Shown: piece after piece, positions 1 to 6,592 of the stretch | How positions within the stretch are numbered: the stretch's first letter is position 1 | How the letters are laid out: the number at the start of each line of letters is the position of its first letter | Translations under genes and position numbers: made by a program | Origin: a virus | Taxonomy: Duplodnaviria > Heunggongvirae > Uroviricota > Caudoviricetes | IMG/VR virus record: IMGVR_UViG_2778261619_000004 | Location: 1 to 6,592 of that record | Strand: one strand, 5' to 3' | DNA: 6,592 nucleotides | The notes under the pieces: generated by a model | What the model was told of the DNA's origin: nothing | What the model saw: only the letters and a program-made list of their open reading frames with translations | Database searches by the model: none

Positions 1-1283
1 GTTACCTGAACCACAAAACGGCGATGACGTCCCGCCTGCACATCCACTGTCGCCACAAGGAAATTAACGCCATCCGGCACACTGCGGGAAGGAACTGGCT
101 CTGCCCGCTGCTCAAGCAATTCACTTTTTCGTTGCTCCATGCTGGCGCGGGGAAGATAAGGTAATCCCCAGTCGGTATTGATAACCGTCTTGAGTGTCTC
201 TTCACTTCCGGTTGTCTCGTATTCCTGTTCTGCAGTAAGCAGTTTGTAAACGAGTTGCGAGAGTGTCTGATAAGCAGCTGCCGGACCCTCCATCCAGAAT
301 GACGCAATACGTGAACGCCGGGGATCACCATAACGACTGCCATCTGCATTGATGGATTCACCATCCCGTAGCCAGACCCCACGTCCGTTCAGCTCGCGTT
401 TTTGTTCAGGCAAAATCCGTCCTGAACAGGAAGGACACTGAATATAAGCCGCCTCACTTGCCAGCACAGGATCGGCAATATCACGGAAACCAGCAACCAC
501 ATCGCCGCAGGGCTGAAAATACTCACCACAGTGTGGACATGGCCAGTACCAGCGACGGCGATCGCCACGGTTATAGAGCGACAGGATCCCCGTGGTTGGT
601 GGAGCCTCATGCGGTGAAGTCCGTCGCCATTTCACATCCTTCACATCCCTGCCGGGGGAACTCTCCACAAGCGTCATACCACTGGACATAAATGTGGTGG
701 TACGTTTTGAGGCAAGAGAGAAGGCATCCCCCTCGCCATCAATATCTTCCGGAAAACGGTCATAATCCGTCAGCGCCACGCATTTATAATCTGATGAGGA
801 CATGATATTGACTGACGGCCAGCCGATTTTCAGGTAGTTGCCAGCAAGGAATGTTCTGTCATAAACGTTGTTGTCATTTTTGTTCGGACTCAGGCGACTG
901 ACCACTTCCGGGCTGACGCGAAACGTTCTGGCGAGTCGTTTTTTGGAGTGTTCGCGGGCTTTTTCCTCCGTCATCTGAATGATCAGCATATCCGCAGGAT
1001 CGCAAATCACGTTGTAAATCACCCAGCCGTCAATCAGGCCGATAGTCTTGCCGGTTCGTGCCGGGCCAACAAATATCACTGCGTCGTATTCACGCGAGGC
1101 CAGGCAGTTCATCGGCTCAATAACATACGGTGCCACCAGCGGATCCCACGGGACTGAGTTCCCTGCCCCCATGGGCACCCGCATATACTGAGCAACGGCA
1201 TCAGCAACCCGCATTCGTCTCGGTGCGCGAAGGATATAACCTGAATCGGTTCGTGCTGCCTTTGCGGTTTCCTGATTCAGCAT
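1..1283 (-). CDS. Terminase large subunit, lambda gpA family; N-terminal 427 codons, C-terminus lies beyond window start
   Basis: Hand translation of the minus strand from ATG at 1283-1281 is open through position 3 (absent from the ORF track because no stop lies in-window). Begins MLNQETAKAARTDSGYILRAP; has Walker A-like VGPARTGKT and a Cys cluster WPCPHCGEYFQPCGD...IQCPSCSG that parallels lambda gpA (ACPHCGEEQYLKFGD...LCEHNAC, from memory). SD AGGAGGAG lies 5 nt upstream; start overlaps the upstream stop as TAATG. Confidence 0.88.
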   Translation of the reverse strand, partial: MLNQETAKAARTDSGYILRAPRRMRVADAVAQYMRVPMGAGNSVPWDPLVAPYVIEPMNCLASREYDAVIFVGPARTGKTIGLIDGWVIYNVICDPADMLIIQMTEEKAREHSKKRLARTFRVSPEVVSRLSPNKNDNNVYDRTFLAGNYLKIGWPSVNIMSSSDYKCVALTDYDRFPEDIDGEGDAFSLASKRTTTFMSSGMTLVESSPGRDVKDVKWRRTSPHEAPPTTGILSLYNRGDRRRWYWPCPHCGEYFQPCGDVVAGFRDIADPVLASEAAYIQCPSCSGRILPEQKRELNGRGVWLRDGESINADGSRYGDPRRSRIASFWMEGPAAAYQTLSQLVYKLLTAEQEYETTGSEETLKTVINTDWGLPYLPRASMEQRKSELLEQRAEPVPSRSVPDGVNFLVATVDVQAGRHRRFVVQV

Positions 1284-1774
1284 TACTCCTCCTGCTGTAA
1301 TTCCTCCTCATCATCCGCACCTGCTTCGGTCACCCGCAGGGCTATCTGATCGCGCAGATCATCAATAATGGACTGAACACGGCTCACAGCGGCAGGCTGC
1401 AGACCACAGTCACGTTCCAGAATATCCGGTAATGTCTCCAGCACCTGCACGACCGCTTTTGCCCAGATGGCAAACTCCCGTCTGACATCACTGGCCGGAA
1501 TGAGTTGTGCCGTTTCCTGTTCGAACTTAAGACGCTCACGTTCAGACTGATACCAGGCTTTGCGTTCATGTGGATCCATTTCGCCCTCAGCAACCGGCGG
1601 TGGTAACCCCATAAATTCAGTCAGAATATCGGTCAACCGGTATAGCTTGAGTTTGTCATGTCCACCAGCGGGACGAATGTTTTTCAGTCTTGCCACGACA
1701 GTCTGGCGGTGCAGACCAGATAAAGCCGCCAGTTGATTAATATTCAGCACCAGGTTTTTCAATTCATGATCCAT
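1283..1774 (-). CDS. Terminase small subunit, Nu1-like (N-terminal helix-turn-helix DNA-binding domain)
   Basis: 163-aa ORF directly upstream of and overlapping the large terminase, with strong SD GGAGGA. N-terminus LNINQLAALSGLHRQTVVARLKNIRPAGGHDKLKLY follows the lambda Nu1 pattern (HTH, then GGG, then LY; lambda VNKKQLADIFGASIRTIQNW...GGGKGNEVLY). Acidic C-terminal tail. Sits about 175 bp downstream of the predicted cosN, as in lambda. Confidence 0.8.
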   Translation of the reverse strand: MDHELKNLVLNINQLAALSGLHRQTVVARLKNIRPAGGHDKLKLYRLTDILTEFMGLPPPVAEGEMDPHERKAWYQSERERLKFEQETAQLIPASDVRREFAIWAKAVVQVLETLPDILERDCGLQPAAVSRVQSIIDDLRDQIALRVTEAGADDEEELQQEE

Positions 1775-1805
1775 ATTTCCTCCGGAGAGCTTTAAACATG
1801 CATCG

Positions 1806-1866
1806 TGCGAACAACTTTAAGAAAACGCGTTCGATGTCGAACAAAAAACACTCAATTCGACATACA
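1806..1866 (-). promoter_or_regulatory. Putative cosB: small-terminase binding repeats and A-tracts between cosN and the terminase genes
   Basis: Inverted repeat ATGTCGAA (1834-1841) / TTCGACAT (1857-1864); near-palindrome GTTCGA-TG-TCGAAC (1829-1842); CGAACAA at 1808-1814 and 1838-1844; A-tracts at 1843-1849 and 1865-1874. The position matches lambda cosB (R sites plus IHF bend). Confidence 0.35.
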
Positions 1867-1948
1867 AAAAACAAACAACCATTAATAATCAATAAGATGT
1901 AAAGATGATGGTGGCCGATAAAAATGCAAAAACTAGCCTTTTTCCGCG

Positions 1949-1960
1949 ACGCTCCCGCCC
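1949..1960 (-). other. cosN, cohesive-end nicking site of the cos packaging signal; predicted 12-nt end GGGCGGGAGCGT (phage orientation)
   Basis: Reverse complement of 1931-1990 reads CGGGTCCTCCCGGTGGGGTGGCCTGCCACG-GGGCGGGAGCGT-CGCGGAAAAAGG. This is collinear with the lambda cos region as I recall it (ACGGGTCCTTTCCGGTGATCCGACAGGTTACG-GGGCGGCGACCT-CGCGGGTTTTCGC): 16 of 21 matches across the core, plus the conserved CGGGTCCT and CCGGTG blocks on the cosQ side. It lies between the lysis cassette and Nu1-like gene, as expected. Confidence 0.6.
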
Positions 1961-2160
1961 CGTGGCAGGCCACCCCACCGGGAGGACCCGTCAGCCTGGC
2001 AGCCATGAACGAGCGTCTGATACAGAACACAGAAATAAATCAGGCATCCACTGACGTCACACAGACGGTGCATTGCGTCGACAGGAGTAATGGCGTAAGC
2101 TGAACTCTTGGCTCTCTTGTGCCACCGGCGAATCTTCAGCGGATTATCCTTGGCCGGTTT

Positions 2161-2625
2161 TTATCTGAGGCATTGCTCACGAATGTATAGCTGTGCCCCT
2201 TCCAGTTGTTTTTGCATTATTATCAGCCGCTCTCTGAGGGTGAAATAATCCCGTTCAGCGGTGTCTGCCAGTCGGGGGGCGGCTGCATTACCCACGCCGG
2301 TGGCGGCGGTGGCTTCACGTCCGGTCTGACAGACTGCTCTGATGCGCAACCGACGACGACCAGCGGCAATATCATCACGCAGAGCATCATTTTCAGCTTT
2401 TGCATCAGCTAACTCCCTTGAGTATTTTTCATCCAGTGCAGCAACATCACGCTGGCGCTGCTGCATGTCAGTAATGGTGGCGTTCGCCTGGCTGAGTTTT
2501 TCCTTCGCTTTATCGCGCTGGTCTTTGTAGGAGATGGCGTTATCACGGTAATGATTAACAGCCAATGACAGGCAGACGATGATGCAGATAACCAGAGCGG
2601 AGATAATCGCGGTGACTCTGCTCAT
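2161..2625 (-). CDS. Rz: Rz i-spanin (inner-membrane spanin subunit)
   Basis: 154 aa, [34 protein letters not shown]..., near-identical over most of its length to lambda Rz as recalled ([34 protein letters not shown]...). N-terminal TM helix then coiled-coil periplasmic domain. Start overlaps the R stop (ATGA). Confidence 0.93.
2223..2405 (-). CDS. Rz1: Rz1 o-spanin lipoprotein, embedded out of frame within Rz
   Basis: 60 aa, [24 protein letters not shown]...[28 protein letters not shown], with lipobox LVVVGC and proline-rich mature region. Near-identical to lambda Rz1 ([20 protein letters not shown]...[29 protein letters not shown], from memory). Confidence 0.9.
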
Positions 2626-3098
2626 ACCTCAATCTCTCTGACCGTTCCGCCTGCTTCTTTGAATTTTGCAATCAGGCTGTCAACTTTATGCTCGAACTGA
2701 CCATAACCAGCGCCCGGTAGTGAAGCCCAGATATTGCTGCAACGGTCAATTGCCTGACGAATATCACCGCGATCAATCATCGGTAAAGCGCCACGCTCTT
2801 TAATCTGCTGCAGTGCAACAGCGTCCTGGCTTTTCGGAGAGAAGTCTTTCAGGCCAAGCTGCTTGCGGTAGGCATCCCACCAACGGGAAAGAAGCTGGTA
2901 ACGTCCAGCTGCGGTTGATTTAAGTTGCGGGTTTAGCGTAACAAGTTTGCGAGGATGATCGGAGTAATCTGTGAACAGCTCACCACCTACAATAACGTCG
3001 TAGCCGTGATTGCGGGTTGGCTGTCGCCCGTTATCCGTTCCTTCTGACCACGCCAACATATCGAGGAAAGCTTTACGCTGGGAATTTAGTACCTGCAT
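2622..3098 (-). CDS. R: Endolysin, lambda R-type lytic transglycosylase
   Basis: 158 aa, [57 protein letters not shown]..., roughly 95% identical by eye to lambda R including the catalytic-Glu motif AWSEGT. SD AAGGAG 6 nt upstream; only 3 nt after the holin stop. Confidence 0.95.
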
Positions 3099-3101
3099 AA
3101 A

Positions 3102-3428
3102 TTACTCCTTAGAGCCACCAAACTTATTACCGATTACTCTCATTGCAGCCCCACGAATAGCATCGACACCGATCAGCCCCACCCCACCACCAATGGCAAC
3201 AGAAAGCGATTTAGGCCATCCGACATACTCAAGAGCGGATGCAAAAGTCAGCGTCAGAGCGCCACAGAGTAGAATTTCGAGTGTTTTTCGCTTCCAGCCA
3301 CCACCACCGCCAAAATAGGCAATGCGCAAACCAGCCATAACAATCGACATAATCACTGCGCCCAGCGGTGTGTCTCCACGCCACCAGCTCTGGACCAACT
3401 CCAGCCAAGTATTTGGGTTATGAGGCAT
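3102..3428 (-). CDS. Holin, class I (three TM), distant lambda S relative
   Basis: 108 aa directly upstream of R. Three hydrophobic segments (GAVIMSIVMAGLRIAYF, TLEILLCGALTLTFASAL, SLSVAIGGGVGLIGVDAI) and a charged C-terminal tail. The block LGAVIMSIVMAGLRIAYFGGGGG aligns with lambda S IGAILAFAMAYLRGRYNGG. An in-frame TAA two codons upstream of the ATG rules out a longer N-terminus; no Met-Lys-Met dual-start motif. Confidence 0.8.
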   Translation of the reverse strand: MPHNPNTWLELVQSWWRGDTPLGAVIMSIVMAGLRIAYFGGGGGWKRKTLEILLCGALTLTFASALEYVGWPKSLSVAIGGGVGLIGVDAIRGAAMRVIGNKFGGSKE

Positions 3429-3580
3429 TTGTAGTTATCTCTCACCTCGCCGATACAAGAGGTGCAAATTGAGGGAGTACCACGAACCGCAAATCAGAAG
3501 CGGAAACGTAAAAGAAGCCGAGCCAATGGATAAGAGCTAGATAGACCAAGCCCAACGAATACCAAAGCCCAGAAACGACA

Positions 3581-3602
3581 AAACCCGCTCGACGGCGGGT
3601 TT
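3581..3602. terminator. Candidate intrinsic terminator hairpin (8-bp stem AAACCCGC/GCGGGTTT, 6-nt loop)
   Basis: Arms 3581-3588 and 3595-3602 are perfectly complementary. On the minus strand the stem is followed by UGUCGUUUCU (a tR'-like terminator ahead of the holin); on the plus strand only the UUU of the stem is followed by AAGCUG. The A/U-flanked stem could work in either direction. Confidence 0.4.
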
Positions 3603-3718
3603 AAGCTGTGTGGCGAAGTAACCACTCTTAACAGAGTACTGTATTTTTTGCGTACGCATTAGTATTTTTTGAAGTATTATCAACACCAATTGTTCAAAAC
3701 CATTAAAAGGATGTTGTT

Positions 3719-4753
3719 ATGACTGCATCAGCGACCCCCACTAATATCACTCATAAGTTTATTGTTCACATTATGAACAAGGAACAACAGGGGTTAGCCA
3801 CCATTATTCCTTGTCCTTCAGAAAAACCTGTTCAGCAAGCATCAAAAGACCTCTCTAACGCACTTACTGAAAGGTACTCTGGGAGAGCAGGTAAAGGATA
3901 TGGGAAATTTGAAGATGACCGCGATAGTTACCCTATGGGTAATATCGTTGATGATTATTTCGTAAATAAAACACATAGTTTTTATGATACTAGTATCCGA
4001 ATGATCAATCATTTAAAAGCCAGAGCCGATGATGAATCAATGTCTACTGGTGGTTATGTAATAATTGCCCATAATGAGGTAAATGGAAATCATTATTTGA
4101 TGGTTGCAATCCTAACATCAGCAGTTGGCTCTTCAGTCCACGATTTTGAAATTCAAGAAAGTGAATATCTAGACATTGCTAAACTTCGAGTAGCGGGACG
4201 AATTGACTTAACTGGGCGCCAGAATGGCAAAGAGAGATATATTAGCTTTCTAAAGGGGCAAAATTCAGTAGCAGGTTATTTCAAAAAGTTTTTAGGTTGC
4301 AACGATATTCTAATTGCCAAACAAGAAACAACAAAATTACGGAATGCACTTTTAGAATTTGCTACTGAAAGAGGTTTTGAACCAGAGGCACGTGAAGAGT
4401 TCCTAAATAAGGCTCATGAAAAATTAAAAAATTTAAATCGTTCTGGTGAAACTTTCGACACTCAAATTTTTGCAAACGAGATATGGCCAACTGCTCCTGA
4501 GTTGTTAGTTGAAAAGTTAACCAATGACGATCTGGAGTTCTCTGATGGGTTCGTGCCTGATGGCAACGTTATACGTGGGCTTGTTAGTTTCAAAGGAAAG
4601 TCCAAACATTGGTCTCTGAAATTCGAGCGTGCGGCCTTGCATGATGGCAGCGTTCTTTATGATTCAGAAAACGATAAATTGATACTTACCGAGATTCCGG
4701 ATACGCTAAGATCAGAGATTTTATCAGAATTAGGTGAAGAGGATGAGCAGTAA
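3719..4753 (+). CDS. NdpA/YejK-like nucleoid-associated protein homolog (NA37 family), divergent, prophage-encoded
   Basis: 344-aa ORF with ATG start and AAAAGG SD. Collinear similarity to E. coli YejK recalled from memory: [24 protein letters not shown] vs [41 protein letters not shown] vs [27 protein letters not shown] vs TRYLTFLKGR; KFLGC vs DFLGA; [13 protein letters not shown] vs TIKGTPPNLRDQL. AT-rich codon usage unlike the flanking phage genes. Confidence 0.8.
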   Translation: [344 protein letters not shown]

Positions 4754-5921
4754 CAATCAGAGAACCTTCAAAGACTTAGTGACTATTTACAAGGCCGCTA
4801 CATTTGCAGGTACCCTATCTGAAGCATCACTCATTCTTTCAAACGAGGAGCTCTGTGACATCATCAACGATATCACAGAGAATCCCCATGATTTTGGCAT
4901 CACCCTTGAATCTGGCAACATTGAGTTAGGCCAAACTATAACCTTACATATAACCCCCCCCAAATTACGATTGGGGCAGCTACATTTCTCTTTTAATGAG
5001 TATTTAAAAAATCCTAAAAATAGGATAAAGGAAGCCAGTAACTTCTTTATAATCGAACTTAATTATCACAACAGGGATAAAAAGTCGCCTGCTATTATAT
5101 CCAAGTACAGAGATGTTTTGAGCTTAATTACTTTATTCAAAGATTGTTCTGCTTATTTAGATGAAACAAATTTTGAATTGGTATTCGTCGAATCCAACGT
5201 ACTAAAAATTCCAGTAAATTATTCTAGCGATGATCTTATGAATGTTAATGGAGATCTGATTCATAATTTGATCGCAAACTTTGCAGAAGATACGCATAAA
5301 GATCAAAAACTTACTATTTTAGCAAGTAGTATAAAATCATCATGTGAATCTAAAACTAAAGAAACCTCTTTTTCCTTCATGTTAAGGGATTTAGGACAAC
5401 TTTATGAAAGTTATCAAAAAGGATACAAAGTATTCGTTTCTGGTTTTTCTTACGAGAAAATACTGGATCAGTTACGAGTAGCCAAAATAGAAGAGATGGG
5501 GAAAATACATAAAGTATTCAGTGACATACAAAATCAGATATTAGGTATCCCCGTCGCAACAATTATCGTTGCGACTCAAATGAAGCAGGCTAATGGTTGG
5601 GATAGTCAAGCATTAATAAACACAGCTGTAGTGTTGGGTGCATTGTTCTTCACTATTATGATTCTATTTGTTCTATTTAATCAATGGCAAACTTTAACAG
5701 CAATAAATGATGAGTTAAATCATAAAAAACAACAAGCAGAATATAACTTCAAGGCTATTTACGAAGATATAAAGGATACATTTGATAGTTTAACCACAAG
5801 ATTGCTTGTTCAGAAAATTGTTTTTGCCTCATTAGGAATTATAGTTTTATGTGGCTTATATCTTACATTTAGATTCTACTTTTTACTTACGCCTTATGCT
5901 ATTACATATTTATTTAGCTGA
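4743..5921 (+). CDS. Membrane protein of unknown function: about 265-aa soluble N-terminal domain plus 2-3 C-terminal TM helices; candidate effector partner of the NA37 protein
   Basis: The ORF track gives 4734-5921 from GTG. An ATG at 4743, 5 nt after AGGTGA, is the more likely start; it overlaps the upstream gene stop (TAA 4751-4753) by 11 nt. Hydrophobic segments INTAVVLGALFFTIMILFVLF and IVFASLGIIVLCGLYLTF (plus FYFLLTPYAITYLF) are separated by a charged loop. I recognise no catalytic motif. Very AT-rich. Confidence 0.8.
   Translation: MSSNNQRTFKDLVTIYKAATFAGTLSEASLILSNEELCDIINDITENPHDFGITLESGNIELGQTITLHITPPKLRLGQLHFSFNEYLKNPKNRIKEASNFFIIELNYHNRDKKSPAIISKYRDVLSLITLFKDCSAYLDETNFELVFVESNVLKIPVNYSSDDLMNVNGDLIHNLIANFAEDTHKDQKLTILASSIKSSCESKTKETSFSFMLRDLGQLYESYQKGYKVFVSGFSYEKILDQLRVAKIEEMGKIHKVFSDIQNQILGIPVATIIVATQMKQANGWDSQALINTAVVLGALFFTIMILFVLFNQWQTLTAINDELNHKKQQAEYNFKAIYEDIKDTFDSLTTRLLVQKIVFASLGIIVLCGLYLTFRFYFLLTPYAITYLFS
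4954..4961 (+). repeat. Homopolymeric C8 tract inside the membrane-protein CDS (codons Thr-Pro-Pro)
   Basis: Eight consecutive C at 4954-4961 in an otherwise AT-rich gene. By hand translation, a +1 or -1 slip gives a stop within about 20 codons. Confidence 0.9.
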
Positions 5922-5938
5922 CGGCCAATATGGCCGTC
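5920..5938. terminator. Stem-loop between the convergent stops of the cassette and Q (GACGGCC-AATAT-GGCCGTC); possible terminator or insertion-junction remnant
   Basis: Perfect 7-bp GC-rich inverted repeat with 5-nt loop. It starts inside the cassette stop codon (TGA 5919-5921) and ends 8 nt before the Q stop (5946-5948). Plus-strand tail UAAUAAAUU is only moderately U-rich; minus-strand tail is A-rich. Confidence 0.35.
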
Positions 5939-5945
5939 TAATAAA

Positions 5946-6293
5946 TTACCCATGTATTATATATATAACTGCATCAATAAATCCCAATGCAGCTTGCAAC
6001 TTTTTTCTTATAGTCCCATCAGAGCATTTTCTCTTCTTCGCAATAGTGCGTAATGAGATACCGATAACAAAGTGAGCAATTATCAGCTCATACTCTTCCG
6101 GCTTATATTTACGCAACCTAGCCACACAACTATCTATCATGATGCCTTCATCATCATCACACTGGAGACGTGACTTTTTACCGTGTGGTAAAAGTCCCTT
6201 GAAACCAGCCGCTATCGGCTGCCAGTCCACACCACTATTTTCTGCTGCAGCCCATGCTCCCCAGCGGTCCAATACTTCATACATATCACGCAT
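5946..6293 (-). CDS. Late-gene antitermination protein Q (QuuD / phage 82-like small Q family)
   Basis: 115 aa from ATG at 6293-6291 (the ORF track starts one codon earlier at TTG). MRDMYEVLDRWGAWAAAENSGVDWQPIAAGFKGL...RLQCDDDEG resembles E. coli DLP12 QuuD as recalled (MRDIQMVLERWGAWAAN...SSIAAGFKGL...RPQCCDDD). SD GGAG upstream. Positioned upstream of the lysis cassette as in lambdoid phages. Confidence 0.75.
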   Translation of the reverse strand: MRDMYEVLDRWGAWAAAENSGVDWQPIAAGFKGLLPHGKKSRLQCDDDEGIMIDSCVARLRKYKPEEYELIIAHFVIGISLRTIAKKRKCSDGTIRKKLQAALGFIDAVIYIIHG

Positions 6294-6310
6294 CAACTTT
6301 CTCCACCAAA

Positions 6311-6592
6311 TCAGGCCAGCACGCCAATTGCCAGCGCACGATCAATAAAACGAAATATCAGCTCCAACTGGGAGCCATACTTCTCTTCAAATGCCACGGT
6401 ATCCGCATGCAGCTCGTCGTGATGCTTTCTGCACAAAGGCAACACAAAGAGGTCATGCGCTTTTGTACCCATTCCCCCCTGACCGTGGCCTATCAGGTGG
6501 TGGGGATCATCAGCAGGCTTTCCACAACATGCACACGGCTGTGTCTTAACCCAGCGCGTGTACTTTTCATTAACCCAGCGGCGACGTTTTGG
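6311..6592 (-). CDS. Cys/His-rich nin-region protein, possibly YbcO-like putative nuclease; C-terminal 93 codons, N-terminus outside window
   Basis: Minus-strand frame open from the window edge to TGA at 6313-6311, 17 bp upstream of Q. Translation ...QPCACCGKPADDPHHLIGHGQGGMGTKAHDLFVLPLCRKHHDELH... has a CxxC...HH...C..HH..H cluster. The block HLIGHGQGGMGTKAHDL...CRKHHDEL loosely parallels my recollection of DLP12 YbcO (HIRLTGLCGTGTKPPDL...CSACHDEI). Confidence 0.5.
   Translation of the reverse strand, partial: PKRRRWVNEKYTRWVKTQPCACCGKPADDPHHLIGHGQGGMGTKAHDLFVLPLCRKHHDELHADTVAFEEKYGSQLELIFRFIDRALAIGVLA

Follow-up and report, generated by a model that had tools for sequence, protein, structure and literature searches.

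Gene content and layout of the lysis and packaging region

The window, by which we mean the whole 6,592-nucleotide stretch analyzed here, carries on its minus strand the genes for a Q antiterminator (5946-6296), a holin (3102-3428), an endolysin (2622-3098), and Rz (2161-2625), followed by a cos region and by the genes encoding the small (terS) and large (terL) terminase subunits, the whole being inverted relative to the usual lambda map. A non-coding stretch of ~390 bp separates Rz from terS. The latter encodes a protein of 163 aa (1283..1774, minus strand) and its stop overlaps the terL start at 1283, whereas terL (3..1283, minus strand) is cut by the window edge, so that the N-terminal 427 aa of the large subunit are visible.

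Several further features accompany these genes. A 60-aa ORF (2223-2405, minus strand) lies out of frame within Rz, with an N-terminus resembling a lipoprotein signal with a lipobox Cys followed by a proline-rich part; we take this ORF to be the expected Rz1 spanin partner. Upstream of the holin gene, a strong terminator-like hairpin (AAACCCGCCGTCGAGCGGGTTT; 3581-3602, minus strand) with a T-rich tail occupies a position that matches that of lambda tR' downstream of pR'. Between the Q antiterminator and holin genes, which is the site where Stx phages carry stx, the plus strand harbors a two-gene cassette (3719-5921) of low GC content (30-40% vs ~50% elsewhere), encoding a 344-aa nucleoid-associated protein of the NA37 family and an overlapping 395-aa protein of unassigned function (phrog_5023), the C-terminal stretches of which appear hydrophobic. 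Neither gene of the cassette matched any PADLOC defense model. Since no complete Escherichia coli genome of the collection matched 80% or more of the window at a single place, we regard the window as a mosaic.

The cosQ and cosN segment in comparison with lambda and its relatives

Within the non-coding stretch, the minus strand from 1990 to 1941 reads CGGGTCCTCCCGGTGGGGTGGCCTGCCACG|GGGCGGGAGCGT|CGCGGAAA, where the bars stand at the predicted nicks (top strand between 1961 and 1960; bottom strand between 1949 and 1948). This segment comprises the packaging-termination element cosQ (GGGTCCT, 1983..1989, minus strand), identical to that of lambda; a cosQ-cosN spacer of 22 bp (1961..1982, minus strand), or about two helical turns, the length and terminal CACG of which are kept in relatives; and the cosN core (1949..1960, minus strand), predicted to give the 12-nt 5' cohesive end GGGCGGGAGCGT, from the first G of which base-pair positions are counted hereafter. 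At both nick positions the window keeps the CG pairs (CACG|...|CGCG), and the flanks of cosN are conserved in relatives.

The initial annotation had placed this segment collinear with the lambda cosQ-cosN junction, with four differences in the 12-nt end. A circularized lambda cos junction, built by joining the ends of NC_001416, read ACGGGTCCTTTCCGGTGATCCGACAGGTTACG GGGCGGCGACCT CGCGGG and showed the lambda sequence used in the initial annotation to be correct. The local alignment with this junction was collinear from ACGGGTCC through CGCGG, and the ungapped comparison of GGGCGGGAGCGT with lambda GGGCGGCGACCT confirmed the four differences, located at bp 7 (C>G), 8 (G>A), 9 (A>G), and 11 (C>G) only. 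Eight of the 12 cohesive-end positions are therefore those of lambda, bp 1-6 being all identical and the four differences falling entirely in the right half. The likeness to lambda extends to the identical cosQ, the CG-flanked nick positions, the 12 bp between them, the gpA-family large terminase, the start of terS near +190 in both (bp 187 in the window and bp 191 for lambda Nu1), and the order of the candidate elements farther right in the window (direct R, IHF-like site, inverted R, direct R). The two differ in the spacer from cosQ to the nick, which has 23 bp and ends in TACG in lambda but 22 bp ending in CACG in the window, and in cosB, which in the window is without sequence similarity to that of lambda. 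The pattern GGGTCCT-N20-25-CGGGGCGG-N6-CG had a single match in the window (1947..1989, minus strand) and matched none of 200 dinucleotide-preserving shuffles; the lambda cosN pattern with up to three mismatches allowed found no match in the window, because the site carries four.

Natural cosN variants have reportedly been surveyed by Vahanian et al. in 2017 (Virology 509:140). Lambda-like phages have been defined by 12-base 5' ends similar to those of lambda, among which differences within bp 7-12 are common (bp 9 and 12 in N15; bp 8, 9, and 11 in Gifsy-1), the 7-bp cosQ and the flanking CG pairs being highly conserved and conserved, respectively (Feiss et al., PMC4669245). It has also been reported that the cosN alleles of lambda and N15 are treated alike by the terminases of both phages and that lambda terminase tolerates right-half changes (PMC4669245). 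N15, phiD326, Gifsy-1, and mEp213/LLS (GGGCGGCGCGCT) exhibit the same pattern as the window, with variation within bp 7-12 and with cosQ and the CG pairs kept (PMC4669245, PMC12315714), although the window 12-mer has four right-half changes against two in N15 and three in Gifsy-1. The type of variation found in the window 12-mer is already documented (PMC4669245).

The initial annotation had also proposed a comparison with the cos sites of phages carrying the same terminase type, and this comparison agreed with the assignment. IMG/VR held 594 confirmed stretches coding for close relatives of the window TerS, from which 80 loci were kept. The cos motif was present in 70 of these, as the 12-mer GGGCGGGAGCGT in 61, GGGCGGGAGCGG in seven, and GGGCGGGAGCAT and GGGCGGCAGCGG in one each, with variation at bp 7, 11, or 12 only; the other 10 loci did not match the search pattern. 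When 58 distinct sequences were aligned, conservation set in abruptly at GGGTCCT, preceded by at least seven unrelated mosaic flanks. The spacer may diverge heavily among relatives (e.g., TCTGATGACCTGAGCTCTCACG) while keeping its 22-bp length and terminal CACG, and the 12-mer is almost invariant together with the right flank CGCGGAAAAAGGCTAGTTTTTG (bp 13-34; 1927..1948, minus strand). This flank, with its A5 and T5 tracts ~11 bp apart, is near-invariant in the aligned relatives and across all three cosB types described below, and may represent a contact of the large terminase or an intrinsic bend. It is also recognizable in Fels-1, mEp043, Pasteurella and Providencia phages, and cyanophage Cr-LKS3 (CGCGGAAGTCGGCAGTTTTT).

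Among deposited phages, PhiR40_1, PhiR47_1, and PhiR55_1 (PV340560, PV340566, and PV340571) have the same cos as the window, and the cosQ and cosN of mEp460-type phages, with a TerS ~86% identical to that of the window, are likewise the same. Phage cdtI and Tritos, a prophage of E. coli LF82, share the 12-mer cohesive end: Tritos equals the window from cosQ to about bp +39 except at four spacer positions (GGCC for TGGC), and cdtI shows single substitutions in the spacer and at bp +34, whereas the cosB of both diverges from that of the window from about bp 40 on. In a broader scan, the 121-bp cos region matched 2166 of 5426 complete E. coli genomes (~40%), O157:H7 among them, at up to seven places per genome.

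Other variations were observed around cosQ. In Gifsy-2, Fels-1, Citrobacter Chris1, Pasteurella Pmp14, and Providencia PSTCR8lys, AAAGGTACTCC replaces GGGTCCTCC at cosQ, which contrasts with the statement that natural cosQ variation is 'not apparent' among lambda-like phages (PMC4669245). Gifsy-2 additionally has an unusual segment, GGTGGCTTCGGGCT, between the flanks. Directly upstream of cosQ, an AATCATTATCA(T/C)TT element is common to lambda, VT1-Sakai, mEp043, and Klebsiella Kp4865-4; the window is without this element and has GCCAGGCTGAC there.

Terminase subunits and candidate cosB modules

The window TerS was assigned to the Pfam family DUF1441 (PF07278; E-value 4.6e-44, 150.3 bits vs a gathering cutoff of 35.1) and to phrog_141, 'terminase small subunit' (2.7e-77), and phages PhiR40_1, PhiR47_1, PhiR55_1, and vB_EcoS-606R10 encode a protein 100% identical to it. 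The lambda small terminase, in turn, belongs to Phage_Nu1 (PF07471) and phrog_57. DUF1441 was the only Pfam family reported for the window TerS at E ≤ 0.01, Phage_Nu1 not being among the matches, in the same run in which lambda Nu1 reached 333 bits on Phage_Nu1; no BLASTP alignment was obtained between the two proteins, and a PDB sequence search with TerS returned nothing meaningful. The claim of a non-lambda small terminase made in the initial annotation therefore holds at the family level, with remote profile similarity remaining. This similarity is seen in near full-length PHROG cross-matches (window TerS to phrog_57, 8.3e-9; Nu1 to phrog_141, 5.6e-8) and in an hhalign comparison of a 14-member DUF1441 alignment with the single Nu1 sequence, which was collinear from the helix-turn-helix region but weak (E 0.0025, probability 12%). 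Judging from these profiles, the window TerS is probably a very distant Nu1 homolog with the same architecture rather than an unrelated protein.

The large subunit belongs to the gpA family (Pfam: GpA_ATPase, 5.4e-72; GpA_nuclease, 6.2e-25), and PHROGs calls both TerS and TerL terminase subunits. Over its visible part, TerL shares only 24% identity with lambda gpA, and with the Tritos TerL it shares 80% over 404 aligned residues; the window TerS is 42% identical to that of Tritos, which is also a DUF1441 protein.

A search of IMG/VR with the exact cosN and right-flank string CACGGGGCGGGAGCGTCGCGGAAAAAGG, a pattern that spans the nick and hence returns only contigs crossing the site, retrieved at least 119 contigs, which, judged by contig names only, seem for the most part to be prophage regions extracted from isolate genomes. 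Among the matches listed, three cosB types were found downstream, each with its own TerS N-terminus: MDRELKNL... in the mEp460 type, MELLMSNVS... in the cdtI/Tritos type, and MDHELKNL... in the window type. Where no TerS was called, the locus proved to be a truncated or disrupted member of one of these types. The putative recognition helix also differs, reading HRQTAAARLQN in the mEp460 type and HRQTVVARLKN in the window. As the three cosB/TerS types share the exact cosN and flank, the nicking site is common to them and the binding region and small subunit are exchanged, in line with the modularity that the initial annotation had invoked.

By position and comparison, several candidate cosB elements can be placed on the minus strand between cosN and terS. 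A candidate R3-like TerS binding site, GCCACCATCATC, lies at bp 46-57 (1904..1915), lambda R3 being located at bp 50-65 (PMC9026076). The segment at this position is specific to each cosB type and co-varies with the TerS type; relatives carry sequences of the CATCATCATC family there, and the mEp460 type has a different sequence, TCATCACCACTAC. A candidate I1-like IHF site, CATCTTATTGATT, follows at bp 62-74 (1887..1899), with one mismatch to YAANNNNTTGATW. Taken singly, this match does not reach significance (9 found vs 8.8 expected); the mEp460 and cdtI cosB types have perfect YAANNNNTTGATW matches at the same position. At bp 98-105 (1856..1863), a candidate inverted R2-like site, ATGTCGAA, forms one arm of the inverted repeat ATGTCGAA/TTCGACAT, the sole two copies of this 8-mer in the window against 0.27 expected, and relatives have GATGTCGAA or GATGATGAT at this position. 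Repeat analysis and homologous positions point to a candidate R1-like site, TTGTTCGACATC, at bp 117-128 (1833..1844), where VT1-Sakai has TTGTTCGACATC, Fels-1 TTGTTCATCATC, and Gifsy-2 TTGTTCGACAC. Additionally, a further TTGTTCG repeat, TTGTTCGCAC, at bp 147-156 (1805..1814) lies in a block whose sequence is conserved in both the window and mEp460 types and could be a fourth R-like site or a translation or transcription signal. The order direct, IHF-like, inverted, direct is shared by VT1-Sakai and Fels-1; Gifsy-2, mEp043, CP-1639, and others likewise have the inverted and direct repeats. The R-site and IHF assignments are thus to be read as candidates derived from position and comparison. 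A hairpin at 1843..1828 was considered as a terminator and rejected, its palindrome not being kept in the mEp460 type.

Integrity of the site, DNA ends, and packaging

Taken together, the segment very probably represents the cos of a lambdoid prophage, one belonging to the mEp460/cdtI/Gifsy-like packaging lineage, with the minus-strand order cosQ, cosN, cosB, terS, terL. Many lambdoid prophages are defective, and the site could be a genuine cos that survives as a relic, in a prophage defective elsewhere whose own terminase never uses it and which would at most be cut in trans by a co-resident prophage of the same cosB specificity. The window is only 6.6 kb long, with TerL cut at residue 427; it is a mosaic, and as noted above a single E. 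coli genome may hold up to seven copies of the cos region, all of which would be compatible with such a relic. We nevertheless consider it unlikely, given that the region from cosQ through cosB to terS is essentially identical to that of PhiR40_1, a deposited phage with its host given as ECOR13, that TerS is full length and the same as in this phage, and that terL stays open over its visible part. Between cosQ and the TerS ATG, three substitutions separate the window from PhiR40_1, all of them outside cosQ/cosN, the candidate R and IHF motifs, and the other elements listed above. Because of this near-identity and the identical TerS, the packaging origin looks functional, which agrees with its description as intact-looking in the initial annotation.

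The placement of the nicks was examined against the genome termini of other phages. A megablast of the cos region against 50,697 phage records revealed two with their first base aligned to the first G of the 12-mer, namely Tritos (OV696610, linear) and cdtI (AB285204). Both begin with GGGCGGGAGCGTCGCGGAAAAAGG, and hence with GGGCGGGAGCGT, and end with ...CTGCCACG, i.e., ...CACG, which supports the reading of the segment as a lambda-type cosQ/cosN. The cdtI record, from a 2007 study and with GGGCGGGAGCGT at its position 1, is flagged circular, and the Tritos paper is silent on how the start of its record was set; a full-text literature search found GGGCGGGAGCGT, its reverse complement, and near variants in no phage paper. 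In phage LLS, the TerS of which is ~63% identical to that of the window, the first base of the record is the homologous one, and a 12-nt '5' extended single-strand cohesive site GGGCGGCGCGCT' is annotated there; its authors inferred this end with the help of M. Feiss and had to resort to PCR across cos, as their reads left the ends uncovered (PMC12315714). The yong2 record (a Hafnia phage) opens with the homologous CGCGG (bp 13) and closes with the variable segment. The mEp460_4F5 record (LR595868), opened 5 nt to the left of where the nick is predicted, reads GGGCGGGAGCGCGG and is missing 3 nt (TCG) present in the examined relatives carrying the GGGCGGGAGCGT end, a gap that looks like an assembly artifact at a physical DNA end. 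For Ayreon, the genome announcement only predicts cos packaging, from TerL phylogeny.

These termini bear on whether the overhang is the 12-mer GGGCGGGAGCGT or a shorter one, or one shifted by 1-3 nt. Cyanophage Cr-LKS3 is reported to have cohesive ends with 5' extensions and a measured overhang of 9 nt (PMC9303873); its record starts with GGGCTCGCG followed by CGCGGAAGTCGGCAGTTTTT, the latter homologous to CGCGGAAAAAGGCTAGTTTTT of the window, so that its measured left end directly precedes the homologous CGCGGAA..GGC..TTTTT flank, and its TerS is ~37% identical to that of the window. In VT1-Sakai and CP-1639, only 11 and 10 nt (GGGCGGGCGGG and GGGCGGGCGG) lie between CACG and CGCGG, with a cosQ spacer of 24 bp. 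These short segments could mean that the overhang is shorter, that the nicks are shifted, or that cos is damaged in these prophages, and on their account the overhang length appears not to be fixed across the lineage. Together with the low identity of the large terminase to gpA, such cases leave some room for differently placed nicks; we hold them to be very unlikely in the window, however, as the conserved CG pairs are exactly 12 apart here, as in lambda, the depositors of cdtI, Tritos, and LLS all set base 1 at the first G, and the first base of yong2 is the one that follows the variable segment.

Headful (pac) packaging with an incidental lambda-like motif is extremely unlikely, as no point in its support was found, the large terminase is of the GpA family, and in many relatives the motif precedes terS by a constant distance, while being absent from shuffles. 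We give as little credence to a small protein-coding gene as the cause of the conservation: there are overlapping ORFs (e.g., a plus-strand 59-aa ORF at 1924..2103) and PhiR40_1 has an annotated 'hypothetical protein' CDS spanning cos, but the conserved stretch has its boundary precisely at cosQ, the sequences upstream being unrelated, it spans three cosB types that would alter any reading frame, and most E. coli annotations have no gene there, a pattern that fits a DNA site better than a coding region.

For the cos site with a 12-bp stagger, a lambda-like course of packaging can be proposed by analogy. The DUF1441-family TerS would bind the R-like cosB repeats (~bp 45-130) via its N-terminal helix-turn-helix region, with IHF probably helping by bending the DNA at ~bp 62-74, and the resulting complex would position the gpA-family large terminase as a dimer on cosN. 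This dimer would nick the strands 12 bp apart, between the conserved CG pairs, producing the complementary overhangs 5'-GGGCGGGAGCGT and 5'-ACGCTCCCGCCC, the former carried by the left chromosome end. Packaging would then run towards terS/terL, i.e., in the direction of decreasing window coordinates, and end at the next cos, where the final nicking step would require cosQ.

The feature is an ordinary and widespread lambda-type cos site, already contained in public phage records, and it illustrates known rules of lambda-like cos sites without adding to them: a fixed cosQ and cosN left half, a free right half, and exchangeable cosB-terS modules. The near-invariance of the core (cosQ, the cosN left half, and the A/T-tract flank) across TerLs with identities down to 24%, three cosB/TerS types, and ~40% of complete E. 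coli genomes, with up to seven copies in each, raises the idea of a 'packaging commons', in which co-resident prophages and satellites would be cut at, or terminate on, each other's cos and the variable right half would act as a compatibility barcode against hybrid chromosomes. We regard this as a rather unlikely extension, for which the barcode part has a precedent in the mismatched lambda/N15 ends, which cost ~4-fold in yield (PMC4669245). For the prophage itself, the site would fix base 1 and the packaging direction, and the neighboring DUF1441 protein of 'unknown function' is identified as its small terminase. As the prophage would be a cos-type rather than a headful packager, generalized or lateral transduction of the pac type is not expected from it.

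Follow-up and report, generated by a model that had tools for sequence, protein, structure and literature searches.

A YejK-like protein and membrane protein cassette between Q and the holin gene of a lambda-like Escherichia coli prophage: a putative divergent member of the DS-1/type II PANGU class of anti-phage defence

Type II PANGU, a defence system formed by Pag2A and Pag2B and described in a preprint of April 2026, is defined as a bicistronic operon, with genes less than 40 bp apart, encoding a YejK-like nucleoid-associated protein (NAP) and an effector, Pag2B combining an N-terminal NAP-binding domain with a C-terminal transmembrane domain (bioRxiv 10.64898/2026.04.06.716658). PANGU candidates were chosen through their linkage to known defence genes, and the E. 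coli operon of a NAP and a transmembrane protein (PANGU-Ecu) is reported to protect against T4 by abortive infection, both genes being needed and neither being toxic alone; its trigger is the phage-induced degradation of host DNA, T4 denA mutants escape, and Pag2A binds Pag2B with a KD of 19 nM (bioRxiv 10.64898/2026.04.06.716658). Type I PANGU consists of Pag1A and the GRel toxSAS Pag1B, with a NAP as sensor and its release from the degraded nucleoid as the proposed trigger. DS-1, known in DefensePredictor by the working identifier D390 (Science 2026), is a validated anti-phage system of E. coli composed of WP_000355468.1 and WP_000150292.1, whose genes lie at 220602-221777 and 221780-222994 (DefensePredictor Table S8); cloned alone, it cut the plating of Bas1 by 7.6 logs and that of Bas26 by 2.7 logs (DefensePredictor Table S7).

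In the 6,592 nucleotides analysed here (the window), which derive from a lambda-like E. coli prophage, two translationally coupled genes of the + strand, hereafter gene A and gene B, are flanked by Q and the holin gene S, both on the - strand (Table 1). We regard this cassette as probably encoding, as moron cargo accessory to a lambdoid E. coli prophage, a two-component abortive-infection system, type II PANGU/DS-1-like; judged from its sequence, it is a divergent member, of putative function, of the class of defence by a YejK-like protein and a membrane protein described in 2026. Both open reading frames were confirmed on the + strand (3719-4753, 344 aa, and 4734 (GTG) or 4743 (ATG) to 5921), and the start adopted by RefSeq for the second, ATG 4743, yields a protein of 392 aa and an overlap of 11 nt with gene A (4743-4753), the genes of homologous pairs being separated by up to 2 nt or overlapping by up to 20 nt. 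The GC content was 35.5% over 3671-5945 (38.5% in gene A and 33.0% in gene B) vs. 51.5% over 1-3670 and 47% over 5946-6592. Decay into pseudogenes was considered and rejected, both reading frames being intact, with dN of 0.10-0.21 against the Salmonella and Rosenbergiella orthologues and dS at saturation in all but one of the four comparisons, where it was 4.0. The original prediction had described an AT-rich two-gene cassette occupying the Q-S moron hotspot and running opposite to the late genes, with overlapping and hence possibly co-translated genes for an NdpA/YejK-like protein and a C-terminally membrane-anchored one, and this picture is borne out in all these parts by the base composition, the flanking genes and alternative cargo at the site, the Shine-Dalgarno-like motif at the junction, the Pfam assignment of the first protein, and the hydropathy and AlphaFold2 helices of the second.

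Table 1. Positions of the features of the cassette and its surroundings in the window.
Feature	Position	Strand	Description
Lambda-family holin S	3102..3428	-	PF05106, E 5.7e-25; RefSeq annotation; left edge of the hotspot
Terminator-like hairpin	3581..3602	-	8 bp, ~-13 kcal/mol; TTTTGTCGTTT comes after it, read along the late strand; detected in the terminator scan
Gene A upstream region	3637..3718	+	Left breakpoint, palindrome, -10-like hexamer, ribosome-binding site
Gene A, YejK-like nucleoid-associated protein (NA37 family)	3719..4753	+	344 aa; proposed sensor
Coupling junction	4732..4753	+	AGGTGA 4732-4737 (Shine-Dalgarno-like), gene B ATG 4743, gene A TAA 4751-4753
Gene B, membrane protein	4743..5921	+	392 aa; RefSeq WP_053264141.1; proposed effector; alternative in-frame GTG start 4734
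Gene B residues 1-215, alpha/beta domain	4743..5387	+	AlphaFold2; pLDDT ~90 here, model mean 81
Gene B residues 266-381, membrane region	5538..5885	+	Hydropathy, alignment conservation, AlphaFold2 model
Hairpin GACGGCC-AATAT-GGCCGTC	5920..5938	.	7-8 bp, -15 to -16 kcal/mol; overlaps the gene B stop codon
Late antiterminator Q	5946..6296	-	116 aa; PF06530, E 1.2e-44; right edge of the hotspot

The holin gene is the first of the lysis cassette and is followed by those for endolysin, Rz and Rz1, while Q is distantly related to Q21, the structures of which (6P18 and 6JNX) it matches weakly (E 0.003). In other phages the Q-S site holds different cargo, likewise on the opposite strand, namely a KAP NTPase, the nmpC porin gene and two more two-gene cassettes. 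The other two-gene cassettes of the hotspot, SfII_50/49 and Stx2a_WGPS2 gp27/gp26, were tested as further NA37 systems and are not such. Among 5426 complete E. coli genomes, 2478 have a match to the leader upstream of the holin gene (3430 to ~3670) and only 16 have the cassette; the core of the leader (3580-3680) persists in phages whose cargo at this site is unrelated, and the hairpin element at 3581-3602 is invariant across five phages carrying different cargo. This hairpin is part of the conserved phage leader and not of the cargo, the left breakpoint of which falls at ~3637-3680 in alignments with the KAP-NTPase locus and with homologous cassettes of other genera. The island had been predicted to be bounded by hairpins, and both hairpins do exist and are stable, but the left one lies inside the leader and does not mark a cargo boundary. 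The right one falls between gene B and Q, which converge on a gap of 24 nt; neither strand shows a U-tract there, the terminator scan did not call this hairpin, and it could end or stabilise a transcript.

Upstream of gene A we noted the palindrome GCGTACGC (3650-3657), a TATTAT -10-like hexamer (3675-3680) and an AAGGA ribosome-binding site (3708-3712). A scan of sigma-70 promoters found 7 vs. 10.2 expected from shuffled sequences, and no promoter is claimed for either the cassette or the late operon. Expression in the lysogen and opposition by late transcription, both suggested in the original prediction, are hypothetical; the late operon may have its promoter to the left or to the right of the cassette. 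Rfam had no match anywhere in the window. Short matches in lambda-like isolates had raised the suspicion that positions 3580-3656 correspond to the region upstream of bor in lambda, a link that was dropped since no such element occurs around bor in the reference lambda stretch read; the short matches are located in qsr'-type substitutions, e.g., that of 434B.

At the DNA level gene A is identical (100%) to the locus that RefSeq annotates as WP_000127202.1, and its product matched Pfam NA37 (PF04245) with 232.9 bits (E 8e-69, cutoff 24.6) along profile positions 1-324 of 325, as well as phrog_3767 (E 4e-80). It shares with E. coli YejK (NdpA) the Pfam family and an alignable fold, residues 93-334 aligning with the solved YejK structure 9BE2 (E 1.7e-19). 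The protein nonetheless differs from YejK in being prophage-encoded, in being accompanied by a membrane partner at every locus considered (19/19), and in scoring 164.8 bits on the YejK equivalog model (NCBIfam NF001557) against a cutoff of 341. Gene A is, on these profile scores, a paralogue and not the housekeeping YejK. Six basic residues of the E. coli YejK pore (R173, R176, K177, R276, R280, and K284) have been shown to matter for DNA binding. Of these, gene A retains by position just the equivalent of R280, with lysines lying in the vicinity, and other clades of the gene-A family have in addition an R equivalent to R173 and R276. The C-terminal tail of the protein is acidic.

The gene B protein had no Pfam family above threshold and matched phrog_5023 (E 6e-80), and its family comprises 1107 representatives (50% identity, E<=1e-3). 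Residues 1 to ~265, i.e., the alpha/beta domain and the helices following it, are predicted to form a cytoplasmic, mildly acidic part of net charge -6 (DS-1B has -8, and family members range from -1 to -16), and the N-terminal domain is a candidate docking site for the gene A protein. The remainder is predicted to carry two to three C-terminal transmembrane helices: a weakly hydrophobic and highly conserved helix at 266-280 (ILGIPVATIIVATQM) precedes two strongly hydrophobic segments that hydropathy marks as transmembrane helices (~291-313 and ~357-381), with an amphipathic helix (~314-356) between them, and the AlphaFold2 model has long helices at 217-279, 288-335, and 340-382. A Foldseek search of this model against the PDB returned nothing at E<=0.001, and the family profile had no match among the sequences of solved structures. 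In outline only, the protein, with its alpha/beta head, long stalk helix and transmembrane helices at the C-terminus, is reminiscent of CorA-like channels and of ClyA-like pore formers.

Both proteins were compared with the equivalog models of DS-1, NCBIfam NF053868 for the NAP (DS1_1_antiphage, cutoff 330 bits) and NF053869 for its partner (DS1_2_antiphage, cutoff 315 bits). Gene A reached 56.2 bits (E 2.8e-15) on the former and gene B 70.2 bits (E 1.6e-19) on the latter; moreover, gene A aligned with DS-1A at 25% identity over 197 residues (BLASTP, E 3e-10), and the gene-B family profile with DS-1B at 94% probability (hhalign, E 1e-7) over 279 columns that include the membrane region. Genes A and B are, by these matches, remote homologues of the DS-1 components, a relation of homology and not of equivalence, and since the scores are far below the equivalog cutoffs any transfer of function spans a large distance. 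The likeness extends to the organisation, with a two-gene operon in which a YejK-like NA37 protein comes first and a protein of ~400 aa follows, and to the partner itself: in DS-1B as in gene B, a cytoplasmic N-terminal portion leads to a conserved hydrophobic helix with the motif "(I/L)PxA", after which come two transmembrane helices separated by a long amphipathic one. On the other hand, the NAPs share ~25% identity along half the protein and the partners ~20%, DS-1A has an extra N-terminal segment of ~40 residues rich in Cys (CxxC...CxxC) that gene A lacks, and DS-1 is experimentally validated whereas the present pair is known from sequence alone.

With type II PANGU the comparison is one of organisation. 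The window pair agrees with the operon definition, having an overlap of 11 nt and the same arrangement in 19/19 homologous loci, and gene B reproduces the layout of the effector, with an N-terminal soluble and a C-terminal transmembrane domain according to hydropathy and AlphaFold2. However, Pag2B is described as an acidic DNA mimic, dense in acidic residues, whereas the N-terminal domain of gene B is weakly acidic, and PANGU candidates were picked by their linkage to defence genes whereas the window pair occupies a prophage lysis-region hotspot. On its architecture, the window pair is a putative member of type II PANGU. Type I PANGU shares with the model adopted here the kind of NAP sensor and the proposed trigger, and differs in its effector, a soluble alarmone synthetase acting without a membrane protein; gene B has no similarity to toxSAS. 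At the level of class, the database match to a named system (DS-1 / type II PANGU) means that the idea of an undescribed system, put forward in the original prediction, does not stand. DefensePredictor (Science 2026) had in addition labelled as predicted novel defence genes both the exact protein of gene A, WP_000127202.1 (log-odds 9.14), and a 392-aa protein of the cluster represented by WP_053264141.1 (log-odds 11.97), neither accession being found in its table of cloned units. A search of PADLOC-DB v2.0.0 (2023), one of the checks proposed at the outset, gave no family at E<=1 for either protein. The notion of a sensor coupled to a membrane effector fared better, gaining support by analogy from the remote homology to DS-1 and the architecture of type II PANGU.

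Co-occurrence of the two genes in other settings, also proposed as a check, was evident: among gene-B loci of full length in species genomes, which span 31-71% identity and the Alpha-, Beta- and Gammaproteobacteria, 19/19 have an NA37 gene directly upstream on the same strand, and the identities of gene A and gene B co-vary across loci (r = 0.90, n = 17). These loci include lambdoid prophages, Mu-like prophages and chromosomal islets. We counted the pairing with NA37, the match of both partners to the DS-1 models, the DefensePredictor labels, the low dN and the accessory distribution in favour of a role in defence. The large distance from DS-1, the pore residues of YejK that gene A lacks by position, the mild acidity of the gene B domain, the empty PADLOC-DB search and the orientation of the pair in Mu-like prophages weigh on the other side.

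The surroundings of the pair could also be read as the sign of a function in the lytic cycle of the phage itself, either timing or assisting lysis through the coupling of nucleoid and membrane, or tethering or remodelling host DNA at the membrane. The pair adjoins lysis genes in three unrelated phage backbones, being placed between Q and the holin gene in the lambdoid one and directly upstream of holin or endolysin, co-oriented with the lysis genes, in the Mu-like prophages of Klebsiella and Jeongeupia; of the families represented in the 97 immediate neighbours at 18 loci, holins (5 genes) and SLT lysins (3 genes) belong to the most frequent, and both proteins belong to PHROG phage families. 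Nonetheless, the lambdoid pair lies on the strand opposite to the late operon, and it is dispensable, as indicated by the far wider occurrence of the holin leader in complete E. coli genomes and by the unrelated cargo that replaces the pair. It is also found outside prophages, as in Gallionella, where it occupies a chromosomal islet beside toxin-antitoxin genes, and the remote homologue DS-1 protects cells when cloned alone. A function restricted to the lytic cycle appears quite unlikely to us.

Very unlikely, in our judgement, is a device of superinfection exclusion, the alternative raised in the original prediction, in which the membrane protein would block DNA entry or another early step, with the nucleoid protein as its regulator or co-factor, and the infected cell would survive. 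The position as a prophage moron and the presence of a membrane protein are in keeping with it, and the sequence gives nothing that separates exclusion from abortive infection. Strict and co-evolving pairing with a protein of a DNA-clamp family better fits the coupling of a sensor to an effector, and type II PANGU, which has the same architecture, is reported to stop infected cultures from growing and to be escaped by phages mutated in the nuclease and not in entry functions. Finally, the most improbable proposal is that gene A, a paralogue of the kind that on mobile elements is known to act as a regulator, such as NdpA2, which governs transfer of the PAPI-1 element in Pseudomonas (PMC8565334), would tune prophage expression or maintenance with gene B as an accessory partner devoid of immune role, as this leaves unexplained both the obligatory membrane partner at 19/19 loci and the match of the two partners to the two DS-1 anti-phage models.

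For the abortive-infection system that we favour, a sequence of events can be proposed. The gene A protein, a member of the YejK fold family, would ride the chromosomal DNA as a YejK-type dimer, and the gene B protein would reside in the inner membrane through its two to three predicted C-terminal helices, with its N-terminal ~265 residues facing the cytoplasm; translational coupling at the observed overlap would fix the A:B ratio. Degradation of the chromosome by a superinfecting lytic phage would leave the gene A protein free of DNA, in analogy with the reported release of Pag1A and Pag2A upon degradation of host DNA by T4 EndoII. The free protein may then bind the N-terminal domain of gene B, as suggested by the Pag2A/Pag2B interaction, and we propose that binding would lead the helical membrane region to permeabilise or depolarise the membrane, so that growth stops before the phage completes its cycle. 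Such a scheme has a counterpart in RexAB, a two-component abortive-infection system that lambda encodes and expresses as a prophage. Its cytoplasmic sensor responds to a signal related to DNA and switches on a partner in the inner membrane, which makes the membrane potential collapse; RexAB lies in the immunity region, in contrast to the Q-S interval occupied by the present cassette.

A wider reading, which we hold to be unlikely as a whole, would see in the pair a switch from nucleoid integrity to the membrane, located at the entrance of the lysis cassette in lambdoid and Mu-like phages. Its effector may be a new alpha-helical protein permeabilising membranes, and its action could be dual, killing cells attacked by a competitor and operating in the lytic growth of the carrier phage.

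Defence by a nucleoid protein that reports on the integrity of the chromosome is a concept new in 2026, with type II PANGU and DS-1 forming its membrane-effector branch. The present locus adds no new kind of system, and offers a provisional function for proteins that carry at present the labels "nucleoid-associated protein" and "hypothetical protein". The subfamily to which the cassette belongs is large and coherent (1107 representative clusters), with members carried by temperate phages in a well-defined cargo slot. As a compact, natural and prophage-borne example from E. coli, the cassette would be suited to testing the generality of the sensing principle, and may help to learn what the membrane partner does and how a prophage avoids triggering its own defence at induction.

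The two genes between Q and holin S of this lambdoid E. coli prophage are best filed, on homology and architecture, as a new divergent member of the defence class that pairs a nucleoid-associated protein (NAP) with a membrane effector, and would thus be DS-1-like and type II PANGU-like. The window covers the region of late regulation and lysis, where the phage genes lie on the minus strand (see table). The original prediction of two plus-strand genes, gene A (NA37/YejK family) and gene B (predicted to have a cytoplasmic domain followed by C-terminal membrane helices), in an AT-rich island was confirmed, since gene positions, overlap, GC contrast and both hairpins were all reproduced. The 11-nt overlap is obtained with the ATG at 4743, which is preceded 5 nt upstream by AGGTGA and has an in-frame alternative in the GTG at 4734, and the two genes are translationally coupled; GC content is 35.5% over 3671-5945 vs. 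51.5% on the left side. Of the two hairpins said to bound the island, both exist, but the left one (3581-3602) is part of the phage backbone and lies outside it. In 1-1283 no complete ORF of any length was listed, because the minus-strand frame to be expected downstream of DUF1441 (by synteny, a large terminase) would leave the window at its left end.

Genes of the window and cargo found in the Q-S slot of other phages
Feature	Position	Strand	Remarks
DUF968 gene, 3' end	6311-6472	-	
Antiterminator Q	5946-6296	-	
Gene B	4743-5921	+	392 aa counted from RefSeq ATG
Gene A	3719-4753	+	344 aa
Holin S	3102-3428	-	
Endolysin	2622-3098	-	
Rz	2161-2625	-	
Rz1	2223-2405	-	
DUF1441 protein	1283-1774	-	
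KAP-family P-loop NTPase, single gene	L002, 4297-5628	opposite	PF07693, E 9e-71; other E. coli prophage, near-identical holin leader
nmpC porin gene		opposite	qsr'-type substitution of phage 434B
SfII genes 50 + 49	L032, 2785-4399	opposite	two-gene cassette
Stx2a_WGPS2 gp27 + gp26	L030, 3630-5193	opposite	two-gene cassette

Gene A and gene B form one unit, in which pairing is obligate and the partners co-evolve. When the gene-B family profile was searched against one genome per species, 19 full-length loci were recovered (31-71% identity) in Gamma-, Beta- and Alphaproteobacteria, and in all 19 the gene-B homologue was preceded on the same strand by an NA37 gene whose end met or slightly overlapped its start, in lambdoid, Mu-like and chromosomal settings. 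Identities to the window pair co-varied between the two proteins (r = 0.90, n = 17). Compared with the Salmonella and Rosenbergiella orthologues, dN was 0.10-0.21 for the two genes, and dS was 4.0 in one of the four comparisons and saturated in the others, so purifying selection acts on both genes. The gene-B family is large: clustered at 50% identity, it has 1107 representatives with E ≤ 1e-3, of which 301 reach E ≤ 1e-30, and almost all measure 380-420 aa.

The pair had not been recognised as any named system, and the 2023 PADLOC-DB returned zero matches to either gene; at the class level this view was overturned by NCBIfam release 20, in which gene A matched "DS1_1_antiphage, nucleoid-associated anti-phage protein" (E 2.8e-15) and gene B "DS1_2_antiphage" (E 1.6e-19), both far under the equivalog cutoff, and by the architecture of type II PANGU. 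DS-1 is a validated system from the DefensePredictor study (Science 2026, PMC13092281), in whose primary data plating fell by 7.6 logs for Bas1, 2.7 logs for Bas26 and 1.7 logs for Bas3 and T3. Its first protein, YejK-like, is 391 aa long and its second 404 aa, as compared to 344 and then 392 aa in the window. Gene A shares 25% identity with DS-1A across 197 residues (E 3e-10), and hhalign places the profile of the gene-B family on DS-1B with 94% probability, the 279 aligned columns taking in both the conserved central helix and the membrane region. Sequence comparison confirms family membership and remote homology of both proteins to the components of this validated system; both equivalog thresholds were missed, and the name DS-1 should therefore not be applied. 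The same study lists WP_000127202.1 (log-odds 9.14, genome-wide table) and a 392-aa protein with cluster representative WP_053264141.1 (log-odds 11.97) as predicted novel defence genes (PMC13092281); neither accession was found in its table of cloned units.

The cassette is accessory: of 5426 complete E. coli genomes, 16 contain it (98.8-100% identical), with gene A (WP_000127202.1) labelled "nucleoid-associated protein" and gene B (WP_053264141.1) "hypothetical protein", while 2478 show a match to the holin-adjacent leader (3430 to ~3670). In Salmonella, one prophage also has the pair between Q and holin (79-86% identical), with holin and endolysin from other families. The proposed cargo hotspot between Q and S was borne out by the different opposite-strand genes that other phages carry there and by stx2, which in the Stx2a phage lies further downstream within the same interval as gp27/gp26. 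The SfII and Stx2a_WGPS2 cassettes each encode a 340-343-aa and a 179-194-aa protein, none with a significant match in Pfam or NCBIfam; the smaller ones gave sub-threshold matches only, those of gp26 to membrane-protein families. Not being NA37, these cassettes were ruled out as further NA37 systems and are candidates for other accessory systems. A relative is encoded in only 7 of 50,697 deposited phage records, and none is annotated.

Could the pair act in the carrier phage's own lysis or DNA handling? Lysis genes adjoin it recurrently, above all in Mu-like phages: in Klebsiella and Jeongeupia Mu-like prophages it lies immediately upstream of them on the same strand. Holins, SLT lysins, Q, DUF968 and Dam methylases are the commonest families among 97 immediate neighbours (18 loci), with one instance each of HipA_C, a restriction-endonuclease domain and a DNA methylase. 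This reading is nonetheless weakened by the placement of the pair on the strand opposite to the late genes in lambdoid phages, by its dispensability (16 vs. 2478 genomes), by its occurrence outside prophages, as in a Gallionella chromosomal islet flanked by toxin-antitoxin genes, and by the homology to DS-1. The Jeongeupia wiesaeckerbachi chromosome has two copies (L012 and L013) that match the window proteins with equal identity, and a Mu-like prophage contains at least one of them (L026, overlapping L013), immediately upstream of the endolysin and on the late-gene strand; a transposable prophage at two sites would account for the duplication.

The holin-side cargo breakpoint falls at ~3637-3680. 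A ~90-nt element (3580-3680) is kept across lambdoid phages with different cargo (KAP NTPase, nmpC, unknown cassettes, NAP pair; also in L002, L030, L032 and the comparison locus L031) and with varying genes on its other side, either holin or gp28-methylase-tRNAs-stx2. It includes the palindrome GCGTACGC and, on the late strand, a terminator-like hairpin (3602->3581) followed by a T-rich run, and matches no Rfam family. It may be a late-operon leader, i.e., a promoter-proximal terminator overridden by Q, in which case late transcription might begin on the holin side and never traverse the cassette; alternatively, it may be a shared module that regulates the cargo. The late promoter may instead be a perfect TATAAT on the minus strand (5961->5956); it lies within the last Q codons, about 18 nt upstream of the hairpin 5938->5920, which in turn overlaps the stop codon of gene B. 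Late transcripts starting there would run antisense across both genes. Since both candidates lack a good -35 element and promoter-scan hits were not above chance, opposition of the cassette by late transcription is only possible.

PANGU is the name given to NAP-based two-gene systems in a preprint of April 2026 (10.64898/2026.04.06.716658). There, the tested type II example is reported to protect against T4, require both genes, neither toxic alone, and show abortive-infection kinetics; Pag2A bound the acidic N-terminal domain of Pag2B (19 nM), Pag2A-GFP left the nucleoid upon infection, and denA (EndoII) mutations let T4 escape (10.64898/2026.04.06.716658). Judged by architecture, our pair may be that example itself, another member of the cluster it belongs to, or a sister type. 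Homology and architecture together suggest that the cassette is most likely a prophage-borne abortive-infection module, presumably expressed in the lysogen. The gene A protein would ride on the chromosome as a YejK-type clamp and be freed when an incoming lytic phage destroys the chromosome; once free, it would dock on the cytoplasmic domain of the gene B protein, whose helical membrane region may then permeabilise or depolarise the membrane. As to this presumed DNA binding, the gene A clade keeps by position only one of the six pore residues mapped in YejK. At its C-terminus (residues about 336-344, window 4724-4750) gene A has an acidic tail, ELGEEDEQ, which could serve in autoinhibition or partner contact; such tails are present in most clades of its family but not in the part of E. 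coli YejK that aligns. Superinfection exclusion without cell death fits poorly, an obligate DNA-clamp partner being awkward for exclusion and the reported PANGU phenotypes pointing elsewhere. A regulatory NAP of a mobile element, like NdpA2 of PAPI-1, was also considered and would leave the invariant membrane partner unexplained.

The sensor-plus-effector defence function originally predicted was thus a good guess, supported by the DS-1 homology of both parts, but the class was described and named in 2026 and hence is not undescribed. The exact gene A protein and the gene B cluster had also been flagged earlier computationally; what remains of value is the effector mechanism, how large the subfamily is and the prophage setting.

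Follow-up and report, generated by a model that had tools for sequence, protein, structure and literature searches.

What does a gene for a nucleoid-associated protein do inside a phage genome? The question is raised by a stretch of 6,592 nt (hereafter the window), positions 1 to 6,592 of the Caudoviricetes record IMGVR_UViG_2778261619_000004, in which positions 3719..4753 of the plus strand encode a 344-aa YejK-like protein, identical to RefSeq WP_000127202.1 and presumed to be a DNA-clamp sensor. The original prediction had described this gene as a diverged, horizontally acquired paralog of NdpA/YejK lying inside a prophage, AT-rich and accompanied by a membrane-protein partner, and had proposed that its DNA-binding fold was repurposed. 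We examined each of these points and asked which function best accounts for the gene and its partner.

The YejK-like protein and its prophage setting

The protein belongs to the NA37 family (PF04245), whose Pfam profile it matched with 232.9 bits (gathering cut-off 24.6), its residues 15-330 aligning with profile positions 1-324 of 325, and both the two-domain YejK fold and the C-terminal dimerisation arm are present. It is indeed a diverged member, as had been proposed, for alignment with E. coli K-12 YejK gave 27% identity across 229 aa and the NCBI YejK equivalog model NF001557 scored 164.8 bits, below its cut-off of 341. Clamps of the YejK type bind DNA without sequence preference, and the basic residues of the DNA-binding pore in YejK are R173, R176, K177, R276, R280 and K284 (PMC11229321). 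When E. coli YejK/NdpA (PDB 9be2) and the window protein were aligned by BLASTP, R280 alone was matched with a basic residue, R286, that is, five of the six DNA-contact residues are absent from the aligned positions. The basic residues invariant in the window subfamily are K21, K59, R102, K179 and K206. By sequence, stand-alone betaproteobacterial NdpA proteins (38-46%) are nearer to the window protein than enterobacterial YejK is, and in a neighbour-joining tree they fall among the partner-linked clades.

We ruled out that the gene is simply the chromosomal yejK of the host beside a remnant prophage. Canonical yejK is a core gene, found elsewhere as a single copy in each of 5,426 complete E. 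coli genomes, whereas the window gene is accessory and its cassette (the gene together with its partner) occurs in 16 of these 5,426. The cassette is flanked by phage genes (Q, DUF968, holin, lysozyme, Rz/Rz1, DUF1441 and TerL are its neighbours), and an identical copy lies within a complete lambdoid prophage of strain 19KM1778, which bears out the location inside a prophage, here a lambda-like E. coli prophage. The foreign-looking composition was also borne out, with a GC content of 0.355 for the cassette (0.385 for the NA37 gene, GC3 0.30, and 0.330 for the partner) versus 0.506 in the remainder of the window. Horizontal acquisition of the paralog holds as well. In genome annotation, a prophage 'nucleoid-associated protein' should not be taken as housekeeping.

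The membrane partner and the layout of the cassette

Unlike yejK, the window NA37 gene shares its operon with a gene for a membrane protein, the presumed effector. This partner gene (4743..5921, plus strand, from the ORF list with the RefSeq start) begins at ATG 4743 and encodes 392 aa identical to WP_053264141.1; the alternative start GTG 4734 would give 395 aa. Its start codon overlaps the NA37 stop codon by 11 nt (4743..4753, plus strand), which suggests translational coupling within a single operon, and in relatives the gap between the two genes ranges from -59 to +10 nt. Together with two C-terminal hydrophobic helices, this overlapping ORF confirmed the membrane partner that had been proposed.

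In the AF2 model of the partner (pLDDT 80), an alpha/beta domain at the N-terminus (residues ~1-180) is followed by a helical region (186-277), and two helices at the C-terminus form a membrane hairpin. The hydropathy scan placed the first predicted transmembrane helix at residues ~288-316 (5604..5690, plus strand; AF2 helix 288-335) and the second at residues ~350-384 (5790..5894, plus strand; AF2 helix 337-382), and the position of the first is kept in ~70 partner homologs. The N-terminal domain is mildly acidic, with a net charge of -7 across 180 residues and a pI of 5.2, the homologs ranging from 0 to -21. Judged by invariant columns in the homolog alignment, the most conserved part is residues 227-281 (5421..5585, plus strand), which read GYxxFVSGFSYxKIxDQLRxAKxEEMGKIHKxFSDIQNQILGIPVATIIVATQMK and form a juxtamembrane helix with a short hydrophobic segment at its end. 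We noticed that in this stretch conservation is highest, yet AF2 confidence is lowest (pLDDT ~60). The partner superfamily contains ~1,100 clusters at 50% identity. Pfam profile search assigned no family to the partner, and a fold search with its model returned generic helical-bundle matches only; pore formation by the partner is therefore conjecture.

The NA37 start codon is preceded, at a distance of 7 nt, by the Shine-Dalgarno sequence AAGGA (3707..3711, plus strand). The presumed promoter site of the cassette is the upstream region 3660..3718 (plus strand), where the window diverges from the cassette-free phage PhiR5_1. A consensus scan found no sigma-70 site 5' of the cassette, and overall fewer sites than in shuffled sequence, the sole candidate being a -10-like TATTAT at 3675-3680 without a good -35 hexamer. 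The left insertion boundary, which lies outside the cassette, is a terminator-like site at 3572..3665 (minus strand) with a hairpin at 3602-3581, and this block is common to many lambdoid and Stx phages; from its position we infer that it is a late-promoter/terminator module of the pR'-tR' type. In PhiR5_1 the pR'-tR'-like block directly abuts the Q gene with no cassette between. On the right, the cassette converges with the antiterminator gene Q (5946..6296, minus strand; Pfam Phage_antitermQ, E 1.2e-44), and the 24 nt left between the partner gene and Q hold a short inverted repeat, CGGCCA-ATA-TGGCCG (5922..5936), that may act as a weak bidirectional terminator; lacking a T run, it was passed over by the terminator scan. 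Rfam and tRNA searches gave no matches in the window.

A probable role in anti-phage defence and its alternatives

A partner homolog lies directly 3' of the NA37 gene in at least 74 loci, which include lambdoid and Mu-like prophages and defence islands beside Gabija and Septu, and the pairwise identities of the two proteins are correlated (r = 0.92, Mantel p = 0.001). Such co-evolution is compatible with binding between sensor and effector without proving it. In the close (enterobacterial) clade, Q adjoins the cassette in 23 of 23 loci (Q identity 57-100%), and at the equivalent Q-pR' site Shigella phage SfII carries the defence candidates PDC-M53A/B. In Mu-like prophages the cassette has the repressor region on one side and the lysis genes on the other, just upstream of holin/SLT, and in a Yersinia Mu-like prophage it directly follows the repressor gene, while P. 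aeruginosa relatives adjoin an integrase, GajA/GajB and PtuA/PDC-M01.

Furthermore, both proteins resemble an experimentally validated defence system, DS-1 (WP_000355468.1 and WP_000150292.1), reported by DeWeirdt, Mahoney & Laub (DefensePredictor, Science 2026; NCBIfam NF053868/NF053869), which reduces plating by 7.6 logs for Bas1 and 2.7 logs for Bas26 (PMC13092281). The model DS1_1_antiphage (NF053868) matched the NA37 protein with E 2.8e-15 and 56.2 bits, below its equivalog cut-off of 330, and DS1_2_antiphage (NF053869) matched the partner with E 1.6e-19 and 70.2 bits, below its equivalog cut-off of 315. The hhalign comparisons were collinear for both, with a probability of 97% over 269 columns for the NA37 protein and DS-1A, and of 91% (E 1e-6) over 275 columns for the partner and DS-1B, and bridging sequences are at hand, as DS-1B matches numerous proteins of the partner superfamily (1e-12 to 1e-17). 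The two cassette proteins are thus remote homologs of the two DS-1 proteins, not equivalogs. In the DS-1 study the window's exact two proteins were scored 'predicted novel defense gene', with log-odds of 9.1 and 12.0, and since they already stand among predicted defence genes the idea of defence is no longer new for them. PADLOC 2.0, whose library is older than DS-1 and PANGU, gave no match to either protein at E <= 1.

The genomic surroundings could be read as a sign that the pair serves phage housekeeping or regulation. Its nucleoid protein would then remodel or tether the DNA of host or prophage, for lysogeny maintenance, silencing or membrane anchoring, or its membrane protein would modulate when the adjacent holin-endolysin cassette brings about lysis. 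Lysis genes adjoin the cassette in lambdoid prophages and holin/SLT follows just downstream in the Mu-like ones, and this frequent adjacency leaves room for a lysis-related role; in addition, 64 deposited phage genomes have genes annotated as NA37, some of them seemingly in DNA-processing clusters (PMC10305613), and chromosomal YejK modulates topoisomerases (PMC11229321). However, the window cassette runs antisense to the late operon, with the pR'-tR' module between them, and it is dispensable for the phage, since close phages have either no cassette or unrelated defence candidates at this position. Relatives found outside phages neighbour an integrase and Gabija/Septu, and lysis genes are absent from their surroundings; the cassette is rare, as the genome counts given above indicate, and the homolog DS-1 protects K-12 when cloned alone. 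A housekeeping or regulatory function is therefore, in our judgement, improbable. As a main explanation, a simple lysis-gene role was rejected because the cassette lies on the other strand, a terminator module intervenes and relatives occur outside phages.

Mechanistic guidance comes from type II PANGU, which consists of Pag2A and Pag2B (Li et al., bioRxiv 10.64898/2026.04.06.716658, April 2026). Pag2A is YejK-like and Pag2B has an N-terminal soluble and a C-terminal membrane domain; both genes are reported to be needed and the phenotype to be abortive. T4 reportedly escapes through mutations in denA (EndoII), Pag2A-GFP leaves the nucleoid upon infection, and Pag2A binds the N-domain of Pag2B with a KD of 19 nM; in PANGU, a YejK-like protein bound to the host nucleoid is freed once the phage degrades host DNA (10.64898/2026.04.06.716658).

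An overlapping two-gene operon with a possibly toxic membrane protein on a mobile element could also suggest an addiction module of the toxin-antitoxin sort, in which the NA37 protein would hold a membrane toxin in check with no specific phage sensing. In this family the NA37 gene comes first and is the larger of the two, with the presumed toxin gene downstream, an arrangement atypical for type II toxin-antitoxin pairs. In type II PANGU, moreover, neither gene alone nor the pair is toxic, and the NA37 protein is the activator, not an antidote (10.64898/2026.04.06.716658), and we hold an addiction module to be very improbable.

We consider that the feature is probably a prophage-borne two-gene anti-phage cassette of the DS-1/type II PANGU kind, a 'moron' which the lysogen presumably expresses from a promoter belonging to the cassette. 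This kind was already described in 2025-2026, and the window cassette is predicted to be a diverged further member. The fold, the operon, the membrane topology, the co-inheritance, the occurrence in phages and defence islands and the remote homology to DS-1 were all observed in this analysis. By analogy with the relatives in the literature, we would expect the window proteins to have anti-phage activity for which both genes are needed, and the sensor to leave the nucleoid and bind the effector. The YejK-like protein would form a dimeric ring, a non-specific clamp on long host DNA that is held on the nucleoid in the healthy lysogen, and once superinfection by a lytic phage had broken up the host chromosome the clamp would lose its substrate and become free. 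The freed clamp would then bind the cytoplasmic N-terminal domain of the partner, and the juxtamembrane helix and hairpin would pass into an active, probably oligomeric state that permeabilises or depolarises the membrane, a step which we infer for every member of this kind. In this abortive infection the cell would arrest or die too early for the invader to finish its cycle, and the lysogen population, and with it the prophage, would be protected.

The proposal of a repurposed DNA-binding fold stands in so far as use against phages is supported by the homology to both DS-1 proteins and by the type II PANGU architecture. The mechanisms that had been offered as examples did not hold up as well: for modulation of the host nucleoid during lysogeny no such role is indicated for the relatives, and recognition of incoming phage DNA is not the mechanism reported for them, as the PANGU sensor is released upon degradation of host DNA (10.64898/2026.04.06.716658). 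The latter example would amount to a system resembling Kiwa or RexAB, in which invading DNA is sensed directly at the membrane. The partner would hold the clamp near the site of DNA entry, the clamp would load onto incoming or replicating phage DNA, and either replication would be blocked or the membrane protein triggered, giving superinfection exclusion or immunity without host-DNA degradation. Such sensing would suit clamps of the YejK type, which lack sequence preference (PMC11229321), and it has a precedent in Kiwa, where a DNA-threading KwaB dimer is bound to membrane KwaA (PMC11785009); the rexAB-like position of the Yersinia Mu-like cassette directly after the repressor gene and the strong protection by DS-1 against the siphovirus Bas1 may point the same way. 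We regard direct sensing as unlikely. We are similarly doubtful of a further reading, in which the window subfamily is a distinct, phage-specialised branch whose clamp detects a cue other than host-genome degradation and gates a CorA-like channel. The stand-alone 'housekeeping' NdpA, which many Betaproteobacteria have and which nests among the partner-linked clades in the neighbour-joining tree, would for that reason derive from this mobile lineage of sensors or be its direct donor. The cue might, for example, be superinfecting or replicating foreign DNA; a CorA-like two-helix channel might be gated through the ultra-conserved juxtamembrane helix; and the location would be just upstream of a temperate-phage late operon, in a mode differing from type II PANGU as described.

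If the defence cassette that we favour does protect, a large and mostly prophage-borne branch would be added to the newly recognised defences in which a nucleoid protein guards host-genome integrity. The cassette would also offer a natural and compact system, 2.2 kb long and with a known native context, in which to study how a freed clamp switches on a membrane effector. The Q-pR' junction of one lambdoid lineage would, in addition, be marked as a defence hotspot which could be mined for other cargo.

Comparison with known anti-phage systems

On paper the cassette is like Kiwa in combining a membrane protein with a dimeric, non-specific, DNA-threading protein, and Kiwa is antagonised by a DNA mimic; as to membership, neither the fold and sequence of KwaB (DUF4868) nor the four-helix membrane KwaA is matched by the cassette. 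RexA/RexB of lambda also form a prophage pair in which a DNA-binding sensor of the cytoplasm and an effector in the membrane together bring about abortive infection, a likeness that is a functional analogy only. The rexAB exclusion genes sit directly after the lambda repressor gene, and lysogens express RexA/RexB from what is an accessory site of the phage genome. RexB differs from the partner in having four membrane helices, and PADLOC 2.0 at E <= 1 found no similarity to Rex, which holds provided that its library includes Rex models.

With DS-1 the cassette shares its two-gene layout, in which an NA37/YejK-domain protein comes first and a ~400-aa protein with C-terminal membrane helices second, as well as residence in AT-rich accessory DNA of E. 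coli. It departs from DS-1 in an identity of only ~25-28% over partial alignments, far under the equivalog cut-offs. DS-1A, of 391 aa, carries an N-terminal CxxC...CxxC zinc ribbon (it starts MDITCLECG...CDKCG), whereas the window NA37 protein has no CxxC pair and is 344 aa long with its NA37 domain from residue 15. Also, DS-1 was validated by experiment, while the window cassette is known here from its sequence.

Likeness to type II PANGU begins with a YejK-like nucleoid-associated protein in a bicistronic operon, for which Li et al. set a gap of < 40 bp and the window has an 11-nt overlap. It extends to a partner with an N-terminal soluble and a C-terminal transmembrane domain, as judged by hydropathy and the AF2 model, and to linkage with defence genes, which is seen in relatives (GajA/GajB and PtuA/PDC-M01 beside the P. 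aeruginosa copies), the window's own link being the insertion site shared with PDC-M53 of phage SfII. On the other hand, the N-domain of Pag2B is a strongly acidic DNA mimic (DMK domain), whereas that of the window partner is only mildly acidic, and the window subfamily is mostly prophage-borne, while the main text of the PANGU preprint does not mention prophages. It is by its architecture that the cassette may be assigned to type II PANGU, which provides the only mechanistic model for an architecture that unites a YejK-like protein with a membrane partner.

Setting and insertion site of the cassette

The window is a fragment of a lambdoid prophage whose late genes occupy the minus strand, opposite to the cassette. 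ORFs and family matches on the minus strand show, from the right, a DUF968 gene of which only the end is included (6311-6472), antiterminator Q (5946-6296), a lambda-family S holin (3102-3428), lysozyme (2622-3098), Rz (2161-2625), a DUF1441 protein (1283-1774) and the large terminase gene, cut off by the left window end so that just its start is present. A 60-aa ORF embedded out of frame in Rz (2223-2405, minus strand) is the expected Rz1 o-spanin, with a signal like that of a lipoprotein (…LVVVGCAS…) and a tail rich in proline. Between Q and the holin gene, on the plus strand, lie the NA37 ORF (3719-4753, 344 aa) and the overlapping partner ORF (4734/4743-5921, 395/392 aa). GC content is ~0.51 for the phage genes but only 0.385 for the NA37 gene (GC3 0.30) and 0.330 for the partner, which bears out the foreign, AT-rich composition named in the original prediction. 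Its placement of the gene inside a prophage agrees both with the lambdoid neighbors and with strain 19KM1778, where the cassette sits within a complete lambdoid prophage, from integrase to tail fibre. The composition of the window is mosaic, and end to end it was found in no complete E. coli genome (maximum coverage 67%). Its left 2.2 kb (terminase start, DUF1441, a gap and the end of Rz) occurs in other prophages, and in some prophages matching this left end a DUF1398 gene occupies the gap (1775-2160).

The NA37 ORF matched Pfam PF04245 over its full length (E 8.3e-69, 232.9 bits, profile positions 1-324 of 325) and also PHROG 3767, 'nucleoid associated protein', and so belongs to the NA37 family as was proposed. 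The proposed divergence from YejK was likewise observed, as the product is 27% identical to K-12 YejK across 229 residues and scored 164.8 bits against the NCBI YejK equivalog model, whose cut-off is 341. We rejected the possibility that the gene is simply the host yejK beside a prophage remnant, since canonical yejK is present in exactly one copy in all 5,426 of 5,426 complete E. coli genomes and the full cassette in only 16 of them, and since the gene has a prophage location. Taken together, the profile match, the divergence from YejK, the genome counts and the 19KM1778 prophage confirm the descriptive claims.

Upstream of the holin gene lies a block (3572-3665, minus strand) common to many lambdoid and Stx phages, within which a strong terminator-like hairpin (3602-3581, minus strand), AAACCCGCCGTCGAGCGGGTTT followed by a T-rich tail, is probably tR' of the late operon. 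From its position and from established lambda biology, in which we take the place next to Q to be that of the late promoter/terminator module, we infer that the block is this module. Counterparts of this junction are located at 2501-2592 and 2501-2683 in two other fetched loci (L139 and L140, respectively). In phage PhiR5_1 the block follows the Q gene directly with nothing inserted, while a two-gene plus-strand insert splits the two both in Shigella phage SfII and in the window. The two SfII genes bear no relation to NA37; their products match the PADLOC defense candidates PDC-M53A (E 2e-32) and PDC-M53B (E 3e-54). Because the junction is empty in PhiR5_1 and filled differently in the window and SfII, it is a cargo hotspot for alternative candidate defense systems, and the cassette is a 'moron', cargo that the phage can dispense with; for the cassette a lysis or housekeeping role in the phage is less well supported. 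A consensus promoter scan of the window gave no convincing cassette promoter. An inverted repeat with a 6-bp stem (5922-5936) takes up most of the 24 nt that separate the stops of the convergent partner and Q genes, and may limit read-through both ways.

Conservation, mobility and phylogeny of the pair

Searches with an NA37 alignment gave 80 genomic and 49 viral loci. In 74 loci (the search set plus L001 and L002, two further fetched loci) a partner homolog lies directly downstream of NA37, separated by -59 to +10 nt, and partner homologs are ~390-420 aa long with two C-terminal hydrophobic helices at conserved positions. At L054, L061, L105 and L111 the partner ORF is only 124-264 aa, with tblastn similarity still present; frameshift, truncation or a contig end may account for this. 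Among 59 distinct pairs, NA37 and partner pairwise identities were strongly correlated (r = 0.92, Mantel p = 0.001), which shows that both genes are co-inherited and is compatible with co-evolution of both proteins, the partner evolving faster (mean identity 0.36 vs 0.48 for NA37). When 1.84 billion representative proteins were searched with a profile, 1,091 partner-family clusters scored E <= 1e-3.

In the close clade from Enterobacterales (Q identity 57-100%) the cassette is always convergent with Q, and the nearby lysis and packaging genes vary. In Mu/B3-like prophages of Yersinia, Klebsiella and Actinobacillus it lies between the repressor region and holin/transglycosylase genes, directly after the repressor gene and on the same strand in Yersinia, and with at least one gene between in Klebsiella and Actinobacillus. 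In Pseudomonas aeruginosa it adjoins an integrase beside a Septu-like PtuA/PDC-M01 pair (PtuA E 2.7e-160), and in one strain of this species it stands beside GajA/GajB of Gabija (GajA E 0, GajB E 5e-265). The chromosome of Jeongeupia wiesaeckerbachi (NZ_CP136946.1; loci L019, L042 and L043) carries three NA37 genes, one stand-alone and two in cassettes; the identical partner-hit statistics of the latter were noted, and a duplicated or twice-integrated element is suggested. NA37 proteins annotated as nucleoid-associated and 25-33% identical to that of the window were also seen in 64 deposited phage genomes, including Pseudomonas F116-like phages, LKA5 and H66, Vibrio phages and Sinorhizobium phi2LM21.

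The original prediction had looked to a phylogeny to test for a mobile-element clade. A neighbor-joining tree was built, without support values and with an uncertain root, from 113 distinct NA37 proteins of the loci plus E. coli YejK and DS-1A. YejK fell outside the window subfamily, and the partner-less copies formed one clade among the partner-linked, phage-borne lineages. These copies (L011, L015-L021 and ~50 further genome loci, from many Betaproteobacteria) are chromosomal in Chitinibacteraceae, Rhodocyclales, Zoogloea, Iodobacter, Deefgea and relatives, and are 38-43% identical to the window NA37 vs 27% for E. coli YejK. Owing to the nature of the tree, this apparent nesting is only a lead, and the general polarity given in the PANGU preprint is the opposite, with stand-alone proteins ancestral (10.64898/2026.04.06.716658).

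Architecture of the partner protein

The partner starts at ATG 4743 in RefSeq and in most database homologs, overlapping the NA37 TAA stop (4751-4753) by 11 nt. Profile search placed it in no Pfam family, and it matched PHROG 5023, of unknown function. In its structure model (pLDDT 80) four regions can be told apart. Residues ~1-180 form an N-terminal alpha/beta domain, and a helical region follows whose last helix is 60 residues long (217-277). A highly conserved juxtamembrane stretch (227-281, window 5421-5585) precedes a long helical hairpin, the hydrophobic segments of which (~288-316 and ~350-384) are the two membrane helices predicted from hydropathy. The membrane-protein partner that had been postulated is thus recovered as the overlapping downstream gene. 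The juxtamembrane stretch (...FSYxKIxDQLRxAKxEEMGKIHKxFSDIQNQILGIPVATIIVATQMK) shows the highest conservation yet the lowest model confidence in the protein (pLDDT ~60), which in our reading would be expected of a segment that changes conformation or oligomerises. Its last part, GIPVATIIVATQ, is short and hydrophobic and scores as a third membrane segment in some homologs. The juxtamembrane stretch may be a re-entrant or switching element, and its conserved motif is the probable switch.

Relation to DS-1 and type II PANGU

The NA37 protein matched NCBIfam NF053868, 'DS1_1_antiphage, nucleoid-associated anti-phage protein' (E 2.8e-15), and the partner NF053869, 'DS1_2_antiphage' (E 1.6e-19), both far under the equivalog cut-offs. 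DS-1 consists of WP_000355468.1 (391 aa, zinc ribbon plus NA37) and WP_000150292.1 (404 aa, hydrophobic C-terminus) and in MG1655 gave -log EOP of 7.6 for Bas1, 2.7 for Bas26 and 1.7 for Bas3 and T3; that paper goes no further than naming a YejK domain as new to defense (DeWeirdt, Mahoney and Laub, Science 2026, PMC13092281). BLASTP gave 25% identity between the window NA37 protein and DS-1A (197 aa, E 3e-10) and 28% between the partner and DS-1B (104 aa, E 4e-7); in profile-sequence comparison the matches to DS-1 were collinear for NA37 (probability 97%, 269 columns) and partner (probability 91%, 275 columns), and DS-1B matched many members of the partner superfamily at 1e-12 to 1e-17. By these comparisons both cassette genes are homologous to both DS-1 genes with the order kept, and the proposal of a repurposed DNA-binding fold was a good intuition, DS-1 being an anti-phage system.

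PANGU systems are defined as operons of a YejK-like nucleoid protein and an effector (Li et al., April 2026 preprint, 10.64898/2026.04.06.716658). In type II the effector is Pag2B, which joins an acidic 'DMK' DNA-mimic domain at its N-terminus, reported to bind Pag2A with a KD of 19 nM, to a C-terminal transmembrane domain. An E. coli type II system is reported to protect against T4, with an abortive-infection phenotype, and to require both genes, neither being toxic alone; Pag2A-GFP moves off the nucleoid upon infection, and mutations in denA, the gene of the host-DNA-degrading endonuclease II, let T4 escape (10.64898/2026.04.06.716658). For the cassette, an addiction module is less well supported. 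YejK itself is a dimeric ring clamp with a basic pore, in which it binds DNA without specificity (PMC11229321). Such a clamp suits a sensor that reports long DNA by whether it is free or bound. In a lysogen the NA37 clamp would be held on host DNA; a superinfecting phage that fragments the chromosome would release it to engage the cytoplasmic domain of the partner, whose membrane hairpin would then be activated and stop the cell. We conjecture that the partner has this effector activity. Lambdoid phages are not known to degrade the host chromosome, and therefore induction of the prophage itself need not trigger the cassette. The weak points are that the partner N-domain is just mildly acidic (net -7 over 180 residues) and that the window protein has just 1 of the 6 DNA-contact residues of YejK in place. 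Direct sensing of foreign DNA, as in Kiwa or Rex, is less well supported than this release of the clamp.

Systems of this kind entered the literature in 2025-2026, and a defensive role had already been predicted for the window's own proteins: an E. coli-wide table classes its exact NA37 protein (WP_000127202.1; log-odds 9.14) and the cluster of its partner (WP_053264141.1; log-odds 11.97) each as a 'predicted novel defense gene' (PMC13092281). The present analysis newly demonstrates that both genes share homology with DS-1, shows how large the subfamily is and how it is tied to phages, defines the insertion hotspot between Q and the presumed pR', and singles out the conserved juxtamembrane motif as probable switch. 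By architecture and remote homology the cassette most likely belongs to the DS-1/type II PANGU kind, of which it would be a diverged, mainly prophage-borne member. Similar to DS-1, it encodes an NA37 protein followed by a ~400-aa protein with a hydrophobic C-terminus; however, DS-1A joins a zinc ribbon to NA37 in 391 aa, whereas the window NA37 protein has 344 aa.

Follow-up and report, generated by a model that had tools for sequence, protein, structure and literature searches.

Organization of the locus

The window analysed here, which is the whole stretch of 6,592 nucleotides at positions 1 to 6,592 of the Caudoviricetes record IMGVR_UViG_2778261619_000004, contains two overlapping genes that reside between the antiterminator gene Q and the lysis cassette of a lambdoid E. 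coli prophage. The following features were assigned.

2161 to 3428, minus strand: lysis cassette (context, outside the system) with holin S (3102-3428), endolysin (2622-3098), Rz (2161-2625) and Rz1 (2223-2405)
3580 to 3670, minus strand: conserved lambdoid Q-proximal element that borders the insert on its left side and has a terminator-like hairpin (3602-3581) at its end
3671 to 5945, plus strand: low-GC cargo insert of about 2.27 kb with the two-gene system, bordered by antiterminator Q on one side and by the Q-proximal leader/terminator element on the other
3719 to 4753, plus strand: NA37/YejK-like nucleoid-associated protein (NAP) of 344 amino acids (RefSeq WP_000127202.1), a predicted infection sensor (PagA/DS-1A-like)
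4743 to 5921, plus strand: target coding sequence of 392 amino acids, from ATG at 4743 to TGA at 5921, a membrane effector candidate (PagB/DS-1B-like)
5920 to 5938, no strand assigned: 7-bp inverted repeat GACGGCC-aatat-GGCCGTC between the convergent stops of the effector gene and Q, read from the sequence
5946 to 6296, minus strand: antiterminator Q (context, outside the system; PF06530, E = 1.2e-44)

The insert is distinguished by its base composition, with a GC content of 30-42% compared to 50-56% in the flanks. Its left boundary was set by an alignment with PhiR5_1, where the element running from 3670 to 3580 directly follows Q, and its right boundary is defined by the stop of Q at 5946. 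In phages carrying the same or a related Q, the same slot holds other cargo. The Q-proximal element recurs beside the Q genes of many phages, in matches of 83-92 bp with 86-92% identity, and its hairpin contains eight pairs and a T-run. The inverted repeat between the two stops was not called as a terminator by a simple scan, a scan of the same kind upstream of 3719 revealed no convincing sigma-70 site that could serve as consensus promoter of the NA37 gene, and the late promoter pR' was looked for and not located.

In the lysis cassette, matches to PF05106 (E = 5.7e-25) and PF03245 (E = 6.9e-49) were obtained, with no Pfam match for the endolysin of the window, and related E. coli cassettes in RefSeq are annotated as holin, glycoside hydrolase (GH104 or GH24, by annotation) and lysis protein. 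The open reading frames and Pfam assignments thus agree with the original prediction in placing the target gene by a holin-endolysin cassette, with an NA37 gene as its direct neighbour. The related prophage locus L001 is 95.6% identical to the window between positions 2356 and 6592. A degraded terminase gene, considered at 1-1283, was rejected; the terL reading frame extends past the left end of the window.

The target coding sequence overlaps the stop of the NA37 gene by 11 nucleotides (4743-4753). Its product is identical to the RefSeq entry WP_053264141.1, a 'hypothetical protein' encoded on a stretch that is 100% identical across window positions 3430-5945, and its start methionine coincides with the start methionine of its homologues, while initiation at 4734, on an in-frame GTG, would extend the protein by three residues.

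A large family with a conserved architecture

Searches with the target protein yielded zero matches in Pfam and in PADLOC; a match to YbhQ at this stage (E = 0.055) was dropped as noise caused by hydrophobic composition. The protein had been described as an orphan, which does not hold in light of 369 homologues detected at E ≤ 1e-3 in a 90%-clustered database, the 1,153 clusters at 50% identity that were retrieved in a profile search, and a match to PHROG 5023 (E = 6e-80), a family annotated as 'unknown function'. Across these approximately 1,150 clusters, for which neither Pfam nor PADLOC holds a model, the architecture is nearly uniform. In the target, an N-terminal α/β domain is followed by a long stalk of helices and by hydrophobic helices at the C-terminus. 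We have located membrane-spanning segments by combining 19-residue Kyte-Doolittle (KD) windows, 60 aligned homologues and the helices of AF2 models, which resulted in the following assignment.

Residues 9-181 (4767 to 5285, plus strand): N-terminal α/β domain, moderately acidic, predicted to bind the NAP (DMK-like)
Residues 186-262 (5298 to 5528, plus strand): helical stalk or juxtamembrane region with the motifs DTHKDQKL and GFSYEK
Residues 263-281 (5529 to 5585, plus strand): TM1, QNQILGIPVATIIVATQMK, short and moderately hydrophobic, peak KD 1.37
Residues 291-312 (5613 to 5678, plus strand): TM2, LINTAVVLGALFFTIMILFVLF, peak KD 2.72
Residues 313-357 (5679 to 5813, plus strand): polar helical hairpin linking TM2 and TM3, predicted to be cytoplasmic
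Residues 358-376 with 377-392 (5814 to 5918, plus strand): TM3, peak KD 2.27, followed by an aromatic and hydrophobic C-terminal tail

The proposal of two to three C-terminal transmembrane helices proved to be right, since the hydrophobicity of both TM2 (KD of at least 2.42) and TM3 (at least 1.99) is preserved in 60 out of 60 homologues, and the third segment, TM1, is weaker but extremely conserved. Two non-overlapping windows with values of at least 2.27 occurred with a probability of P = 0.002 in composition-preserving shuffles. TM1 forms the end of a 63-residue helix (217-279) in the AF2 model and surpasses all other segments of the protein in conservation, with a majority-residue frequency of 0.90 and the invariant positions Q263, N264, L267, G268, P270, T278 and Q279 (QN-x2-LG-x-P...TQ). 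TM2 is flanked by the invariant residues N293 and N313/Q314. The modelled helices 288-335 and 340-382 project beyond the membrane segments into the TM2-TM3 hairpin, and a further short helix (384-391) follows within the aromatic tail, which in the target spans residues of about 378-392. The hairpin contains five lysines and arginines (family median 6.5) compared to one in the TM1-TM2 loop, and is accordingly predicted by the positive-inside rule to be cytoplasmic. We thus infer a topology with three membrane-spanning helices, an N-terminus inside and a C-terminus outside the cell.

The soluble part had been called motif-less. This is correct with respect to the absence of Pfam and PADLOC matches but neglects strongly conserved motifs that emerge from the aligned homologues, namely DTH[KR][DE]QKL, GFSY[DE]K and IQNQILGIPVATIIVATQMK. 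In the stalk, where conservation amounts to 0.67 and the AF2 model contains helices at 186-202, 209-215 and 217-279, the residues H185, G227, Y228, F235, S236, Y237, K239, A247, K248 and E250 are invariant. As judged from a charge count of its sequence, the N-terminal domain is acidic but not strikingly so, with 23 D/E compared to 16 K/R among 181 residues, giving a net charge of –7, and a family median of –8 (range –15 to +2). Structure prediction, which had been suggested as a check together with Foldseek, provided confident models (pLDDT of 80.7 for the whole protein and of 92 for the N-terminal domain), whereas the comparison to known structures returned nothing beyond generic helical matches: Foldseek found nothing for the whole model in the PDB (best E = 0.69), and the family profile matched none of the PDB sequences.

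The N-terminal domain shows weak similarity to DNA-binding scaffolds, among them WhiA/LAGLIDADG and winged helix proteins. The pair could, on this basis, be regarded as a device unrelated to defence, which tethers the nucleoid to the membrane or organizes DNA for the benefit of the mobile element or the host, for instance through attachment of DNA to the membrane. The coupling of a DNA-binding NAP to a membrane protein whose N-terminal domain faces the cytoplasm would be compatible with such a role, to which we assign a minimal probability.

Coupling to a nucleoid-associated protein

The upstream gene encodes a protein that matches PF04245 over its full length (E = 8.3e-69), with the NA37 domain spanning residues 15-330 of 344, and that is related to YejK of known structure (PDB 9be2, E = 1.7e-19). 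Its score of 164.8 bits against the NCBIfam model of YejK (NF001557) is below the equivalog cut-off of 341, and it is thus not an ortholog of the housekeeping protein. By sequence, it is a paralog residing on a mobile element and not the chromosomal yejK.

Among 45 reference-genome loci from several bacterial classes, 41 contain an NA37 gene directly upstream of the membrane protein, on the same strand and abutting or overlapping it. The coupling persists even in a remote subfamily that can be recognized by its C-terminal module alone, and the identities of the two genes co-vary across loci (r = 0.88). Truncated copies from Cupriavidus (L041-43), which were considered as free-standing effector modules, were rejected as remnants of 208 residues with a TTG start and no partner gene.

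Homology to the anti-phage system DS-1

A relationship to a system with proven activity was found in DS-1 (working ID D390) from E. coli, which consists of the NAP WP_000355468.1 and the protein WP_000150292.1 (NCBIfam NF053868/NF053869) and which was described in the DefensePredictor study (Science 2026, PMC13092281). It protects E. coli with –log EOP values of 7.6 for Bas1, 2.7 for Bas26 and 1.7 for Bas3 and T3 (PMC13092281). The target is recognized by the model DS1_2_antiphage with 70.2 bits (E = 1.6e-19; residues 86-333 aligned to positions 36-287 of 337), which is below the equivalog cut-off of 315 bits and defines it as homologue and not as equivalog, and its partner by DS1_1_antiphage with 56.2 bits (E = 2.8e-15), below the respective cut-off of 330 bits. 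Pairwise comparisons are consistent with this assignment. For the effector, hhalign aligned residues 75-359 to residues 72-366 of DS-1B over 268 columns with a probability of 93.8% (E = 1.7e-7), with the stalk being the best aligned part, and BLASTP gave E = 4e-7. For the NAP, BLASTP detected 25% identity to DS-1A over 197 residues (E = 3e-10). Judged from these alignments, both proteins of the window are distant homologues of the components of a validated anti-phage system.

The two systems share their gene order, with an NA37/YejK-type gene preceding that of a protein of about 400 residues with a C-terminal hydrophobic module, and the homology extends over most of the effector in addition to the NAP. 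The net charge of the effector N-terminal domain is similar (–7 in the window, –9 in DS-1B). Conversely, the identity is only 25-28%, the genes overlap by 11 nucleotides in the window whereas they are 2 nucleotides apart in DS-1, and DS-1A carries an N-terminal CxxC...CxxC zinc ribbon (MDITCLECGN...CDKCG) ahead of an NA37 domain at 42-382, whereas no zinc ribbon or motif of cysteine pairs is found in the window NAP, where NA37 starts at residue 15. Since both proteins fall far below the NCBIfam equivalog cut-offs, any function is here transferred across an identity of about 25-28%.

Resemblance to PANGU and other systems

A second point of reference is provided by type II PANGU, a pair of Pag2A and Pag2B with a representative, PANGU-Ecu, from 'E. 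coli upec' (bioRxiv 10.64898/2026.04.06.716658). In this combination of a NAP and a transmembrane effector, both genes are required and growth curves are of abortive-infection type; escape mutants of T4 map to denA, and the trigger is the degradation of host DNA by EndoII (bioRxiv 10.64898/2026.04.06.716658). Upon infection, GFP-Pag2A leaves the nucleoid, and Pag2A binds the acidic DNA-mimic (DMK) domain of Pag2B with a KD of 19 nM, while the activation of Pag2B by Pag2A 'remains to be determined' (bioRxiv 10.64898/2026.04.06.716658). The operon criterion for type II PANGU is an adjacent gene on the same strand at a distance of less than 40 bp. In the window, we find a YejK-like (NA37) NAP in a bicistronic operon whose genes overlap, and a C-terminal transmembrane domain. 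As far as can be compared by described architecture, the two share a YejK-like NAP, a tight bicistronic operon and a protein combining a C-terminal transmembrane part with an N-terminal domain, which binds the NAP in PANGU and is a candidate for doing so in the window, and both are spread across phyla in mobile or defence loci. They differ in the N-terminal domain, which is only moderately acidic in the window, and in the location of the window copy in a prophage cargo slot instead of a classical defence island. In type I PANGU, composed of Pag1A and the GRel toxSAS Pag1B, a NAP freed from the degraded nucleoid similarly binds the DNA-mimicking domain of an effector; unlike the window protein, Pag1B is a soluble alarmone synthetase making pppGpp, with no homology to the window effector.

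Together, the linkage to NA37 in 41 of 45 loci, the homology to DS-1 and the type II PANGU architecture lend support to the original prediction of an abortive-infection membrane effector acting with an NA37 partner. The overlapping two-gene operon on mobile elements, the small membrane module, a kind present in many toxins, and the tight co-variation of the two genes would also suit an addiction or superinfection-exclusion module akin to toxin-antitoxin systems, in which a constitutively toxic membrane protein is neutralized by the NAP as antitoxin, and which would stabilize the prophage instead of sensing DNA damage. We regard this as quite improbable, as in type II PANGU neither pagA nor pagB is toxic alone and PagA acts as activator and not as antitoxin (bioRxiv 10.64898/2026.04.06.716658). 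The Cupriavidus remnant also keeps a C-terminal membrane fragment without NA37, which would be unexpected for an unneutralized toxin, although the fragment may be dead.

Two-gene defence by a membrane protein and a cytoplasmic DNA-associated partner is also known from Kiwa, which consists of the membrane protein KwaA and of KwaB (DUF4868). The window pair belongs to other families and differs in gene order and roles, and the PADLOC models of Kiwa do not match it.

Distribution of the pair and its relation to lysis genes

In lambdoid prophages, the pair is located between Q and the holin gene in the window, in L001, in L002 and in the Salmonella locus L050. In Mu-like prophages, it is found directly upstream of Holin_2-3 and SLT genes and in the same direction. 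This adjacency to holin-endolysin cassettes in two unrelated prophage lineages, and the existence of PHROG families for both proteins, might suggest that the pair modifies the holin or the lysis clock of its carrier phage, with the membrane protein acting on holin triggering and the NAP signalling the condition of the DNA of host or phage. We consider such a function very unlikely. In lambdoid phages, the pair is encoded on the strand opposite to the late operon, in a slot that is occupied by unrelated cargo in sister phages. Many family members reside away from lysis genes, on non-phage loci such as an integrase/methylase island in Methylotenera and on plasmids, and a holin or endolysin is found at a distance of up to two open reading frames in only about 8 of 40 family loci. 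Prophage, integrase and restriction-modification genes abound in the neighbourhoods of the family. Among 50,697 sequenced phage genomes, the family is rare, being present in 6, and cloning of the homologous DS-1 pair by itself is sufficient for defence in MG1655, where phage lysis genes are absent (PMC13092281). None of the holin, antiholin or spanin families in Pfam and PHROG match the target, which, with 392 residues and an orientation opposite to the lysis cassette, also does not conform to a small protein (<150 residues) with one to three transmembrane helices that is co-transcribed with the endolysin. The lysis-clock role, which had been put forward as a second hypothesis in the original prediction, is thus unlikely.

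Proposed mechanism

Based on the architecture, the NA37 linkage, the homology to DS-1 and the status as prophage cargo that we observe for the window pair, we think that the target is probably the effector half of a prophage-borne two-gene abortive-infection system with a NAP as sensor (type II PANGU/DS-1-like). It belongs to a known type of system, first validated and described in 2025-2026, and is in this respect not an orphan. In relatives, defence, the need for both genes, the abortive-infection phenotype, the relocation of the NAP and its binding to the effector N-terminal domain are established, and by analogy the window pair would be expected to defend its host as well.

In a lysogen, the NA37/YejK-like protein (3719-4753) would occupy the host nucleoid. 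Destruction of the host DNA by a superinfecting lytic phage, as by EndoII of T4, the trigger of PANGU, would free the NAP, which could then bind to the membrane protein at the moderately acidic N-terminal domain of the latter (residues 9-181). The signal would travel via the 63-residue stalk helix to the module of three transmembrane helices (263-281, 291-312 and 358-376), which, probably as an oligomer, may compromise the inner membrane so that the infected cell no longer supports phage growth. Of all parts of this scheme, the membrane-permeabilizing step is the one that we propose most tentatively.

With respect to this last step, CorA/Mrs2-type channels and the ClyA pore offer an architectural analogy only, with identities of 7-11%. 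The matches do not speak for membership of the target in either family, given that generic coiled coils and designed bundles reach the same Z, that a GMN motif is missing and that a third transmembrane helix is present. It is conceivable, but unlikely, that stalk and membrane module constitute an unrecognized class of CorA-like oligomeric pores gated by a ligand, with a free nucleoid protein opening the pore once it has docked to an N-terminal domain that resembles a degenerate LAGLIDADG, and that the recurrent placement by holin-endolysin cassettes of lambdoid and Mu-like prophages is functional. In such case, the phage would use the sensing of nucleoid integrity to set off a holin-like lesion, or lysis ahead of time, as soon as its lysogen comes under attack from a competitor phage.

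In the preferred reading as a NAP-sensor defence, the window pair reveals no new principle but widens the sequence space around two validated examples. For an effector type whose mode of killing the PANGU study leaves open, it supplies confident models of the structure along with a set of invariant residues. As prophage cargo, such defence would allow a temperate phage to arm its lysogen against lytic competitors that degrade DNA. Degradation of the host chromosome is not known for temperate phages, which this arming logic would suit. A defence pairing a NAP sensor with a membrane effector would ride as a moron in the slot between Q and holin of lambdoid prophages from E. coli and Salmonella, and the same type appears to be placed beside the lysis genes of Mu-like prophages.

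Gene organization of the Q–holin interval

The window encompasses the late-control and lysis region of a lambdoid prophage, with the phage genes residing on the minus strand, and contains the following features:

Left end, minus: start of the large terminase gene (terL), which continues past the left end of the window
1283–1774, minus: DUF1441 protein
2161–2625 and 2223–2405, minus: Rz and Rz1
2622–3098, minus: endolysin
3102–3428, minus: lambda-type holin
3719–4753, plus: NA37/YejK-like nucleoid-associated protein (NAP; PF04245, E = 8.3e-69)
4743–5921, plus: membrane protein of 392 residues, from the ATG at 4743 to the TGA ending at 5921
5946–6296, minus: antiterminator Q (PF06530, E = 1.2e-44)
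6311–6472, minus: tail part of a DUF968 gene

Since its reading frame runs off the left end, terL is absent from the list of open reading frames of the window. The start of the membrane protein gene overlaps the end of the NA37 gene by 11 nt, and both plus-strand genes are located in the interval between Q and holin, whose GC content is 30–42% compared to 50–56% in the background. The left edge of this insert is defined by an element of about 90 bp (3670 to 3580, minus strand), which in phage PhiR5_1 is found immediately after the stop codon of Q and in Stx2 phages near Q, and which ends in a strong terminator-like hairpin (3602–3581, AAACCCGCCGTCGAGCGGGTTT followed by a T-run), whereas its right edge coincides with the Q stop. 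In the window, the 2.27-kb insert separates the element from Q, so that the Q-proximal leader/terminator element is found on the far side of the cargo. The stop codons of the membrane protein gene and Q converge, and the 24 bp separating them contain an inverted repeat with perfect 7-bp arms (GACGGCC aatat GGCCGTC, 5920–5938), which may act as bidirectional terminator, with a simple scan making no call at this site.

In phage mEp460, the Q region is 90% identical on the DNA level to that of the window, but the slot between Q and holin holds different cargo. The interval is thus a cargo (moron) slot, with mEp460_4F5 illustrating its role as a site where accessory, possibly defence, genes are swapped. 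In mEp460_4F5, the slot is occupied by an oppositely oriented hypothetical gene of 308 aa together with a Dam-type methyltransferase (1985–2911 and 314–1366 of the examined locus L049).

A RefSeq stretch that is 100% identical over 3430–5945 and sits within an intact lambdoid prophage encodes the two proteins as WP_000127202.1 ('nucleoid-associated protein') and WP_053264141.1 ('hypothetical protein'). Among the 5,426 complete genomes of E. coli, only 16 contain the pair. The window itself is a mosaic, which is not found at 80% or more in one piece in any complete E. coli genome. Its right part (2198–6592) is contained in two complete genomes at 96.6% identity, several others among the 16 pair-carrying genomes contain a slightly shorter segment (2507–6592) with an identity of about 99%, and the left part (1–1290, covering the terL start and DUF1441) is found in about 1,960 genomes.

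Family of the membrane protein and its linkage to NA37

Searches for homologues of the membrane protein identified 369 proteins with E ≤ 1e-3, which are either unnamed or annotated as 'phage-related membrane protein' and in none of which a Pfam domain was detected. When 1.84 billion representatives were searched with a profile, 1,153 clusters at 50% identity were recovered, of which 791 had E ≤ 1e-10 and nearly all were 390–420 residues long and aligned end to end. When scanning one genome per species, we obtained 45 loci from Gamma-, Beta-, Alpha- and Deltaproteobacteria and a few metagenome-assembled genomes (MAGs) of other phyla. In 41 of these loci, tblastn located an NA37 gene immediately 5' of the membrane protein gene and in the same orientation, abutting or overlapping its start, with the remaining four consisting of three identical truncated Cupriavidus remnants and one tiny fragment. 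The former (L041–L043, 6004–6630), originating from two Cupriavidus genomes and one MAG with identical match statistics, encode a 208-aa fragment with a TTG start that comprises only the stalk and transmembrane half, is not accompanied by an NA37 gene and looks like a decayed remnant. Across loci, the identities of both genes to the window pair co-vary (Pearson r = 0.88), and the genes therefore travel as a unit.

Architecture of the membrane protein

The two to three C-terminal transmembrane helices proposed in the original prediction were borne out by our analysis. Kyte-Doolittle profiles display two strong hydrophobic blocks around residues 291–312 (TM2, peak 2.72) and 358–376 (TM3, peak 2.27) and a weaker block at residues 263–281 (TM1, peak 1.37). 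Two windows as strong as TM2 and TM3 occur in 0.2% of composition-preserving shuffles, and their hydrophobicity is retained in 60 of 60 aligned homologues, with only 47–59% of the residues in these regions corresponding to the majority residue. An AlphaFold2 model based on a 60-sequence alignment (mean pLDDT 80.7) shows an α/β domain (residues 9–181), followed by helices at 186–202, 209–215, 217–279 (63 residues), 288–335, 340–382 and 384–391. The hydrophobic blocks thus correspond to those ends of very long helices that would lie in the membrane. TM2 and TM3 are connected by a polar helical hairpin with many Lys and Arg residues (five in this protein, with a family median of 6.5), whereas the TM1–TM2 loop contains a single such residue. 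In light of this distribution and the positive-inside rule, we favour a topology with cytoplasmic N-terminus, three transmembrane helices, a cytoplasmic hairpin and an external C-terminus.

The N-terminal domain is the least conserved part (0.49), followed by the stalk (residues 186–262; 0.67), and conservation peaks in TM1 (0.90), where Q263, N264, L267, G268, P270, T278 and Q279 are invariant. This pattern fits a conserved 'business end' in the membrane that is joined to a partner-specific recognition domain. A Foldseek search of the PDB with the whole model gave no match and no sequence relatives of solved structure were found for this protein, whereas its NA37 partner matches the YejK structure 9be2. 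The layout is, by analogy only, similar to CorA, where a cytoplasmic α/β domain is followed by a stalk helix leading into TM1, a short outer loop and a returning transmembrane helix.

Relationship to NAP-based defence systems

PADLOC (2023) contains a model for neither protein. In NCBIfam (2026), the membrane protein matches DS1_2_antiphage (E = 1.6e-19, 70 bits, below the cut-off of 315) and the NAP matches DS1_1_antiphage, 'nucleoid-associated anti-phage protein' (E = 2.8e-15, 56 bits, below the cut-off of 330). These families represent DS-1 (working ID D390), a system validated in DefensePredictor, which consists of WP_000355468.1 (DS-1A, zinc ribbon and NA37) and WP_000150292.1 (DS-1B, 404 aa), and which protects against Bas1 (–log10 EOP 7.6), Bas26 (2.7), Bas3 and T3 (both 1.7) and T5 (1.0) (PMC13092281). 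The membrane protein shares 28% identity with DS-1B over 104 collinear residues (E = 4e-7), and hhalign relates residues 75–359 to 72–366 of DS-1B (93.8% probability, 268 columns). The NAP is 25% identical to DS-1A over 197 residues (E = 3e-10). Since the matches are significant but below the NCBIfam cut-offs and identities are low, the pair is, as judged from sequence comparison, a distant DS-1 homologue and not an equivalog. This homology and the 1,153 clusters also contradict the previous description of the membrane protein as an orphan.

The pair also fits the architectural definition of type II PANGU, a class of NAP-sensor systems defined in a 2026 preprint, where a YejK-like NAP (Pag2A) is combined with an effector (Pag2B) that has an acidic, DNA-mimicking (DMK) domain at its N-terminus and a transmembrane domain at its C-terminus (10.64898/2026.04.06.716658). 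The likeness is judged from architecture, and the N-terminal domain of our protein is acidic but moderately so (net charge –7, compared to –9 in DS-1B and a family median of –8). An E. coli type II system protects against T4 or Bas34 by 3–4 logs with abortive-infection-like growth curves, requires both genes, neither of which is toxic alone, and is escaped by mutations in T4 denA (EndoII) (10.64898/2026.04.06.716658). Upon infection, GFP-Pag2A departs from the nucleoid, and Pag2A binds the DMK domain with a KD of 19 nM, while the activation of Pag2B by Pag2A 'remains to be determined' according to the authors (10.64898/2026.04.06.716658).

Architecture, obligate NA37 linkage, DS-1 homology and cargo status are all shown by the present analysis, and we consider it likely that the product of 4743–5921 is the effector of an abortive-infection system carried by the prophage, in which the neighbouring NA37 protein serves as sensor. 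The main hypothesis of the original prediction, an abortive-infection effector with an NA37 partner, appears essentially right in view of the linkage, the DS-1 homology and the type II PANGU architecture. By analogy to relatives, in which defence and the sensing mechanism were established, the window pair would act in defence, with membrane permeabilization as the presumed killing step. Such NAP-sensor systems have already been published in 2025–2026, and the remaining value lies in the way the effector acts, in the confident models and the map of invariant residues obtained here, and in the placement as prophage cargo.

Genomic contexts and a potential role in lysis timing

The neighbourhoods of homologues mostly contain prophage, integrase, resolvase, conjugation and restriction-modification genes (marker panel and Pfam tally of 147 flanking ORFs). 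A Salmonella homologue occupies the same slot in a lambdoid prophage with different holin and lysozyme, Klebsiella and Pectobacterium homologues are found in Mu-like prophages directly upstream of Holin_2-3 and SLT, a Methylotenera homologue resides in an integrase island with DNA methylases, and others, including those from Sphingomonas and Methylobacter, are plasmid-borne. Of 40 loci, only about 8 have a holin or endolysin gene at a distance of two ORFs or less.

The pair nevertheless adjoins holin-endolysin cassettes in two unrelated prophage types, which may reflect a shared cargo hotspot or be functionally meaningful, and this notable recurrence in two phage lineages speaks for a lysis-clock role. 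The simplest account of it is probably that the two sites are early/late boundaries at which cargo builds up. Because in lambdoid phages the pair is also encoded on the opposite strand, and DS-1 works without any phage genes, we regard a lysis-clock role as very improbable and retain the abortive-infection effector as the likely reading.

With respect to orientation, in Mu-like loci (L047 8001–9200, L054 8001–9182, L004, L006, L007 and L010) the pair closely precedes Holin_2-3 and SLT and shares their strand, and in the lambdoid loci L050 (Salmonella) and L002 it lies between Q and holin in the opposite orientation. A contig of Acinetobacter phage MD-2021a (L055 1752–4743) contains ndpA with a 417-aa protein directly downstream, of which only the C-terminal stalk and transmembrane module matches (residues 213–371 of the window protein), and this pair belongs to a distant subfamily. 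As an overlapping third gene of 210 aa follows downstream, the locus may represent a three-gene variant of the system.

Follow-up and report, generated by a model that had tools for sequence, protein, structure and literature searches.

The run of eight C residues (C8) in the membrane-effector gene of a PANGU-like cassette is a real mutational hotspot: alleles with six, seven and nine C occur naturally, and the gain or loss of one C ends the reading frame shortly after the run. The run is probably an accidental by-product of codon choice, a slippage hotspot in the cassette, and not an evolved on/off switch. A reversible, adaptive switch at this site is possible but unproven.

The gene pair and its prophage setting

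The window, i.e. the whole stretch of 6592 bases analysed, carries the effector gene and its NA37 partner as a low-GC two-gene insert in a lambdoid prophage, with the Q gene on one side and the lysis genes on the other:

3102..3428, minus strand: holin S of the lambda family (Pfam PF05106 at 6e-25)
3719..4753, plus strand: gene for an NA37/YejK-like nucleoid-associated protein, the pag2A-like sensor (Pfam PF04245 at 8e-69; PHROG 3767)
4743..5921, plus strand: pag2B-like effector gene, 392 amino acids from the ATG (alternative GTG start at 4734; PHROG 5023 at 6e-80)
5604..5894, plus strand: region for two strongly hydrophobic helices, residues ~288-316 and ~350-384 (Kyte-Doolittle scan)
5946..6296, minus strand: phage antiterminator Q gene (Pfam PF06530 at 1e-44)

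In the annotation of an identical locus, lysozyme and Rz/Rz1 lie further left of holin S, and the ATG start of the effector is the one annotated by PGAP in identical loci. The NA37 and effector genes overlap by 11 nt. An AF2 model of the effector (pLDDT 78.7) consists of an alpha/beta N-terminal domain and long C-terminal helices (288-335 and 340-382). A Foldseek search of the PDB with this model found no significant structural match (best E 0.35), no Pfam family matched the effector, neither protein was matched by PADLOC v2, and a search of the PLSDB plasmids was without match. The effector has 369 homologs.

Type II PANGU systems consist of a nucleoid-protein sensor, Pag2A, and a transmembrane effector, Pag2B, and in PANGU-Ecu both genes are reported to be required for abortive-infection defence against T4 (bioRxiv 10.64898/2026.04.06.716658). 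The marks of type II PANGU are a two-gene operon, its genes less than 40 bp apart, that includes a YejK/NA37-like gene, and a partner with an N-terminal soluble and a C-terminal transmembrane domain; the window has the former (PF04245, with the overlap in place of a gap) and, by hydrophobicity and the AF2 model, the latter. The pair matches the type II PANGU architecture as described in the preprint, and the initial annotation of the second gene as a putative effector holds in this sense. The N-terminal domain of Pag2B is described as an acidic DNA mimic which binds the nucleoid protein (bioRxiv 10.64898/2026.04.06.716658); that of the window effector is only mildly acidic, with a pI of 5.7 for residues 1-262 (35 acidic versus 29 basic) and of 4.7 for residues 1-76.

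The same order, a YejK/NA37-like gene followed by one whose product is soluble at the N-terminus and carries membrane helices at the C-terminus, is shared with DS-1 (DefensePredictor, PMC13092281), and both window proteins match the two DS-1 models (NCBIfam NF053868/NF053869). The equivalog cutoffs were missed (56.2 bits against 330 and 70.3 bits against 315), so the pair is a remote DS-1 homolog and no equivalog. The E-values were 2.8e-15 for the NA37 protein with DS1_1_antiphage and 2.9e-48 with YejK, both under cutoff, and 1.6e-19 for the effector with DS1_2_antiphage, under the curated cutoff. Neither the PANGU nor the DS-1 paper mentions a prophage location between Q and S or a homopolymer (bioRxiv 10.64898/2026.04.06.716658; PMC13092281).

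Sequence context of the C8 run

In the effector the run codes for part of an N-terminal-domain loop:

4954..4961, plus strand: C8 homopolymer, CCCCCCCC; codons ACC CCC CCC, residues T71, P72 and P73 of the effector

The reading frame across it is ACC CCC CCC AAA (T71-P72-P73-K74, numbered from the ATG). It had been noted earlier as an 8-nt run standing out in an AT-rich gene, and the sequence check confirmed its location and in-frame placement; the GC content of the cassette around it is 30-38 %, and 17 % of the bases in 3719-5921 are C. No other homopolymer of 7 bases or more occurs in the window, all remaining runs being of 6 or fewer. Dinucleotide-shuffled windows contained 0.11 C8/G8 runs, with at least one run in 15 of 200 shuffles, and when synonymous codons of the gene were resampled from the codon usage of the cassette a C/G run of at least 8 arose in 1.7 % of trials (p ~0.017). 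The run is unusual for the effector gene, and per genome a few such runs are expected by chance.

A scan for promoter and terminator consensus sequences in 3400-6000 found fewer promoter-like sites than in shuffled sequence, so a regulatory role of the run is without support. An antisense ORF at 4787-4963, the TTG start of which abuts the G8 of the opposite strand, was judged mechanical, being without homology or other support.

Consequences of length changes

Alleles that differ in length by one or two C are terminated at one of two stop codons:

4994..4996, plus strand: TAA stop, which terminates the +1 (C9) and -2 (C6) alleles
5005..5007, plus strand: TAA stop, which terminates the -1 (C7) alleles

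The C9 product continues after TPP with QITIGAATFLF and then stops (11 extra codons, 84 amino acids in total), the C7 product continues with NYDWGSYISLLMSI (14 extra codons, 87 amino acids), and the C6 product has 83 amino acids. The initial annotation had predicted a stop within about 20 codons and truncation before the membrane anchor; the computed distances bear this out, and both stops lie far upstream of the C-terminal helices. The C9 and C7 truncations lose residues 74-392, including both hydrophobic helices, and the region coding for these helices is absent from the products of all frameshift alleles.

In the shifted alleles, gene finders called ORFs of 316 and 267 amino acids from internal TTG codons at 4971 and 5118. 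These were rejected as restarts and regarded as gene-caller leftovers rather than products, since no Shine-Dalgarno sequence is visible before them. The shifted alleles may be leaky, as a ribosomal slip of +1 at CCC-C (C9) or of -1 on C-CCC-CCA (C7) would recreate T-P-P-K exactly; CCC-C is a +1 slippery motif for tRNAPro, at which +1 frameshifting in E. coli can reach 1 % (PMC4519876).

Tract-length alleles in public data

Alleles were counted by exact look-ups of the 84-aa (C9), 87-aa (C7) and 83-aa (C6) products and of the downstream 267-/316-aa leftover ORFs. The tract occurs naturally as C6, C7, C8, C9 and C8A4, and in the in-frame interrupted forms C7A and CTC6 (the latter in contig L026). 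Among public E. coli copies about 25 contigs were frameshifted (C6/C7/C9) and about 850 in frame (373 + 257 + 174 + minor alleles), i.e. ~3 % versus ~97 %. Two 87-aa C7 products (P0123 and P0127) had exact public matches, as did the 84-aa and 83-aa products. In the DNA itself, C9 was confirmed in six contigs (L013, L017, L039, L042, L043 and L044), C7 in eight (L030, L031, L032, L033, L035, L036, L037 and L038) and C6 in one (L072), with no further indel across 0.7-3.8 kb. The shifted alleles are spread over at least six SNP haplotypes, and haplotype C includes C7, C8 and C9. The tract had been proposed to be a mutational hotspot and an invariant length across many isolates and deep reads named as evidence against a switch; its length varies from C6 to C9 on several haplotypes, in clean assemblies in which the tract is the sole indel within 3-4 kb. 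The NA37 gene, which has no long run, showed almost no truncated forms among ~960 contigs.

All 16 RefSeq complete genomes were in frame, 11 with C8 and 5 with a single mismatch, which was the synonymous C7A in the two checked. Scans with a variable-gap DNA pattern found no length variants in IMG/VR (5 loci, all C8) or in JGI metagenomes (1 locus, C7A). At least two isolate lineages firmly represent independent slippage, and about eight plausibly do. Some of the C6/C7/C9 cases look like long-read errors: extra indels were present in the tract-variant contigs L014, L015, L016/L040, L034 and L071, at short runs in L014-L016, L034 and L071, and their error-prone look makes the number of true independent events uncertain.

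The tract among homologs

Most homologs have Pro-Pro or x-Pro at the site, written with mixed codons, and mixed Pro codons were found in 24 of 25 homolog lineages. The 21 homologs from other genera, a clade of 86 % identity, Salmonella and a Klebsiella phage use CCA, CCT or CCG and lack the run. Across the family P73 alone is invariant. Elsewhere in the gene, C/G runs reaching 6 bases are absent from 20 of the 21 other-genus genes. A clade of 80 % identity (L069 and L070) also has C8, written as GCC CCC CCC, and its flanks resemble those of the mixed-codon Salmonella clade; C8 in this clade could reflect selection for the run and not accident. Homologs with mixed codons, which the initial annotation had regarded as evidence against its proposal, are found outside two clades, that of the window and the 80 % clade.

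Comparison with phase-variable loci

In contingency loci, such as the poly-G/C tracts of Neisseria, Haemophilus, Campylobacter and Bordetella (B. pertussis, PMC1891110), a homopolymer within an ORF causes truncation on gain or loss of one base, and tract length is polymorphic among isolates. The C8 run resembles them in both respects: it is a frame-affecting tract within an ORF, long enough to slip, and has C6-C9 forms among assemblies, some of which are probably sequencing errors. In contingency loci both states are moreover common, with switching above ~1e-5 per generation, whereas here ~3 % of copies and 0 of 16 complete genomes are off. The run is also at the short end of such tracts, is subject to active host mismatch repair, is absent from most homologs and is often synonymously interrupted.

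The closest data on slippage come from the 8-G.C runs in leuP/Q/V/T of E. coli, in which 95 indels were recorded over ~250,000 generations in mismatch repair (MMR)-deficient lines; the indel rate climbs exponentially with run length, and in E. coli a run of eight G.C lies at the far end of the length distribution (PMC8510543). For such a run the rate without MMR is ~1e-4 per generation, which is within the phase-variation range (PMC8510543). Species, run length and base are identical to those of C8, but the leu runs are in structurally constrained tRNA genes and the rate was obtained in MMR-deficient laboratory lines (PMC8510543). For C8, a rate of ~1e-4 per generation would be expected in cells that lack mismatch repair, and one lower by about 100-fold where repair is intact.

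A contingency locus, in which selection keeps C8 so that lysogen populations hedge, by reversible slippage, between arming a costly effector and disarming it or expressing it at a low level, is rather unlikely. It would fit the length polymorphism on several backgrounds, with both expansion and contraction in haplotype C, and the rate in MMR-deficient cells. The presence of C8 in two clades ~20 % apart in protein, with ACC in one and GCC in the other and with different flanks, is compatible with convergent gain, and proline is seldom written as CCC in the cassette outside the run (CCC at 5 of 18 Pro positions, the run contributing 2). There is also a precedent in brxX/pglX (BREX/Pgl) and phase-variable restriction-modification genes, defence genes that can likewise be inactivated by homopolymer slippage, which in brxX/pglX gives mixed populations of armed and unarmed cells (PMC6326788); the system type differs, brxX/pglX being concerned with a methyltransferase and the putative switch at C8 with an abortive-infection effector. 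Against selection for the run stand the ~97 % of copies that are on, the 16 complete genomes among them, the frequent and evidently tolerated synonymous interruptions, and the lack of a run at the site in most homologs and of C/G runs of 6 or more elsewhere in nearly all other-genus genes. Alleles of +3 and -3 are absent: exact protein look-ups for in-frame C5 and C11 on two allele backgrounds, collection-wide, found none. In one C9 allele (L016/L040) the NA37 gene is frameshifted as well, and the main C9 lineage lies in a prophage whose DUF968 gene was already broken; these two observations fit decay rather than switching. The rate expected in repair-proficient E. coli is far under classical phase variation, and neither the PANGU system nor its single genes were toxic in the constructs reported (bioRxiv 10.64898/2026.04.06.716658).

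A stronger form, in which C8 is a genuine phase switch gained independently in the two clades, with off states leaky through tRNAPro slippage and with graded armed and unarmed subpopulations in lysogens, especially mutators, is unlikely.

Sequencing error and translational control

That the tract is stable in cells and the C6, C7 and C9 entries are homopolymer sequencing or assembly errors is improbable as a general explanation. Such errors would account for the other indels in L015, L034 and L071, mostly at homopolymers, for the single additional one-base deletion in a GGG run in each of L014 and L016, and for the lack of frameshifts in the RefSeq complete genomes. Many of the Logan contigs are short, and C6 and C7 of the same haplotype came from neighbouring runs (SRR26800228 and SRR26800234), which could be the bias of one platform. 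Long-read homopolymer error does not, however, usually run toward insertion as in C9, and the isolate assemblies L013 (70 kb), L039 (84 kb) and L030 (150 kb) are free of other indels over 3.8 kb, although this stretch includes several A6/T6 runs. L030 recurs in 3 samples, with three NCBI TPA protein accessions, and the L017 contig was found again in 4 samples, which argues for heritable alleles. C7 is also present in MEGAHIT-style short-read metagenome contigs (L035, L036 and L038). Finally, the DUF968 frameshift is common to the C9 lineage and a C8 relative (L008), so C9 behaves as a clonal, inherited allele.

Translational control, either by an EF-P-dependent pause at Pro-Pro or by a programmed frameshift giving a short N-terminal product beside the full-length effector from C8, is highly improbable: the run does encode Pro-Pro, contains the CCC-C motif (PMC4519876) and would give a defined 84-aa product in the +1 frame, which terminates after 11 codons, but neither a stimulatory structure nor a conserved peptide in the +1 frame was seen, slippage at CCC-C that is not programmed is at most 1 %, synonymous interruption is common, and the x-Pro of homologs in non-slippery codons indicates that there is no conserved recoding signal.

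Origin of the run and significance of its alleles

In the preferred reading, an accidental hotspot, the choice of ACC-CCC-CCC for Thr-Pro-Pro would generate C8 as a by-product, and slipped-strand mispairing during replication would then cause changes of +1 or -1, rarely -2. The shifted frame would reach a stop 11-14 codons on, so that the membrane domain would be lost entirely and the putative partner-binding domain for the most part. The NA37 protein and the effector would form a type II PANGU-like, distantly DS-1-like, prophage-borne abortive-infection cassette, and frameshifted alleles should lose defence because the published PANGU system depends on the two genes together. The off alleles are probably for the most part neutral or slightly deleterious losses, revertible in principle, and not switch states.

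Were C8 to prove a genuine switch, it would add to the few examples of simple-repeat phase variation from E. coli and be the first to affect an abortive-infection effector of this type, and mutator status would be tied to heterogeneity of phage defence. As a weak point in the gene, the tract marks a position prone to assembly error and should be inspected before a PANGU-like system is scored as present or absent; this reading accounts for the ~3 % of database copies annotated as two fragments, one of 84 or 87 amino acids and one of 267 or 316.

The C8 run and its frameshift products

The eight-C run, CCCCCCCC at 4954-4961 on the + strand of the window, stands among homopolymers of at most 6 elsewhere in the 6592 bases. 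It lies inside an ORF running from 4734 (GTG) or 4743 (ATG) to 5921, of which the ATG start, giving 392 amino acids, was chosen by PGAP in identical loci of complete genomes, and its codons ACC CCC CCC AAA encode T71-P72-P73-K74. GC content is 30-38 % across the 2.2-kb cassette around it, with C at 17 %. Dinucleotide shuffling of the window gave an expectation of 0.11 C8/G8 runs (at least one in 15 of 200 shuffles), and a C/G run of at least 8 arose in 1.7 % of trials in which synonymous codons were resampled with the cassette's own usage, so the tract is unusual for the gene, yet within genome-wide chance.

With nine C residues (C9) the reading becomes ...TPPQITIGAATFLF, ending at TAA 4994-4996, and with seven (C7) ...TPPNYDWGSYISLLMSI, ending at TAA 5005-5007. 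In both, the native sequence ends at residue 73, and the hydrophobic helices (about 288-316 and 350-384) are lost with the rest. The initial annotation was thus right about the C8 run in a low-GC gene and about the early stop, before the membrane anchor, that follows a change of one C. A 58-amino-acid antisense ORF (4787-4963, - strand), whose TTG start abuts the G8 complement of the tract, was set aside as a mechanical ORF without support.

Identity and setting of the gene pair

Genes around the tract-bearing gene
2161-2625, - strand, Rz-like gene
2223-2405, - strand, Rz1-like lipoprotein ORF, embedded out of frame in the Rz-like gene, as Rz1 is within Rz of lambda
3102-3428, - strand, holin S
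3719-4753, + strand, NA37/YejK-type nucleoid-associated protein gene (Pfam PF04245, 8e-69; PHROG 3767)
5946-6296, - strand, phage antiterminator Q

The NA37 gene precedes the tract-bearing gene with an 11-nt overlap. The pair (+) is flanked on one side by Q (-) and on the other by a lambda-type holin and the lysozyme and Rz/Rz1 genes (-); a DUF1441 protein lies beyond these, and the cassette is a low-GC insert within a lambdoid prophage. No Pfam family matches the tract-bearing protein, which falls in PHROG 5023, where no function is annotated; its 369 homologs, about 390-400 amino acids long, are from Enterobacterales and Betaproteobacteria. Sub-threshold matches were obtained to the NCBIfam models DS1_1_antiphage ('nucleoid-associated anti-phage protein') for the upstream protein (2.8e-15, 56 bits, cutoff 330) and DS1_2_antiphage for the tract-bearing protein (1.6e-19, 70 bits, cutoff 315). 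DS-1 comes from DefensePredictor, which has the YejK domain among its newly validated defence domains (PMC13092281).

The pair has the same architecture as the type II PANGU systems defined in a 2026 preprint (bioRxiv 10.64898/2026.04.06.716658), which consist of a nucleoid protein, Pag2A, and a transmembrane effector, Pag2B, whose N-terminal acidic 'DNA-mimic' domain binds Pag2A (KD 19 nM) and whose C-terminal part is a membrane domain. There, the nucleoid protein departs the nucleoid when phage degrades host DNA, defence against T4 needs both genes, and the phenotype is abortive infection. An AF2 model of the tract-bearing protein (35 homologs, mean pLDDT 78.7) has an alpha/beta N-domain and, after it, long helices (217-279, 288-335, 340-382), with T71-K74 in the loop between strands 65-70 and 79-81. 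PADLOC v2 returned nothing for the pair and Foldseek against the PDB nothing for the model. We class the pair as type II PANGU-like, by architecture and not as a proven member, and as a remote relative of DS-1.

Within the interval 3430-5945 between Q and holin S, the cassette (+) is antisense to phage late transcription, its stop only 24 nt from that of Q. The Q-adjacent placement recurs in Klebsiella phage Kp4865-4 (L002), in Salmonella (L068) and in a clade of 86 % identity (L067), the locus of which adjoins a different holin family; the insert seems to move together with Q and not with the lysis genes. About 2500 of 5426 E. coli genomes and many lambdoid phages share a conserved stretch at 3500-3683, which includes a terminator-like GC hairpin (3602-3581, - strand) followed by a T-rich tail and may be the tR'-type terminator lying upstream of S. 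Were pR' to adjoin Q, the late transcript would cross the whole cassette antisense before reaching this hairpin.

Tract length in public genomes

The cassette was found at ≥99 % identity in 16 of 5426 RefSeq complete E. coli genomes. An 86-nt probe over the tract was identical in 11 of these and had one mismatch in five; in both of the two read, this was a synonymous CCC-to-CCA change, ACC CCC CCA AAA (C7A). Pattern scans admitting tracts of 5-12 bases found 8-base tracts only: C8 at five loci of IMG/VR and C7A at one of the JGI metagenomes. In the larger protein collection, P0020 is a 267-amino-acid C-terminal fragment (99 % identity; its cluster has 30 members, E. coli chromosomal ones among them), and at its loci the gene is split, the tract being C9, C7 or C6.

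Exact look-ups of predicted products in the protein collection
C6, 83 aa: P0124 (1 contig), P0154 (1)
C7, 87 aa: P0123 (3 contigs), P0127 (5, including three NCBI TPA accessions)
C9, 84 aa: P0135 (3 contigs, including KHI42620.1), P0136 (2), P0137 (1)
C10, 88 aa: no exact match
In-frame C5 (391 aa) and C11 (393 aa): no exact match
In-frame 392 aa (C8 and interrupted forms): 373 + 257 + 174 contigs, plus minor alleles

About 25 contigs are out of frame ('off') against about 850 in frame, or about 3 %, and truncated forms of the NA37 gene are almost absent among about 960 contigs. The out-of-frame forms in this collection are C6, C7 and C9; all 16 complete genomes are free of indels.

Many NCBI draft assemblies break within the effector gene, giving 'partial' proteins of 68-263 amino acids (cluster members P0143-P0152), and contigs L018 and L019 start at window 5082 and 5100, no more than 20 nt apart. 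A second, diverged genome copy and low coverage of AT-rich DNA are possible reasons.

Authenticity and inheritance of the off alleles

Every retrieved locus was aligned to window 2601-6400 and all indels and SNPs were listed. Loci without any other indel over 0.7-3.8 kb, in which several A6 and T6 runs occur, were considered clean.

Clean and suspect loci
Clean C9: L013, L017/L041, L039, L042, L043, L044
Clean C8A4: L045
Clean C7: L030, L031, L032, L033, L035, L036, L037, L038
Clean C6: L072
Suspect C6, L015: three other indels, two in T6 runs
Suspect C6, L071: two other indels
Suspect C7, L034: five other deletions
Suspect C7, L014, and C9, L016/L040: one extra deletion each, in a GGG run

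The strongest support is for off alleles in isolate assemblies whose long contigs recur in several samples: L030 (C7, 150 kb, 3 samples), L013 and L039 (C9, 70 and 84 kb) and L017 (C9, 4 samples). Many Logan contigs are short and carry no platform information; one C6 (SRR26800228) and one C7 (SRR26800234) that share a haplotype have run numbers close to each other, which could reflect true within-study variation or platform bias.

Haplotype backgrounds of off alleles
A: 5817G only; C9
B: 3734C, 5817G; C9
C: 4117T, 4754A, 5465A, 5664A, 5817G, 5891A; C9 and C7
C': as C plus 4757C; C7
D: 3820G; C7
E: 3977T; C7

C7 also occurs on the window haplotype, and C/C' is represented by C6, C7, C8 and C9 versions. 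A DUF968 frameshift is common to the background-A C9 alleles and a C8 relative, L008, so these C9 alleles go back to one inherited event in an already decaying prophage; the broken gene, beyond window 6311, was seen in L008, L013, L017 and L039 (the main C9 lineage and the C8 relative). L016/L040 combine C9 with an NA37-gene frameshift (1-nt deletion at window-equivalent 3881). These frameshifts near some off alleles point to decay of the prophage. We regard off alleles as firm in at least two isolate lineages, and up to about eight independent off events as plausible.

Conservation of the tract

P73 is invariant in the 35-sequence family alignment, residue 71 is variable, and position 72 holds P, Q, H, R, S, T or D. 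The 21 homologs from other genera use mixed codons (e.g. ACA CCA CCA, ACG CCA CCA, GAT CCT), and lack any C/G run of at least 6 there. The site reads AGC CCA CCG in the 86 % clade and GCC CCA CCA in Salmonella and Klebsiella phage Kp4865-4. Mixed codons, named initially as evidence against a switch, are thus the rule in most other lineages, but a clade with only 80 % protein identity (L069, L070; position 1712) also has C8, as GCC CCC CCC, its nearest relatives having GCC CCA CCA. The flanks of this clade resemble those of the Salmonella clade, which suggests that C8 arose twice, independently, or moved by short conversion. Either selection or a mutation bias homogenising near-runs may lie behind this recurrence.

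Other-genus homologs have A9 (L046, 3482) or A8 (L048, L049 and L050, about 3461-3464; L063, 2018) in a Lys-rich segment between two membrane helices, a different place in the effector family where slippage, or transcriptional slippage, could occur.

Slippage hotspot or switch

The tract is most likely an accidental slippage hotspot. The initial annotation had called it a mutational hotspot, and the C6, C7 and C9 alleles in public assemblies bear this out. Lee et al. in 2012 reportedly found that repair cuts indel rates by some two orders of magnitude. In E. coli lines deficient in mismatch repair, the four 8-G.C runs of leuP/Q/V/T accumulated 95 indels over about 250,000 generations, which puts each run at about 1e-4 per generation; the indel rate rises exponentially with run length (PMC8510543). 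Together these figures would give about 1e-6 to 1e-7 in wild-type cells, implying a rate below that of classical phase variation. At such a rate, off alleles could neutrally reach a few per cent within the age of E. coli clones, and selection for switching need not be invoked. Slippage at the tract would occasionally disable the effector of the PANGU-like system, leaving the nucleoid protein alone.

An adaptive reversible switch, proposed initially for a costly effector, is unproven, although reversion of off alleles is possible in principle. The closest precedents are the classical poly-G/C contingency loci (e.g. PMC1891110) and the brxX/pglX homopolymer of BREX (PMC6326788). The tract resembles contingency loci in anatomy and polymorphism, but differs in that its two states are not both common (about 3 % off), and we consider a true phase-variable abortive-infection effector in E. 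coli improbable.

Off alleles may be leaky through ribosomal slippage on the tract itself: in C9 a +1 slip at CCC-C, and in C7 a -1 slip on C-CCC-CCA, would restore the exact T-P-P-K. In E. coli, +1 frameshifting at CCC-C can reach 1 % (PMC4519876).
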